Assembly (NCBI GenBank): GCA_963798915.1
Contig: CAWCVB010000002.1
Span: 480,001-544,000, forward strand
DNA length: 64,000 nucleotides
From: an uncultured Gemmatimonadales bacterium
GTDB lineage: Bacteria > Gemmatimonadota > Gemmatimonadetes > Gemmatimonadales > GWC2-71-9
Direction: 5' to 3'
Part shown: positions 1 to 64,000 of the stretch, one piece after another
Layout: each line of letters opens with the position of its first letter
Position numbering within the stretch: position 1 is the stretch's first letter
Made by a program: the position numbers and the translations under genes
The notes under the pieces: generated by a model
The model's input: only the letters and a program-made list of their open reading frames with translations
Told to the model about the DNA's origin: nothing
The model's database searches: none

Positions 1-663
1 CAGGAATGTGAGCTGGACCAGTCGCTGGCAGCGCTGCTGCCGCTGGTGCACGCCGACATCGGGGCGCTCTTCAGCAGCCTGGGCCGGCCGGCCGAGGCAG
101 TGCGCGCCATGCTCTGCGCTGCCCGGGCCGCAGCGACTGTTCCCGAACGGCTCCAGATACTCGCCGGGCTCGGCCGCATTCTGCTCGAAATCGGCGCTGG
201 CGACATCGCCCAGTTGTTGCTGCAGCATGTGGCCGCGCACGCCAGCGACCGCTTGCTGCGTGGCTCGGCGGAACTGGAACTGATGGAACTCGCCTCGCTC
301 GATGGGAATCGCGTCGGGTTTGAGCGGCTGCGGGCCGCGCTCGATCGATCGCTCTGGCGATGGCCGGCCGCCATGCAGGCGGATTTTCACTACCGCTCCG
401 GCCTCGGCTTCTCCCGCTTTGCGCAACTGGGCCGCGCCGGCCGCAGTTGGGCGGAAGGGCGCGCGGTCGCGGATCGCCATGGCCTGGAGGAATGGACCGG
501 GTTCTTCCGGCGGGTGGAAGGGTCGCTGGATGGATGCCGCAACGTGACAATTGAACGGCATCGCCCGGCAGGTCTGCGGGTGGACCAGCTGCTCGAAGAC
601 GTGCAGGCGCTGCTGGCGGTTGGTACTGCGCGCTCCACTGCGCCGGCGGCGAACCGGCCGTGA
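1..663 (+). CDS. Hypothetical alpha-helical (TPR-like) protein, probably 5'-partial
   Basis: Frame is open from base 1. Ala/Leu-rich helical pattern. Stop overlaps the GTG of the next gene. Confidence 0.55.
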   Translation, partial: QECELDQSLAALLPLVHADIGALFSSLGRPAEAVRAMLCAARAAATVPERLQILAGLGRILLEIGAGDIAQLLLQHVAAHASDRLLRGSAELELMELASLDGNRVGFERLRAALDRSLWRWPAAMQADFHYRSGLGFSRFAQLGRAGRSWAEGRAVADRHGLEEWTGFFRRVEGSLDGCRNVTIERHRPAGLRVDQLLEDVQALLAVGTARSTAPAANRP

Positions 664-1301
664 CAGCGACCTCCATGCAACCAGCGTCGGATCCACTGAC
701 GACCCTGCGGGAGTATCGTGCGCTGGCGCCGTGGGGCCTGAGGGATCTCGCGGCGGTGACCGGCGCCATCCTCGATGTGTCGGGCGTGACGCCGATCAAC
801 GCCTCGGCCCGCGCGTTGCCGAGCGAGCGCACCATCCGCTTCTATGTCACGCGGCAGCTGGTGGCGCCACCGGAAGGGCGAGGCACGGCGGCAGTGTACA
901 CCTATCGCCACCTGCTTCAGGTGCTTGCCATCAAGCTCCGCCAGATGGAAGGTGCCACGCTCGAGGCCATCACGACCGAGCTGGGCCACATGACGGGTGA
1001 CATGATCGAACGTCGGGTGGCGCAGGTGCTGGGCACGGCGCTGCCCCCGCCGTCGCGATTGCCCCTGCTGCAGACGCCGGGCACCGGTCGCGGCCGAGTG
1101 GGCCGCGCAGTACAGGGTTGGATTGCACCTCCGCCCAGCGGCGAAGCGGCACGCGGCGTCGCCTGCCGGCGGATCGCCGTGGCACCCGGCGTCGAGCTGC
1201 TGATTGACGAGGAACACCCTGTCGCGCGCCTGCACGGCGGCAGCGAGGCCATCGGTGATGCCGTGCGCCGGGCGCTCACGACACTGATGCCATCACTCTG
1301 A
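660..1301 (+). CDS. MerR-family HTH regulator
   Basis: ERTIRFYVTRQLVAPPEGRGTAAVYTYRHLLQVLAIK...GATLEAI matches the MerR HTH pattern. Confidence 0.8.
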   Translation: MTATSMQPASDPLTTLREYRALAPWGLRDLAAVTGAILDVSGVTPINASARALPSERTIRFYVTRQLVAPPEGRGTAAVYTYRHLLQVLAIKLRQMEGATLEAITTELGHMTGDMIERRVAQVLGTALPPPSRLPLLQTPGTGRGRVGRAVQGWIAPPPSGEAARGVACRRIAVAPGVELLIDEEHPVARLHGGSEAIGDAVRRALTTLMPSL

Positions 1302-1323
1302 ACTTCAATCCGGAGCGCACCTG

Positions 1324-1905
1324 ATGGGCGCTGTGATCCTGCTGGTCGTCGTCGTGCTGGTGGTGCTGTGGATGGTGAGCGCCTACAACCGGCTCGTCTC
1401 GCTCAGGAATCAGGTGCTGAATGCCTGGAAGCAGATTGACGTGCAGCTCAAGCGGCGGCATGACCTCATTCCCAACCTGGTCAACACCGTGAAGGGCGCC
1501 ATGGAGTTCGAGCGGGGCACCCTGGAAGCAGTGATCTCGGCTCGGAACCGCGCGGTGGCGGCCACGGGCGTCAAGGAAACGGCGCAGGCAGAAGGAATGC
1601 TGACCCAGGCATTGGGCCGGCTCTTTGCCCTGAGCGAGGCCTACCCCGAGCTCAAGACCAACCAGAACATCCTCTCGCTGCAGGAAGAACTCACCAGCAC
1701 CGAGAACAAGGTGGGGTTTGCCCGCCAGCACTACAATGATGTCGCGACCTCATACAACACGGCGCAGTCCACCTTTCCCACCATGCTGGTCGCCGGCATC
1801 GCCAAGGCCTCGCCCGCCGAACTGTGGGAGCTGGAGAACCCGGCCGAGCGGGAAGTGCCGGCGGTGGATCTCGGCGGAGCGGGAAGGCTGAAGGCGGAAG
1901 GCTGA
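1324..1905 (+). CDS. lemA: LemA family protein
   Basis: N-terminal TM helix; YNRLV...IDVQLKRRHDLIPNLV; EAYPELK; ENKVGFARQHYND. Confidence 0.95.
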   Translation: MGAVILLVVVVLVVLWMVSAYNRLVSLRNQVLNAWKQIDVQLKRRHDLIPNLVNTVKGAMEFERGTLEAVISARNRAVAATGVKETAQAEGMLTQALGRLFALSEAYPELKTNQNILSLQEELTSTENKVGFARQHYNDVATSYNTAQSTFPTMLVAGIAKASPAELWELENPAEREVPAVDLGGAGRLKAEG

Positions 1906-2001
1906 GCGCTGTGAGCTATGCGCTATGAGCTATGCGCTATGAGCTTTGATCTAAGCGGCACGAGCGATGAGCTCCCAGCGCACAGCGCATAGCTCACAGC
2001 G
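1905..2001. repeat. Inverted pair of heptamer tandem arrays (GCTATGA/GCTATGC ... GCGCACA/GCGCATA/GCTCACA)
   Basis: Read directly; the right arm is the approximate reverse complement of the left arm. Confidence 0.85.
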
Positions 2002-2004
2002 TCA

Positions 2005-3021
2005 ATGACCGACACCAACTTCCTCGAGCAGCAAGCCCAGAACCGCCGCCGCTCGCAGTGGCTGGTGGCGGGCTTCGTACTCTTTTTTGCCTGGGTAGGC
2101 TTCGGCGGTGACATCGCCTTCGGCCTGCTCACCGCGCATGGCCCGCCCGACGCCTATCATCACGTGATCCCGATCATCGGCATCGTCAGCACGCTGCTCG
2201 CCATCGGCGTCTGCTGGCATGCCCGGCATGGCGGCGCCGAGCGGGTGTTGTGGGCCGCGGGCGCGTGGGAGATCATCGAGCCGGCCACGCCGGAGCAGAA
2301 GCAGTATGTCAACGTGGTCGAGGAAATGGCGATCGCCGCCGGCGTTCCCCGGCCCCGGATCTGGATCGTGCCGGACGAGGATCCCAACGCCTTCGCGACC
2401 GGCCTCGATCAGGCGCATGCCAATATCGCGGCGACGGACGGGCTGCTGGAGCTGCTCACGCGCGACGAGCTGCAGGGCGTCGTGGCCCACGAGATGGCGC
2501 ACATCCAGAATGAGGACACCCGGCTGATGACCCTGCTCGCCGGCATGGTCGGCGCCATTCTCCTCGTCTCCGACGGGAGCCGCCGCTTGTTGCGGGGCGG
2601 GCGACTGGGTGGCAGGAAGGGAGGGGGTGGCAAGAGCGGAGCAGCCGGGATGGTGCTGCTCGTGCTCTGGCTCCTGACCCTCATCGTTGCCCCGCTGATC
2701 ACCCGGATCCTGGCCATGTCGGTGAGCCGGAAACGGGAATACCTGGCCGATGCCACCGGCGCGCAGTTGACGCGCAATCCGCTGGCGCTTGCGTCGGCGC
2801 TGGAGAAGCTGGAATCGGCAACACCGGCGACGCGCTCTATCGGGCGGGGAGCTGCGCACCTCTGCATCGTGGACCCGGGTGAACGATCCATCAGTGATGT
2901 GGAAGGGCTGGTGGGCGATGTGTTCGCGTCGCACCCGCCGATCAGGCAGCGGATCATACGGCTGAAGGGGATGGGATTTGCGATGGAGAAAGAGGGACGA
3001 GAGACGACCGGTGCGGCGTGA
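2005..3021 (+). CDS. htpX: M48-family zinc metalloprotease (HtpX-like)
   Basis: PNAFATG, HEMAH zinc motif, REYLAD, FASHPP; follows lemA. Confidence 0.9.
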   Translation: MTDTNFLEQQAQNRRRSQWLVAGFVLFFAWVGFGGDIAFGLLTAHGPPDAYHHVIPIIGIVSTLLAIGVCWHARHGGAERVLWAAGAWEIIEPATPEQKQYVNVVEEMAIAAGVPRPRIWIVPDEDPNAFATGLDQAHANIAATDGLLELLTRDELQGVVAHEMAHIQNEDTRLMTLLAGMVGAILLVSDGSRRLLRGGRLGGRKGGGGKSGAAGMVLLVLWLLTLIVAPLITRILAMSVSRKREYLADATGAQLTRNPLALASALEKLESATPATRSIGRGAAHLCIVDPGERSISDVEGLVGDVFASHPPIRQRIIRLKGMGFAMEKEGRETTGAA

Positions 3022-3080
3022 GGCCGGCACGCCGCCAGACGCGATGTACGGTCATGTGGTTGATCCCCAGCTGGGCTGCC
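3012..3080 (-). pseudogene. IS630-family transposase fragment
   Basis: Minus-strand peptide AAQLGINHMTVHRVWRRAGLTPHR resembles the IS630 HTH segment. Confidence 0.55.
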
Positions 3081-3084
3081 GCCC

Positions 3085-3836
3085 GGCGGCCCTCGATGCC
3101 ACGCTGGCGCGCTTGTACCTGAGCGGGGCCAGCACCCGCGGCGCTCGCTCGCCGCGGAGCCGATCGCGTACCTGTACCTCGATGGCCAGCGGCACCGGGT
3201 GCTGGCCGCAGGGCATATGGCCTGGTGCGCGGTGCTGATGGCGCTGGGCGTGCGCGAGACGGGGGAGAAGGTGGTGCTGGCGCTCCGCTTCGGGGGGGGG
3301 CGAGCAGACGGCCGCGTGGCAGCAGCTGTTCGAGGATCTCACGACGCGCTGCCTGGTGCACGAGCTGCGGAACCTGGTGGCGTATCTCCCGCGGTCCCTG
3401 CGCGCGGCGGTGGTGCGGGACTTCCAGCGGATCACCACGGCAACGAGCGCGGCGGCTGTACACGCGGCGCTCGCGGCGTTTCGCCGGACGTGGGGGCCGA
3501 AGTGGAATGCCGTGGTGGTGTCGCTCGACGAGGCGGGGACGGGCCTCACGGCCTTCACCGCGTTTCCGCCCGCGCAGTCGCGCGGCCTGCGCACCACCAA
3601 CGCGATCGAACGGATCTTCGGTGAGTTCCGGCGCCGCACCAAGACCCAGGGCGCGTTCCCGATCCCGGAGGCGATGCTCACCGTGTTGTGGGGGACGCTG
3701 GCGACGGGCGGCATTCGGCTGCGGAAGCTGCACGGCTACAGGACGATGACGGACCAGACGCGGCGGCGCGCGGCGTAACCGGGGAACACCGACCGGATCA
3801 CCCGAACCAATTTCTACAGCTTGCGGGACACAACCC
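3085..3836 (+). mobile_element. Degenerate IS256-family element (frameshifted, deleted transposase plus right end)
   Basis: Fragments LARLYLSGASTR, VLMALGVRETGEKVVL, RCLVHELRNL, LRTTNAIERIFGEFRRRTK in different frames. IS256-like terminus TTTCTACAGCTTGCGGGACACAACC at about 3811-3835. Confidence 0.85.
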
Positions 3837-3977
3837 TTCTCCCTTCACCGCACAAAAACGCAGCTGGAACTCGATCCGCTGGCCGCCATTCACCAAGGCT
3901 TGTTTTCGGCTTGGGCTCTTCCATCCACTCCATTGCCCGCGTCTCTTTCCGTACCTAAATACTGGCCGAGTTAACCA

Positions 3978-4658
3978 CTATTCGCTCGGGTTCGGGATGA
4001 CATGTTTGTCCCACCCGTCACTGTGCAGCTCCCGCTGACCGCCTGAGCCAGCGCGAAGCGCCCAAGGCGTTGCGCGTCGAACCATTCGCCGAGTCCTCCG
4101 GGATGGACTGCGCTCCTGACGGACGCTGAACATCACGACTCCCTGATCGTTCAGGTTAAGGTTCACGCTCGTAAGCACGTTCAAGGGTTCCGTTGGGACG
4201 GAAGGTGCGATATAGAAAACATGTACTGAGCCGCTGCGCACATCCCGGACTTCAACAGCGTAGTTTCTCAGCGCGTCGCGAAGAAACGCTACCACATCAT
4301 CAAGCGTGCCCATAGCAAACCAAAGCGCCGCTCGCTGAAGCATGGATTCTGCTGCGACGTGGAAGACCGAACCCGGCGGCAAGGGGATTTCAGTTCGCGG
4401 CCAGTGTCCTACGGCGCCGGGCAGCACTGCTAGCCGATCGCCTGACGGAGAAACCGCTTCGGGTGGAGTGGCGCGCGTCAGCGTCTGCAAACCGAGCCCT
4501 TTGATGACAACTTGACCCAGAAATACGATCTGATCGAGCCATCCGAAAGCGATTTGCGCGGCTCGTGACCTTATCAGCTGTGGGGCACCCGTGTTCACGA
4601 CCGCCTCTAAGACGGACGATGGCACTGGAAGTTTACCATTGCCTGGTTCACTCGCCAT
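3978..4658 (-). CDS. Hypothetical protein in lower-GC patch
   Basis: Long ORF whose ATG overlaps the end of the upstream ORF; no recognisable motif. Confidence 0.4.
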   Translation of the reverse strand: MASEPGNGKLPVPSSVLEAVVNTGAPQLIRSRAAQIAFGWLDQIVFLGQVVIKGLGLQTLTRATPPEAVSPSGDRLAVLPGAVGHWPRTEIPLPPGSVFHVAAESMLQRAALWFAMGTLDDVVAFLRDALRNYAVEVRDVRSGSVHVFYIAPSVPTEPLNVLTSVNLNLNDQGVVMFSVRQERSPSRRTRRMVRRATPWALRAGSGGQRELHSDGWDKHVIPNPSE

Positions 4659-4965
4659 GCACGACCCGATACAGTGCGGCGATTTGGCTTCCATCCTCCG
4701 CCTCGTCGATTCCGTAGACCAGATCATCGCGAATCCATGTGATCAGAAGACTCGCGGGAGCCAAGACCGTTGCTTCATACCTGCCCTGAATGGAATACAT
4801 CTCCCATCGTGGAGATCCCACATGTCTCGCAGTCAGCTCCGTGACCCCGTTTCGCCGGAGGTCGTCCGCCACGGCGCTTCGTTGAATCCAGGTCCGCTCG
4901 CCGCCGTCACTGATGACGCGGGGGTAGAGGGGATAGTGGTCGGCAACGGCAATACTTCCGCGCAT
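4648..4965 (-). pseudogene. C-terminal fragment of a beta-propeller-like protein
   Basis: WEMYSIQGRYEATVLAP...DDLVYGIDEAEDG...LYRV resembles the last blades of 6-bladed propeller proteins; the N-terminus is missing. Confidence 0.4.
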
Positions 4966-5015
4966 TTGGTCCAGCCGCCCAAGGATCTACTGGTCCGGAT
5001 CCCGACGCTGGTGAG

Positions 5016-5100
5016 CAGATCCCTCGCGTTGCTCGGGATGACAGACTCTCTCGACGACCGACGACCGACGACCGACGACCGACGACCGACGACCGACGAC
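5016..5100. repeat. REP-like hairpin (CAGATCCCTCGCGTTGCTCGGGATGACA) followed by (CGACGAC)x7
   Basis: Read directly; heptamer array at 5052-5100. Confidence 0.8.
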
Positions 5101-5128
5101 TACCTGCCCGCCTTGCCCGCCTTGCCGT

Positions 5129-6160
5129 CTAGCCCATCTCCGCCAGCTGCCGTCCCAGCGCCGCCGGATCGAAGGGCACCCGCACTACCAGGTCCGCGCC
5201 GGTCTCCTCTTCCGCCACATCGTCGCCCGCAAAGGCCAGTACGCTGTAGTGACGCTCGCCGGCGGCGGGCAGCCCGGCGTTCGGGGCCTCGCGCGTGGCG
5301 GTGAACATCACCAGGGAAATATCGTGGCCTGCGGCGGCCCCGGGGAGTTCCGACATCGTGTGGCAGCGCCGCACGCTCCAGCCGGCCTGCCGCCCCAGCA
5401 GCGACGCGATGCGGGCCAGGGCCTCATCGGGCAGGTAGAGCAGCGCGGCCCCGCGCGCCAGCGCGGGCACGCCCGGCGGCGGAGTGGATCCGCCGGAGAG
5501 TGCGATCATGCGGAGATCACCGGCATAGGCCGCGCTGCGTGCGTCGCTGAGCGAGCCGATCCTCTTGACGATGTCGCGGATGCGCGCGAGCGCCACGCGG
5601 ACTTCGTTCAGGCCCTCGCGCTGCGCCGGATTCAATGCGTCGTCGTCGGCGAGCAGCAAATCCACCTCCGCCGAGGCCGCCATGAGCGGGTTGTTGATCT
5701 CATGGTGGAGTGTGACCGTCATCTCGCCCATGACTGCCCGGCGTTCGGCCTGCAGCCGCTCCTCCTCCGCCACGCGCAGTGCCCGCTTCAGGGCACGCTC
5801 CCGCCGCACCCGCTCCAGCACGTTGGGCAGCAGGTTCGGCAGGGTGCCGTCCTTGACCAGGTAGTCGTCGGCGCCGCGCCGCAGCGATTCCGCCGCCAGT
5901 GCCTCATTGCCATGGGCCGTGATCATGACCACGCTGGGTCCGTCCGGCCGGTCGCGCAGCGAGCGCAGGACATTGACGCCGTCCAGATCGGGCAGCTGGT
6001 GATCCAGCAGCACCACATCCGCCGCGTCCGCCTGGGCCAGTGCCTTGTCGGCCGTGGTTACATGCGCCACGCTCGAGACGCCGGCATTCCGGAGCACGGC
6101 ATCCAGCAGCCGGGTGATCGCCGGATCGTCGTCCACGATCAGGACCCGCAATTCATCCAC
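5129..6160 (-). CDS. Response regulator with receiver, HisKA-type H-box and degenerate C-terminal receiver
   Basis: VLIVDDD...LLDHQLPD...ADDYLVK; HHEINNPL H-box; no HATPase boxes seen. Confidence 0.85.
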   Translation of the reverse strand: MDELRVLIVDDDPAITRLLDAVLRNAGVSSVAHVTTADKALAQADAADVVLLDHQLPDLDGVNVLRSLRDRPDGPSVVMITAHGNEALAAESLRRGADDYLVKDGTLPNLLPNVLERVRRERALKRALRVAEEERLQAERRAVMGEMTVTLHHEINNPLMAASAEVDLLLADDDALNPAQREGLNEVRVALARIRDIVKRIGSLSDARSAAYAGDLRMIALSGGSTPPPGVPALARGAALLYLPDEALARIASLLGRQAGWSVRRCHTMSELPGAAAGHDISLVMFTATREAPNAGLPAAGERHYSVLAFAGDDVAEEETGADLVVRVPFDPAALGRQLAEMG

Positions 6161-7715
6161 TGGTCGTCACCTCCCGTGCGCCGAAGCCGACGCGGGCAAA
6201 CTTCTCCCAGCCGGTCTTGCCGCGCCAGGCGTCCCAGAGGCCCCGCAGCCGCCAGTAGACGGTGAGCTGGCGGAAGCCAAGGTTTTCCATGATGGCGTAG
6301 GCGAGCAGGATGAAGACGTCGCGCCGGCGCTCGAACGGCAGCAGCCCGCGCTGCAGCCGGTCCGCCAGCCCGATCCGGAACTTCCAGGCGCCGACCAGCA
6401 CGGCAAAGATATTCACCAGGATGCCGTAGCCGAGCGAGGCAAGCAGGAAGGCCCACGCATAGCTCCGGTTGATGACGTGGAAGCCCAGCAGTTGTTCGGC
6501 CAGCAGAAAGAGGATAATGAACACGTAGCCCGAGAACTCGATGATCGGGCCCCAGTACTCGAAGAACCAGAAGCTCGGCAGCGCAAACCAGCCGATCCGG
6601 CCGTACTTCTTCCGGAACAGCATTTCCCGATGGTAGAGCAGCGACTCGCGCAGGCCGCGATGCCAGCGGCCCCGCTGCTTGCGCAACGAGGCGAGCGACT
6701 CGGGCACCTCGGTCCACGCGACCGGATGTGGCAGGAAGGCGATCCGCTTGTTCTGCAGCTTGTCCCGGAGGAATCGGTGCAGCCGGACAATGATCTCCAT
6801 GTCCTCGCACACCGCGGTGCGCTGCTCGCCGATGTATTCACGCACCACCCGGCTGTTGACGAAGGGCGTCAGGTAGCCGCCGGCCCGGATGACGATCTCC
6901 TTCTCGAACACGGCAAAGACGCCCGACAGGATCAGCACGCTGTCGATCCGGTCGAGCCCGGTGCGCCCGGTGGTGAAGGAGCGGAGGTACTCCACCATCT
7001 GGAACCGCGCGAGGTCGTGGGTGGGCAGCCCCACCCGGACCACGCGGCTCTGCTCGATGGTGCAGCCATTCGCGATCGCGACCTGGCCCCCGACGGCGGC
7101 CACGCGCGGGTCCTCCTGGACGACCCGCATCAGCTCCTTGAGCGCCCGCGGGTCCAGGATCGAGTCGGCGTCGAGCGAGACGAAGTACGGAGCGGTCGAG
7201 GCGTTGATGCCCGCGTTCAGCGCATCGGCCTTGCCGCCATTGGTCTTGTCGATCACGATCACGTGCATGACCGAGGCCGGCAGCGGGATCGTGGCTTCAT
7301 ACAGGGCATGGACCGGCGCCGTGCCGATCGCCTCGCGGTAGGGCAGGTCGGTGCGCCGCAGCTTGAGGGCGGACTTGAGGTGGTCGAGTGTGCCATCGGT
7401 CGAGCCGTCGTTGACGATGACCACTTCGAATCGCGGATAGTCGCACTGCACCAGGCTCATGACGCTGTCCACGATCGTCACGTCTTCGTTGAACGCCGGG
7501 ATGATCATCGTCAGCGGCTTGGTGTAGACGCTGTCATCGATCAGGTCGAGGTCACCCACGAAATGGCCGGCCACCCGTCGCCGCACCACGCGCGCCGACA
7601 GGCCGATCAGGAGCAGCTGGTAGCTGTTGTAGACCACAAAGTACGCGAGGAAGAACGGCTGCAGGAACAGCGCGAGGAAGAGGAAACTGTTGACCAGGAC
7701 GTCCCTCACCGGCAC
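6153..7715 (-). CDS. Processive glycosyltransferase family 2 (PgaC/IcaA/BcsA-like)
   Basis: IIPAFNE, NDGSTD, GKADALN, DADS, CED, QRGRW; N- and C-terminal TM helices. Confidence 0.92.
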   Translation of the reverse strand: MPVRDVLVNSFLFLALFLQPFFLAYFVVYNSYQLLLIGLSARVVRRRVAGHFVGDLDLIDDSVYTKPLTMIIPAFNEDVTIVDSVMSLVQCDYPRFEVVIVNDGSTDGTLDHLKSALKLRRTDLPYREAIGTAPVHALYEATIPLPASVMHVIVIDKTNGGKADALNAGINASTAPYFVSLDADSILDPRALKELMRVVQEDPRVAAVGGQVAIANGCTIEQSRVVRVGLPTHDLARFQMVEYLRSFTTGRTGLDRIDSVLILSGVFAVFEKEIVIRAGGYLTPFVNSRVVREYIGEQRTAVCEDMEIIVRLHRFLRDKLQNKRIAFLPHPVAWTEVPESLASLRKQRGRWHRGLRESLLYHREMLFRKKYGRIGWFALPSFWFFEYWGPIIEFSGYVFIILFLLAEQLLGFHVINRSYAWAFLLASLGYGILVNIFAVLVGAWKFRIGLADRLQRGLLPFERRRDVFILLAYAIMENLGFRQLTVYWRLRGLWDAWRGKTGWEKFARVGFGAREVTTSG

Positions 7716-10700
7716 CGCTCCCGCATGGCGCGGACCGCAGCGCGGACCGCCGGCACCGGGTCGGACTCCTCGACTTCCAGGGCCACCTGGTCGCGGACCA
7801 GCACCAGCAGCAATGCTGCCGCCTGGCGATGCCGCTCATCGGGCGAGGTGCGGACCGTTTCCCGGAGTTCGTCGAGGTGATTGGAGTCCATCACCGCACC
7901 GGCTGCTTCCGCGGGTGCGACATCGCTGGGCAGCATCGTCAGCTCGCCGCGGCTGATGCCGGTGACGGCGGCAGCGGCGCGAACTCGTGGCTCGGGGTCG
8001 CCAAGCAGGCGCGGCAGAATGCCCTGGCCCGGGACGGTGCGCAGCAGCATGGCCAGTTCCCGGCGCACGCCGGCGTCAGGATCGTCGGCCAGCGAGTGCA
8101 GCGGCACCTCGAAGCCACCCGCCGCAGCCGCGTGGGCGGCCGCCATCCGCACGCTGGTCACCGGGTCGGCCACCAGGCCCTGCAGCACTGACTCGGTGGC
8201 GAGTTCAGTGCGGACGGCGATCAGCTTGGCCAGCCCCTCCCGCACGGCAGGCTCAGCGCTTCGCGCCAGCGGCACGATCAATCGCTCCAGCGCCGGATGC
8301 GTGATGTAGCGGGCCACCTGGGTGACCACCACGGCCTCGCGGCCGCTGGAGCCCGAGCCCAGCGCAAGGTCCATGAACGCATCCCAGCCCTGTTGCGCCT
8401 GGACCGCGACATGACGCAGCACTGACGGATCATCGTCGGCCCGCACGGTGGCCAGGAGGGCGGGAAGGGCATCGCTTGCGGGAAGGTGTTCGAACAGGGC
8501 CACCGCGGTGCGGCGGACGGCGAGACTGGGATCGCCCAGCGCGCGCCTCGCCACCACGCCCAGCTGTTCCGCGTCCAGCATCCCGGCCACTGCCTCGAGC
8601 GCGGCGGCGCGGACATCGGGACTGGGATCACCTCGTACCACCTGCAGCAGCGTGCTGCGGCTCCGGTCACCCTGAAAGGCGCGGAGGCCTGCCACCACAC
8701 GGCGGCGCTCCGCCGGATCCAGCACGCTGCGCATGCCCTCGGTCAGTTCCTCTTCCATCTGGGTGCGGGTCAGCGAAGCCAGCGCGCGTAGTTCGAGACT
8801 GTGCGACTGCCGCAGCCGCATGCCGAGCAGGCGGAACTCGGCGTCGCTTCGGAGCCGGGCCTGGAGGAATGCGCGCACCGCCGCGTCGTCCTGCATGCTC
8901 GCCACCCGGCCCGCGACGCTCTCGTCACCCAGCGCACCGAGGGCCAGCACCGCGGCAGCCCGCACCTCGACCGGTGCCTCCTGGGCACAGGCCCGCAGCA
9001 GCTGGCTGCGGGCCGACTCGATGCCCAAGATGCCCGCCGCCAGCGCGGCGCGGGCCCGCACCCCGTCCGACGGATCATGTGCCAGGAGCGCGATGATGCG
9101 CTCTGCCTGGGACGTGTCACCGAGCCGGATAGTGGCATTCAGCGCCCCCACCCGGACCGCCTCGTCGGGATCGGCCAGCCCATCGCTGGCCAGCGCCGCC
9201 GCCTTGGGGCTCCGGTGCCGTCCGAGACTGGCGATGGACTCTGCCCGCACCGCCGGATCGGGATCGCGGGCCATCTGCACCAGCGCATCATCGGCACCGT
9301 CGGAGGCAGCATCGGCCAGGGCGCGAGCGAAGGCCAGGCGGACGCCGGGGCCGGCCTTTTCCGCCACCAGCGCCTGGTGCAGGTCGCCAATGCGACCCGC
9401 GTCGAGCGCCGCGATGGCCGCCGTCACCGCGCTCCGTACCTCGGCCGAACCACCGGAGAAGGCCCTGAGCAGCGATGGCACGGCGGCGCGGTCACCCATG
9501 CGTCCCAGTGCTTCGGCGGCGGCGGCCCGCACCCGGTCGTCGGAATCAGTGAGCCGCTCAACCAGCGCGGGCGAAAGGCTGTTGAGCCCAGCCGTCGCGG
9601 CGGCTTCGGCCGCCGCATGGCGCACCGAGCCGGCCGGATCAGTGAGCAGCCGTGTGAGCTCCGGTGCTGCATCGGTGGCGCCGAGGAGCCCGAGCGCGCG
9701 GGCCACCGCGGCCCGCACGCCGATCTCCGGATCGGACACCATGGTCCGCAGGTCCATCGTCACGGCGGCGCCGCCCAGGTCGCCGAGCAGGTGCACTGCC
9801 TCGGTGCGCACCGATTCGTCGCTGTCGCCGATGGCGATCAACGCGACGGGCACCGCTTCGCGCTGGCCCAGGGAGCGCAACGTATCGAACGCGGCGGCGC
9901 GCACGGTGGGATCGGCATCCTGTGCACCGAGGATCAGCTCGCGTGCGAGGTCGCGCCGGCCGGTTCGCCGGATGGCCGCCACCACGGCGAGCCTGACGGC
10001 ACGCGAGGGATGGAGCAGCAGCTCGGCGAGGAGCTCGCGAGCGCCGGCCACCGCAAACTTGGTGAGGATCTCGCGTGCCTGCTCGGGCCGATCGTTCTCC
10101 TCGATCATCTTGACCGTGCGTGCCGGGACGCCCAGGCGCTCCAGGGCGACCGCGGACCGGATGCGGAGTTCGGGATCGGGATCGTCGAGCGCCACCAGCA
10201 GCGGCCCTTCGGCCTGGTCGCCGATCTGCTCCAGTGCCTCGACGCTTCGCATCCGGACCCACCACGCCGGATCGCCAAGCGAACGCACCAGGCGCTCGAT
10301 TACTTCGGGGTCATCAAATTGCCCCAGCGCGCCGGCGATGCGGGCACGGACAAAGGGTGCGGGGTCGGTAAGCAGATGCTCGAGCAGGTAGGGCGTCGCA
10401 CGGCGGTCGCCGAGCCGGCCGAGGGCGTAGGCGGCCTTGGCGCGAACTTCATCCTCGAGGTCGCCCAAGGCCCGGATCAGCGCCGGGAAAGCGCGATGAG
10501 CACGCACCTCTCCGAGGACACTGGCCGCCCAGGCCCGCGCGTGGTGCCGGCCGCCCTGCTCCAGGAAGTCGATCATCGGCTCGACCACCTGCTCGCCATG
10601 CCGGGTGAGAATGTCCGCCACGCGTGGTGCCAGCCAGACTTCGGCATTCCGGAGCGCGTCCACCAGCGGACCGACCGCACGCGGGTCGGCGATCCGCGCC

Positions 10701-11185
10701 AGTGCGCGCAGCGCGATCTCGCGCACGTCGGCGTCCTCAGCGCGCGTATTCTGCACCGTCTCCAGCAGCGCCGGCACTGCCGATGCGTTGCCTACCCGTC
10801 CCAGCAGCTCGGCAGCGAAGGCACGCTCCCGCCACCGGCGGGCCGTGCGCAGGCGTTCGGTGTACTTGTCGATGAGCCCGAGGCGATCATAGGCGTCGAG
10901 CAGCCAGGCGGGGCGGTCCTCGACTGAGCGGGCCTGTTCCTCGAGGACCGCTTCGAGCGCTTCCATGTCACGGAGCGCGCCATGCTGATGGATGACCGGT
11001 TCGAGGAGCTCGCGCTCGCGAGTGGCGAGGCCCGCCACCAGCTCGCGGTAGGGACCCTTCCGGGCGGCCAGGCGCCGCTCCAGCCGGTTGAGATAGGCGG
11101 TGTAGGCGAACCAGACGAGAATGGCGGCGGCGCCCACGACAGCCATCGCCAGCGCGGCGTAGAGAATCAGCTGGAGAAAAGTCAT
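7706..11185 (-). CDS. Membrane-anchored HEAT-repeat protein (1159 aa)
   Basis: N-terminal TM helix; many L..D....VR..AA.ALG repeats. Confidence 0.92.
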   Translation of the reverse strand: MTFLQLILYAALAMAVVGAAAILVWFAYTAYLNRLERRLAARKGPYRELVAGLATRERELLEPVIHQHGALRDMEALEAVLEEQARSVEDRPAWLLDAYDRLGLIDKYTERLRTARRWRERAFAAELLGRVGNASAVPALLETVQNTRAEDADVREIALRALARIADPRAVGPLVDALRNAEVWLAPRVADILTRHGEQVVEPMIDFLEQGGRHHARAWAASVLGEVRAHRAFPALIRALGDLEDEVRAKAAYALGRLGDRRATPYLLEHLLTDPAPFVRARIAGALGQFDDPEVIERLVRSLGDPAWWVRMRSVEALEQIGDQAEGPLLVALDDPDPELRIRSAVALERLGVPARTVKMIEENDRPEQAREILTKFAVAGARELLAELLLHPSRAVRLAVVAAIRRTGRRDLARELILGAQDADPTVRAAAFDTLRSLGQREAVPVALIAIGDSDESVRTEAVHLLGDLGGAAVTMDLRTMVSDPEIGVRAAVARALGLLGATDAAPELTRLLTDPAGSVRHAAAEAAATAGLNSLSPALVERLTDSDDRVRAAAAEALGRMGDRAAVPSLLRAFSGGSAEVRSAVTAAIAALDAGRIGDLHQALVAEKAGPGVRLAFARALADAASDGADDALVQMARDPDPAVRAESIASLGRHRSPKAAALASDGLADPDEAVRVGALNATIRLGDTSQAERIIALLAHDPSDGVRARAALAAGILGIESARSQLLRACAQEAPVEVRAAAVLALGALGDESVAGRVASMQDDAAVRAFLQARLRSDAEFRLLGMRLRQSHSLELRALASLTRTQMEEELTEGMRSVLDPAERRRVVAGLRAFQGDRSRSTLLQVVRGDPSPDVRAAALEAVAGMLDAEQLGVVARRALGDPSLAVRRTAVALFEHLPASDALPALLATVRADDDPSVLRHVAVQAQQGWDAFMDLALGSGSSGREAVVVTQVARYITHPALERLIVPLARSAEPAVREGLAKLIAVRTELATESVLQGLVADPVTSVRMAAAHAAAAGGFEVPLHSLADDPDAGVRRELAMLLRTVPGQGILPRLLGDPEPRVRAAAAVTGISRGELTMLPSDVAPAEAAGAVMDSNHLDELRETVRTSPDERHRQAAALLLVLVRDQVALEVEESDPVPAVRAAVRAMRERCR

Positions 11186-11553
11186 CAGCCGGTCAGCAGG
11201 TCGCCGGCGGTCTTGAGGAACTGGGTCACGTCCACCGGCTTGGTCAGGTAGGCGCTCACGCCCACTTCATCAGCCCAGAACCGGTCGGCATCCTGGTCCT
11301 TGGACGTGAGCATGAGCACGGGCGTCGTCGCCGTCTCCGGCAGCGCCCGCAACCGGCGGCAGGTCTGGTATCCGTTCATGCGTGGCATGACCACATCGAG
11401 CACGATGAGGTCGGGATGGTGCTCGCAGGCCAGCGAAACGCCCGCTTCGCCGTCGGATGCGGCGAAGACGCGGTACCCCGCGGTGGCGAGGCATCGCTGC
11501 AACAGTTCGCGTTCGATGACATCGTCATCAATGACAAGCACGAGGTGGCTCAT
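11185..11553 (-). CDS. Single-domain response regulator
   Basis: VLVIDDD, IVLDVVMP, MLTS, YLTKP. Confidence 0.92.
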   Translation of the reverse strand: MSHLVLVIDDDVIERELLQRCLATAGYRVFAASDGEAGVSLACEHHPDLIVLDVVMPRMNGYQTCRRLRALPETATTPVLMLTSKDQDADRFWADEVGVSAYLTKPVDVTQFLKTAGDLLTG

Positions 11554-11589
11554 GTCCGGGCCTCAGCCTTCGCCCCGGGGGTGTGGCGA

Positions 11590-12654
11590 TCAGCTCTTCT
11601 CTTCGTCGAGGAAGGTGAGCGTGGGACGATGATGGACGACAGTCTCCAGCGCCTTGTGGACCGCGGGATCAATAACCGTGCCGACCAGATCCCGGAGCCG
11701 CTCCACCGCCATGTCGGGCGGCATCTTTTCCTGGTAGGGACGGGACGTGGTCAAGGCATCGTAAATCTCGACGGCGCCAATGATGCGGGCGCCGAAGGGG
11801 ATGGCATCGCCAGCGAGCCGGTCGGGATAGCCATAACCATCGTAGCGTTCGTGGTGGCTGCGAACAAAGACGATGACGTCGTGCAGGTGCATCAGCGGGC
11901 TCAGGATCTGGGACCCGACCACCACATGCTGCTTGACGTGATCATACTCCTCATCGGTCAGCGGGCCCTGCTTGTTCAGGATTTCCTCGCGGATGCCGAT
12001 CTTGCCGATGTCGTGCAGCCGTCCCGCCGTGCGGACCCGCTCGATGGTCTCGTCATCGCAGCCCATCTCGGCCGCGATGGAGGCCGCCATGTCGGCCACC
12101 CGGGCCGAGTGACCGCGCAGGTAGGGATCCTTGGCTTCCAGCGCGTTGACCAGCGCCTCAAGCGTGGCGACCGAGATGCGTTCCAGATTCGCGCGCTCGG
12201 CCCGCACCTCCGCCGCGCGGACCGCGACCTCTTCCTTGAGCCACCGGGTGATTTCCTGGTCTTCCATCCTGGCGGCGCGCCGGGCCAGGGCGCGCTGGAT
12301 GGCCCGGCCCAGCACGTCGAGGTCGATCGGCTTGGTGAGATAGTCGAATGCGCCGCGCTGCATGCAGAGCGCGGCGGCCGTGGCATCGTTCACTGCGGTG
12401 AGCATGAGGATGGCGGCATTGGGCTCGGCCCGCAGCATCTGCGGCACGAGGTCCATGCCGCTGCCGTCAGGCAGCTTCACGTCCAGCAGGATGCAGGTGA
12501 CCTTGCTCCGCTGGAGCGCGCTGATGGCTTCCGCCGCGGTACCGGCAGTCATGACTTCGTAGCCCCGACCGGTCAGGAACCGTTTCAGGGCATTCCGGAT
12601 GGATTCCTCATCGTCTACAACGAGGACGGCGACGGGGCCATCGGCCAGGACCAA
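11590..12654 (-). CDS. Response regulator with HD-GYP c-di-GMP phosphodiesterase domain
   Basis: Receiver domain plus GHSARV, LHDIGK, HHERYDGYGYP, YDALTTSRPY. Confidence 0.93.
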   Translation of the reverse strand: MVLADGPVAVLVVDDEESIRNALKRFLTGRGYEVMTAGTAAEAISALQRSKVTCILLDVKLPDGSGMDLVPQMLRAEPNAAILMLTAVNDATAAALCMQRGAFDYLTKPIDLDVLGRAIQRALARRAARMEDQEITRWLKEEVAVRAAEVRAERANLERISVATLEALVNALEAKDPYLRGHSARVADMAASIAAEMGCDDETIERVRTAGRLHDIGKIGIREEILNKQGPLTDEEYDHVKQHVVVGSQILSPLMHLHDVIVFVRSHHERYDGYGYPDRLAGDAIPFGARIIGAVEIYDALTTSRPYQEKMPPDMAVERLRDLVGTVIDPAVHKALETVVHHRPTLTFLDEEKS

Positions 12655-12729
12655 GGGAACTCCCCTGAGAGGGAAAACCAGTGCACTAAGGTAGAGAAGC
12701 GCGCGCCGGGAGTCGAGGCCGGCACGGCA

Positions 12730-13572
12730 TCATCCGATAAAATCCACTTGCACGCGCTCGGGAATGAGTCCCGCTTCGAAGGCGCGATCCAGCAACTCGC
12801 GTACCGCTTGGCGGCCGCGCTCGCCGTAATCCACCGTCCAGTCGTTCACGTACATGCCCACGAAGGTATCGGTCCGTTCATTCCCGATGCCGCGGTTGAA
12901 CTGCATGGCATGTTCCAATGCCGGGCCGCGGTGGGCAAGGGCGTATTCGATGCTGGCGCGCAGGTCGTGGGCAATCTGCCGGGTGACGGCCTGGCCCAGG
13001 TCGCGCCGCACCACGTTGCCACCCAGCGGGAGCGGCAGGCCGGTATCGCGCATCCACCAGGCGCCGAGGTCTTCCCACAGGTGGAGACCATCGTCCGCAA
13101 AGGTGAGCTGGCCCTCGTGGATCAGGAGGCCGACCTCCACCTCACCCGCCAGGACGGCCGCCTCGATCTGGTCAAAGGGCACGACCACATGCTCGACGTC
13201 CGGCTGGTAGAGCTGGAGAGCGAGAAACGCGGTCGTGAGCGTGCCGGGGACCGCCACCCTCCGCCCGGCCAGCGCCGCCCTCGGATCGGCCGGAGCCGGC
13301 GAGGTGGCCACCAGTCGCGGGCCATAACCGTCCCCCATGGACGATCCGGACGCCAGCAGGGCGTAGGTCCGCCACAGGTACGCGTAGGCATGAATGGATA
13401 CGGCCGACACCTCGAGTTCCCCTCGCAGGGCGCGCCGGTTGAGGGATTCGATGTCGGCAAGCTCGTGCACGTAATCGAGGTCGCCTGTCTCCAGCTTGCC
13501 CTCGGCCAGCGCGTAGAACATGAAGGCATCATCGGAGTCGGGGCTATGGGCGACGTGGATGGTCTGGGGCAT
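12730..13572 (-). CDS. mqnD: 1,4-dihydroxy-6-naphthoate synthase (futalosine pathway)
   Basis: AHSPDSDDAFMFYAL, LLIHEGQLT, LPLPLGGN, FVGMYVN. Confidence 0.88.
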   Translation of the reverse strand: MPQTIHVAHSPDSDDAFMFYALAEGKLETGDLDYVHELADIESLNRRALRGELEVSAVSIHAYAYLWRTYALLASGSSMGDGYGPRLVATSPAPADPRAALAGRRVAVPGTLTTAFLALQLYQPDVEHVVVPFDQIEAAVLAGEVEVGLLIHEGQLTFADDGLHLWEDLGAWWMRDTGLPLPLGGNVVRRDLGQAVTRQIAHDLRASIEYALAHRGPALEHAMQFNRGIGNERTDTFVGMYVNDWTVDYGERGRQAVRELLDRAFEAGLIPERVQVDFIG

Positions 13573-13577
13573 GTGGC

Positions 13578-13612
13578 CGAGGGACGAGGGTCGAGGGACG
13601 AGGGACGAGGGA
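13578..13612. repeat. (CGAGGGA)x5 heptamer array
   Basis: Read directly (one variant unit). Confidence 0.85.
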
Positions 13613-13638
13613 CCGGAGAGGGAACGCGTGCGTCGCCC

Positions 13639-14445
13639 CTACCTGCCCTCCGCCTGCTTCCTGAAGTCATCAATCACATTCTTGTGGTCCGCATACTCCG
13701 GCCGGTGCGCGGCGCTTTCGGCGGGCCACGCCTTGAGGAACTCGCGATGGGCTCGCTGCAGGGCGGCGGTGTCGCCCTCGAATTCGGCAATTTCGCCCCG
13801 GACAGCATAGGCCAGCAGGTAGCCCGGCGTGAGACGGAGCATGGTATCCGCCAGCGCCAGGGCCTCGGGCAGCCGGCCGACCTGGGCGTTGAGGATGGCC
13901 GCGTGGTAGCGCTCATCCTGGGTGATGGTGTCGAGCTGGGCATAGGCGCCCAGGGCCATGGGCGTGAAGGTGACCACCGTGCTGCTGTCGCCCTGGGCTG
14001 CGGCCTGCATGATGCGGTTGTTGAGCCGGAGGAAGCGCTCCGACGGCGAGAGCTGGCTGATGTCGGGCGCCTTCCCGGTCGGCAGGGTGCCGCCTGGGTC
14101 CTGAAACGTCTGGGCCGAACTGGCGTTGCCGGCGTTGGCCATGTCGGGCGCGGCCGCGCCGCCCGGCCCGGCCAGCATCTTCCAGACAATGATGGCCAAC
14201 AGGGCGACCACCACACCGCCCGCCACCAGCCACGCGCCTCGTTCCGAGCGGCCGCCCACCGGCACGGCCGGCGCCACCCGGCCGGGTGCCGGCGCACCGC
14301 ACCGGTGGCAGAATCGGGCCTGGGCTGAAAGAGCGGCGCCGCAGGCGCCACAGGTTCGTGGGCCGAGGGCGGTTCCGCAGGCGCTGCAGAACTTGCCCTC
14401 GCCCGGCAGGCCGCAGGCAGGGCAGGTGGCGATCGGATCTGGCAT
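13639..14445 (-). CDS. Double zinc-ribbon membrane protein with helical C-terminal domain
   Basis: CPAC, CSAC, CGAC, CHRC followed by a TM helix. Confidence 0.8.
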   Translation of the reverse strand: MPDPIATCPACGLPGEGKFCSACGTALGPRTCGACGAALSAQARFCHRCGAPAPGRVAPAVPVGGRSERGAWLVAGGVVVALLAIIVWKMLAGPGGAAAPDMANAGNASSAQTFQDPGGTLPTGKAPDISQLSPSERFLRLNNRIMQAAAQGDSSTVVTFTPMALGAYAQLDTITQDERYHAAILNAQVGRLPEALALADTMLRLTPGYLLAYAVRGEIAEFEGDTAALQRAHREFLKAWPAESAAHRPEYADHKNVIDDFRKQAEGR

Positions 14446-14462
14446 AGAGGAGGAATGTAATG

Positions 14463-14588
14463 AGGGGTCAGGGAATAGGGGTTAGGGGTGCACGGCTCCG
14501 GGCCCGCGCGAAAATCCGATCGCAGCACGCCCCAGTCCCCAATCCCCAATCCCTATTCCCCAATCCCTAATCCCCAATCCCTAAATCC
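14463..14588. repeat. Inverted heptamer arrays; right arm (CCCCAAT)n resembling cyanobacterial STRR1
   Basis: GGGGTCA-GGGAATA-GGGGTTA then CCCCAGT-CCCCAAT-CCCCAAT-CCCTATT... in a divergent intergenic region. Confidence 0.85.
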
Positions 14589-14645
14589 ACCTTGCACCCT
14601 TCTCGATCCGAGCCGACATTACCCGCTCCCATTTCCTGGCCAGCG

Positions 14646-16022
14646 ATGACTGATCTCCGTCCGACCTTTCGCGACTTCCCCAGCACGCTCGCCGGCGCCA
14701 CCCGGGCCGACGTGCTTGCCCTGATCACCCGGTTCGAGGTGGACTTTCTTCGGTTGCAGTTCAGCGACATCCTGGGCGTCAACAAGAATGTCGAGGTGCC
14801 CCGGAGCCGCTTCGACAAGGCCCTGGAAGGCGAGATCATGTTCGATGGCTCGTCCATCGAGGGTTTCGTGCGGATCGAGGAGAGCGACATGCTCCTGAAG
14901 CCGGACCTCGCCACCCTCCGGATCCTGCCCTACGAGGATGAGGGTGGCCGGGTAGCCCGGCTGCTGTGCGATATCCACATGCCGGACGACTCGCCATTTG
15001 TCGGCTGCCCGCGGCTCACCCTCAAGCGCCAGCTGGAGCGCGCCCGCGCCCTTGGCTTCAGCATGATGGCGGGCTGCGAGGCGGAGTTCTTCCTCTTCGA
15101 GCGCGCCGCCGACGGGGCATCCTCCACCGTGACCCATGACGACGCCAGCTACTTCGATCTCGGCCCGGTGGACCAGGGCGAGGAGATCCGACGCGTCATC
15201 ATTGGCCAGCTGCTCACCATGGGCTTCGAGGTGGAGGCGGCGCACCACGAAGTGGCGCGTGGTCAGCACGAGATCGACTTCCGCTATGCCGACGCCCTGG
15301 TCACCGCTGACAACCTGGCCACCTTCAAGTTCATCGTGCGGAACGTCGCCTCCCGCTATGGCTACGTGGCGTCCTTCATGCCCAAGCCGATCGAGGGCAT
15401 CAACGGCAGCGGCATGCATACCCACCAGTCGCTCTTCCGCACCAGCGGAGCGAACGCCTTCCATGATCCCAAGGCGCCGCACGAGCTGAGCGGCATCGCG
15501 CTGCAGTACATCGAGGGCCTGCTGCAGCATGCGCGCGGCTTCTGCGCCATCACCAACCCGCTGGTGAACTCATACAAGCGGCTGGTGCCGGGGTACGAAG
15601 CGCCGGTCAACGTCGCATGGTCCATGCGGAATCGCTCGCCCCTGGTGCGGATTCCCGACCGGCGCGGTACCGGCACCCGCTGCGAGCTGCGCATGCCCGA
15701 CCCGAGCTGCAATCCCTACCTGGCGCTCGCGGTGCAGCTGGCCGCGGGGCTGGATGGCGTCGAGCGGAAGCTGAAGGCCCGGCCGCCGGTCAACCGCAAC
15801 ATCTTCACCATGAGCTACCGCGACCGGCGCAAGTTCCGGATCGACGAACTGCCGCGCGACCTGCATGAGGCCCTCGAGGAGTTCAAGAAGGACAAGGTGG
15901 TCACCTCGGCGCTGGGTGAGCATCTCACCGAACGGTTTCTGGAGGCCAAGCGGAAGGAAGTGGAGGACTACCAGCGGCACGTGAGCGGATGGGAAGTGGA
16001 GAGGTACTTGGGACGATACTAG
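14646..16022 (+). CDS. glnA: Glutamine synthetase type I
   Basis: FDGSSIEGF, HHEVARGQHEI, FMPKP..G.NGSGMHTHQSL, NSYKRLVPGYEAP, ELRMPDPSCNPYL. Confidence 0.96.
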   Translation: MTDLRPTFRDFPSTLAGATRADVLALITRFEVDFLRLQFSDILGVNKNVEVPRSRFDKALEGEIMFDGSSIEGFVRIEESDMLLKPDLATLRILPYEDEGGRVARLLCDIHMPDDSPFVGCPRLTLKRQLERARALGFSMMAGCEAEFFLFERAADGASSTVTHDDASYFDLGPVDQGEEIRRVIIGQLLTMGFEVEAAHHEVARGQHEIDFRYADALVTADNLATFKFIVRNVASRYGYVASFMPKPIEGINGSGMHTHQSLFRTSGANAFHDPKAPHELSGIALQYIEGLLQHARGFCAITNPLVNSYKRLVPGYEAPVNVAWSMRNRSPLVRIPDRRGTGTRCELRMPDPSCNPYLALAVQLAAGLDGVERKLKARPPVNRNIFTMSYRDRRKFRIDELPRDLHEALEEFKKDKVVTSALGEHLTERFLEAKRKEVEDYQRHVSGWEVERYLGRY

Positions 16023-16249
16023 ATGGGCGAGATGGGCAGGATGGGCGGGATGGGCAGGTGCTCGTGGGCCGTCATTCCCGCGAACGCGGGAATCCATGAG
16101 GGCTTACCCGTGGTGAATCAGCATGCCCCTGGTCCTCATGGACCCCCGCTTGCGCGGGGGTGACGATCTTGCGACGTTCGGCCCGCCCATCCCGCCCATC
16201 CCGCCCATCCCGCCCATCCCGCCCATCCCGCCCATCCCGCCCATCCCGC
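16020..16249. repeat. Composite element: 9-mer array, 96-bp inverted REP doublet (16070-16165), complementary 9-mer array (CCCGCCCAT)n
   Basis: CGTCATTCCCGCGAACGCGGGAATCCA ... TGGACCCCCGCTTGCGCGGGGGTGACG; a homologous copy lies at 37972-38067. Confidence 0.88.
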
Positions 16250-16939
16250 CTACCTTCCGTCCCACACCAGCGTCGCATTCCCAATCGGCAGCGGGACCGT
16301 GGCGCGGGCGGGAATCCGTCTCGCGTCATCCGTGATCCAGAGTTCCGACGAACGCCCCGCCGCCGCAACCCGGAGATGCAGGCAGCGCACCGATGCGCCG
16401 GAGCCGACCTTGACCGTCTCCCTGCCGAGCGCTGAGACGGTGATGGGATTGAACCCGCTGCGGAAGTAGCCATTGAGCGCGCGGGACTGTCCCGGCGCCA
16501 GCGACAGGGTGCGGATGTAGTAGAGCAGCGCCAGTTCATCCATGGGCTGGGCCGGCGCCACGAACTCCTGGCTGCTGCCTGCCAGCCGATAGCGCAATGA
16601 GTCGGGCAGGATCTGCCATTGCTCGTCGGTCACCCGACCCGCAAGATCCATGTGGCGGTGGAACTGCAGCGAGGCAAAGTCAGCCGACTCGACCCACGAG
16701 GTCAGGTCCCAACTCGACTTGAGGCCGGGCGGGCCGCCATTGGCGCTCAGCGTAAAGACGACCGCCCGCTTGCCCCGGACGGCCGCGTTCCGGGCGACGT
16801 GAATATCGGCAACGCCGGCAGGGAAGTAGCCGACCTTGGCGTCGTAGTGCAGCGTCTCGCCGACCGCGAAGGGCCAGTCGGCGCGCGCATGCGTCAACGA
16901 TCCGGCGAGCATGACTGCAATGACTGGAAGAACCCGCAC
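16250..16939 (-). CDS. DUF3108-like exported protein (start GTG 16939 or ATG 16912)
   Basis: Signal-peptide-like N-terminus; WPFAVGETLHY; DELALLYYIRT; ELWITDDARRIP. Confidence 0.75.
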   Translation of the reverse strand: MRVLPVIAVMLAGSLTHARADWPFAVGETLHYDAKVGYFPAGVADIHVARNAAVRGKRAVVFTLSANGGPPGLKSSWDLTSWVESADFASLQFHRHMDLAGRVTDEQWQILPDSLRYRLAGSSQEFVAPAQPMDELALLYYIRTLSLAPGQSRALNGYFRSGFNPITVSALGRETVKVGSGASVRCLHLRVAAAGRSSELWITDDARRIPARATVPLPIGNATLVWDGR

Positions 16940-17737
16940 GTGACTGCTCCCATGGCGTGGTGTTTCGATCTGGACGGCACCCTCTATCAGGGTAATGCCG
17001 CCATTCCCGGCGCGGCCAGACTCCTCGCGACATTGAGACGCGCCGGTGTTCCATTCCGTTGCGTCTCCAATACCACCAGCCGCTCGCGCCGGCTCCTGGG
17101 GGAGCGGCTGGCCCGTTACGGTCTCGACGTCGCTCCGGATGAAATCTTTACTGCCACCCGCGCCGGCGCATCCTGGCTGGCCCGGGCCGGCCTCAACCGG
17201 GTTGCACCGTTCGTGCCGGAGGCGGCGCTGGAAGATCTGGGCGATGTCACCCTCGTGGGCGGCACCAGCGGGGCATCCGCGTCCAGCTCGGTGGACGCCA
17301 TCGTCCTGGGCGACCTGGGCCGCGGGTGGACCCACGAGCTGGTGCAGGAAGCATTTGCCCACCTCATGGCAGGCGCGCGCTTCGTGGCGCTCTCCCGTGA
17401 CCGCTACTGGCATGATGGCGCCGGCCTCGTCATGGATTGCGGCGGCTACGTGGCGGCGCTCGAGTATGCCACCGGACAGGAGGCGGTGCTGGCCGGCAAG
17501 CCCAGTGCTGAATTCTATCACCAGGTACTGGCGTCGTTCGGCCCCGGCATCCCGGCGGCGCGGGTCACCATGGTGGGCGATGATGTCCGCTCCGACGTGG
17601 CCGGCGCCCAGGCCGCGGGCATGCGCGGCTGGCTGGTGGAGACCGGGAAGTTCAACCGGGAGGCGCTGGCCAGCAGCGGCGTCACGCCGGATCGGATCGT
17701 GCGGAGTGTCGCCGAGGTGACGGGAACAGCAGTATGA
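16940..17737 (+). CDS. HAD-IIA hydrolase (LHPP/NagD-like)
   Basis: FDLDGTLY, SNTT, AGKPS, MVGDDVRSDV, VETGKF. Confidence 0.9.
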   Translation: MTAPMAWCFDLDGTLYQGNAAIPGAARLLATLRRAGVPFRCVSNTTSRSRRLLGERLARYGLDVAPDEIFTATRAGASWLARAGLNRVAPFVPEAALEDLGDVTLVGGTSGASASSSVDAIVLGDLGRGWTHELVQEAFAHLMAGARFVALSRDRYWHDGAGLVMDCGGYVAALEYATGQEAVLAGKPSAEFYHQVLASFGPGIPAARVTMVGDDVRSDVAGAQAAGMRGWLVETGKFNREALASSGVTPDRIVRSVAEVTGTAV

Positions 17738-17744
17738 TTGTCGG

Positions 17745-18209
17745 ATGACGACTCCGCCTCCCGACATTCCGCCTCCGGCGCCGGAACCAGCCGGCGAACC
17801 GGTGCCACCGCCCCCCGATGAGAAGGCCACCCGGCGACGTCGACTGCGCCGCAAGCTGGAGCTGGGCTGGCTCAGCGTGCTGCTCTTCCTGGTACTCGGC
17901 TTTGCGCTGTACACCACCATCATGGCCAACTACGCCTACTCGACCGGCAGCAAGGCCGGTTACCTGCAGGTCTTCGAGGACCGTGGCTGGCTCTGCAAGA
18001 CCCACGAGGGCGAGTTGCTGATCACCTCGGCGCCCGGTGTGCCGACGGAAACCTGGCGCTTCAGCGTGCGCGACAAGGATCTGCTGGCAGCACTCCGGCC
18101 CGCGGTGGGGAAGCGGGTGCTGGTGTTCTACGAAGAGCATCGAGGCCTGCCGACCAGCTGCTTCGGGGCCACCAATTTCTTCGTGGATAGCGTGGTGGTG
18201 GCGCCGTAG
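17745..18209 (+). CDS. Conserved hypothetical membrane-anchored protein
   Basis: TM helix then YSTGSKAGY...GWLCKTHEGEL...FSVRD. Confidence 0.7.
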   Translation: MTTPPPDIPPPAPEPAGEPVPPPPDEKATRRRRLRRKLELGWLSVLLFLVLGFALYTTIMANYAYSTGSKAGYLQVFEDRGWLCKTHEGELLITSAPGVPTETWRFSVRDKDLLAALRPAVGKRVLVFYEEHRGLPTSCFGATNFFVDSVVVAP

Positions 18210-18407
18210 GGGTCGAGAGGTCGCGAGTCGCGGGTCGTCGGTCGTCGGTCGTCGGTCGTCGTCATTGCGAGGAGGGGCCATCGGGCCCCCTACGGGGCCC
18301 GCAATGGCCCCTCGTCGCAATATGAACTACTATGCCGACGACCGACGACCGACGACCGACGACTGATGACCGACGACTGACAACCGACGACTGACGACCG
18401 ACGACCA
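18210..18407. repeat. Inverted heptamer arrays (GTCGTCG)n/(CGACGAC)n enclosing a nested hairpin (18262-18325)
   Basis: TCATTGCGAGGAGGGGCCAT-CGGGCCCC...GGGGCCCG-CAATGGCCCCTCGTCGCAATATGA. Confidence 0.85.
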
Positions 18408-18456
18408 ATAACGCCCGCTGGCGTCCCTGCCCGGCGGGCTGTATGTTGTCCCCGAG

Positions 18457-18473
18457 GTTCGGTTTTTCTTCGG
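18457..18473 (+). promoter_or_regulatory. Candidate LexA (SOS) operator, GTTC-N7-CTTC / TTCGG direct repeat
   Basis: Lies just upstream of imuA; similar to the GTTC-N7-GTTC LexA box of Alphaproteobacteria. Confidence 0.35.
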
Positions 18474-18480
18474 GGTCATC

Positions 18481-19131
18481 ATGTCGCTCGCTGAACTGCG
18501 CCAGGAACTCGCCCAGGTCGTTCCCCCACCGGCCAAGCCGGAGGGGGTGGCCACCGGGCTGGCCCTGCTGGACCGGGCCCTGGGTGGCGCCCTGCCCAAG
18601 GGGCTGATCACCGAGATCACCGGCCCGGCCGGTTCCGGCCGCACCACGCTGCTGCGTCGCTTGGTTGAGGGAGCCATCCGCCAGGAACTGCTGGTGGCCT
18701 ATATCGACGCTGAGCGCACCCTCAACCCGCGGGACTGGGCGCACCTGGCCCGCCGGGCGGATGATGATGGCCTCTGGGTCATCCGCCCACCCGACCCTGC
18801 CCGCGCCGCCTGGTGCAGCGAACTGCTGCTCCGAAGTGGCGCCTTTCCCATCGTGATCCTGGACGGCGGACCTGTCCTGCCGCATGCCATCACCGTCCGG
18901 CTTGCCAGCATTGCGCGCGAGCATGATGCAGTGCTCATCCTGAGCCGGGCCAGGAATGACGGTCCCGCCCGGGGCGTGACCGTGGCGGTGCGCGGGCGGG
19001 CGGCCCACACCGTGGAGGTGCAGCGTGAGATCGTCATGGCGCGTCGCCTGTGTGCGCATCCCGAGGTTCCCGATCGGCGCGGTGTGGAGCGCCGACGTCA
19101 CGCACCTTCCTGGTACGGACGCGTGGGATGA
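18481..19131 (+). CDS. imuA: ImuA-like RecA-fold mutasome protein
   Basis: TGLALLDRALGGALPKGLITEITGPAGSGRTT, AYID, LLRSGAF.IVILD; first gene of the imuA-imuB-dnaE2 cassette. Confidence 0.8.
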   Translation: MSLAELRQELAQVVPPPAKPEGVATGLALLDRALGGALPKGLITEITGPAGSGRTTLLRRLVEGAIRQELLVAYIDAERTLNPRDWAHLARRADDDGLWVIRPPDPARAAWCSELLLRSGAFPIVILDGGPVLPHAITVRLASIAREHDAVLILSRARNDGPARGVTVAVRGRAAHTVEVQREIVMARRLCAHPEVPDRRGVERRRHAPSWYGRVG

Positions 19132-20527
19132 TGCGCACCGGGCCCTGAGCGATGGGCTACGCGTACGCATGGTTTCTTCGGCCGCACGCCTGGCCGGTGT
19201 CGAACCCGGCATGACGCTGAGCGCCGCCCGGGCCGCAGTCGAGACGCTCGACGTCCGCCCTTGGGACGACCGTGCCATCACTCGCGCCGTCACCATGGTC
19301 ACGGCCCAGCTGGTGGGCCTGAGCCCGCAGGTGACGGCCGCCACCGGTGCGCCCGGCGTCTGGTGGATCGGCGCCGGCGGGTTCGAGAAGCTGGGTGGCG
19401 AACGCGCCCTGCTCAAGCGGTTGCTCGCGCTGGCGCAGAAATACCATCCGCGCTCGCGGGTGGCTTCGGCCGATACCTGCATCGCGGCCCATGTGGCCAC
19501 GATGCTCCGCTGGCCCAATGGTCGCTCGGCGCACCTGGTGCCGCCGGGCGGATCGGCACGCCTGCTGCGCCGGGCGCCACTCACGCTGATCCCCATGGAC
19601 GACGAACTCCGTGCCTCACTCCCGGCACTGGGAATCGTTACCGCGGGAGCCCTGGCGGCGCTCCCTGTCAGCGAGATCGAACGTCGCTGGGGTGACGACG
19701 GTCTTCGCGCCTGGCGGCTTGCGCGCGGCGAGGACGAGCGTCGGCCGGTGCTCGCCGCCATCGCGGCGGCCGCGGCCGTCACCGTGGAACTGCCCGATCC
19801 GGTCACGACGCTCGAGCCGGTACTCTTTCTGCTCACGCCCGCACTGGAGCGGCTGGTGCGCGACTCCGCCCTGAAGGGCGAGGCGATTGCCGCCGTGGTC
19901 CTGACGCTGACGCTCGACCGGGCACCGCCGCATGACCTGCTGGTGGCGCTGGCCCGGCCGGTGGCGCGGGCCGCACCACTCTTCGATCAGTGCCGGGCAG
20001 CGCTGGAAACGTGCAGCCTCGCCGCCGCGGTGCGCGCGCTCGCCATCACCGTGCGCGAGGCAGTGCCGCTGCCCGATGAACAGGGCGACCTGCTGCGTCC
20101 CACGTGGAAGGATCCCACGGCCATGGAAGGCGTCTTCGCACGGCTGCGCGCCGGGCTCGGGGCCGGCGCGGTGGTGCGACCCCTGTTGATGGACCGGGGG
20201 CATCGCGTCGAGGATCGCGCCATGTGGGCTGACCGGCCTGCCACCGTGGAAGTCCCGGCACCAGGAGCTGGCGCCGCTTCCACCCGGCTGCTGACGCCGC
20301 CCGTACCGGTGGCGGTGCGGCGCCGGCACGGGCGTCCCGCTGCTATCCGCTGGGAAGGACGTCGCTGGGTCGTGACCCATGCCATCGGCCCCGAGCATCT
20401 GGCCGGTGCGTGGTGGAGCCAGCCCTATGAGCGCGAATACTGGTACTGCGACACTCCCCGTGGCTCGCTGCTCGTGTATCACGCCCGCGGGACAGGGCGG
20501 TGGTGGGTGGAGGGGTGGGGGGACTGA
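19025..20527 (+). CDS. imuB: ImuB Y-family polymerase-like protein
   Basis: AARLAGVEPGMTL, LGI.T.G.LA.L, GPEHLAGAWW...REYW...WWVEGWGD C-terminus. Confidence 0.85.
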   Translation: MRSSWRVACVRIPRFPIGAVWSADVTHLPGTDAWDDAHRALSDGLRVRMVSSAARLAGVEPGMTLSAARAAVETLDVRPWDDRAITRAVTMVTAQLVGLSPQVTAATGAPGVWWIGAGGFEKLGGERALLKRLLALAQKYHPRSRVASADTCIAAHVATMLRWPNGRSAHLVPPGGSARLLRRAPLTLIPMDDELRASLPALGIVTAGALAALPVSEIERRWGDDGLRAWRLARGEDERRPVLAAIAAAAAVTVELPDPVTTLEPVLFLLTPALERLVRDSALKGEAIAAVVLTLTLDRAPPHDLLVALARPVARAAPLFDQCRAALETCSLAAAVRALAITVREAVPLPDEQGDLLRPTWKDPTAMEGVFARLRAGLGAGAVVRPLLMDRGHRVEDRAMWADRPATVEVPAPGAGAASTRLLTPPVPVAVRRRHGRPAAIRWEGRRWVVTHAIGPEHLAGAWWSQPYEREYWYCDTPRGSLLVYHARGTGRWWVEGWGD

Positions 20528-20533
20528 TGGAGA

Positions 20534-20675
20534 GTCGTCGGTCGTCGGTCGTCGGTCATCGGCCAATGAGGTGTGCCACTCGGACCGAAGCTCAGCCAAG
20601 CTCCAGCCTCTTCGGCCGCTCCGCGACCTCAGAGCGACAGTGCAGTTGACGACCGATGACCGACGACCGACGACT
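20534..20675. repeat. Inverted heptamer arrays between imuB and dnaE2
   Basis: (GTCGTCG)n ... (GACCGAC)n ending directly before the dnaE2 ATG. Confidence 0.85.
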
Positions 20676-23600
20676 ATGTACACAGAACTCCACACCCACT
20701 CCTGCTTCTCGCTGCTCGATGGCGCGTCCACGCCCGGGCGATTGGTGGAGACTGCCAGGGCGCTGGGATACCGGGCGCTGGCGCTCACCGACCACAATGA
20801 GATGGGCGGGGCGGTGCAGTTTGCCGAGGCGGCGCGCGAGGCGGGTCTTGGCGGCATCCTTGGTACCGAACTGACCGTGCTGTGGAAGGATGAGCTCACC
20901 CATCTCACCCTGCTCGCCGAGTCGCAGGAGGGCTACGCCAACCTTTGCCAGCTGATCACGAAGAGCCGGATGGAGATGCCGAGGGGCGAGCCGGCGGTCA
21001 CGCTCGAGCATCTGGCACAGCATGCGCCGGGAATCTTTGCGCTCACCGGCTGCCTCCGGGGCCGGGTGCCGGCGCTGGTCGCCCGGGGCGAAGAAGCGGC
21101 GGCGCGGGCCGCGGCCGGGCAGCTGATGGAGATGTTCGGCCGGCGGCTCGCCATCGAATGCTGGGACCACGGCCTGGAAGAGGAGCGCGTCGTGTTTCCC
21201 GCGCTCCGCCGCATCGCGCGGTCCCTTGATGTCCCGTGGGTGGTCACCAACGACGTGCACTATGCCCATCCCGACGAGTGGCGCACCCACGATGTGCTCA
21301 CGGCGCTGCGTCACCGGCAGACACTCGAGGAGATGGGGAGCAGGCTGCGGCCCAGCGGCGAGTGGTACCTCAAGCATCCGGCCCAGCAGGCCCGGCGCTG
21401 GCAGCATGACATGGATGGCTTGCGTGCGAGCGTCGAGATTGCCGAGCGCTGCGCCTTCCGTCTGGAGCAGCTCACGCCGGCGATGCCCGACTTTCCGCTG
21501 CCGCCCGGTGTCACTGCCGATGAATATCTCGCGCGCCTGGTGGCGCAGGGCGCACGCGAGCGCTGGGGCCATGCCATTACGGATGCGCACCGTCGCCAGC
21601 TGGTGCATGAACTCGCCATGATCAAGCGGCTCGACTTTGCCGGCTATTTCCTCATCGTCTGGGACATCGTGCGCTTTGCACGGCGAGAGGGAATCCTCTG
21701 CCAGGGCCGGGGCTCCGCCGCCAATTCGGCGGTCTGCTACTGCCTCGGCATTACCGCCATTGATCCCGTCGCCATGGAGCTGCTGTTCGAGCGCTTCCTG
21801 AGCGATGACCGCCGGGAAGCGCCCGACATTGACCTCGACTTTGCCCATCAGGAACGCGAGCGCGTCATCCAGTACGTATACCAGCGCTATGGCCGGGACC
21901 ACGCCGCCATGGTGTGCGAGCAGATCACCTGGCGCGGCCGCAGCGCCATACGGGACGCGGCACGCGTGCTGGGGTATTCGGCGGAAGAAGGGGAGGCGAT
22001 GGCGGAGATGGGGCTGGATGGGCAAGATGGGCGGGATGGGCAGGAGACGCATAGCGCACAGCGCACAGCGCTCAGCGTCGACCATCGCGGCCTCCCTCCA
22101 CGGCCTGCCCCGCCATCGCTCCATTCATGTGGGCGGGTTTGTGCTCACTCGCGAGCCGCTGGCCACCGTGGTCCCGATCGAGCCCGCCTCCATGCCGGAG
22201 CGCACCGTGATCCAGTGGGAAAAGGATGACCTCGATCCGGTCGGCCTGGTCAAGATCGACCTGCTGGGCCTCGGCATGCTCACCGCGCTGCAGGAGTGCT
22301 TTCACACCATCCGGCGCACCCGCGGCGTCTCGCTCGACCTCGCCACCATTCCGCATGGCGACATGGCGGTCTATGACGACCTGTGCCGAGCCGACACGGT
22401 GGGCGTCTTCCAGGTGGAGAGCCGGGCGCAGATGAACACCCTGCCGCGACTCAAGCCGCGCTGCTTCTACGATCTCGTGGTGGAAGTGGCGCTGATTCGC
22501 CCCGGGCCCATTCAGGGCGACATGGTGCATCCCTACCTGCGGCGCCGAGCGGGGACCGAGGCGGTGACCTATCCCCATCCCGCGCTCGAGCCGATCCTCA
22601 AGCGTACGCTGGGGGTGCCGCTCTTTCAGGAGCAGGGCATGCAGGTGGCCATCACCGCCGCCGGCTTCACGCCCGGCGAGGCCGACACGCTGCGCCGTGC
22701 CATGGGACACAAGCGCTCGCGCGAGCGGATGGCCGCCATCTGCGAAAAGCTGATCGCGGGGATGAAGCGCAACGGCATTCCAGAAGAGACGGCGCAGAAG
22801 ATCTTCAGCCAGATCAATGCCTTTGCCGATTACGGCTTTCCCGAGAGCCATGCCGCCAGCTTTGCCATCCTGGTCTATGCCTCGGCCTACCTCAGGCACT
22901 ACTACGCGCCGGAATATCTCGCCGCCATGCTCAATGCCCAGCCCATGGGGTTCTACTCGACAGGCACGCTCACGGAAGATGCCCGGCGGCATGGCGTCGA
23001 AGTGCGCGGTGTGGATCTGACGTGCTCGGTGTGGGACTGCACCATGGAATCAGGAGATCGGGGGCCGGCGGTGCGGCTCGGGCTCCGCACCGTGCGCGGC
23101 CTGGGTGCGCGTGCGCGGGAGGTGCTCGAGGCGGGCGCGGCGAACCATGCCTATGCCACGGTGCACGATGTGGTGCAGGCCGGATTTGACCGTCGCACGC
23201 TCCGCGCCCTGGCGGAGGCGGGCGCCTTCGACGGCATGTTTCCCGATACCCCTGCCCGCCGGCGCCGGCGCACGGCGCTTTGGGCGGTGCTCGCCGCCGA
23301 GCGTGGCGAGGCGGGTCCGCTGGCGCCGCCTGCGGCATCGGCCGCAACGGTGCCATTGCCGGCAATGACCGGCGTGGAACTCACGGAAGCCGACTATCGG
23401 ATGACTGGACTCTCGCTCGCGGGTCATCCCATGAGCCACCTGCGCGACTGGCTCCGGCGGAATGGGATTCCCTCGGCGGCGGAGGTACTCGAGGTCGCGG
23501 GTCGCGAGTCGCGAGTCGCGAGTCTCGTGTCTCGTGTCTCGCAGCCCGCGACCCGAGACCCGAGACCCGTGTCCATTGTCGTCGCCGGCCTCGTCATCTG

Positions 23601-23847
23601 CCGCCAGCGGCCCCACACCGCCCATGGGTTCGTGTTCGTCACCCTGGAGGACGAGACCGGCATGCTCAACGTGGTGATCCCGCCCACGGTGTTCGAGCGG
23701 CAACGGCTGTTGATTGCCAGGACGCCCCTGCTCATGGTGCGGGGGGAGCTGCAGGTCGAAGGACTGGTTGTCAACGTGAAGGCAGCGGAATGCGAGGCGA
23801 TTGATGCCAAAGCGGGCCGGCACGCGAAAAGCCATGACTTCCACTGA
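20676..23847 (+). pseudogene. dnaE2: Error-prone DNA polymerase DnaE2 (ImuC), split by a +1 frameshift in a repeat tract at about 22007-22077
   Basis: PHP motif ELHTHSCFSLLDG, GRGSAANS, PDIDLDF in one frame; GLPRH, KIDLLGLGML, FQVESRAQ, YGFPESHA, FVTLEDETG, SHDFH in the +1 frame. Confidence 0.92.
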
Positions 23848-24853
23848 ACCGGACCAGCATGATCCGGGCATCGAGGAAGCCACGCGCCGCGCCGAGACGC
23901 TGGCGGACGTCGACGCCGCGGCGATGACCATCGGGAAGGCCGAAGTGCGGATCGGTACGGCGGGATGGACCGACCCCACGCTCACCAGGCGTGGCGTGTT
24001 CTATCCGGCGGGTGCGGACAGCGCCGAAGACCGGCTGCGCTACTATGCCAGCCGGTTCTCGATGGTGGAGGTGGACTCCACCTATTACGCCTTGCCGGTG
24101 CCGCAGATGGCCGAGCGCTGGGTCGAGCGCACGCCGGAGGATTTCGTCTTCGACGTGAAGGCGCACGCGCTCATGACGGGCCATCCCACCGATCCGCACC
24201 GGCTCCCGGCGGCGCTGCGGGAGCAGCTCGGTGGAAGCGCCGATGCGCACCGGGTGTATCCCAAGGACCTGCCGGACGTGCTGCTGGACCAGGTCTGGGA
24301 ATATTTCCGCGACGCGTTGCGGCCACTGCATGAGGCGGGCAAGCTGGGATCGGTGCTGATGCAGTATCCGCCCTGGTTCCTGCCCTCCAAGCAGAGCGTG
24401 GCACGGGTGCTTGAGGCCCAAAAACGGCTGGCGCCGCTGGCGATTGCGGTCGAGCTCAGGAATGCGCGCTGGTTCAGCGAGAAGGTGGGGCCGCGCACGC
24501 TGGAATGGTGCGCCGAGCACGATGTGCCGCTTGTGATGGTGGACGAGCCGCAGGGTACTCCGCACAGCGTCCCGCGCCGGGTCGCGGTGACGTCATCCGC
24601 GCTGGCCATCCTGCGGCTGCATGGGCGGAAAGAGGAGACGTGGGCCCGCCGGGGCGCGAGCGTGGGAGAGAAATATCGGTATCTCTACGACCGGGACGAG
24701 CTCCGATCACTGGTGCCCGACGTCGAGGACGCCGGTCGCGAGGCTCGGCGCATGCACATCATCTTCAATAATTGTTACGGGAATTACGGAACCACGAATG
24801 CGCTGGAGATGTGGAAGGAGCTGAGCGCTGAGCGCTCGGCGCGCGGCGGTTGA
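23834..24853 (+). CDS. DUF72 family protein
   Basis: IGTAGW, VEVDSTYY, FVFDVKA, LMQYPPWF, AVELRN..W, RLHGR, FNNCY. Confidence 0.9.
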   Translation: MTSTEPDQHDPGIEEATRRAETLADVDAAAMTIGKAEVRIGTAGWTDPTLTRRGVFYPAGADSAEDRLRYYASRFSMVEVDSTYYALPVPQMAERWVERTPEDFVFDVKAHALMTGHPTDPHRLPAALREQLGGSADAHRVYPKDLPDVLLDQVWEYFRDALRPLHEAGKLGSVLMQYPPWFLPSKQSVARVLEAQKRLAPLAIAVELRNARWFSEKVGPRTLEWCAEHDVPLVMVDEPQGTPHSVPRRVAVTSSALAILRLHGRKEETWARRGASVGEKYRYLYDRDELRSLVPDVEDAGREARRMHIIFNNCYGNYGTTNALEMWKELSAERSARGG

Positions 24854-24861
24854 CGTACTCA

Positions 24862-25578
24862 TCACATCGTGCGCTTCGCTGCGGTCTGCTTGCCGCGCCG
24901 CCACAGGGCGAAGCCCAGGTACGATGTGAGCAGGAACACCACCAATCCCAATGGGGCAGCGGCGGACAACACGCCGATCCCCATGAGCATTCCCAGCGCG
25001 ACGAGCGCACTGAGCAGGCAGAACGCCACCCCAGCGGATGCGAGCCCGCGTGAAACGACGCCCGTGGACGTCGCCTCCGTGGCGAATGCGCCGGCGAACC
25101 CCAGAAATACGATCGCGTTGCCCACGTTGAAGAGGAACGTGGCGATTCCATTCAGCGCCGCAAACAGGCCCGGCTCGGTGTCATACGCCGTGGCGGCGCC
25201 CCGGTAGCCACCAAGCATGAACGCGTACATCAGCGACAGGAGCATGGCGCCGACGCCGACGGTGGTCCAGGCAAGCCCAGGCGACAGCGACGACCGGGCG
25301 GTCGATTGACGATTGTGCAAGACGAACCCAGCGATGGCGATAAGCAGCGCCGCGACCATCTCCACGAGCCACAGAACCTGGGCCAGACGCCAGCGTGCCT
25401 GCAGGTGCGATACGCGGTCCGCCAGCGTCACTGCCCCACCTGCGCCGGTGCCGTCGGGCTGCCCATAGAGGACCACGTAGGCAACGACCGTCACGGCGTA
25501 GCAAAGCGTGCCGGCAGCGAGCATTGCACCGCCGGCGCGTGACATCTCCGACTGGGAGTCATGGGTCGGATGTTGCAT
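24862..25578 (-). CDS. Multi-pass membrane protein (probable distal cassette gene; start uncertain)
   Basis: About 6 hydrophobic segments; same strand as the cassette array. Confidence 0.65.
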   Translation of the reverse strand: MQHPTHDSQSEMSRAGGAMLAAGTLCYAVTVVAYVVLYGQPDGTGAGGAVTLADRVSHLQARWRLAQVLWLVEMVAALLIAIAGFVLHNRQSTARSSLSPGLAWTTVGVGAMLLSLMYAFMLGGYRGAATAYDTEPGLFAALNGIATFLFNVGNAIVFLGFAGAFATEATSTGVVSRGLASAGVAFCLLSALVALGMLMGIGVLSAAAPLGLVVFLLTSYLGFALWRRGKQTAAKRTM

Positions 25579-25641
25579 TATCGTCCTCAGTGCGCCTGAC
25601 GTCACGACCCGCTATGCGGCCAATGCTCCGAAGCGGAGCCC

Positions 25642-25700
25642 ATGTCCAGTCTACCGATCGGGGTCGATCTCGCCAAGGCCGTCCTGGAGGTCGCCCGCTC
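25642..25700 (+). pseudogene. N-terminal remnant of an IS110-family transposase
   Basis: RBS GGAG plus MSSLPIGVDLAKAVLEVA (first catalytic Asp motif), then similarity ends. Confidence 0.6.
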
Positions 25701-25738
25701 ACGGGAGTCCAGCTGTGCGGGTGAGACGGCAAACCGCG

Positions 25739-26140
25739 TTACTGCGCGGGTGGGAGCTCGTCAGTCCACTGCTGTGTGAAGCGGTAACGGTACGAGAAGC
25801 CTTCGCTGCTCTCGCGCCACCCCCGGACCAGGATGAGCCGGACCGTCTTACCGGGCTTGATCGTCGGGCCCTTATCCCGCTTGCCACAGATCCCCCCGGC
25901 CAACTTGATGCAATCGTAGATCTCCCACGAGGTGATCGTGATGCTTCGGGCGGGGGATAGGTTCTTGACATAGATGCCCTGTTCACCGCCGGCACCGTCC
26001 TCGGCCGCCCAGAATGCGAGGAACTTCCCCGAGGCAGTGACCGGCGTCAGCACGGTGCTGTCCAAGGTCGGCACCCCTTGTCCGGCGACCAGGCGGGCTG
26101 TGGAGACCGCGACTGCGATGGCGAGCGGCAGTGCGCGCAT
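25739..26140 (-). CDS. Small secreted protein (cassette gene)
   Basis: Signal peptide MRALPLAIAVAVSTARLVAG; attC remnant (GTGAGAC, 25720-25726) just after the stop. Confidence 0.65.
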   Translation of the reverse strand: MRALPLAIAVAVSTARLVAGQGVPTLDSTVLTPVTASGKFLAFWAAEDGAGGEQGIYVKNLSPARSITITSWEIYDCIKLAGGICGKRDKGPTIKPGKTVRLILVRGWRESSEGFSYRYRFTQQWTDELPPAQ

Positions 26141-26233
26141 GCGGGGATGGCATCTGGGCATCGATCCAGGCCTTTCCAGTGTGAGACCACCCGCCATGGG
26201 CACGCAAGGAGCCATGGCGAGTTTTCTTGTTGC

Positions 26234-26367
26234 CGCTGATGACCGGCGCTTCAGCGGCGGGCCCTGTACCCGGCGCCAAACAATGTTCCGCTTCAGCCGC
26301 AGGGACACCAGTAGAGGCGGGACCCACGGCCGGCGAGTGGCCCGTCCGCTGCGAGCGCGGGTGAGAC
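26234..26367 (-). other. Degenerate attC site
   Basis: Arms GCGCTTCAGCGGCGGGCC / GGCCCGTCCGCTGCGAGCGC pair with single extrahelical bases; terminal boxes are mutated. Confidence 0.6.
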
Positions 26368-27188
26368 GGTCACTTGATGCGCACTGCGCAGAAATAGGCC
26401 AGTGTCGTCGGCACAACAGCGCCCCGGTATACCAGCCGCGAAAGCCGCGAGTCGTGGCCTCGATCACATCGTACGACTCGCCGTCCTGTCCCAAGACGCC
26501 TGTGATCGGTGCCGTCTCGGGAGCAGACGTGCCCAGGGAGCTGAGTCGACCTCGAATGACGATACCGCGCGTGAAGACACCGTCGTTAGCGGCCATTCTT
26601 CTTGACTCTGCAGGCGTGGCGCGCCGTACCTCCAGCCGATATCGTGTAAGCCGATCCGCCATGCCTGGCATCAGCTGTGCCTCCGTCAGCATGAACTGAC
26701 CCGTGGCGAGCGCAACCGGTACAGGAGTGCTGGATGTGGGTGGGATGTATAGTACGCCTGACTAGGCACCCCCGCCAAAGGCGCGCTGCGCGATGTTGGC
26801 TGTATCCCACTCGGCGTGCCACGATATTACTGGTTCCGAGTCCACCGGAGTGCATGCCCGCGGGACCTGAATGCCGCCGGCCGACTCTCGGGCGCTGCTC
26901 AGCGTCAGGTAGACCGTACAGGCCACTGTCAAAAAGAGACGATAGCTCGGCATCGAGTACCCATGTGAACGGTCTACCGCCAGGCGCTTCAGCTGCGGGG
27001 CGGCGGCTGCAGCGTGATTGAGTTTACCCAAAGAGGCCGTGGCCGCCGACAGCTGAAAGCGATTCCATCGTGGCCAATGCCCCAGGCGGGCGCACCGCAA
27101 GTACCGGAGATACGACTGCAGTCGACCCCGCGCCGTCGACAATCGAGTGAGCAGCTGAGCAGGTACACACCCGATGCTCCCTTGCGCT

Positions 27189-27899
27189 TTAGCGGGGCGG
27201 AGTCCAGATACGCGGGTTAGGCGGCAGTTCGTACCTTGCAGTACCGAACCTGCGCTCGAGGCTCTCTATGTGCTCAACATCAGTTAATCTGCTGATGGCG
27301 AGGCGAGCTGTCTCCAACCTGCCGACGCAAAACTGCATGCGATTGAGCGACATGACCGCCACGGTCTGTTCGCGTAGATAATCTATGAGTCCGGAGATGT
27401 GGAACACGCCCTGTGGCATCGGTGTCTTGAACTCCGCGTCTCCAGAAAAAACGACGACTGATCTGACCGCGTCGGGCGGTAGGAAGTCGAGACGGGCGTG
27501 TACCGCCTGAGCATGCCGGTTGTTCTGAATGAGCGGGTTCTGGAACCTGAACTTGTACCCAAACAGCAGTTGCGTCCATTTCGTGTCCCTCGCATCGGCA
27601 AAGATCCAACCGCGATAGTGCTTGGTCTCGATGACGAACACACCGAATAGCGACACGAGGACGTGGTCGATCTGGGTTGTGCCTTTTCCCCACTGAAGGG
27701 TGAGGTGGTTCATCAGGTGGTAGCCGGGCAGACTGAAATGTGCCTTCAACACGCTGGCAACTACCGCCTCGCCACGATTCTGGTACGTGCTGTTACGGCG
27801 TGCACGAAAGCGCCAGATGCCAAAGCCAGCAATAGCCGCGCCGAGGACAAAGAGTAGGGTTCGGTGGTCTTGAAGCCAGTCTAAGAGCAGTGTCGACAG
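27189..27899 (-). CDS. NERD (nuclease-related domain) protein, cassette gene; possible CTG start at 27899
   Basis: GEAVV...TQIDHVLVSLFGVFVIETKHYRGWI...FQNPLIQN; frame is open upstream through a TM helix; 3' end runs into the attC box at 27216-27222. Confidence 0.85.
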   Translation of the reverse strand: MSTLLLDWLQDHRTLLFVLGAAIAGFGIWRFRARRNSTYQNRGEAVVASVLKAHFSLPGYHLMNHLTLQWGKGTTQIDHVLVSLFGVFVIETKHYRGWIFADARDTKWTQLLFGYKFRFQNPLIQNNRHAQAVHARLDFLPPDAVRSVVVFSGDAEFKTPMPQGVFHISGLIDYLREQTVAVMSLNRMQFCVGRLETARLAISRLTDVEHIESLERRFGTARYELPPNPRIWTPPR

Positions 27900-27970
27900 G
27901 CGAGCACCTATCTCTTCGAGTAGTGATGTGACCGCGAGCCGCTATGGGAGGGCCTCGCGACCCTTCGGCA

Positions 27971-28069
27971 GTATAACGAAACGCAAATCGGCTGCGGGGC
28001 GGCGGCCGCAGCGGGATCGACTTTACCAGCGGAGGCCGCCGTCCCGGCTGCTGTATTTGCCTGTTAGAC
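27971..28069 (-). other. attC site
   Basis: GTATAAC...GCAAATCGGCTGCGGG ... GCTGTATTTGCCT-GTTAGAC imperfect palindrome; near-identical to 31278-31376. Confidence 0.85.
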
Positions 28070-28119
28070 AGCGTGTCAGTGCGCCATGGCCACCTAGCTC
28101 GCCACGAGCAAGGGAGCCA

Positions 28120-28899
28120 TCATGCACCGTACCGCTCCGCACTGAAACGCCTCCAATGTGTCCCTGTCCAGCGGATGCCAGTTGTATTCGACGTTGAGAC
28201 GAGCCACGCACCCGTGAGTGGCGATGGTAGCGTCGGAGCCGCTGGTGGCAACGCAGCTAGGTCGCCGTCCAAATACGATTGGACCGACCACGGCGCTCCA
28301 GCATAGTCAACGATCACGAAAGCCTGGCAATCAGCTGCGCCCGACCGCGCTAGCTTCGCAATGACGTCAGCCCGTTGCGGGGCGCTGAGAAATGCAGTGA
28401 TCCACTCTGGGATGGCTACTCCTTCGGTATCAACAGGGCCGCCTATGCCCTCCAAGGTCATGTGAACCTTGCCCTCGCCATCTACCCGGAAGCAGCTGAT
28501 GAACGTGATGCCATCACGATCGAGCACGGAGAAGAGCTCCGGGTTGGACCGATTCAGACGCCAGTCCACGTGGACCGCTGACAGCACGCCTTCATGTTCG
28601 CAGCCCTGAAGAATCGCCTCGAGACTTGGAGCAAGCCCCTTCATCTTGGCGCCCGGCTTCAGAATGACAGTCCAATCGCCCCGCAACGCTAGGGTCAGAG
28701 GGCCCCGCGCGGGTCCGATGTTCCAGGTCTCGGTCCGGACACCATCAACCGCGCCGACACATTCTATCGCAATGGCCGGGGAATCAACCGGGCCGATGCG
28801 GAGATCGTACATCGACGGCTGGGAGTTATCGTCGTGGACCACCACAGACTCTCGCAACTCGTTTTGGACGATGCTCTGCGCCCATGATTCGACGCTCAT
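28120..28899 (-). CDS. Hypothetical cassette protein, possible PD-(D/E)xK-like fold
   Basis: 259-aa ORF bounded by attC sites; DD...YDL...AIEC motif. Confidence 0.7.
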   Translation of the reverse strand: MSVESWAQSIVQNELRESVVVHDDNSQPSMYDLRIGPVDSPAIAIECVGAVDGVRTETWNIGPARGPLTLALRGDWTVILKPGAKMKGLAPSLEAILQGCEHEGVLSAVHVDWRLNRSNPELFSVLDRDGITFISCFRVDGEGKVHMTLEGIGGPVDTEGVAIPEWITAFLSAPQRADVIAKLARSGAADCQAFVIVDYAGAPWSVQSYLDGDLAALPPAAPTLPSPLTGAWLVSTSNTTGIRWTGTHWRRFSAERYGA

Positions 28900-29049
28900 T
28901 CGGAATTTCACTCCGATGCCCGCGACCCGCTGCCTAACGGATTGCAAATCAGCTGCAAACGACCTGAGACAACTTATGGTCCTTTGTGGCCACTGGGAGC
29001 GTCTCTTGCCGCGGCGCTTAGGCCTCTACCGCGTTTGTCGGCTGCATTT

Positions 29050-29469
29050 GCGCCTCTGAAAGTGCGGCTGTCAATGGGTGTACGTGCCCCTCGGACGGCC
29101 GAGCCGCCCTTGCGCTGCACCCACCGAATATGCCCACAGCTCCCTCAGATCCAAGCGCGGCACGAAGCCGGCTTCACGCGCCTCTACGGACGCCATGGTC
29201 CAGGAGCATCATGCGAAGGAGGTGGCCCATTCGGGTTACCGGGGGCACTGCCGACTACGCGCCTCTGAAAGTGCGGCTGTCAATGGGTGTACGTGCCCCT
29301 CGGACGGCCGAGCCGCCCTTGCGCTGCACCCACCGACTATGCCCACAGCTCCCTCAGATCCAAGCGCGGCACGAAGCCGGCTTCACGCGCCTCTACGGAC
29401 GCCATGGTCCAGGAGCATCATGCGAAGGAGGTGGCCCATTCGGGTTACCGGGGGCACTGCCGACTACGC
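29050..29469. repeat. 209-bp tandem direct repeat (two copies, one mismatch: A29128/C29337)
   Basis: Base-by-base comparison by eye; GC microhomology at the junction. Confidence 0.95.
29262..29463 (-). ncRNA. Putative seek/bridge RNA (second copy at 29053-29254)
   Basis: Contains TAACCCG (equals target flank plus CG core) and AGAGGCG (equals element end plus CG core), each followed by a stem-loop. Confidence 0.65.
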
Positions 29470-30522
29470 AGCGGATCCCAGCGTATGCGCCGGGCGCACC
29501 TCCAGCTTGTCGTGCTGACGGAGCCACTGCTCGTAGCCCCATCCTTCCTGCCAACACCAGTACAGGTAGCAGCTCAGCTTCCGGGCCGCCGCCACCGTCG
29601 CCTTGGCCTTGCCCTTGGCTCGGAGGAGCCGTTGATACTGCTCGCCCACCGGGCCGGGCGCCAACTTCAGGCTCTGGACGATCTCGATCAGAATCCACTT
29701 GAGCCACGGACTGCCCACGCGACCCACCCCACCGTGCGTCGTCTTGCCACCGGAGCTCTGCGTGCTCGGCACCAGCCCCGCATAGGCCGCCAGCTCGTGG
29801 CTGCTCCGGAACCGCCGGATATCGCCCAGCTCCGCCAGCAGCAGCGCCGCGCCGAAGGGGCCGATGCCCGGCCAGGTCTGGAGCAACTGGGCCACGGGAT
29901 CGCCCTGCACCAGCTGCAGCACGCGCCGATCGAGACGCTTGATGCGAAGATCGAGCTGATCGACCAGCTCAAGCAGCAGGTCCACCTGGAGCCGCCCCAG
30001 CTCCGAAAGTGGCACCGTCGCCAGCCACGTCCGTCCCGCCTTGCCGTACAGGTCCGTCACGTCGGTCCGACGGTTCTCGCTCGTCAGGTGCCCGTGAATC
30101 CGATTCTTCAAGCTGGTCCGCAGGCGAACCAGGTAGGCGCGCCCCCGCAACAACTTGCGGTGCGCCCGCACCTCGGGACTCGGCACCCACACCACCGGGA
30201 GCAGGTTCGCACGTAGCAGGTCCGCCAGCTTGCGGGCATCGATCGGATCGGTCTTGGCCCGCGCCTGCCAGATCACCTTCACCTGAGACGGATGCGCGGC
30301 CACCGCGGCCATCCCCGTCGCGCTGAGCTGGTCATGCAGCCAGGCCCAGTACAGCGTCGCCTCCATCGCCACCGTCACCGGCCCGCCGAGTCCGCGGAGC
30401 CAGGCGATCACCTCCGCGGCGTCCGCCGGCAACCGGCGGTGTTCCGCCACCACGGCGCCGCCCGCATCCAGCGCACAGGCCGTGATGTAACGCTTGTGCA
30501 GATCCAACCCGACCCAGATCAT
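29464..30522 (-). CDS. IS110-family DEDD recombinase/transposase
   Basis: VGLDLHK, AMEAT, KTDPIDA, PGIG, AYAGLVPSTQSSGG, ARKL. Confidence 0.95.
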   Translation of the reverse strand: MIWVGLDLHKRYITACALDAGGAVVAEHRRLPADAAEVIAWLRGLGGPVTVAMEATLYWAWLHDQLSATGMAAVAAHPSQVKVIWQARAKTDPIDARKLADLLRANLLPVVWVPSPEVRAHRKLLRGRAYLVRLRTSLKNRIHGHLTSENRRTDVTDLYGKAGRTWLATVPLSELGRLQVDLLLELVDQLDLRIKRLDRRVLQLVQGDPVAQLLQTWPGIGPFGAALLLAELGDIRRFRSSHELAAYAGLVPSTQSSGGKTTHGGVGRVGSPWLKWILIEIVQSLKLAPGPVGEQYQRLLRAKGKAKATVAAARKLSCYLYWCWQEGWGYEQWLRQHDKLEVRPAHTLGSAA

Positions 30523-30637
30523 CGCTGTCTCCTTGAGGGGCACTCAAGGAAGGTGCTACGCGAATCACCGGCCCACGAGGGGGCGGAGCGGTGGCCGCGC
30601 AGCGCCGCACTCTCATAAGGTCGGGTTAGACGGCATT

Positions 30638-31261
30638 CTAGTCTTGCTCGAGTTGCCTCGACACTTTAGCGGTCCAAATGCTGTCTTCGTGCGCTGCCAA
30701 TGCCGTGTCTGGTTGATCGGCACTACGGAGCCGCTCTACTGCGGCAGCAGCGATCGCTGCTGCTTCGGACTCCTTGCAAGCGTCTCGCACGCCATACGCA
30801 TTTGCTCGAGGGGACCGTGCAATCCCATTGACAATGTCGATGGCGTCAGAGAAAGCGTGTGCCCGGCCGCGCAATGTGTCGCCTGTCCAGGCACCGCGCA
30901 CTTCCATTCCCTCGCTGAGCATGGCGGGGCGTAAGAGCAGCAAAGAGTCCGGTGTCGTGGCAAGCCAAAGCCACGCACGGTCATATTCTGGGGCCGGCGA
31001 TGACGCTTCTGCCTTCGGCTCGTCAGGAACGAACTGGATGACCCGCCAGCCGTGCCTGCCAGCAAAAGTGGAGAGCCAGGAGTCGATGGCGCTCGTCATA
31101 TTCAGGCGGCGGGAGGATCGCCAGATGTCGCCCGGCGGCGAAGGTGTCCAAGTTCCGACGCCGAGCGCGAGGCATCGCATGGCTTTCGATGTCCGAGCGG
31201 CCGACGGTGGTATTGCTGCCACGATGACGACACAGGCGCTGAACAAGATCTTACCGTTCAT
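30638..31261 (-). CDS. Hypothetical exported protein (cassette gene)
   Basis: Signal peptide; cassette ends GTTAGACGACATTC and GAATGCCGTCTAAC are complementary at 13/14 positions. Confidence 0.8.
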   Translation of the reverse strand: MNGKILFSACVVIVAAIPPSAARTSKAMRCLALGVGTWTPSPPGDIWRSSRRLNMTSAIDSWLSTFAGRHGWRVIQFVPDEPKAEASSPAPEYDRAWLWLATTPDSLLLLRPAMLSEGMEVRGAWTGDTLRGRAHAFSDAIDIVNGIARSPRANAYGVRDACKESEAAAIAAAAVERLRSADQPDTALAAHEDSIWTAKVSRQLEQD

Positions 31262-31277
31262 TGATCTCTCGAATGTC

Positions 31278-31376
31278 GTCTAACGAAAAGCAAATCAGCT
31301 GCGGGGCGGCGGCTGCAGCGTCATCGATGTCTCCAGCGGAGGCCGCCGGCCCCGCTGCTGCATTTGCCTGTTAGGC
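31278..31376 (-). other. attC site (intact)
   Basis: GTCTAAC...GCAAATCAGCTGCGGGGC-GGCGGC ... GCCGCCGGCCCCGCTGCTGCATTTGC-CT-GTTAGGC. Confidence 0.9.
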
Positions 31377-31385
31377 GGCATCAAA

Positions 31386-31886
31386 TCAGTAGCCCACCCA
31401 CTCTCCGACGTCCCGGGTGAGAACGCCGAGTGTGTCCAGGAGTACGGCTTCCTCGGGCGTGACTCGAAGCACGCCTTCCTGCTCGTGCGAGATGATGGCT
31501 AGCATGAGTTCCCCGTCACGCCATACAATCGGATCCTCCAGCCATCCACGCTGCATGTCCAGCTCATAGGTGAACAAGTGGTCGGGGCCGAAGGCGCGAA
31601 GTCTAGCAACGGCCTCCGCAGTCAATGTCCACACATGCACGTCGTCGCCACGATCGGAGGTAGTAGGGTTGGCCACGACTCGACGACGCTGAACACCACG
31701 GGACCACGGTGCCAGCGCAGCTTCGAACGCATCGCACGCGAGCGCTGGTGCATTCTCGATGGCGACCCTATCAACGGAAAACTCGTTTGCGCCGCGCGCG
31801 AAGCACCAGTCGAGCAACTGCCATGCTTGCTCGGCGTCGAAATCGGCTTTGAATAGATGTCGAGTGATCAGTTGCTGCTCGTGCAT
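31386..31886 (-). CDS. Hypothetical cassette protein
   Basis: 166 aa starting MHEQQLITRHLF; bounded by attC boxes. Confidence 0.75.
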   Translation of the reverse strand: MHEQQLITRHLFKADFDAEQAWQLLDWCFARGANEFSVDRVAIENAPALACDAFEAALAPWSRGVQRRRVVANPTTSDRGDDVHVWTLTAEAVARLRAFGPDHLFTYELDMQRGWLEDPIVWRDGELMLAIISHEQEGVLRVTPEEAVLLDTLGVLTRDVGEWVGY

Positions 31887-31909
31887 CGTATGCCGCCTTG
31901 TATCTCTGA

Positions 31910-33026
<1,117 letters not shown>

Positions 33027-33041
33027 CTTTCGAGACAGTTG

Positions 33042-33133
33042 CTAACGCCTTAGCTTTCAGCTGCAAGCACACTACCACCAATGCGGCGAAGCCGCATCCG
33101 AAAAGTGCTTGTCAGCTGCAACGTGTGTTAGGC
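33042..33133 (-). other. attC site whose core box is cut by the IS110 element
   Basis: CTAAC...TTCAGCTGCAAGCAC ... GTGCTTGTCAGCTGCAA...GTTAGGC. Confidence 0.85.
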
Positions 33134-33173
33134 TGACGCTTGCGCATATAAGATTCTAAGCGGCAAACACCGC

Positions 33174-33757
33174 TCATCTCGGCCGCGCGGCAAACTCCCG
33201 GAACCCCAACACCATCGCACGAACACAGTCTTTCGGCGTCGGGCCGCCATTGAAGAAACCGCGGCAGGGCTCGCGGATCAATTCCTGGCGGTTTTGCTGA
33301 CCACCCATTCGGCCGCGTCATTGAAAGCCTTCGGATCGTTTGAGGTATTCCGAACCTTAATGATCTTGCCATCTGCCAGAAATAAATGGAAAGTGTCCGT
33401 GACATTAAAGTCGATGCCGAGTGCGCCGATCAGGTCGTCTTTTACGGTAATTGCGCATGTTATCTCCGCCGCAGACTCAAATTTGCAGGGCATCCTCTGA
33501 AGCACCTTATAATTGCCGCCTTGTGCCCAGCCCTGGTAGAACACGACCCGCGGGATCGATGACGCTGCCGATGCCATGGCGGTCTTAAGCTTGTCTGAAT
33601 CGAAGGAATAAAAAGCATCGATAAAGGCTTCAGCTGCTGACAGCTCCGGCGGCCTAGGCGGGGAGGTCTGTCTCGGCGCTCGGTTTGCACAGCCGAGCAG
33701 GCTCGTCAGTACGGCAACCACGACGACGAAGACAAACGAGGAATGTCTGATATGCAT
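33174..33757 (-). pseudogene. Lipoprotein cassette gene with apparent frameshift near 33300
   Basis: Lipobox LLGC. The frame stops at 33278, but an alternative frame continues QNRQELIREPCRGFFNGGPTPKDCVRAM to a stop at 33174. Confidence 0.65.
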
Positions 33758-33771
33758 TTGATGAGTGTGCG

Positions 33772-33841
33772 GCAGCCTAACAAGTATTCGACTGCGAACC
33801 CGCAGCCTAAGCCAATAAGCACTATACCGGCCGCAGCCTAA
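33772..33841 (-). other. attI-like site: core GTTAGGC plus two direct repeats
   Basis: GCAGCCTAA at 33772, 33802 and 33833; no attC-type partner arm seen. Confidence 0.5.
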
Positions 33842-33950
33842 TCCGGGAAGACTGCGGGCCAGCCGGTCGCACGCACCGCGGAACACGCGATGCGCCCCCG
33901 AGTGGGTCATGTCTCGCAGTCCTTCGCTGGCTTGGCATCGCCAAGCTATC

Positions 33951-34075
33951 CGCGATGCGCCTTGCGCTATGCGCTATGCGCTATTCGCTATCCGCTATGC
34001 ACTCAGCGCTCAGCGCTCAGCGCACAGCGCACAGCGCACAGCCTCAGCGCACAGCCTTCAGCCCACAGCCTTCAA
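33951..34075. repeat. Inverted heptamer arrays (GCTATGC)n/(GCGCACA,GCGCTCA)n
   Basis: Read directly; overlaps the 3' end of the OsmC gene. Confidence 0.85.
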
Positions 34076-34570
34076 CTCCACCCCGATCTCCGGCCCCACC
34101 CGCAGCGTCTGCAACACCACGCAATAGCGCTCCGTCAACTTGAGCAGCGTGGCCAGCTGCTCCTCGCTGGCACTGGTCTCGAGCTCGAAGCGCAGCCGGA
34201 TCGTGCCAAAGCCCACCCGCGCTTCCTTGCTGACGCCCAGCGTACCCCGGAAATCCAGATCACCCTCGGCGCGGATGCGGCCCGCGGAGACCGGAATGTC
34301 GAGCGCCGTGGCTACGGCACGCAGCGTCACGCCAGCACAGGCCACCAGCGCCTGGAGCAGCAGGTCGCCAGAGCAGGCCTGCAGCCCCGTTCCGCCCGTG
34401 GCCGGATGGAGGCCCGCCTCCACCAGCGCCTGCCCAGTCTCCACTCGGCACGATATGCCGGGATCATCCACCCGAGCCTCCGCCCTCAGCGTGACCACGG
34501 CCCGGTCCGGCTCGGCGCGGTAGAGCTCCTTGAGAGGGGCCTGCAATGCCCGCAGGTCGTCTGGGCGCAC
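34058..34570 (-). CDS. OsmC/Ohr family protein
   Basis: GLHPATGG...ACSGDLLLQALVACAG, GDLDFRGTLG, TERYCVV. Confidence 0.9.
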   Translation of the reverse strand: MRPDDLRALQAPLKELYRAEPDRAVVTLRAEARVDDPGISCRVETGQALVEAGLHPATGGTGLQACSGDLLLQALVACAGVTLRAVATALDIPVSAGRIRAEGDLDFRGTLGVSKEARVGFGTIRLRFELETSASEEQLATLLKLTERYCVVLQTLRVGPEIGVELKAVG

Positions 34571-34892
34571 GGGTGGCTCCGGTGGTTGGAGGCAGAAGGC
34601 TGAAGGGTGAAAGCTGAATGGCTGAAAGCTAAGCGGTCAGGCGATCGCGAGTGCATCACAGCCCCTGAGATCCAGATGAGGCCGGAGCTTCAGCAGTCTC
34701 CCAAACCCTCTGCGTCCTCCGCGCCTCCGCGTCTCTGCGGTGAGCAGTTGCGGATCCATGAATGGGGCATCGATGTCCGAGCCGCTCAGCCGTGCCAAAC
34801 CGGCATCGCGGCTTGTGAGAGATTCGAGGCGCAGAGCCGCTGGGCCGCTGAGTCGCCGAGCCGCCGAGCCGCCGAGCCTGCTATCTTCCCCC

Positions 34893-36686
34893 ATGGCCAG
34901 TTCCAAATCCCGTCCCGAACCGACCCCGCTCGCCGCCGCAACCGCACCTTTTTTCAACGCCGCCCGGCTTCTCTCCTCCAATCTTGCCGCACTCCGGCAT
35001 GATGAGCAGACCATGCTCGTCATCCTGGCCGGCATCATCGGCACTACCGTCGGGTTCGGCGTCAGCGTGTTCTACCGGCTGATCGACCTGGTCCAGGATG
35101 TCGTGCTCCGCTCGGCGCTCCGCATTCCCATCACCGACTTCATCCTGATCCCGCTCTTCGTCGCCGTCGGTTTGGCGGCCTGCCGCTGGCTCTTTCTCTA
35201 CGGGGCACGGGGCTCCAACGGCGAGAACATTCCGGATGTGATGTACCGGGTGGGCGTGAAGGGGGGCGTGATTCCGCTCACGCCGGTGCTGGCCAAGACG
35301 GTGGCGGCGGCCGTGGTGATCGGGACCGGCGGATCAGTCGGGGCCGAAGGCCCCGTGGTCGTCCTGGGCGCCGGTACGGCCTCCAAGCTCGGCCGCTGGA
35401 TGAAGGCCTCGCCCAACCGCCTCCGCACCCTGGCCGGCTGCGGCGCCGCGGCCGGTATCTCGGCGGCGTTCAACGCTCCCATCGCCGGCGTGATCTTCGG
35501 CATCGAGAAGATTACCGGCGCCGCCGGCGGAATGGCGCTCGCCCCCTATGTGGTCGGCAGCATTCTGGCAGCCACGGTGTCGCGCAGCATCTTCGGCAAC
35601 CGGCCGGTGCTGGCGATGCCGGCAGCCTTTGGGGTGCACAGCCCCTGGGAAATGCTGCTCTACGCGGTGCTGGGTGTGCTCACCGGCATCGTGGCCGTGG
35701 TGTATTCCCGCGGTGTGTGGCGGACCCAGGATCAATTTGCCCGCCTGCGTTCACCCTGGACCCGGATCGTGGTCGGCGCCCTGGTCATCGGCGCACTGGA
35801 CATCCTGTTCCGTCAGGATCTCTGGGGTCACGGCCACCAGAGCCTCAATCTCGGCATTGTGGCTTCCCGCTCCGGCCTGTTCCTGCTCGGCCTCAGCGCC
35901 GCCAAGCTCCTGGCCACGGCGGTCACCTTTGGCGCCGGCGGCACGGGCGGCGTGTTCACGCCGGCACTGTTCATCGGCGCCACGCTGGGCGGCGCGTTTG
36001 GTGTGCTGGCGCGCCACCTGTTCCCGGCGTCGCCCGTGCTGCCCGGCGCCATGGCCCTGGTGGGGATGGCCGGCCTGGTGGCCGGCGCAACCCACGCGCC
36101 CCTCACGGCCATTTTCATGGTGTTCGAGATGACGGGCGACTATGCGCTGATCCTCCCGCTGATGCTCACCAGCGTGCTCGCCTACATGGTCTCGCGCCGG
36201 CTGCATCCGGAATCCATCTATACCGAATGGCTGGTGCGACGCGGCGTGGTGCTCTCCCAGGGCGCCGACGCGGTGGTGCTGGCACGAGCCATCGTGTCCG
36301 ACTGCTACAACCGCGATCCGCTCACGGTGCCGGCCTCGGCAGACGTGCCGGCGATTCTCGAGCTCACCCGTGGAAGCCGCCAGACCGAATTCCCGGTGGT
36401 GAGCGTCCACGGCCGCCTGGTGGGCATGCTGTCGCGCGAGACCCTGCGCGAACTCGACGAAGAGACGCCGCCCGGGGCAGTGCTGGCCACGGACCTGGCC
36501 CGTCTGTCAGTCAAGCCGGTGACGCCGGAGGATTCACTGCTGACCGCGATGCGGCGCCTCGGCGCGGTGGACGTGGACTACCTGCCGGTGGTGTCGGTGC
36601 GAGACCGCGGCCGGCTGGTTGGCGTCGTGGGACGGCATGACCTGACGGCGGCCTACGATCGGATGATGGCGGAAGAAGCACATTGA
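34893..36686 (+). CDS. CLC-family chloride channel/transporter with tandem CBS domains
   Basis: GGSVGAEGP, AAFNAPIAG, GGVFTP, ESIY; C-terminal CBS pair. Confidence 0.93.
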   Translation: MASSKSRPEPTPLAAATAPFFNAARLLSSNLAALRHDEQTMLVILAGIIGTTVGFGVSVFYRLIDLVQDVVLRSALRIPITDFILIPLFVAVGLAACRWLFLYGARGSNGENIPDVMYRVGVKGGVIPLTPVLAKTVAAAVVIGTGGSVGAEGPVVVLGAGTASKLGRWMKASPNRLRTLAGCGAAAGISAAFNAPIAGVIFGIEKITGAAGGMALAPYVVGSILAATVSRSIFGNRPVLAMPAAFGVHSPWEMLLYAVLGVLTGIVAVVYSRGVWRTQDQFARLRSPWTRIVVGALVIGALDILFRQDLWGHGHQSLNLGIVASRSGLFLLGLSAAKLLATAVTFGAGGTGGVFTPALFIGATLGGAFGVLARHLFPASPVLPGAMALVGMAGLVAGATHAPLTAIFMVFEMTGDYALILPLMLTSVLAYMVSRRLHPESIYTEWLVRRGVVLSQGADAVVLARAIVSDCYNRDPLTVPASADVPAILELTRGSRQTEFPVVSVHGRLVGMLSRETLRELDEETPPGAVLATDLARLSVKPVTPEDSLLTAMRRLGAVDVDYLPVVSVRDRGRLVGVVGRHDLTAAYDRMMAEEAH

Positions 36687-36775
36687 CAGGACGGGCGGGA
36701 CGGGCAGGACGGGCAGGGGCGGGCAGGAGGGCCCGGAATCATGCGGTCGGTTCCGGGCCCTCGCTGCGCCGCACA

Positions 36776-37723
36776 TTACTGGTCCGTCGTATCCGGCAGT
36801 GCAGCCGGCAGTTCCTGCTTCCAGCTTCTCACGTACATCACGAACTCCGCGGCCTTTTCGTCCAGGTCCACAGCTGAGACCGCGTCGCCGGCCAGGCCGC
36901 GCATGCGCTCCAGGCTCACCGCCGCCTTGCCGTAGGTCGAGTCCACCTGCAGCGTGCGGTCGAATACGTCCCTTGCCGCCGCGTAGTGACGGCTTCCCTC
37001 GAGGGCAATACCGAGATTGTTGAGGAAGACGGGCGCATTGCCGCGCAGCTCGACCGCACGGGCCAGCGGTGCGATGGCGTCCTCGTAGTTTCCCTGCTCG
37101 ATATAGATCAGGCCCAGGTTGTTCATGCTCCACACATCCTGCTCATCCTGCACCAGCACATTGCGATAGGCGTCGATGGCGCCGGGAACATCACCGGTAT
37201 TGTAGAGCGCGCGGGCGTAGAGGCGCTGCGCATCGATGCTGGCGGAGTCGACGCCCAGGGCGCGTTCGACCCGCTCACGCGCCAGCTCCGGCTTGCCCGC
37301 TTCGAAATACACGCGGGCGGAGTTGAGCAGCGTCTTCAGATGCATCGAATCGATGGCGAGTGCCCGATCAAAGGCGCTGCTGGCCCGTGCCAGGTCGCCG
37401 GCCTTCCAGGCCGAGAGCCCGGCCATGTACTGACCGAAGAGATTGTCGGGCTTCTGCTCGGTATAGGCGGCGAAGATGGTCTCGGCGTCGTCGTATCGGC
37501 CGGCGCGATAGGCAGCTTCGCCGTCTTCGTAGCTGGCGTTCACGGTCGCCGTCGCGGTGGGCACGGCGGCGGCGTGCACCGGCGCAGATGGCGTGCTGGC
37601 GCTGACCGACGTGACGGTGGTGGCACTGGTGTCGCTGGGCCTGGCCTCGTCACCGCAAGCGGCAACGCTGAGTGAGAACAGGGCGGCGAGGGCGGTGAGT
37701 GAATACGCGTGACGGTGTGACAT
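36776..37723 (-). CDS. TPR-repeat lipoprotein
   Basis: Lipobox VAAC; several NNLG-type TPR repeats; RBS GGAGG. Confidence 0.88.
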   Translation of the reverse strand: MSHRHAYSLTALAALFSLSVAACGDEARPSDTSATTVTSVSASTPSAPVHAAAVPTATATVNASYEDGEAAYRAGRYDDAETIFAAYTEQKPDNLFGQYMAGLSAWKAGDLARASSAFDRALAIDSMHLKTLLNSARVYFEAGKPELARERVERALGVDSASIDAQRLYARALYNTGDVPGAIDAYRNVLVQDEQDVWSMNNLGLIYIEQGNYEDAIAPLARAVELRGNAPVFLNNLGIALEGSRHYAAARDVFDRTLQVDSTYGKAAVSLERMRGLAGDAVSAVDLDEKAAEFVMYVRSWKQELPAALPDTTDQ

Positions 37724-37784
37724 GGGAGCCTCCTCCAGTTGGGCGCCGGGGCGCCGGTGCGTGATGACGACACCCATGGAGAAG

Positions 37785-37800
37785 GCAAGCGGCCGGCCAG
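37785..37800 (-). promoter_or_regulatory. Candidate sigma54 -24/-12 promoter CTGGCCGGCCGCTTGC
   Basis: GG-N10-GC spacing about 60 nt upstream of the TPR gene, next to a GAFTGA activator gene. Confidence 0.55.
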
Positions 37801-37929
37801 ACGGGGCGGGCCTTGGTTGTGCCCGGTAATACGTTGCGACGAATGAAGTTGGAAGTGAGGAGTGGGAACTGGGGAAACCGTTTCGTGTTTCGATGGACAC
37901 GCGAAGGGTTAGGACCAAGTGTCCGGGTT

Positions 37930-38155
37930 GACACGGACAGGACGGACACGGCGGGCAGGTTCTCGTCGAACCGTCATTCCCGCGCAAGCGGGAATCCATG
38001 AGGGCTCATGCGATGTGAATCACCATGCCCGAGGCCCTCCTGGACCCCCGCGTTCGCGGGGGTGTCGATTGGGCGACCTTCGCTTCCCGTCTAGCCGTCT
38101 AGCCGTCTAGCCGTCTAGCCGTCTAGCCGTCTAGCCGTCTAGCCTTGCCGTCTAG
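37930..38155. repeat. Composite element: 9-mer array, 96-bp REP doublet (37972-38067), (CCGTCTAG)x7
   Basis: Homologous to 16070-16165. Confidence 0.88.
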
Positions 38156-39504
38156 CCCTCCAGCCGTCTGATGCCCAGTCGCCGCATGATCTTCAGCAGG
38201 CTGGCATGATCCGCCAGGCCCAGCGCCTCGGCGGTGCGGGTAATGTGCCAGCCATGCTGCTCCAGGGCAGCCATGATGATGCGCCGCTCGGCTTCGACTT
38301 TCTGCTCCTGGTAGGAGTTGCCAGGCGTCGCCGGCTGCGTGCCGCCACGAACGTCATCGGGCACGTGCTCCGCCCGCAGTATCTCGCCGTCCGCCGCAAT
38401 GACCATCCGCTCCAGCACGTTCCGCAGCTCACGCACATTGTTCCGCTTCCAGTCATATGCCATCAGCAGGTCCAGTGCTTCACCCGAGAGCCGTTTCTTC
38501 AGCATTCCGAAGCGCTGGCAGATGTCGGTCAGGAAACGGTCGGCAATGGGACCGATATCCGACGTGCGTTCGCGCAGGGGCGGCACCCTGATCACGTGCG
38601 CATTGAGCCGATAGAGCAGGTCTTCCCGGAAGCGGCCCTCGCGCACCTCCACCTCCAGGTCGCGGTTGGTGGCGGCCACCACACGCGCCTGCACTGCCAC
38701 TGCCTTGGTGCTGCCGAGCGGCATGACGCTGTGGTCCTCCAGCACCCGGAGCAGCTTGGCCTGGGCCGGCTGCGCCAGCTCACCGGCTTCGTCGAGAAAC
38801 AGGGTGCCACGTCCGGCCGACTCGAAGGCGCCGCGCCTGGCAGTGGTCGCCCCGGTAAACGCGCCGCGTTCGTGGCCGAACAGCTCGCTCTCGATCAGAT
38901 GTTCCGGCAGTGCGGCACAATTGATGGCAATGAACGGCGCCGCCGGATTGGCGCCCAGCCGATGAAGGTCGCGCGCCACCAGTTCCTTGCCCGTTCCGCT
39001 CTCGCCCAGGATCAGCACGGTGCTCGGGATGGGCGCAAGACGGCGAACGGCGTCCCGAAGACGCTCGAGCGCCGCGCTGCTGCCGGCAAGCGACGATTCT
39101 CCCAGCCGCTCCTGCAACTGCATCACTTCGCGCCGAAGGCGACGCCGCTCCAGGGCGGACTCCACCTCGTGAAGCACCCGTTCCATCGGCTCGCCCTTGT
39201 CGATGAAGCCGTAGGCGCCAAGGCGCACCGCCTGGATGCAGCGATCGAAATTGCCGGTGCCGGTGTAGACAATGACGGGCACCTCGATGCCGCGGTGCTG
39301 CATCGCATCAAGCACCTGGAAGCCGTCCATGCCCGGCATCTCGAGGTCCAGGATCACGCAGTCAATGTCGCCCTGAGTGACCCGGGCCAGCCCGGCCTCC
39401 CCGCCGTTCGCGGTCGCGGTGTCATGGCCACCCAGCCGCTTGAGATCGTATGCGTACTGCTCGGCAAGCGGCTGGACATCATCCACAATGAGAATCCGGC
39501 TCAT
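38152..39504 (-). CDS. Sigma54-dependent response regulator (NtrC family)
   Basis: Receiver domain; GESGTGKE; ESELFGHERGAFTGA; FREDLLYRL; C-terminal HTH. Confidence 0.95.
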   Translation of the reverse strand: MSRILIVDDVQPLAEQYAYDLKRLGGHDTATANGGEAGLARVTQGDIDCVILDLEMPGMDGFQVLDAMQHRGIEVPVIVYTGTGNFDRCIQAVRLGAYGFIDKGEPMERVLHEVESALERRRLRREVMQLQERLGESSLAGSSAALERLRDAVRRLAPIPSTVLILGESGTGKELVARDLHRLGANPAAPFIAINCAALPEHLIESELFGHERGAFTGATTARRGAFESAGRGTLFLDEAGELAQPAQAKLLRVLEDHSVMPLGSTKAVAVQARVVAATNRDLEVEVREGRFREDLLYRLNAHVIRVPPLRERTSDIGPIADRFLTDICQRFGMLKKRLSGEALDLLMAYDWKRNNVRELRNVLERMVIAADGEILRAEHVPDDVRGGTQPATPGNSYQEQKVEAERRIIMAALEQHGWHITRTAEALGLADHASLLKIMRRLGIRRLEG

Positions 39505-41171
39505 GGGCGGTCTTCCCCGGTCGGCGGCTCGGCCGCAACAGGCAGCGAAACCTCGAACCGTGAGCCGACGCCCGGGCTGCTCTTGGCGCGCAGTCCGCCG
39601 CCCAGGTCCATGACCAGCCGGCGCACACTTGAAAGCCCCAGCCCCGTTCCAGTGGGCTTGGTGGTGTGGAAATCACGGAAGGCGCGGTCGAGCTCTGCGG
39701 CGGTCATTCCATGTCCGGTGTCCGCTACGGACATCATCACCATTCCGTCCCGCTGCTCCAGGCCGACCTCCACGGATCCTTCCCCAGCTGGCAAGCTCTC
39801 GAGCGCATTCGCAATCAGATTATGCATGATGCGGCGCACCGCCGCACCATCGGCGGCCGCGCTCGCGGTGGCGCTCTCTTCCGGAACGTGCAGCGTGACT
39901 CGCGCGTCGCCAATGTCACGAATCACGTGGGCCAGGGTGTCGGCCAGCGGCAGACGGGAACCCTCCCCAGACGCGGCCGCGGGCGAGAGCTGGGCGTAGC
40001 TGCGCGCAATCTCCTCGAGATGGGCTACCCCGCCGGTAAGCGTGGATTCGCGCTCGCGAAACACCGATTGCAGCTCGGCTGCATCCGCTTCAGTGGCGAG
40101 CTGCGAAAGATGGCGCAGGACGTTCCGGATCGGGGCGAGCCCATTCTTGATGTCGTGATTGACCTGACGTGCCAGGTCTCCCGTGACGGCGCGCCGCTCG
40201 GCTTCACGAAGCTGACCGAGACTGCGCCGCAGCCGATGTTGCATGCCACCGAGCGCGGTGCTCAGCCGGCCGATTTCGTCCGGACGTCCGCTGGCAAAAT
40301 CCTGGTCAAGATGTTCCAGGTCCATGCCTTCAGCCTGCTCGGTGAGGTCCCGCAACGGCCGGCTGATGCGCGAGCCCAGCAGCAATGCCAGGAGGACAGC
40401 CAGGATCCCGCTGAGCGCAAGCGCCGTGGCAAGCTGGTGCGATAGCGCGGCGCGCATGGTGGCGAGGTCGCTTCTGCGGCGCCAGATCATGATCGTCGCA
40501 ACGGCATCCGTCGCGGCCGAATCGGCGATCAGCGGCAGGATGAAGCGCGCGACAACCGGGTGCGCCGTTGCCTGTTCGCCTGGCAGGACGAGGGAAACCG
40601 CCATCGCCGTATCTGGCGCCAGGCTGGCGAGCCAGAACGAGTCAAGCACTGTCCCACCGCTGACGACGAGGGTCCTGCCAGACACGGTGACGCGTGCCGC
40701 CCGGGCCAGAACCGGTGCCGACCCGCTGGGCTGCCGCGCGAGGAGCACCCGATTCGAGTCTGCATCCACATCCATCAGTGGCGCCGGCTGTCCATACAGG
40801 GCACGGTACTGGCCCGCGCTCAGCACGATCCCGGTTGAGTCCTGCACCTGGAGGACGTCGAGCCGGGCGGTGCGCATGGCCCCATCCGCAAAATTGATGA
40901 GCCAGCGCTTTGCTGCGGCTTCGCCGCGAAGTGCTCCGGCGGCGCGGGGATCCCGTGCCAGATCGCCAGCGACTTCCTGAAGCTGGCGCGCAATCCGCCG
41001 GCCTTCGATCTCGAGGGCGCCCGAAGCCACGGAGGAAGCCTGCCGGTCCTCGGCCGCTTCGCCCTGGGCCAGCCGATCCGTCATCTCGCGGCGGACGCCC
41101 AGGGCAAAGAAGATGAGCGGGATGAGCGCCGCACCCAGCAGCGCCAGCACGAGGCGACCGCGAAAGGTCAC
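39501..41171 (-). CDS. HAMP-domain sensor histidine kinase
   Basis: Two TM helices, HAMP (DEIG.L), HDIKNGL, NLIANA, DTGHG, GTGLGL. Confidence 0.93.
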   Translation of the reverse strand: MTFRGRLVLALLGAALIPLIFFALGVRREMTDRLAQGEAAEDRQASSVASGALEIEGRRIARQLQEVAGDLARDPRAAGALRGEAAAKRWLINFADGAMRTARLDVLQVQDSTGIVLSAGQYRALYGQPAPLMDVDADSNRVLLARQPSGSAPVLARAARVTVSGRTLVVSGGTVLDSFWLASLAPDTAMAVSLVLPGEQATAHPVVARFILPLIADSAATDAVATIMIWRRRSDLATMRAALSHQLATALALSGILAVLLALLLGSRISRPLRDLTEQAEGMDLEHLDQDFASGRPDEIGRLSTALGGMQHRLRRSLGQLREAERRAVTGDLARQVNHDIKNGLAPIRNVLRHLSQLATEADAAELQSVFRERESTLTGGVAHLEEIARSYAQLSPAAASGEGSRLPLADTLAHVIRDIGDARVTLHVPEESATASAAADGAAVRRIMHNLIANALESLPAGEGSVEVGLEQRDGMVMMSVADTGHGMTAAELDRAFRDFHTTKPTGTGLGLSSVRRLVMDLGGGLRAKSSPGVGSRFEVSLPVAAEPPTGEDRP

Positions 41172-41929
41172 GGACCGGCTCGCGTGATGAGCGTTGCCCG
41201 GGTTTCCAGCAGCGCAGTGAGTCGCGCGTCGCAGAAAAGCACTGGGGCGCGTCCGGTGTTGAGCAGCGGAATGGCGACCACGACACCGGCCTCCCGGCCG
41301 TCACTCAGCGCCCACGCAAACTCGCGCTGGGCTAGCGGAGCCGAGGTCAGCCTGGCGAGTGCTGCCAGCCGCTCGGCGACTTGTCGCGCCACCACGTCGG
41401 ATTGGAGATAGACGATGCGCGGACGGGCCGTCGCGGCACGGGCAATCGTGCTGTCGCACGGGATGGCGAGCGGTGGCGGGGTGATGGACGGTTGCGCGTC
41501 GGTGGTCACGGCGAAGCGGGCGAGATCGTCACGCACGGCGGCGGCCGAACCTGAGTCCGCCAAGCCAGGCACCGGAACGATGCTGTCGGAGACCAGGGCA
41601 TAGAGTCTGCCCCACGGCAGGAGCTCTGCATGAACGACATCGGCGGGCAGCGATGGATGGAACGGGCCGTGGGTCAGCAGCGGAAGCCGGCCCATCGACA
41701 CCAGCGTGGCCGCGTCACCGGTGTCGGCCAGCTGCCAGTGCAGCGCCGCTGCGTGGAGCATACGCGCCAGCGTGTCGGTGGACAGCGCCAGCGTGTCGCG
41801 CGCATCCGTCACCCAGACGGTGACTGTGTCGGATGGTACCGGACCGGGTGCCGCTGCAGGCGCTTGCGGCCCGGCGCACGCGGCAAGCAGCATGAGTGCC
41901 AGGCCAGGCTGTGCCGCCTTCAAGCTCAT
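41168..41929 (-). CDS. Hypothetical lipoprotein coupled to the kinase gene
   Basis: Lipobox LAAC; GTGA overlap with the kinase start. Confidence 0.7.
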   Translation of the reverse strand: MSLKAAQPGLALMLLAACAGPQAPAAAPGPVPSDTVTVWVTDARDTLALSTDTLARMLHAAALHWQLADTGDAATLVSMGRLPLLTHGPFHPSLPADVVHAELLPWGRLYALVSDSIVPVPGLADSGSAAAVRDDLARFAVTTDAQPSITPPPLAIPCDSTIARAATARPRIVYLQSDVVARQVAERLAALARLTSAPLAQREFAWALSDGREAGVVVAIPLLNTGRAPVLFCDARLTALLETRATLITRAGP

Positions 41930-41966
41930 GCGAGAAAGCTATCCGGTTCCGCCGGGGAGCGCCGCA

Positions 41967-43727
41967 CTATTCGCGCTCCACGAACAGCTGACCCTCCCAG
42001 CCGCTGATGTGGAGGGAGTCAGTGTCATCGCGGGACGCGTAGATGTGATCCAGGGCGAGCAGGAAGCGCCAAGTCGGCACTGACCGCTCCACTCTGAGCG
42101 CGCTGACCTTGGCGCCGCTGTCAGCCAGCTGGAAGTTGTCGTAGATCGAGTCGATCGCGAAGCTCATCTGCGGCATGCTGTCCGGCTGCACCCGAAGTCG
42201 GGCGCGGGTGGAATCGATCCGGATTCGCACCACATGGCCGCCCAGGTGGATGGTGGCCGTGTCATGGCTGGTGCCCACCCGGATCATCCAGTCGTAGCCG
42301 GAGACCGGCACTCCCTCGGACGCTGGCCTGACGACCTGCTGGGGCGCCAGCTGGGATCGTGCGCTCGCCGCCGAATAGCGGATTCCCCGGGATTTCAGCA
42401 GCCGGTTGGCGACGCTGTCGCGTGCGGGCCAGGTGATGGAGGCGAGTTGCACCCCCTGCAAAGCCGAATCGCCGAACACACCCCGGATGGCCCCAGTGGC
42501 ATTGTACTGGAGCAGGAATCCCAGCGCGGCGCTGGCCTGGCGCGCTCGCTCGCGGGTGGCATGCGGCTGGTTCAGCAAGGCCTTCAGGCGATCGGCCTGG
42601 CTGTCCACTGCGAGTGTCCGCACGCCCAGCGGACCGCCAAAGCAGATGGCCAGCACGGCGGCCAGGGAGAGAGGAATGGTCCGGATGCTGGTGCCGCGCG
42701 CGACCGTGTAGAGCACCGCAATGGCGAGCAGCCAGATTCCGAGCACCAGGCCCAGAATGCGGAGCGGAGTGAGGCCGTAAGGCTGGACCCGCTGCCACAG
42801 GGCAAGCAGCAGCATGATGGACGCCGGAATGAGCCCGAGGAAGAGGCCGCGGGTATAGGTGCGGATCCAGGCTTCCTCCGGCAGGGCTCGAAGCGGGTGC
42901 ACCAGCAGGAAGCCAAGGATGCCGGCGACCGACACGCTGGCTACGAGGTAGCCGATCCAGCCGCTGGGCCAGTCGCCGGTGACGATGATCTTGCCCAGGT
43001 AGGCGACCACGATGACCAGGTACACTGCCACCAGCGGCGTCAGCACATACTGGGTGAACAGCTTGAGGGCGCGAGGGTAGGTGGCGTAGCTGAGTTCCTC
43101 CGCCTGGTCGGGCACTCCTGCCAGGAAGATCCACGGATGAACCAGGAACGCCATCAGCAGCCAGAGGCGCAGGTAGGTACGCTCCGGCACATGGATCCCG
43201 AAGAGCTGGTCGAGCGCACCCAGCGCTACGGCCATCCCGGCAAACAGCACTGCGGAAAAGAGTGTCGCGCGGAGGAAGCTCTCGAAGAGCTTGCGGTTGT
43301 ACTGCCAGAACGCGGTCGTCTCACGGCCGCGGATAAAGGGGAGGACCGACACGCCGAGGTGGAAGATGGCAGCGAGCTGCAGGAAGCGAAGCATCTGCTG
43401 CTGCTGCTCCGGACCTGGCCACGTGATGAAGAAGAGCCCAAGGACGACCAGACCGGCGGCCTGCCACACGGACTGCCGGACAACGCTCCAGCCGCGGTAG
43501 GTGGCGAGCAGCGCAACACCGATCGAGAGCGGCAACCCGAGCAGGGCCACCAGCGCAATGCGCCACAACAGGTCATCGCCGCTACTGTCCGCGGCGGCCA
43601 TGGCTGTGCTCGTGGCCACCACCGCAAGGACGAGGGTGAGCGGAAAGCGGCGCAGCACCTGCGTCGCGCGCCGGGTCAGTGCCGACAAAGACGGGAATGG
43701 CATGTGAACTCCCGGGTGCGAGGTCAA
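41967..43727 (-). CDS. DUF4153-like membrane protein
   Basis: RRFP.TL, many TM helices, YVLTPLVAVYL..Y..KI, RVQPYGLT..R. Confidence 0.75.
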   Translation of the reverse strand: MTSHPGVHMPFPSLSALTRRATQVLRRFPLTLVLAVVATSTAMAAADSSGDDLLWRIALVALLGLPLSIGVALLATYRGWSVVRQSVWQAAGLVVLGLFFITWPGPEQQQQMLRFLQLAAIFHLGVSVLPFIRGRETTAFWQYNRKLFESFLRATLFSAVLFAGMAVALGALDQLFGIHVPERTYLRLWLLMAFLVHPWIFLAGVPDQAEELSYATYPRALKLFTQYVLTPLVAVYLVIVVAYLGKIIVTGDWPSGWIGYLVASVSVAGILGFLLVHPLRALPEEAWIRTYTRGLFLGLIPASIMLLLALWQRVQPYGLTPLRILGLVLGIWLLAIAVLYTVARGTSIRTIPLSLAAVLAICFGGPLGVRTLAVDSQADRLKALLNQPHATRERARQASAALGFLLQYNATGAIRGVFGDSALQGVQLASITWPARDSVANRLLKSRGIRYSAASARSQLAPQQVVRPASEGVPVSGYDWMIRVGTSHDTATIHLGGHVVRIRIDSTRARLRVQPDSMPQMSFAIDSIYDNFQLADSGAKVSALRVERSVPTWRFLLALDHIYASRDDTDSLHISGWEGQLFVERE

Positions 43728-44107
43728 CCGCCGCCGAAGACAAAACTGAAGAGCAGCACAGCCAGGACGATGCCGGTGATCACGATGTAGAGTCGGTCCC
43801 GCTGCAGCAGGAACGCAACCAGCGAAAAGACCACCCGTGCTATCGGCGTGGCGATCAGCATGATCATGCCCAGCTGCGTTATGGCCCGGCTGTCCAGCGT
43901 CAGGGCCCCGCGCGCAATTCCACCCAGTGTGGTGAACGTGGCAGGCTCACCCCTGAACAGGTCGTAGCGGGCGATGTCGCTGCCATGGCTGGCCAACCAC
44001 ACCGCGCCGCCAGCCGCGGCCACACCCGCCGCAGACAGCACCCCGATTCGAAGCAGGTTGCTCATCGCCAGCTCGACCTGGTCGCTGTTCCAGCGCGGGG
44101 CCGCCAT
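43724..44107 (-). CDS. DUF1634 membrane protein
   Basis: LLRIGV...GMIMLIATPIARV...RDRLY; usual partner of TauE genes. Confidence 0.85.
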   Translation of the reverse strand: MAAPRWNSDQVELAMSNLLRIGVLSAAGVAAAGGAVWLASHGSDIARYDLFRGEPATFTTLGGIARGALTLDSRAITQLGMIMLIATPIARVVFSLVAFLLQRDRLYIVITGIVLAVLLFSFVFGGG

Positions 44108-44940
44108 CAGATGGTTCCCATGATGCCCTTGTAGAGCATCTCCGCGGCGAGGGTGACCACGACCGCAGTGAACAGGTACCGGAGTGCGCGGGTGGGGACG
44201 CGGGTGAGAACGCGGGCGCCCACCAGCGCCCCCGCCAGCACCCCCAGCATGACCGGCAGGGCCAGCATCGGGTCGATGTAGCCTCGGCTCAGATAGACAC
44301 CGGCACTGGTGGCCGCGGTCACGCCGATCATGAAATTGCTGGTTGTCGTCGAGACCTTGAATGGCAGATGCATGGCGCGATCCATGGCCAGCACCTTGAT
44401 CACGCCGGACCCGATGCCCAGCAGCGCCGAAAGGATGCCAGCCAGGAACATGAGCCCGAAACCCGCCGGCACATTGCGGACCTCGTAGCGCTGCCGGCCC
44501 GCGGGGGTCGGATAGTCGGAGCCGAGGCGAAAGCGGCGGGCCAGGGCATCGGAGTCATCGGTGAGGTGCTCGACATGCGGGCGGAACGACTGCGCAGCGG
44601 TGAAGAGCAGGACAACCGCGAAGATGACCGCGATCACGTTGGGCGAAATCCAGCCGGCCAGGTAGGCACCGCCCAGGGCACCGATCGTGGTGGCGACCTC
44701 CAGCAGCATCCCCACCCGCACGTTGGTGTAGCCCTCGCGCACATACGCGGCCGCCGCCCCGGACGATGTGGCGATGACCGAAATGAGAGACGCGCCGATG
44801 GCATACCTGAGATCCACCCCGAAGGCGAGCGTGAGCAGCGGCACGATCACGATGCCGCCGCCCAGGCCGGTGAGCGCACCCAGCAGCCCGGCGGCGAAGG
44901 CGCCGAGCCCGACCAGCAGGCTCATCATCCATACAGTCAT
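44107..44940 (-). CDS. Sulfite exporter TauE/SafE (TSUP) family permease
   Basis: GLGGGIVIVP, SVIATSSGAA, GIGSG, STTTSNFMIGVTA. Confidence 0.9.
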   Translation of the reverse strand: MTVWMMSLLVGLGAFAAGLLGALTGLGGGIVIVPLLTLAFGVDLRYAIGASLISVIATSSGAAAAYVREGYTNVRVGMLLEVATTIGALGGAYLAGWISPNVIAVIFAVVLLFTAAQSFRPHVEHLTDDSDALARRFRLGSDYPTPAGRQRYEVRNVPAGFGLMFLAGILSALLGIGSGVIKVLAMDRAMHLPFKVSTTTSNFMIGVTAATSAGVYLSRGYIDPMLALPVMLGVLAGALVGARVLTRVPTRALRYLFTAVVVTLAAEMLYKGIMGTI

Positions 44941-45083
44941 GAAGACCGGAACCTAGCGGACCACGTCAGGTCTGTCCAAATGGCGCCAAGCCTCCAAGAT
45001 CAGGCGCCTCGCGGCGCATATCTTGGCCACTCACATCATTCGGTTTCGCCCCTGCGACGGGACGAAATCGTGGAGGTTTTCAC

Positions 45084-45494
45084 GTGTTGAAATATCAGAA
45101 TGCGGCCATCGTTGCCGTGATGGCGGCGCTGGTGTCGTGCTCCGACTCGAACAGCCCCAACAACCCGGCGCCCATGGCGGCGACCGTGACGGCCACCACG
45201 TCACAGACGTTCGATCCCAAGACGGTCCAGGTAGCCACCGGCGGCGCGGTGACGTGGAAGTTCCAGTCACTGGGTCATAATGTCACCTTCGACAACGTCG
45301 CTGGTGCGCCGGCCGACATCGGCGGAGTGAACAGCAATACCAGCATCGCGCGCACCTTCGCTACCAACGGGACGTTCACCTACCACTGCACTATCCATCC
45401 AGGCATGACGGGCACGGTGCAGGTCGTTTCGCCGGCCGTGACCACGACGTCCTCCAGCAGCGACGGTGGCGGTGCTCCTGTCAGCGGGTACTAG
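45084..45494 (+). CDS. Cupredoxin lipoprotein
   Basis: Lipobox LVSC; HNVTF...YHCTIHPGM type-1 Cu ligands. Confidence 0.88.
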   Translation: MLKYQNAAIVAVMAALVSCSDSNSPNNPAPMAATVTATTSQTFDPKTVQVATGGAVTWKFQSLGHNVTFDNVAGAPADIGGVNSNTSIARTFATNGTFTYHCTIHPGMTGTVQVVSPAVTTTSSSSDGGGAPVSGY

Positions 45495-46527
45495 GCGCGT
45501 GCTCGCGGCCGCCGTGGCCCTGCTCACCTTGGCGAGCCCGGCGGCGGCACAGAGCCTGCTCGAACGGGGTCCCAATGTGAGCGGGCCCTGGGCCATTCCG
45601 GTCGGCGTCCTGCAGTTCAACTTTGCCCACCGCTTCAGCCGGAGCCCGGCACCGGAACGCAAGGTGACGGGCTACCCCACGTTCCTGCTGGCGGCAGGGC
45701 TGCCGGGAAGCGTCACGGCCGGGGTGCGATACAGCACCAACTCGACGCTGGTCTCGCGCTATCCCAATGAGTGGGAATTCTTCGGGCAGGTAATGCCGGT
45801 GACGGAGGCGGGCGGCGCTCCGGTGGATGTGGCGCTGACGGGTTCCTGGAACCTCGCCGCTCGAGGCCCGGGCGGGGAACTGTCGCTGGCCCGCACCGCT
45901 GGGCCGGCGCGGATCATTGCCCTGGGCCGATGGATGGCGGATCCGGACAGCAGTGGGAGCGACGCGGCGTTCGGCGGTGGGCTGGTGCTGCGGCTGACCC
46001 GGCATCTTGCGATCGCCGGCGACGCCGTGACCATGGTGCACCGCGACATCGGCGAGCGCGTGGCCTGGAGTGCCGGCCTCCAGGTGGCATTGCCCAATAC
46101 GCCCCACACCCTCTCGCTGCACGTTTCGAATACTGCCACCACCACCGCCCAATCAGGCTCGCGGGGGAGCGGCGATGTGCGGTTCGGTTTCGAGTTCACG
46201 ATCCCCGTGACACTGGCCCGCTATTTCGGCCACCGCGCCAATGGTGGTCCGGCCCAGGTGTCCCGTGACTCCCTGGTCGAGGTCCACATCAAGGATCTCA
46301 AGTTCGCGCCGGCGGTCCTGCAAGTGCGTCCAGGGACCGTGGTGGAATGGGTCAATGATGACCCGCTGGACCACACGGTCACGGCCTCGGATTCTTCCTT
46401 TGCGTCGGGCCTGATCAAGCCCGGTGCCCGGTGGCGTCACCGGTTCACCACCGCCGGAACGACCACCTATGCCTGCACGCCGCATCCCTTCATGCACGGC
46501 GAAGTGCGAGTCGAGCCAGCGCGATGA
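45466..46527 (+). CDS. Beta-barrel-like (DUF5777-like) domain fused to a C-terminal cupredoxin
   Basis: Signal peptide; FNFAHRF...HTLSLHVSN...VRFGFEFT strands; HTVT...YACTPHPFM. Confidence 0.75.
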   Translation: MAVLLSAGTRRVLAAAVALLTLASPAAAQSLLERGPNVSGPWAIPVGVLQFNFAHRFSRSPAPERKVTGYPTFLLAAGLPGSVTAGVRYSTNSTLVSRYPNEWEFFGQVMPVTEAGGAPVDVALTGSWNLAARGPGGELSLARTAGPARIIALGRWMADPDSSGSDAAFGGGLVLRLTRHLAIAGDAVTMVHRDIGERVAWSAGLQVALPNTPHTLSLHVSNTATTTAQSGSRGSGDVRFGFEFTIPVTLARYFGHRANGGPAQVSRDSLVEVHIKDLKFAPAVLQVRPGTVVEWVNDDPLDHTVTASDSSFASGLIKPGARWRHRFTTAGTTTYACTPHPFMHGEVRVEPAR

Positions 46528-46958
46528 CGACTCGCTCGCGGGTCGGTCCTGCGCTCGCGGTGGCGACGGCGCTCGTCGCCGCCGCCTGTTTCTCGGTGCA
46601 CGAGCCATCGACCGACGTTGCGGGCGTCACCTGTGACCGGGCCGCCCAGGCGCCCGGTCCGGATTCCGCGTTCGTGGTCATTCGCGACTTCGCCTTTCAC
46701 CCCGCGACACTCACGGTGGCGGAGGGCACGACCGTCATCTGGATCAATTGTGAAGTGGAAGGAACGCCGGGCCACACCACTACGAGCGATACGTGGGACT
46801 CCCCGACGCTATCACCGGGCGAAAGCTTCGCCGTCATGCCGGAGGTGGGGGAGCATGGCTATCACTGCCGGCCCCACCCCTTCATGACCGGGACGCTGAC
46901 CGTGTCGCCTCAGGCCCTGGCCAGCTCACGGCGGTACCGTGCCGGCGTGATGCCATAG
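46524..46958 (+). CDS. Cupredoxin lipoprotein
   Basis: ATGA overlap; lipobox AAAC; HTTT...YHCRPHPFM. Confidence 0.85.
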   Translation: MTTRSRVGPALAVATALVAAACFSVHEPSTDVAGVTCDRAAQAPGPDSAFVVIRDFAFHPATLTVAEGTTVIWINCEVEGTPGHTTTSDTWDSPTLSPGESFAVMPEVGEHGYHCRPHPFMTGTLTVSPQALASSRRYRAGVMP

Positions 46959-47728
46959 GCGCGCCGGAAATGATTGGTGAAATGACTCTGGTCATAGAAC
47001 CCGGCTCGTTGTGCCACCTGCGCCAGCGGTTCGGCGGAATCGGCGAGTTCGCTCAGGGCGCGCTCCAGCCGCAGCCGGCGCTGCATGTCGCTGATGGAGC
47101 AGCCGAACGCGCGCCGGAAGCCCCGGGCGAGCGTCGCCGGATGCACGCCCACCTCGTCGGCGATCGCGCCCACCGAAAGCGGCGGGGCCACGTGCTCGTG
47201 GATCAGCTCGCGCGCGCGGCGCGCCCATGTCGGGCAGTCGCCGTGATCGGCGGAGTCATCGCGCCGAGCCAGCTGGGCCACCAGTTCGAGCAGCAGGCCC
47301 TCCATGGCAAGCGGCGCGGCGCTGTCGCTCCTCTGGAACTCGAGGTGCAGGCGTCGGGCGATTACCACCTCGGGGCCGGTCAGGAACTGGGCCTGACGCG
47401 ACAGTGCACGGCTGATGTGGGGGTCGGCGCCAAGCCGGGCGGATTCCAGCTCACCCATGAAGCCATGGACGTCCGTACCCCCGAAATGGTTCCAATGACG
47501 CTCACCAGCCGGCATCAGCTTGACCGAAAACGGATGGCAATCGGCCACGTGGCCGGCGCTGTATTCGGAGAACCGTCCGCGGAGTACCAGGCACATCGTC
47601 GGATTCTCGTGCGTGTGCCAGGGGATGACGCCGCCCGCCCGGTGGGTGCCTTCGACGAAGCTGGCACCGGGGACCGTGCGGCGGCGCAATGGCTGGTACT
47701 GGTCGGGGTGGGACATGTCGTGTGCCAT
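46910..47728 (-). CDS. AraC-family regulator
   Basis: Cupin HTHE motif; IADEVGVHP..LAR.F; AGFYDQSHF...YGITP. Confidence 0.92.
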   Translation of the reverse strand: MAHDMSHPDQYQPLRRRTVPGASFVEGTHRAGGVIPWHTHENPTMCLVLRGRFSEYSAGHVADCHPFSVKLMPAGERHWNHFGGTDVHGFMGELESARLGADPHISRALSRQAQFLTGPEVVIARRLHLEFQRSDSAAPLAMEGLLLELVAQLARRDDSADHGDCPTWARRARELIHEHVAPPLSVGAIADEVGVHPATLARGFRRAFGCSISDMQRRLRLERALSELADSAEPLAQVAQRAGFYDQSHFTNHFRRAYGITPARYRRELARA

Positions 47729-47844
47729 GAATGCTCCGAAGCTCTCACGTTCGAATACAAAAATTGACGCCGCCTGCATCAGGCCTTGCACAATCCTTAA
47801 CCGACGGGGACGCGCGCCGGTTCACCTGCGTCCAGGAGGTCGTG

Positions 47845-48831
47845 ATGAAGACATACCGTAACACTACGGGCCAGCTTGCGCTGCTGCTGCTGGGTGTGGT
47901 GGCGTGCGGGGGCTCGGACACCGGCACCAACCCGCCGCCGCCGGATGCGATCATCATCGCCAAGGCCCCAACCGCCAGCGGCGATGCGCAAACCGGCCTG
48001 GTGGGCACGGCGCTCGCCCAGCCAATCCAGATACGTGCCACCCAGAGCGGAAGTCCCAAGGCCGGCGTCACCGTTACGTGGGCGGCGTCGGGAACCGGCG
48101 CCACCGTGAACCCGGCCACGTCCACGACCGATGGCGCCGGCCTCGCCTCCACCACGTGGACCCTTCCCCACGCCGTTGGCAACGCCACGGCGACGGCGAC
48201 GGTCGGATCCGCCACCGGGTCGCCGGTCTCCTTCAGTGCCACGGCCACCGCCGGCGCGGCCAGCCAGCTGGCGATCTTAACCGGAAACGGCCAGACCGGC
48301 ACGGTTGGCGAGGCTCTGGCGGACCCGTTCAGCGTGAAGGTGACGGACGCCTTCGGGAATCCGGTCGCGGGGACGTCCGTGGATTGGGCGGTGACGGCCG
48401 GCAATGGCTCCATCGCTCCGCCCACCGCAACCAGCTCCGCCGCTGGCCTCGCGTCGGCGGTCCTCACCCTTGGCCCCTCGGCCGGGGCAAACACCGCCAC
48501 GGCAAGTGCGACAGGCCTGACCGGGTCGCCGGTCACCTTCAATGCTACTGGCGAAGCGGTTCCGGTGGGTACCGCGGTCACAGTGGGCAATGACTTCTTC
48601 GCGCCGGCAACCCTTCAGACGACGGCAGGTTCCACGGTCACCTGGACTTGGACCAACACCGGCGCGGTGAGTCACAGCGTCCAGTCCACCGGATCGCCGA
48701 GCTTCACGAGCAGCGCCATCATGAATGGGAACGGGAGCACCTATTCGGTCATGTTCACCACCCCCGGCACCTATCACTACGACTGCGCGGTGCATGGGGT
48801 GGCCATGTCGGGCACGATCGTGGTGCAGTAG
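47845..48831 (+). CDS. Lipoprotein with two Ig-like domains and a C-terminal cupredoxin
   Basis: Lipobox VVAC; GDAQTG/GNGQTG...DAFGNPV Ig-like repeats; HSVQ...YDCAVHGVAM. Confidence 0.85.
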   Translation: MKTYRNTTGQLALLLLGVVACGGSDTGTNPPPPDAIIIAKAPTASGDAQTGLVGTALAQPIQIRATQSGSPKAGVTVTWAASGTGATVNPATSTTDGAGLASTTWTLPHAVGNATATATVGSATGSPVSFSATATAGAASQLAILTGNGQTGTVGEALADPFSVKVTDAFGNPVAGTSVDWAVTAGNGSIAPPTATSSAAGLASAVLTLGPSAGANTATASATGLTGSPVTFNATGEAVPVGTAVTVGNDFFAPATLQTTAGSTVTWTWTNTGAVSHSVQSTGSPSFTSSAIMNGNGSTYSVMFTTPGTYHYDCAVHGVAMSGTIVVQ

Positions 48832-48969
48832 GGCCGGGTGCCGTTCCGCGCTCTGGGGGCGGCTGTGACATTCTTCCGGGCGTCTTCATCAAATCTTCCG
48901 GCGGCGCCCGCCGGGGCCGGCTAGCTTATCAGACGGGAATCATCGGCCCCTGTCCCTGCAGAGGAATTC

Positions 48970-50385
48970 ATGGTGACGGCAAGTGCCATCCCGCCCATTA
49001 TCCAGGGCGGGATGGGAATCGGCGTTTCCAGCTGGAAGCTGGCCCGCACCGTTTCGCGCGCAGGTCAGCTGGGCGTGGTCTCCGGCACGGCCATCGAGTC
49101 AGTGGTGGTTCGCCGGCTGCAGGATGGCGACGTGGGAGGCCACATGCGCCGGGCGCTCGCCCAGTTCCCCATGCCTGATATCGCGGCCGAGGCGTTGCGG
49201 CGCTTCTTTCTGCCGAAGGGCCGGGCGGCCGACGCACCCTACCGGATGCTTCCTGTGTACCGCCTCGGCGCCAGCAAGCTGCGGGAGCGGATGACGATGC
49301 TGGGGAGCTTCGCGGAAACGTGGCTCGCCAAGGAGGGACACGGCGGCCTGGTGGGCATCAATCTCCTCACCAAAATTCAGTTGCCCAATCTCGCCGCGAT
49401 CTATGGCGCCATGCTGGCAGGCGTGGACGTCGTCTTGATGGGAGCGGGGATCCCCCGCGAGATCCCGGCGGCGCTCGATGCCTTTGCCGCCGGCCGGCCT
49501 GCGTCATTGCGACTCGACATTGAAGATGCAGCCGACCGGCGGGAGGACGTGGTGCTCGACCCGGCCGACTACTGGGATGGGGCGCCGCCGCCTGTGGCAC
49601 GCCCGCTCTTTCTCGCCATCATCGCCAGCAACTCGCTCGCCACCATGCTGGCCAGGAAGGCCAGCGGCCGGGTGGATGGCTTTGTCATCGAGGGACCGAC
49701 GGCGGGCGGACATAATGCCCCGCCTCGCGGCGCGCCGACCTTCAATGACCGCGGCGAGCCCATCTACGGCCAGCGCGACGAGGTCGACCTGGAGAAAGTG
49801 CGTGAGCTGGGACTGCCCTTCTGGCTGGCGGGTGGGACGGGATCGCCGCTTGGGTTGAGGCGCGCGCTGGAGCAGGGCGCAGCCGGCATCCAGGTCGGGA
49901 CGCTGTTTGCCTACGCGGAGGAGTCGGGACTCACCGACGGCTATAAGCGCTCGGTGCTGGCACACGCGGCTGCTGGCGATGTGACCATCAGGACTGACCC
50001 CCGCGCTTCACCCACCGGCTACCCCTTCAAGCTGGTGAGTTGGCCGGAAGATCCCGCGCTGGGCGCAGAACCCCGCACGCGCGTGTGCGATATTGGCGGT
50101 CTGCGCGTGCCCTATGTGCGTCCTGACGGACGGCTGGGGTACCGATGCCCGGCGGAACCGGTGGACCAGTACGTGGCCAAGGGCGGGAAGGAAGAAGACA
50201 CCGTGGACCGGCGCTGCCTCTGCAACGCACTCATGGCGAACGTGGGTCACGGCCAGATGCGGAGTGATGGCCGCGAGGAGCCACCCCTGCTGACCAGCGG
50301 CGATGAGTTGGCGGTGATCGGTGACTTTCTTGCGGGGCGGACCAGCTATGGCGCTGAAGAGGTCATCAGCTACCTGCTGGGGTGA
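48970..50385 (+). CDS. Nitronate monooxygenase-family flavoprotein
   Basis: IIQGGMGIGVS, MGAGIP, EGPTAGGH, GIQVGT; C-terminal Cys cluster. Confidence 0.85.
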   Translation: MVTASAIPPIIQGGMGIGVSSWKLARTVSRAGQLGVVSGTAIESVVVRRLQDGDVGGHMRRALAQFPMPDIAAEALRRFFLPKGRAADAPYRMLPVYRLGASKLRERMTMLGSFAETWLAKEGHGGLVGINLLTKIQLPNLAAIYGAMLAGVDVVLMGAGIPREIPAALDAFAAGRPASLRLDIEDAADRREDVVLDPADYWDGAPPPVARPLFLAIIASNSLATMLARKASGRVDGFVIEGPTAGGHNAPPRGAPTFNDRGEPIYGQRDEVDLEKVRELGLPFWLAGGTGSPLGLRRALEQGAAGIQVGTLFAYAEESGLTDGYKRSVLAHAAAGDVTIRTDPRASPTGYPFKLVSWPEDPALGAEPRTRVCDIGGLRVPYVRPDGRLGYRCPAEPVDQYVAKGGKEEDTVDRRCLCNALMANVGHGQMRSDGREEPPLLTSGDELAVIGDFLAGRTSYGAEEVISYLLG

Positions 50386-50589
50386 AATGGCGTATTCGAA
50401 GATCCTCATGCAACTCCTGGAATAGCTCGATCCCGGTACGCTCCGCCCCCCTGCTGGAGAGTGTGACGAGGATCTCACGGCGGATTCACGCTCGGTTCAT
50501 TGCTGCCGGCGTATACTGTCTCCAGTTGCCGGGCACAGCTGCCTCGACCGGCATCCGCAGACCAAGCGATGGCAGGGAGGGTGGGAATC

Positions 50590-51261
50590 ATGAGAAGCGA
50601 TAAGGAGTTGCGCACCGACGTGATGGAGGAGCTGGAATGGGATCCAAGCATCCGTCATGAGGACATCGCCATTTCCGTCAAGGACGGCGTGGTGACGATC
50701 GCGGGCGTTGTGGACAGCTATGCCCAGCGCTTCGCGGCTGAGCGCGCGGTGACAAGTGTGAAGGGCGTGCAGGCCGTCGCCAATGAACTCAACGTGAAGG
50801 TCCCGGGAGCGTTTGAGCGCTCGGATGCCGAGTTGGCGCATGCGGCGGTCAATGCGCTGCGGTGGAGCATCCAGGTGCCGGACGACAAGATCCAGGTCAA
50901 GGTGGCCAATGGCTGGCTTACCCTCGATGGGACGGTGGATTACTACTTCCAGAAACAAGCCGCCGAGAAGGCCGTCCGCTACCTGGCCGGCGTGAAGGGC
51001 ATGAGCAACCTGATCGTGCTGCGGGCCACGCCGACTTCGGCCGACGTCAAGCAACTGATCCATGCCACGCTCAAGCGCCATGCCGAGCTTGATGCCGACC
51101 AGATCAAGGTCGAAACCAAGGGCGGGAAGGTGATCCTGAAGGGTAACGTGCGCTCCCTGGCTGAGCTGCGCTATGCCGAGCGCGCCGCATGGAACGCGCC
51201 CGGGGTCAGCAGCGTCGAGAACGACCTGACCGTGTCGCCATACGTGGCATCGGCCTTCTAG
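50590..51261 (+). CDS. Triple BON-domain protein (OsmY-like)
   Basis: Three V..G.V.L.G.V...AE......GV..V.N.L repeats. Confidence 0.92.
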
Positions 51262-51280
51262 CTCCCACGCGACGTGCAGG

Positions 51281-51315
51281 GCCCCGGCGCACGAAGCATG
51301 GCGCCGGGGCTTTCT
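51281..51315 (+). terminator. Intrinsic terminator
   Basis: GCCCCGGCGC-loop-GCGCCGGGGC-TTTCT after the BON gene. Confidence 0.7.
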
Positions 51316-51749
51316 GTATCTGCGCCCGCCGGATCCTGCCGCAAAGGAGGACGCAACATCAGCGTGGATCTCGGCGTGCCACCACCTCGCTAAACCACGG
51401 CAGGCGCGATAATTTGACGATCTGACCGTCCCCAAGGTGCTTCCACGATGGTTCTGTCGCCCGACCAGCAAATCCTCGAGATCCTTGAAACCACCGGCAA
51501 TGGTACTGATGACCCGCGGACACTGGATGACATCCGCCGAGCCGGAGGGTTCCGTGCGCCGGGTCCTCCAGCTAAAATGGGTGCGGGGAGTTTTCTGCCC
51601 TATGTTCCACCTTTTGTGAAGGAGGTGATCCATTGTCTAGTGACAGTTGCATCGCATGCTCGAATTGGGCAAACGGTCGCCTGGCGACGCGCTAAGCACC
51701 AATCGGCAATGCGCCGTGGAGACGACGCGTTTCGAGATCGATGCCAACA

Positions 51750-51807
51750 GAAGGGGCCGTGTCGTAGGGGTAAAGCCATGGCTTTACCCCTACGACACGG
51801 CCCCTTC
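51750..51807. repeat. Perfect 58-bp palindrome containing a GTAG-type REP
   Basis: GAAGGGGCCGTGTCGTAGGGGTAAAGCCA|TGGCTTTACCCCTACGACACGGCCCCTTC. Confidence 0.9.
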
Positions 51808-52362
51808 CACTTGTGGGGCTGGCCGCTACGGCAATCCCGGCGTGGGCGCGCGGGGCGCCCGCTCCCGTGACGGTGCGGGGGCGGCGGAGATGGAAATGGG
51901 CGTCGGGACGATGCCTGTCCGAGTCAACATCCAAGGGCAGAGGGTACCGGTGCATCCCTGCTGCTCGATATAGCCGCCCATCTCGTCGACGCCATTGAAT
52001 GGCCCTTCGAAGGCAAGGTCCCCATCCTCCAGGCTGAGGCCTGCACGGGATCGGGATTGCCCGGATCGGTGCTATCGCCGCCGCAAGCGAGCGCCGCCGG
52101 CGATGACGGCGATCCTCGGAACCAGACGTAATGTGCGTAACAACGGAACTCTGCCATGCATGACGCATGCTCCTTGGTATCGGTGGTCTACACCGTACCT
52201 GCGTCATGCGGGTCAGAAATGCGACATGCGGGCCCGTGGAAGGGGAGCGCGCGCCAAGGTTGCAGCATGGGATGGAATGACCGGGGCAACGGTTGATGCG
52301 CAGTTCACGCCGCCAAGTAAGTTCTCGGACAGGTTCTGGATTTCGTGCGGAGGGGTGCGGGC

Positions 52363-53148
52363 GTGTCTCGGCGATTCGAGCCTTTGGCGGATGACAGACA
52401 GTCAATTCGGCTGCCGGGATATGACTACACGCGGGCAGGTGCGTACTTCGTAACCGTCTGCGTGGCGGCGAGGAAGCGTATCCTGGGCTCCATACGATGT
52501 GGTGTCATGAGGGTGAGCGAGGCGGGGCGGGCGGCGGAAGCGGCATGGTATGGGCTGCCGGCGCATTATCCCCACGTGCGTTTGGACGCGTTCGTGGTGA
52601 TGCCCAATCATGTGCACGGGATCGTAATGTTGGACGCGGGAATGGATCGGGACGTGGGAACCGTAGGGGCGGGTCGGTTCGGGGCATCGGGCGACGGTCG
52701 TGGCGAGGGACAGGCAGGGGCGGGTCGGTTCGGGGCATCGGGCGACGGTCGTGGCGCGGGACAGGTAGGGGCGGGTCGGTTCGGGGCATCGGGCGACGGT
52801 CGTGGCGCGGGACAGGTAGGGGCGGGTCGGTTCGGGGCATCGGGCGACGGTCGTGGCGCGGGACAGGTAGGGGCGGGTCTTAGACCCGCCCCTGCGGGTG
52901 CCCGGGCAACCATCCCAACGTCGGGCGGTGCCCCGTCGCCGCCACGACGTCACGCATTACCCGAAATCGTCCGCGCGTTCAAATCATTTTCCGCCCGCGC
53001 CATCAACATCCATCGCGGAACACCCGGTGCCCTGGTGTGGCAACGGAATTACTATGAGCGCATTGTGCGAGACGTACGCCACCTGAAACAGGTGCGGCGC
53101 TACATTCTGGAGAACCCAGCCGCCTGGGGCGACGACCACTTCCGCTGA
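52363..53148 (+). CDS. REP-associated tyrosine transposase (RAYT, HUH/Y1)
   Basis: SIRLPGYDY...YFVTVC, VVMPNHVHGI, FKSFSA, WQRNYYERIVR, YILENP. Confidence 0.9.
   Translation: MSRRFEPLADDRQSIRLPGYDYTRAGAYFVTVCVAARKRILGSIRCGVMRVSEAGRAAEAAWYGLPAHYPHVRLDAFVVMPNHVHGIVMLDAGMDRDVGTVGAGRFGASGDGRGEGQAGAGRFGASGDGRGAGQVGAGRFGASGDGRGAGQVGAGRFGASGDGRGAGQVGAGLRPAPAGARATIPTSGGAPSPPRRHALPEIVRAFKSFSARAINIHRGTPGALVWQRNYYERIVRDVRHLKQVRRYILENPAAWGDDHFR
52663..52895 (+). repeat. In-frame 51-bp tandem repeat x4 followed by a complete REP inside the RAYT gene
   Basis: Units start at 52663, 52714, 52765, 52816; REP GTAGGGGCGGGTCTTAGACCCGCCCCTGC at 52867-52895. Confidence 0.92.
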
Positions 53149-53271
53149 TCAGCGCAGGACGAGCTCCTGCTGGTGGCCTTCTCCATGAGCCGCCATCGGG
53201 GAAGTCCCAGCGGGCTGGCGACTTGGCCCCGTCTTTTCGCCGGTGGTCTCCGGGACTATTCTTCTCCCTCC

Positions 53272-53317
<46 letters not shown>

Positions 53318-53786
53318 GAGGCTAGCAGGCCTCTTTTGCAACCGGACGACTCGTTCTAAATCAGTGCCATAATTACCTGCACCAGAACGCCTTACGGTAG
53401 CGATCCGAAGAAACTCACCGATGCATCTCATGCGGCGTTCGCCTCGTGGTGATTCCCATATGCTTCCCATCAGCGATTCGCTGACCCCCAGGCTCACGGA
53501 AGCGGTGGTCTTCGATGTACCAGTGTGTACCAAGGCAGCTTGACGACGACGGTCATGTATGTATGAGGGCCATCTTGATCGGTCGAGCTATTAGGCCAAC
53601 TTGGCCTTCGCGCGCGCCGGTCGGCAGGTTCAATTCCCTGTAGGCAATGCAATCTGCAACAGGTTGGTCATGTACCTGAGGCTAGGTCGTTGCGAGAACA
53701 CCCCTTACACGCCGGCACGGTCCTTCCTAGTGCTTCGTCGAAGGTGGAGCGACTTTTTGCCCCTGAGTGGAAGAGGGAGAAATGCG

Positions 53787-54131
53787 ATGAAGCCGCGCTC
53801 TCGACTAGCCCTTGCTTGCTTGGCCATGCTGATCGCAGGATGCGCGACCGGAGGCGGGTTCCAAAACCTGATGAACTCATGGGTCGGAAATGACGTAAAG
53901 AATACCATCATGGCCTGGGGCGCCACAAGCGACGTGTTCACGCTGCCGAACGGCAATCGAATGTACACATGGCTCTACGTGGGCGGGACGCGGGTGACTG
54001 CGAACTACAACAGCTATCTGAACATGGTCACGGCCGGATCGGTGACCTACTGGTGCAAGACGTCCTTCACTGCGAATGGCGATGATCGGATCATTGCTTG
54101 GCAGGGGCGAAGCAACGCCTGCCGTGCTTGA
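53787..54131 (+). CDS. Small lipoprotein
   Basis: Lipobox IAGC; MNSWVG...WG...LPNG...YTW...C. Confidence 0.75.
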   Translation: MKPRSRLALACLAMLIAGCATGGGFQNLMNSWVGNDVKNTIMAWGATSDVFTLPNGNRMYTWLYVGGTRVTANYNSYLNMVTAGSVTYWCKTSFTANGDDRIIAWQGRSNACRA

Positions 54132-54260
54132 GGAGCTAGCATTGCGAGCGCGAGTGCCCGAACCGCGATCAGGGGGCTCACGGACAGCTGCCTTCGGTTG
54201 TTTCAGCGCTCGGACGGCGCCTAGGAATGGGGAGGGGCAGCGTCCTCCGGGGAGGCGCGT

Positions 54261-54731
54261 GTGAAGTTATGGAGCGTCGCACTGCTCTCTGCCGCCCTGA
54301 ACTCGGGGCTTCCGATTGCGAGAGGTCCAGGTTCCATCTCGAACGAATTGGATCTCAACGAGATCACGCTCTTCGACGCGAACGGGGCACCAGTGGCCTA
54401 CATCGCACCGGACGAAGAGTTGGCGATCTATCTTTGGAATGGAAAGCGGGTGGCCTACCTGGAACATGATGGTGACGCCTTCTCCATCTATGGGTTCAAA
54501 GGCAAGCATCTCGGCTGGTTCGACGAGGGAGTTGTACGCGATAACGAAGGGGATGCAGTCGGATTGATAGAGGGCGCTGTCAACAAGACGACTGAGCTCG
54601 AGCGATTGAAGGCGTTCAAGCAATTTCAGCCTTTTCGTGCGTTCACGCAGTTCGCTCGAATCGGGCTCATTGATTCGAACCGGTGGTCACGGATGCCGCT
54701 AGAGCTCTTCCTAGCCGCCGGGCGCAACTGA
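54261..54731 (+). CDS. Four-fold beta-flower-like repeat protein
   Basis: Four repeats of the type (L/I)(F/Y)..nG..(V/L)(A/G)(Y/W). Confidence 0.7.
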   Translation: MKLWSVALLSAALNSGLPIARGPGSISNELDLNEITLFDANGAPVAYIAPDEELAIYLWNGKRVAYLEHDGDAFSIYGFKGKHLGWFDEGVVRDNEGDAVGLIEGAVNKTTELERLKAFKQFQPFRAFTQFARIGLIDSNRWSRMPLELFLAAGRN

Positions 54732-55224
54732 ATGTCGATAAGTCGTTTTGCTTGTTGCCACTTGGATCTCGTTGGCGGCTCTGGCGGAACTGTGCCGGTT
54801 CCTGGTGACCTCGATCGACCGCTTCCGATCTGCTTCCGAAGCACCTCTCTGCTGCGATAGCGCCGAAGACCGAGAAAGGCGACACATACGAAGGCGCCAA
54901 GCGCTTGTTCACGCGAGTCTTCTCGCGTATGCCTGCGTGATCGGGTGCCGAGTGTCGGAGAGTCGTTGCTCTGCGTTGTTCTTCACCGGTGACGTGAAGT
55001 GGTATTCGCTGCGAACGTGCTGTCTGTCGCGCTCGAGTCGATCTAAGCGTTCAGATCTCCCAGTATGCGTCTTGCACATACAGTTCACGTACGCCGCCTC
55101 ACCGGTCTCTTTTTGCCTTGACTACGGTGTGATTCTGAGCGGTGGCTGGTGGTAGCATTTGACGCCCGGGGCGCCTTTGTGTTGTTGCGACTGCTTTGGC
55201 TGGCTTATTATCGAATCTCCTGTG

Positions 55225-58200
55225 CTAACTGGCGACGTTGCGTCCTTGTCGCGGGATACGAATCTGGAAGGGGGCAATAGAGGATTGCGACGCGCACCTT
55301 GCGCGCCGCGGAAGTGAGTTGCGCTGCTTGAGACTCGAATCGAACTCGGACCTAGTGTATAGGGCCATGCCGTCGACTATACGTGTGTCGATAATTGATG
55401 GGGTATCAAGCGGAGCAGGTGAAATAGACGATGAGGCACATTCCATGCGTATACCGAGTGGGTCGAGGAAGTGTGCGACAAGTGGGTGCTTCATGGCAGA
55501 GTCCAGCTCGCGATTCCATGACTCCTTCACCTCGACGATCGCGCGGATCCGAGATGCGGTGTCGTGCGCGCCTCGATCGGCAGTGGCCTGCATGTCAAGG
55601 TCGGTCCGATCCCCATCAACGGCTCTTGCCACTCTGGACTGCACAACCAGTTCCTCAATCATCACATTCCGTTGCGTGAGGTCTCGACGGAGATGACGGG
55701 CAACATGATTGGAGAGCGCTTCTTCGTCCTGAGGCCGTTGCCGTTGCCTGCCACACCACGCTCTCAGAGTAGGTCTATCTCTCGCAGCTCACTCTGGAGC
55801 TCGCGCTTTAGCCGCTGAAGACTCTCGGCAATCACCTCTAGCAGCTGTTGACTCGACTCTACTTGACGCGCTTTTGGTCGCTCAGCGAGTGTGAGGAGAA
55901 TTCTCGGTGACGTCTCACGTCAATGATCACTCACTAGTGTCGCTGAGGTTATCAGATAGTAATGCATGAGTTACTCGCGCTTTGGGCTGGTCACGGCTAT
56001 CTGTCGCAGGTACTCTACGCCGCCGGCGTTCGTCGCTCGACAAGCGCATTGAAGGCATTGCTTTGTCAGTGCTCAGCCTCATCTCGAGGGCTCGGTGAGT
56101 AGACACTTACGTGTCAGGGGTCGCTCTCAGGCGGGAAGTGCTCGATAAGAAGGCTCACTAACTCCGCAAGCGTTGTCTCGGGAAGGGGCGCTAGCTGAGT
56201 ATTAGCTCGCTCAAGGAAATGGTGCTTTCACGCTCGGCGACTCGGAGGAGGACGTCGTGCGCGAACGCTGGCTGATCTTGCAGGAGTGAGCTGATGCGTG
56301 GCTAGCTGAGATCCGCGGCTTGAGCAATCAGGACGGCAGTCGCTGCGACTGCAAGCTCGCGGGCGGGTTGTCTCTCGCCTATCCTGCAACAGGAGAAAGA
56401 CACTTTCGCGGCGAGTTCTGCGGCACGGTTGTCGCTCGCCTCGATGAAAGGCTTCACTAAGTTGACAAAGACATAGGGCGGACAGAACGGCGCTGCAGCA
56501 GCAAAGAGGATCTTGTCAACGATGTCGGATAGGCTCGAGGACTTCACAAGGAGTGATTCGCTCAGGTCTCGGAACGGATCGCTTGTCTCGTGGTTGATCG
56601 CCTGTGCAACAAGTTCTTCGACCAAAGCGGTGACATTTTGCGGCGCATGCATGCTCACCACTCGGACGAGTGTCTCGTGTCGCTCTTTCTCGTCTGAGTC
56701 TTTGTAGTCACGTCGCTTCACTATCACTTGGGCTCACGCTGCTCATAGTGCCGAGGAAACCAGATCTGTTTGTTTGGACGCAAACAGGAGCTGCGCCGCG
56801 CTATATCTCTATGCGGCGCTGAACGTCGTCGACTGATCGGGATACGGATCGGCTGGGGGAGCGCAGTCGTTCAAGAACGCCGCTGTCAGGGTGAAGGACT
56901 CGCTCTGGATTGTGGCACTACACTCCTCCCAGAGCGGGGTTGGGTTGGATCGTCATAATGTGACGAGCCGCTCGCTGCATCAGAAGGACTAAAGAGTTCT
57001 ACTCAGACTTGAGGTCACTTTTGCTCAGAGGTCATTGGAGTTGGGTCGGTAAGAGCGTTCTGTACTTGAGAAGCTGAAGGTGACGGCGGGCGGCTCGCTT
57101 CGCTGTGGTCTCTTGTCGTTGTTGTCTGCGTTTCTCTTCGGTCTGCTTAATCGCACGAGCTTGCAGCACGTGGTACACAAAGGCACGGCGTCGCTAAGGC
57201 GCTGGGTTACGTTCGCGAGTTCTTTGAGCAACTGTCGGACATCGGGGTCGGTCAGATGCGCTATCGCTACCTTTGTCTGCTCCAGATCACTCGGATCAAA
57301 GTGCCTCTGAAGCAGGCTGCGCTAAGCGTTGCGGCTTGGGTGCTCAGGCGGGAGACTCGACAGCTGTTTCAGCGCTTATGGCAGGTCACTCAACAGGAAT
57401 AGCGGCTGGTTATGGTATGCGATATAGAACGCTAGCTTGTCGCTTTCTCTTCGCCGGAGCTTATGAGGGTCTGGATCAGTGTTTGTCGTGCTTTTGGCTC
57501 ACTGGACAGGGCGTCGCGGAAACAGTGTGGCTCGTAGTCAGCTGTACCGGGGACGGAGTCGTAGTGTTTCGCGACTTGATTCAGAAAGGTGGTGATCTCT
57601 TGCACCGCGGTCGGATCGCTGTTTGAGCGCGTGACCTCTATAAGCGCTTGAGTGAGCAACAAGTTCGCTAGACGAGATTCGCTGGGTGTGTTACCGCCGC
57701 GACGGCGCCTCACTCACTGCAGGTCGGGGAGGAGATAGCTTTTCTTCAGCCTATCACTGTTCAGTGTCTCGGTAATGCGGTTCAGTGCGACGCTATATGC
57801 GCTCGACAGGTTCGGGCGCTTGGGTCGAGTCAGGTGCTCGAAGAGCATCGCAGGCGAAAGGGTCGGTTAACACGCGCTAAGCGCGGAGCTCTTGAGATCG
57901 TCGTCTTCGTTCTTCACTGGGGGTGAGACGAAGAGCGGGGTCAGAGCGCGACGGTCTGTCTCGGCGCTAGCGGCTCGAACGAGGTCGCTGCACTGGATCG
58001 CAGGGGGCGAGGGTTGGAGTCGGTTAGGGCGACTCGCACGGCTAGAGCAGCTAGTGCGGTCACTTTGTTTCACGTAGCGATCTCTAACGCTAGCTCTCGC
58101 GTTGGGTCGGAGGGTCTTCGTTCTCGATAACGGGGGTTAATTGTGCAGCGATTTTGGATGCTTGAGCTGTTCGTACGGGCGATGGGAATCGAAGCTGCGC

Positions 58201-59480
58201 ATCGGTAGTGTGTTGCGCTGCGAAGCCTCGAGGAGTGCAGTGGTCAGCGCGGCTCGGCGAGCGTCGCTCATGCGGACGACGTCGTTGAGCATGGCCTCGG
58301 GATCGCGCTCTACTCACAGTTGAAGAACTCGGAGTTGAGAGACGCCACTCAAGCCCGGTCTGTCGCAGCTGAGGGACGATTGGCTCAGCGGATCGCCGGG
58401 TCGCTGAAGAGGTCGGTCAATTGTTGAGCTTGAAGGATCGTGCATGTAGCTACGCGCGGCTAAATACTCCGCGAAGGTGGCGTGTGCGGCTGTTAAGCGC
58501 TTCGCACTCTGCTCGGTGAACAGTGCTGTGTTCAGCGCCTCGAAGGACCTGCGCTCGTTTAAGTCGAAAGTTCGGCACTGGATTGTTCAGTGCCGGCAAT
58601 TTCACTCAGGAGCAACGCAATCTGGCTCGACTGCGGGGCGTCGAGACATCGACAACGCGGCGATTGCTAAGCAAAAGGAGGGCGAAGATGCGCTTCGCTG
58701 CAGCTATGCGCTGGCTCGTGCTCAGCAGCAGCGGGCGACGCTCGGAGCCTGGGCGCGCACGCATCATGTCTGTCTGGCAGGACTCGGTGGTCAACAACTC
58801 AAAGAGCTCTGTCTGCGGAAGGGCAAGGGTCATTTCGTCGAGGAAACGTGTGTTAAAGAGCGAAGTGTGATCGGTTGGGCCGCGAATGCGCCGATGCCGG
58901 CGCAGTTCACTGCAGTCATGAACTGCTCAACTTTCTTCTGCACTGGACTCGCTGCCTGAAGCTTCAACCGCTTCGACGCCTCGCGTTCGACATACTGTGC
59001 GACATTCTGACGGCGAAGCGGAAGAATCTCTAGTTGCGTGACTCTGGGGAACGCGTTATTACCAGCCTGATGCCACGCGTCGCTAAACACGGTTGTCAAC
59101 TGGTCGGCAAGTGGGGTGGCAGTACGGCTGTCGGCACTTCAAGCGAAGCCGGAGCCGCTCGGTCGGAAGTTTTGAAATCTTCTCTATGAGCCTGGCCGCG
59201 ATAAGGTGCAGAGCTACTGGAGACTCATCTAATCTGTTCAGAACGAGGTAAAGGCGTTCAGTGTCGCTCTGCCAGCGCGCCAGCTCGGTTGGGTCGAAAA
59301 TCGCACGCGCAAACCTGTCCAAAGTGTCGAAGAGCGAAACGTTTCTTCAATTAAGTAGTGTGGCGATTGTGTGGCGCTCGAACGAGATGACTCTATCAGC
59401 GCTTGAAGGTGTCGGCGTACATGCCGAGCGCGATGAACTTTCTCAGGTCGGGGTTTTGAGGGCCAGAACACATGGATGCG
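55225..59480 (-). pseudogene. Heavily degraded large STAND/NACHT-like NTPase with C-terminal PD-(D/E)xK-like domain
   Basis: Remnants of Walker A (59426-59452), Walker B LYLVLNRLDES, AAQPITL, HATFAEYLAAR, and C-terminal RTDL...IVEVK.SWN.EL..AM; many stops and frameshifts. Confidence 0.7.
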
Positions 59481-60210
59481 CGTCAGGATCGTTCAGTGAG
59501 CCAAGAGTGTGAATCGCGTCACTGGAGGGTGAGAGGGGGGATGGTTCTGTGAGGTAACTCTTGAACTCAGAGTATGTTCTGCTTGTTCCGTTCAATATCG
59601 AACTCACGGCAGCCGGCGATTGGCAGGATCACGCAAGCGGAGTATGCGATTGGGCATTGCAGTTCCGTTCGGGTTGTGAAGTCGGGACGTTCGTATCCTA
59701 TCCTCTATTCGTGTAAACGGCACTCTCAGCGCGACTTGGCTTGATCATGTCGCTTTCATACCCGACCGGCCGCCAACCTTGATCCGCGCTGGTCGCTCAG
59801 TTCCTTGAGCTGCCAGGCTCACCATCTTTGAGTGAACGCTCTCCACCAGAACCATTCGCGCTCGGCTGTGTGTTACTGCGGTTCAGCAGCGGGTCTCACT
59901 TGAGGCTCTTTGTGTAGTGTACGATGTAGTGAATTCTGGCTTTTGCGCTACTGAGATTCGAAGGCTGCTCGCCGAGGTCACTCTGCAGGAGCGTGGGGCG
60001 GTGTGGCAAAGTGTCATGCGCATCGAGGGTCCACGTCTCCAACAACAGCTCCATCGTGTCCAAGTCCCACCCACCCACCAGAGCAATAGCCAGGGCTATC
60101 TCAGGGGTCGTATCGTGGAAGAACGCCCAATCGTCGAGCTGTAGGCACGTAAGCTTACCCCGATTGGATACAGCGTAAGTTAGACTTTCTCGTGACCCCA
60201 AGGAGGGTTG

Positions 60211-60252
60211 ATGAGGAAGTCCAATTTCACCGAGTCCCAGATCGTGGCGCTT
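60211..60252 (+). pseudogene. IS3-family OrfA N-terminal remnant
   Basis: RBS AAGGAGG plus MRKSNFTESQIVAL. Confidence 0.6.
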
Positions 60253-60521
60253 CGACGTCATGCGGCGAACCCCGCTCCGCTACGTCGGGACGGTTCACGA
60301 TGCCGCACTGACGGAGATCTCGCAAGGCGCACGATCCGACACGTAGGCCCTCTGGGGGCGGAGAAAATGAAGTAACGGGATTCGGAAAGTTCTTGCAATA
60401 TCAGGGGGTGTCAGCGCGCGTGTTTGGCGTTTTGTTCGGCTTTTAGGCGGCGGCTCTCCACGCTACGTAGTGCGCGTCTTGGTCCAGCTCCGTTTGGTTT
60501 ACCATGAATTTCACCAGTAAT

Positions 60522-62621
60522 CTATTCCGCTATCCAGAATGGCTGACTTCGGGAGACGGAAAGAATGCCGCGGCCCCCCAACTCCACAGTCAGCCGATAA
60601 TACCCGGGCTGGAGCTCGCTCAAGTGGAGCGACAACCGCACTGCCAAGCTCGTGCCGTCGGCGTGTGCAGTCACCTGTGTCGTGACGCTTCTTCCCTCCG
60701 CGCCATCCGCCGGCTCAATGCGCGTGCGCACCGTCATTGGAGCACCACTCGGCAGGTCCTCAGCCTCCAGCAACACTTCCATATCATCACCCACGCGGTA
60801 TGCGTTAGAGGCGCTGAGTGGAAATGCCCCAGCCGGTGTTGGCCAGCGCAGTTCGGTGTTTGGAGTTCCGAGCAGGAAGACGCAGACCGTCGGTCGCCCG
60901 CCGACGGGCGCCGGGACGTCGACGCCCAGCTGCAGCCCAGACGAACCAGCTGCTGGATCCGCACCAGTCAACAGCCATCTGATTTCGTACTCGCCGGTCG
61001 CGACGGGGAAATCTACGGCTCCCGCGACCCATTGGTTCGGGCGGACCGGACGCGTCGCATCGTAAAGCAGCGTGGTATCGAATGTGACCGGTGATCCTCC
61101 CCCTTTGGAAAGGGCTGTGATCCGGAGTCGGAGCGGTAGTGCCGGTCGGCCTCCTAATGAGATCAGCTCAAGACTCTGAGGCGGGATGCCAAACGCCACG
61201 AGCAGCCGCCCGGGCTGGGCCAGGCCGTACGCGCGCAGGACAGCATTAAGCGAGTGGTCGAAGTGAAGGGGGTACGCGTTCGTCGTCACGGCCAATGTGA
61301 TGTTATCCATGGATGCCGAAGCCACTTGACGTCGTAGTGCGGCCCGGCGCAACGGACGATATTCCTCCAGCCAGCGCGCGTATACCGAATCGTAGTCTGC
61401 CAGCATCGAGAGGTTGTCCCCGCCCAGACCCCCGGCACCAACTTGAAATCGGCGTAGGCACAAAAGGCGATAGGTGAACGCATGAGAGTGAAGTAAAGGC
61501 GAAAGTTCACTATCATGCCGCGATCGGGACCATTTTCGTACAGCCATGAAAACACAGGACAGCCCTGAACAGTCTCGGTGCCCGAACGAAGGACTCGGGT
61601 CGGGGGGCCATGGCGAATAAAGATGACGCCGCGGTCATCCACAAGACGCTGTCCACTGCGATACGGCATAGCTTTGTTGAAATCGCGGTCGTGCACTCGA
61701 AGCGCAAACTCGGCGCGGGCAAAGCGGATGCGTCGTTCATGTTCCGCGAGCCGCTCGCCAACCGAACGGAAGTCGGCCGCTGCACGCCGCTCCCAGAACG
61801 CATGTGCCCAACTAGCTCGCTCCGTCACGCTCAGGGAGTCGAAGGCCTCCATCTCCGCGTCCGTGGCGACCCACGCAAAATCCTGATGAAACACGCTGCG
61901 CGCTGCCTCGCTCCGGACCTCGCCAAATGCCCGGAACCACGTCGCTTCACCCGTGGCCAGTTGACCGCCATGAGCTGGCCCCGGGCTAACGACAACAGCG
62001 CGAGAGCGGAATCGCCCCGAAGCTCAAGTACACGAGCGGCGGCAGCAATCGCACTATCTGGATTGCCCCAGTCCAGCTCGATCTGAGCGCGGGCGAGCAA
62101 TGCCTGCGCATTCGTGGATGTCAGAGATGCAGCGCTTCGAATCGCCGCCGCGTCATCGTTACTGCCGATATGGGCGAGAGTTCGAAGCCGACTGTCGGCA
62201 AGCAGGGTTGCGGCGAGAGCGTAATTTGGATCGCGTTTGAGCGCTTCGCGCAGCGCCACCGCTGCGCGTTGCGCGTAGGACATCCGATAAGCCCGCGATC
62301 GCGTGTGTGAGCAACCACACCCAGAATGGCGAGCTGATACCGCGCTCTGCCTGCCAGATACCACGCTTCTGCGAGGGCGTCACGCTTCAGCAGTGTGGGC
62401 ACCAGAAGGTCAAGGGCCTTGTTCAGGAGCTGAGGGTCACGCTGTGCAACGCCGCTATCAATACGAGCCCGCACTGATGCGAGATCGCCGACAAAGGCAG
62501 GCAGTTCATGGGAGGCGAGGGCGGGTGTGAGTTCGTTGCTGGATTGTCGGGCATGGACCGTCCCGGTCGTCGTCCCGATACCCACGATTGTGGCCAGCAA
62601 GCAACAAGTCGCGTGTCTCAT
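60522..62621 (-). pseudogene. Exported TPR plus GWxTD-domain protein, frameshifted several times
   Basis: Signal peptide at 62621; TPR-like helices; AFWERR...ERLAEHERRIRFA...DDRGVIFIRHGPP; beta-sandwich C-terminus; spread over four ORFs. Confidence 0.7.
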
Positions 62622-62784
62622 GGCGAACCATTCCAAGCCGCAGTACCGATTCTTGAAAGCCTGACCGCATTCGGTGCGGAGACCCGTGCAGGCAGCCGGG
62701 GATGCTTGCGCTAGCCTCAACCGACTACCCTGCGCTAGTACACCTGTTAGTAGTATGCTAGCGCAGGGCTCCGGAATCCACTCG

Positions 62785-63213
62785 TCAGCACTCCACGATG
62801 GAAATTGATCCGCACTGGTACCACTCTCCAGTGCCGGGCGAGCATCCGTCGTTGTGGTCCGGGCTAAGTGTCGGGCCACAGCAGTTATTCCCTTGGTAGC
62901 ACGAGGTTCCGCTGTCGTGAATACCGCCACTTCCCTCGCTGCAAGAGGGCTTCGCCCAGCTCCCCTCCCCATCGCCTTCGTTTATCGCTAGGCAGCAGGC
63001 ACCTCGGGGATCGGTTGCAGGGTCCCACCCGCACTGCGCGATGGAGCAACTCCAAGCCGCGCAGCCACTCAGAGCTTTCTGAAAGACCGGGATGGGTGTC
63101 TCGGGGGCGGTCGCCTCGGGGCCGGCGAGCCCTTGCGCATCTGAGCACGCAGCGGCGAGGGAGACGGACAGCAGGACGAACAGTACGGAGCACCACTTCT
63201 GCCTCGAGCGCAT
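62785..63213 (-). CDS. Cysteine-rich small lipoprotein
   Basis: RBS GGAGG; lipobox AAAC; 12 further Cys in the C-terminal 92 residues. Confidence 0.75.
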   Translation of the reverse strand: MRSRQKWCSVLFVLLSVSLAAACSDAQGLAGPEATAPETPIPVFQKALSGCAAWSCSIAQCGWDPATDPRGACCLAINEGDGEGSWAKPSCSEGSGGIHDSGTSCYQGNNCCGPTLSPDHNDGCSPGTGEWYQCGSISIVEC

Positions 63214-63234
63214 TGCGACCTCCAGGGGTAGGGT

Positions 63235-63520
63235 CTACTGCGACGAACCTCCGCTTCCTTGTGGCTTCCGGGACGCGGACTTGAGCGCTGCGTGAATCGT
63301 TGCTTCAAATGCCGAGTACGGCAGCGCCCCGCTGAGTACCATGCCGTGGATGCTGTCGACTGCCACGGCCCGGCCAATGATGAACTGAGGGGTGGAGTTG
63401 AGTCCGAGCTTCTGGGCCACGTCGGCATCCTGTCGCACATCCGACAAGTATTTCTCTGTGGAGAAGCACGGGCCGAAGTGCGAGGCTGTGCCGGCGGCGG
63501 ACCCGAGGCAGCGCATCCCG
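63235..63520 (-). pseudogene. C-terminal part of a DsbA-family thioredoxin-fold protein
   Basis: VRQD...AQKLGLNSTPQFIIG...LSGALPYSAFEATI; no CxxC domain upstream. Confidence 0.7.
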
Positions 63521-64000
63521 TGCGCGCAACGTGCGCCGCTAGGGCTAGACGTCGACCCTCCGCCTTGAGCGAGGGAGAGGCACTGCGCATGAGTGCGACG
63601 ATCAGCCCCTTCGGAAGCCCGGCCACACCCAAGCGCTCGACTTCTGCATGAAGGCATGCCAAGAGGCGTCGGGACACGAAGTCGTCATCTGCGACCTGTG
63701 GTTCAGGCGCCAGGAGTGCGAGTACCTCAGCCTGTCGGTGGTGGCACAGGAGCACACGTCTGACGGCCCATAGGGGGTCCTGCGCCAAGGCCAGCTGGAG
63801 CGCTGGGGGCAGGTCGGCCGATGCCGCCGCGATCTGTCGCTGGGCGATGACGGGGCTGCGCGCACACTGCACGATCAGCGTGAGCGGGAGTCGGTTGCCG
63901 GCCGCCGCGGTTACTCGGACGCGAGGCTCCGGGTCCGCAACAAGCCGCTCCAGAACGACCCATGGTAGCCCCCGCCGACGTGCCAGCACGTGGCGAACTT
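63500..64000 (-). CDS. HEAT/LRV-like repeat protein, partial
   Basis: LERLVADPEPRVR, LALAQDPLWAVRR; runs off the window edge. Confidence 0.5.

Follow-up and report, generated by a model that had tools for sequence, protein, structure and literature searches.

A guide-RNA and right-end module present twice in tandem in the assembled sequence of an IS1111-type element

Insertion sequences of the IS1111 group are described by Siddiquee et al. (PMC11187229) as encoding transposases of about 330-350 aa with a GL-P----S(T)G motif in the C-terminal domain, and as possessing subterminal inverted repeats (IRs) which usually are 11-13 bp long and near-perfect. Beyond these IRs lie terminal extensions, of 7 (or 6) bp on the left and 3 bp on the right. 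The guide RNA of the group, the seekRNA, is encoded downstream of the transposase gene (tnp) and is portrayed there as a short RNA derived from a longer transcript, with the circle junction as the only promoter. In IS621 the bridge RNA carries guides, LTG and LDG, which correspond in sequence to the left target and the left donor, respectively, as read on the top strand and each along with the core (Durrant et al., PMC11208160). Also for IS621, recognition by the donor arm alone is reported to be enough for excision, as well as for a donor-only or ‘half-match’ recombination (Xie et al., 10.64898/2026.08.31.748434). For ISPpu9, circles consisting of tnp alone, of tnp plus RNA, and of RNA alone are described as having been detected (PMC12288879).

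Tandem non-coding repeat units found beside IS110 transposases (n = 468) have been described by Hu et al. (bioRxiv 10.64898/2026.08.14.744561). The repeats counted there, as called with TRF, are adjacent and same-strand, with at least 95% identity, a unit of at least 50 bp, and two or more copies. Unit boundaries are reported to keep ‘left donor’ (LD) matches nearly exclusively, with this pattern enriched over controls at IS110 loci, and what is suggested is that LD-started reactions are resolved in place, duplicating the adjoining segment. The name IS1111 occurs 0 times in the text of that paper. Here the term left donor, or LD, refers to the right end of the element, which is a usage that is relevant to all that follows.

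The element considered here is an IS1111-type, i.e., IS110-family insertion sequence found on the minus strand of a 64-kb window, where ‘window’ refers to the whole stretch of DNA that was analysed. Its transposase gene (29464-30522, minus strand) encodes a 352-aa protein (P0001) of the IS110/IS1111 DEDD type, with the Pfam domains PF01548 (DEDD; 2.7e-22) and PF02371 (Transposase_20; 3.1e-21) both above cut-offs, and with the GL-P----SG motif present as GLVPSTQSSG. The left end is non-coding, 99 nt in length (30523-30621, minus strand), as aligned by eye with 15 relatives. It is separated by the left junction core, CG (30622-30623, minus strand), from the left half of an integron attC site (GTCTAAC-C, 30631-30624). 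The subterminal IR is TGAGAGTGCGG on the left (30615-30605) and TGAAAGTGCGG on the right (the reverse complement of 29067-29057 as well as of 29276-29266), matching at 10 of 11 positions, and it is kept in relatives as TGAAAGCGCGG and CCGCGCTTTCA. The extensions beyond these IRs are ACCTTA (6 nt, left) and GAGG (4 nt, right), as counted without the junction CGs, with the boundary being shiftable within the shared CG. From stop codon to end there are 205 nt of non-coding DNA per unit, versus the 99 nt of the left end, a layout shared by 19 complete relatives, i.e., those with one left-end and one right-end motif. The domains, the 11-bp subterminal IR, the long non-coding region downstream of tnp, and the GL-P----SG motif together bear out the IS1111-type assignment made in a preliminary description of this DNA.

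That description also claimed that the whole 209-bp region from transposase stop to element end is duplicated head-to-tail, including the subterminal IR and an outward TTGACA, and all of its coordinates have been verified. TRF reports for 29050-29469 a period of 209, 2.0 copies, 99% matches, no indels, and a score of 833, and a repeat search finds head-to-tail copies of a 209-bp unit, of which one is outer (29050-29258) and the other inner (29259-29467). The two differ in a single column, A29128 versus C29337, for an identity of 99.5%; this single-base difference is as originally noted, as too is the joining of the copies at a GC microhomology. With GC found at 29050-51, at 29259-60, and again at 29468-69, the identity of the units extends 2 bp further, and the duplication breakpoint therefore is ambiguous over 3 positions. 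The unit begins ahead of the transposase stop codon (TAG, 29466-29464, minus strand), by 1-3 nt, and extends to 1-3 nt past the terminal AGAGG of the element. What has been duplicated, as also had been stated, is exactly the module which encodes the guide (seek/bridge) RNA together with the right end. No other tandem repeat in the 64-kb window has a period of more than 51 bp. A 99.5% identical repeat that is the only long-period tandem repeat in 64 kb is not due to chance, and the tandem duplication, which is known from one assembly, probably is both real and recent.

The contents of the two copies, both on the minus strand, can be followed from tnp outward. The inner copy holds the conserved core of the RNA module (29372-29455), within it the target guide TAACCCG (29441-29447) and the right-end guide AGAGGCG (29388-29394), then the derived base at 29337, TTGACA (29278-29283, minus strand, directed outward), the IR (29266-29276), the terminal GAGG (29262-65), and CG (29260-61). 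In the outer copy the corresponding positions are 29163-29246 for the conserved core, 29232-38 and 29179-85 for the guides, 29128 for what is there the ancestral base, 29069-29074 for TTGACA, 29057-29067 for the IR, 29053-56 for the terminal GAGG, and 29051-52 for the core CG. Both IRs are 10/11 matches to the left-end copy (30605-30615), and the right ends of the two copies are identical over the last 78 nt plus the core CG. A covariance model of the conserved part of the RNA module matches the inner copy at 29356-29476 (134.3 bits) and the outer copy at 29147-29266 (119.6 bits).

Each copy contains two 7-mers that recur at the ends of the element, that is, CGGGTTA (at 29232 and 29441), which equals 30622-28, and CGCCTCT (at 29179 and 29388), which equals 29051-57. 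In a 28-row alignment, consisting of the two window copies and 26 relatives, columns 26-112 are nearly invariant, corresponding in the window to about 84 nt (29455-29372 and 29246-29163), while the 3' half of the module is variable. Matches of 6 nt to the target top strand are found at TAAC-N-CG in about 70% of 19 loci, and the N of TAAC-N-CG equals the flank base in 18 of 21 elements, across A, C, and G. Matches to the right end are found at AGAGGCG in at least 90% of 21 loci. As the two 7-mers fall within what is the most conserved part of the module across the 26 relatives, and as CGGGTTA covaries with the flank (18/21), these are not chance matches; their conservation and flank covariation identify as real guide segments what had been presented as 7-nt matches to target and donor end. 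By comparison with IS621, TAAC-N-CG and AGAGGCG are, as judged from these alignments, the left-target and left-donor guides, each including the core. For right-target and right-donor guides, on the opposite strand, no consistent match of 6 nt or more was found at any alignment column.

The RNA module has four helices by which 95.1% of alignment cells are paired, versus 28-51% with slid partners, with a covariation score of 0.328 versus at most 0.108. Hairpin P1 straddles the stop codon (29456-29472, minus strand), with its 5' arm (29472-29468) lying in the last codons of tnp and its 3' arm at 29460-29456; compensatory changes are seen at 2 of its 5 pairs, and 90% of cells are paired. The duplication breakpoint cuts P1 between its 5' arm and its loop. 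In the outer copy the P1 5' arm is replaced by the inner right end, with 2 of 5 pairs broken and a model score that is 14.7 bits lower. Rfam gave no match in 27000-32000 at E values of up to 1, and a single-sequence fold of one unit had a z-score of -0.08, which is uninformative in a G+C-rich RNA. As a promoter and terminator scan of 28900-30700 gave 0 and 0 sites, respectively, there is no sign of a promoter belonging to the outer unit itself nor of a terminator separating the units. If transcription is as in other IS1111 elements, then tnp and both modules would share a transcript.

No conserved position distinguishes the two modules. The one base by which they differ falls at alignment column 174, in the 3' half which is variable across the family, and outside of the about 84-nt core that holds both guide matches. 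As the outer-copy base is common to the closest relatives (L001, L002, L046, L014, and L028), it is the inner copy which carries the derived base. With that base the inner copy reads GUCG, complementary to CGAC, i.e., to CG plus the first two left-end bases, and the preliminary description had speculated that the change from CGAC to CGAA might be at a guide position. The motif in relatives mostly is UUCG, less often UCCG, UGCG, or another variant, whereas CGAC begins every left end, and complementarity to the left end at this position therefore is not maintained. The GUCG match as a right-donor guide can be set aside as coincidence, given relatives that mostly have UUCG against a constant CGAC. 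Nor is there support for the divergence of one guide, which had been suggested as something that two cassettes would allow, having begun; the conserved guide cores are identical, and the derived base lies on the inner copy.

Certain further pairings were tried and rejected. Candidate helices between columns 26-32 and 181-188 (62% paired) and between columns 174-189 and 247-257 (51% paired) do no better than shuffled or slid controls. A pairing of AUUCGG with the guide loop CCGAAU fails as well, with variants in L028, L030, L006, and L009 being uncompensated, as judged by eye.

The element lies within what resembles an integron cassette array. An attC-like repeat family in the window (families D8 and D11), about 100 nt in length and of the form RYYYAAC...GTTRRRY, is found between short minus-strand ORFs, as in such arrays. 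Intact attC sites read, on the minus strand, G(Y)CTAAC-AGG-CAAAT(G/A)CAGC, and the element is flanked by the GTCTAAC-C and CAAATGCAGCC of an attC which aligns with three intact copies nearby. The right part of this interrupted attC (CAAATGCAGCC ... GCAGCTGATTTGCAATCC GTTAGGC) is at 28932-29050 on the minus strand, with GTTAGGC at 28938-28932. The empty site presumably would have read GTCTAAC-CCG-CAAATGCAGCC, with 3-nt spacing as in the intact sites. As read from these flanks, insertion is into the 5' (R''/L'') end of the attC, in the same orientation as gene cassettes.

As to the surroundings of the element, the cassette array (26940-33145) has at least 5 attC-like sites, at about 26972-27048, at 27971-28072, the interrupted one, at 31278-31376, and at 33042-33135. 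One of its ORFs (27189-27752) has a NERD nuclease-related domain. A scan of 19 ORFs in the window turned up no integron integrase, and the array may be an attC cluster without integrase. A second IS110-family transposase (32073-33026, plus strand, 317 aa) possesses both Pfam domains, is only 25% identical to the first and unrelated to it, and has about 180 nt of non-coding DNA upstream (region 31890-33135). As this second transposase lies between a cassette ORF and the attC-like site at about 33042-33135, two different RNA-guided elements occupy neighbouring positions of one array. Elsewhere in the window are many tandem repeats of short period, with 7-, 8-, 9-, and 14-nt units in as many as about 11 copies, at 16182-16250, 18335-18406, and 38087-38169, with more at 5024-5114, 1892-2036, and 33943-34095, related units of which recur at distant sites and on both strands. 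There are in addition a 51-bp unit with 4.3 copies and 98% identity (52663-52879) and a perfect 58-bp palindrome with 29-nt arms and no spacer (51750-51807).

Close homologues of the transposase, as found by protein search, are 62-91% identical and mostly are unnamed metagenome proteins. A scan of genome contigs supplied 78 loci, mostly from metagenome-assembled genomes (MAGs) of Gemmatimonadota, with a best identity of 85-86% and the window's own genome not among them. Among plasmid records the best 5000 all have less than 60% identity, with those listed being 38-41%. Left flanks of relatives are YTAAC-N-CG in nearly all cases, and in 31 of 32 left-end motif matches the two bases ahead of the left end are CG. 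Right junctions following AGAGG are AG (9), CG (9), TG (5), GG (5), CA (3), and CT (1) (n=32). Junction cores hence are asymmetric, nearly fixed as CG on the left and variable in their first base on the right, and from these sequences the core seems to travel with the right-hand partner. Such an asymmetry would fit with an insertion that is fixed mainly by top-strand transfer, which has been proposed for another IS110 element (bioRxiv 10.1101/2025.10.25.684509). By a strict, exact-match criterion an attC is recognised in at least 11 of 29 distinct right flanks, and by eye in more. Element and RNA are ordinary IS1111 members, attC-targeting, in a Gemmatimonadota lineage without earlier description.

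A search of related elements for tandem non-coding ends, which the preliminary description had recommended, found two modules solely in the window. The covariance model, R1, has 38 matches, i.e., 2 in the window and, for 36 loci, a single match apiece; the 209-bp unit gives one blastn HSP in each of 35 loci; and the right-end motif occurs once after each transposase of the relatives. No orphan RNA module is present in the window or the 78 loci, every R1 match being beside a whole or truncated transposase. Since the contigs at many of these loci come from MAGs, are short, and break off within the element, and since short-read assemblers collapse such repeats, the missing second module in relatives nevertheless is weak evidence. 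Element copies can be found close to one another, with two 7 kb apart on one contig (L011 and L033) and, in L012, with a right end followed at 0.7 kb by another left end. Truncated relatives, consisting of 5' parts (L034, L036, and L057) or of 3' parts (L038, L039, and L053), break near element positions 610-620 and 753-788, which could be recurrent internal boundaries or instead just a variable region of the gene.

How, then, might a second module have come about? The inner junction reads AGAGG-CG-CGTAGTC, where AGAGG plus CG is the AGAGGCG of the RNA. As the breakpoint is only 1-3 nt past AGAGG, it lies on the terminus of the element, core included. On its other side CGTAGTC, the base of P1, is unlike the left end, ACCTTATG, with about 1 of 8 bases in agreement by eye. 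At 209 bp x 2.0 copies and 99% identity the repeat falls within the tandem repeats as counted by Hu et al., and its inner junction has the left-donor-only boundary described by those authors, the comparison with the left end having been made by eye. The duplication probably is an instance of that class of rearrangement, described in 2026, as matched to it by description.

The reading that I favor, if with some reserve, is of a real duplication that was anchored on the right end, i.e., on the left donor, with this end joined to a site which is not a left end, as an LD-only half-match. It would be the element's own RNA-guided recombinase that effected this half-match event, perhaps via an unequal exchange between sister copies, or with a slightly divergent second copy inserting at the first or beside it and homologous collapse ensuing, or instead via reintegration of a partial circle. 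Both the recombinase's role and the use of either end are here things that I infer. Against a clean exchange are the two CGs at the junction (AGAGG-CG-CG-TAG), since exchange at aligned cores would leave just one. The two-CG junction fits only if the partner core was TG and if the exchange, or mismatch resolution, kept the donor's C, while the core at natural right junctions usually is that of the target. The partner breakpoint was scored with weight matrices from 25 right and 19 left natural flanks; its right half ranks within the top 1.8% of window positions and nothing sets its left half apart, for a likeness to right-target halves which is weakly suggestive.

The single-base difference also bears upon origins. 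A 209-bp direct repeat should be lost by homologous recombination much faster than point mutations are gained. If loss of the repeat does outpace point mutation, the difference is more easily explained by two slightly different copies having taken part. Unequal exchange, nested insertion plus collapse, and insertion beside an orphan module are not separable here.

Of other explanations, the one that fares best is duplication by host replication, that is, by template switching or slippage at the 2-bp GC microhomology, with the transposase uninvolved and with the coincidence with the element's end reflecting hairpin-prone DNA. This is possible, though I would consider it to be rather improbable. 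GC is indeed found at all three boundaries (29050-51, 29259-60, and 29468-69), 2 bp of identity in DNA that is 65% G+C, and the breakpoints are at hairpin-forming DNA, one being at the base of P1 and the other in the attC beside the subterminal IR. Exchange at aligned CG cores, too, should have given a different junction, and in its likeness to natural right-target halves the partner site is only in the top 1.8%. A random event nevertheless would be unlikely to place a breakpoint within 1-3 nt of a terminus, and slippage must contend as well with this being the only long-period duplication in 64 kb. Relative to controls, furthermore, IS110 loci are reported to be enriched in the right-end-anchored pattern (Hu et al., 10.64898/2026.08.14.744561). 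Mutation following duplication, moreover, would be a slow way to arrive at a base difference within an unstable repeat.

A history in two steps instead may be envisaged, with an orphan RNA and right-end module first in the attC, e.g., following loss of the left end and transposase as a partial circle, and then with a second, slightly different copy inserted between that orphan and the target's intact left half, this insertion being a left-target-only half match. The base difference would then not have to wait upon mutation, with the resident outer module ancestral and the incoming, inner one derived, and between the left target half, GTCTAACC-CG, and the guide the match is complete. Elements do pile up in the same arrays (L011 with L033; L012), tnp-alone and RNA-alone circles are documented for ISPpu9 (PMC12288879), and partial circles that reuse the left-end terminus have been described (Hu et al., 10.64898/2026.08.14.744561). 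This history is unlikely, however, as two rare events are needed and as no orphan module is found in the window or in the 78 loci, and its end product is indistinguishable from that of a right-end-anchored duplication.

Just as unlikely is that the genome has one module only, the second being an artefact of assembly resulting from the mis-threading of a repeat, from strain variation (which would supply the base difference), or from reads of circular or multimeric forms. That 0 of 36 related elements have two modules would be in keeping with such an artefact, and the closest loci are MAGs, so that the source apparently is an uncultured lineage. Trust in the assembly is affected also by the DNA polymerase III alpha gene, which is split over overlapping plus-strand frames, with 20379-22229 encoding the PHP domain and first part of the NTPase domain and 21805-23847 encoding the rest; the frameshift, near 22000-22100, may be an assembly indel error. 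Indel errors, however, do not create 209-bp duplications with exact bounds, and the junction AGAGGCGCGTAGTC must occur in reads for any assembler to place it. The base difference makes the copies separable, which speaks against simple stutter, and a long contiguous window with two IS elements suggests that repeats have been resolved. Lastly, an integron integrase as the cause can be rejected, since the junction lacks a GTT crossover site and an integrase was not found in any of the 19 scanned ORFs.

To return to the right-end-anchored duplication and what may follow from it, one tnp followed by two RNA modules would give a doubled dosage of the guide core but no new specificity. There would be as well two equivalent right ends, recognisable by one guide, AGAGGCG, and either of these could be joined to the left end if donor-arm recognition suffices as is reported for IS621. 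Excision from the inner end would yield a normal element of about 1.36 kb and would leave behind, in the attC, an orphan RNA and right-end module. Excision from the outer end would yield a 1.57-kb element, and the duplication would be undone if the repeats recombined homologously with each other. The missing P1 arm may put the outer RNA at a disadvantage. To speak of two alternative right ends and two guide cassettes, as was done originally, therefore is a fair description of the anatomy. The accompanying idea, that excision from the inner end could leave an RNA-only mini-element, is conceivable, but the outer unit lacks a left-end-like boundary, lacks the P1 5' arm, and scores 14.7 bits lower.

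More doubtful is the combined proposition that the element's own recombinase made the duplication by half-match, that both right ends are active, and that the arrangement is an intermediate toward a non-autonomous module consisting of guide RNA and right end. If true, then a module left in an attC could supply guide RNA in trans and could act as a landing site or recombination partner for copies within arrays. It would be an IS1111 counterpart of the ‘selfish RNA’ ssr9 of ISPpu9, and a route by which guide genes might diverge and re-target.

The current picture of IS110/IS1111 elements is unchanged by this locus. If the duplication is real, then what it offers is a clean, minimal natural example, i.e., one unit, one base difference, and exact boundaries, of growth of an RNA-guided IS110/IS1111 element, growth which copies the guide-RNA gene itself plus a second usable end. 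As such it is a substrate for questions about half-match reactions in the IS1111 branch, about the choice of ends by the recombinase, and about the survival of a lone RNA-plus-end module. The guide-to-target rule of this Gemmatimonadota lineage should be useful, in addition, toward annotating cassette arrays in soil MAGs.

Of known systems, the elements of the IS1111-attC group (ISKpn4, ISPst6, and ISPa25; PMC11187229) share with the window element, as described, DEDD plus C-terminal PF02371 domains, subterminal IRs, and a long downstream non-coding region whose seekRNA matches the target over short segments, along with insertion at one end of attC in fixed orientation. The window element differs in being of another lineage, with relatives almost all from Gemmatimonadota MAGs. 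Published IS1111-attC elements, further, are described with one non-coding module, and the window element has two. With IS621 (IS110 group; PMC11208160) there is in common that guides are the top strand of the left target or left donor plus the core, but the RNA here is at the right rather than the left end and the core is CG rather than CT.

ISPpu9 with ssr9 (Pseudomonas putida; PMC12288879) likewise is an IS110-family element with alternative right ends, its transposase portion being followed by a separately bounded small-RNA module, and ssr9 is reported to have end boxes of its own, A' and B', and not to be required for transposition. The extra unit in the window, unlike ssr9, duplicates the guide module of the element itself, has only a right end, and is without a left-end-like boundary. 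Interpretation as an ISPpu9-type modular element was rejected on this basis, the outer unit having no left-end-like sequence at its left boundary.

Most similar as a rearrangement are the tandem repeats of Hu et al. (10.64898/2026.08.14.744561), which as described are same-strand and transposase-adjacent, with a boundary that keeps left-donor but not right-donor sequence, as is seen here. The novelty of the window element consequently was at first overstated: the anatomy stands, but it is not a new kind of arrangement, the tandem class being already present in that 2026 paper. The repeated unit is not stated, in the passages of Hu et al. considered here, to be a guide-RNA gene. Here, because the RNA gene of an IS1111-type element is at the right end, what has been copied is a complete RNA module plus subterminal IR.
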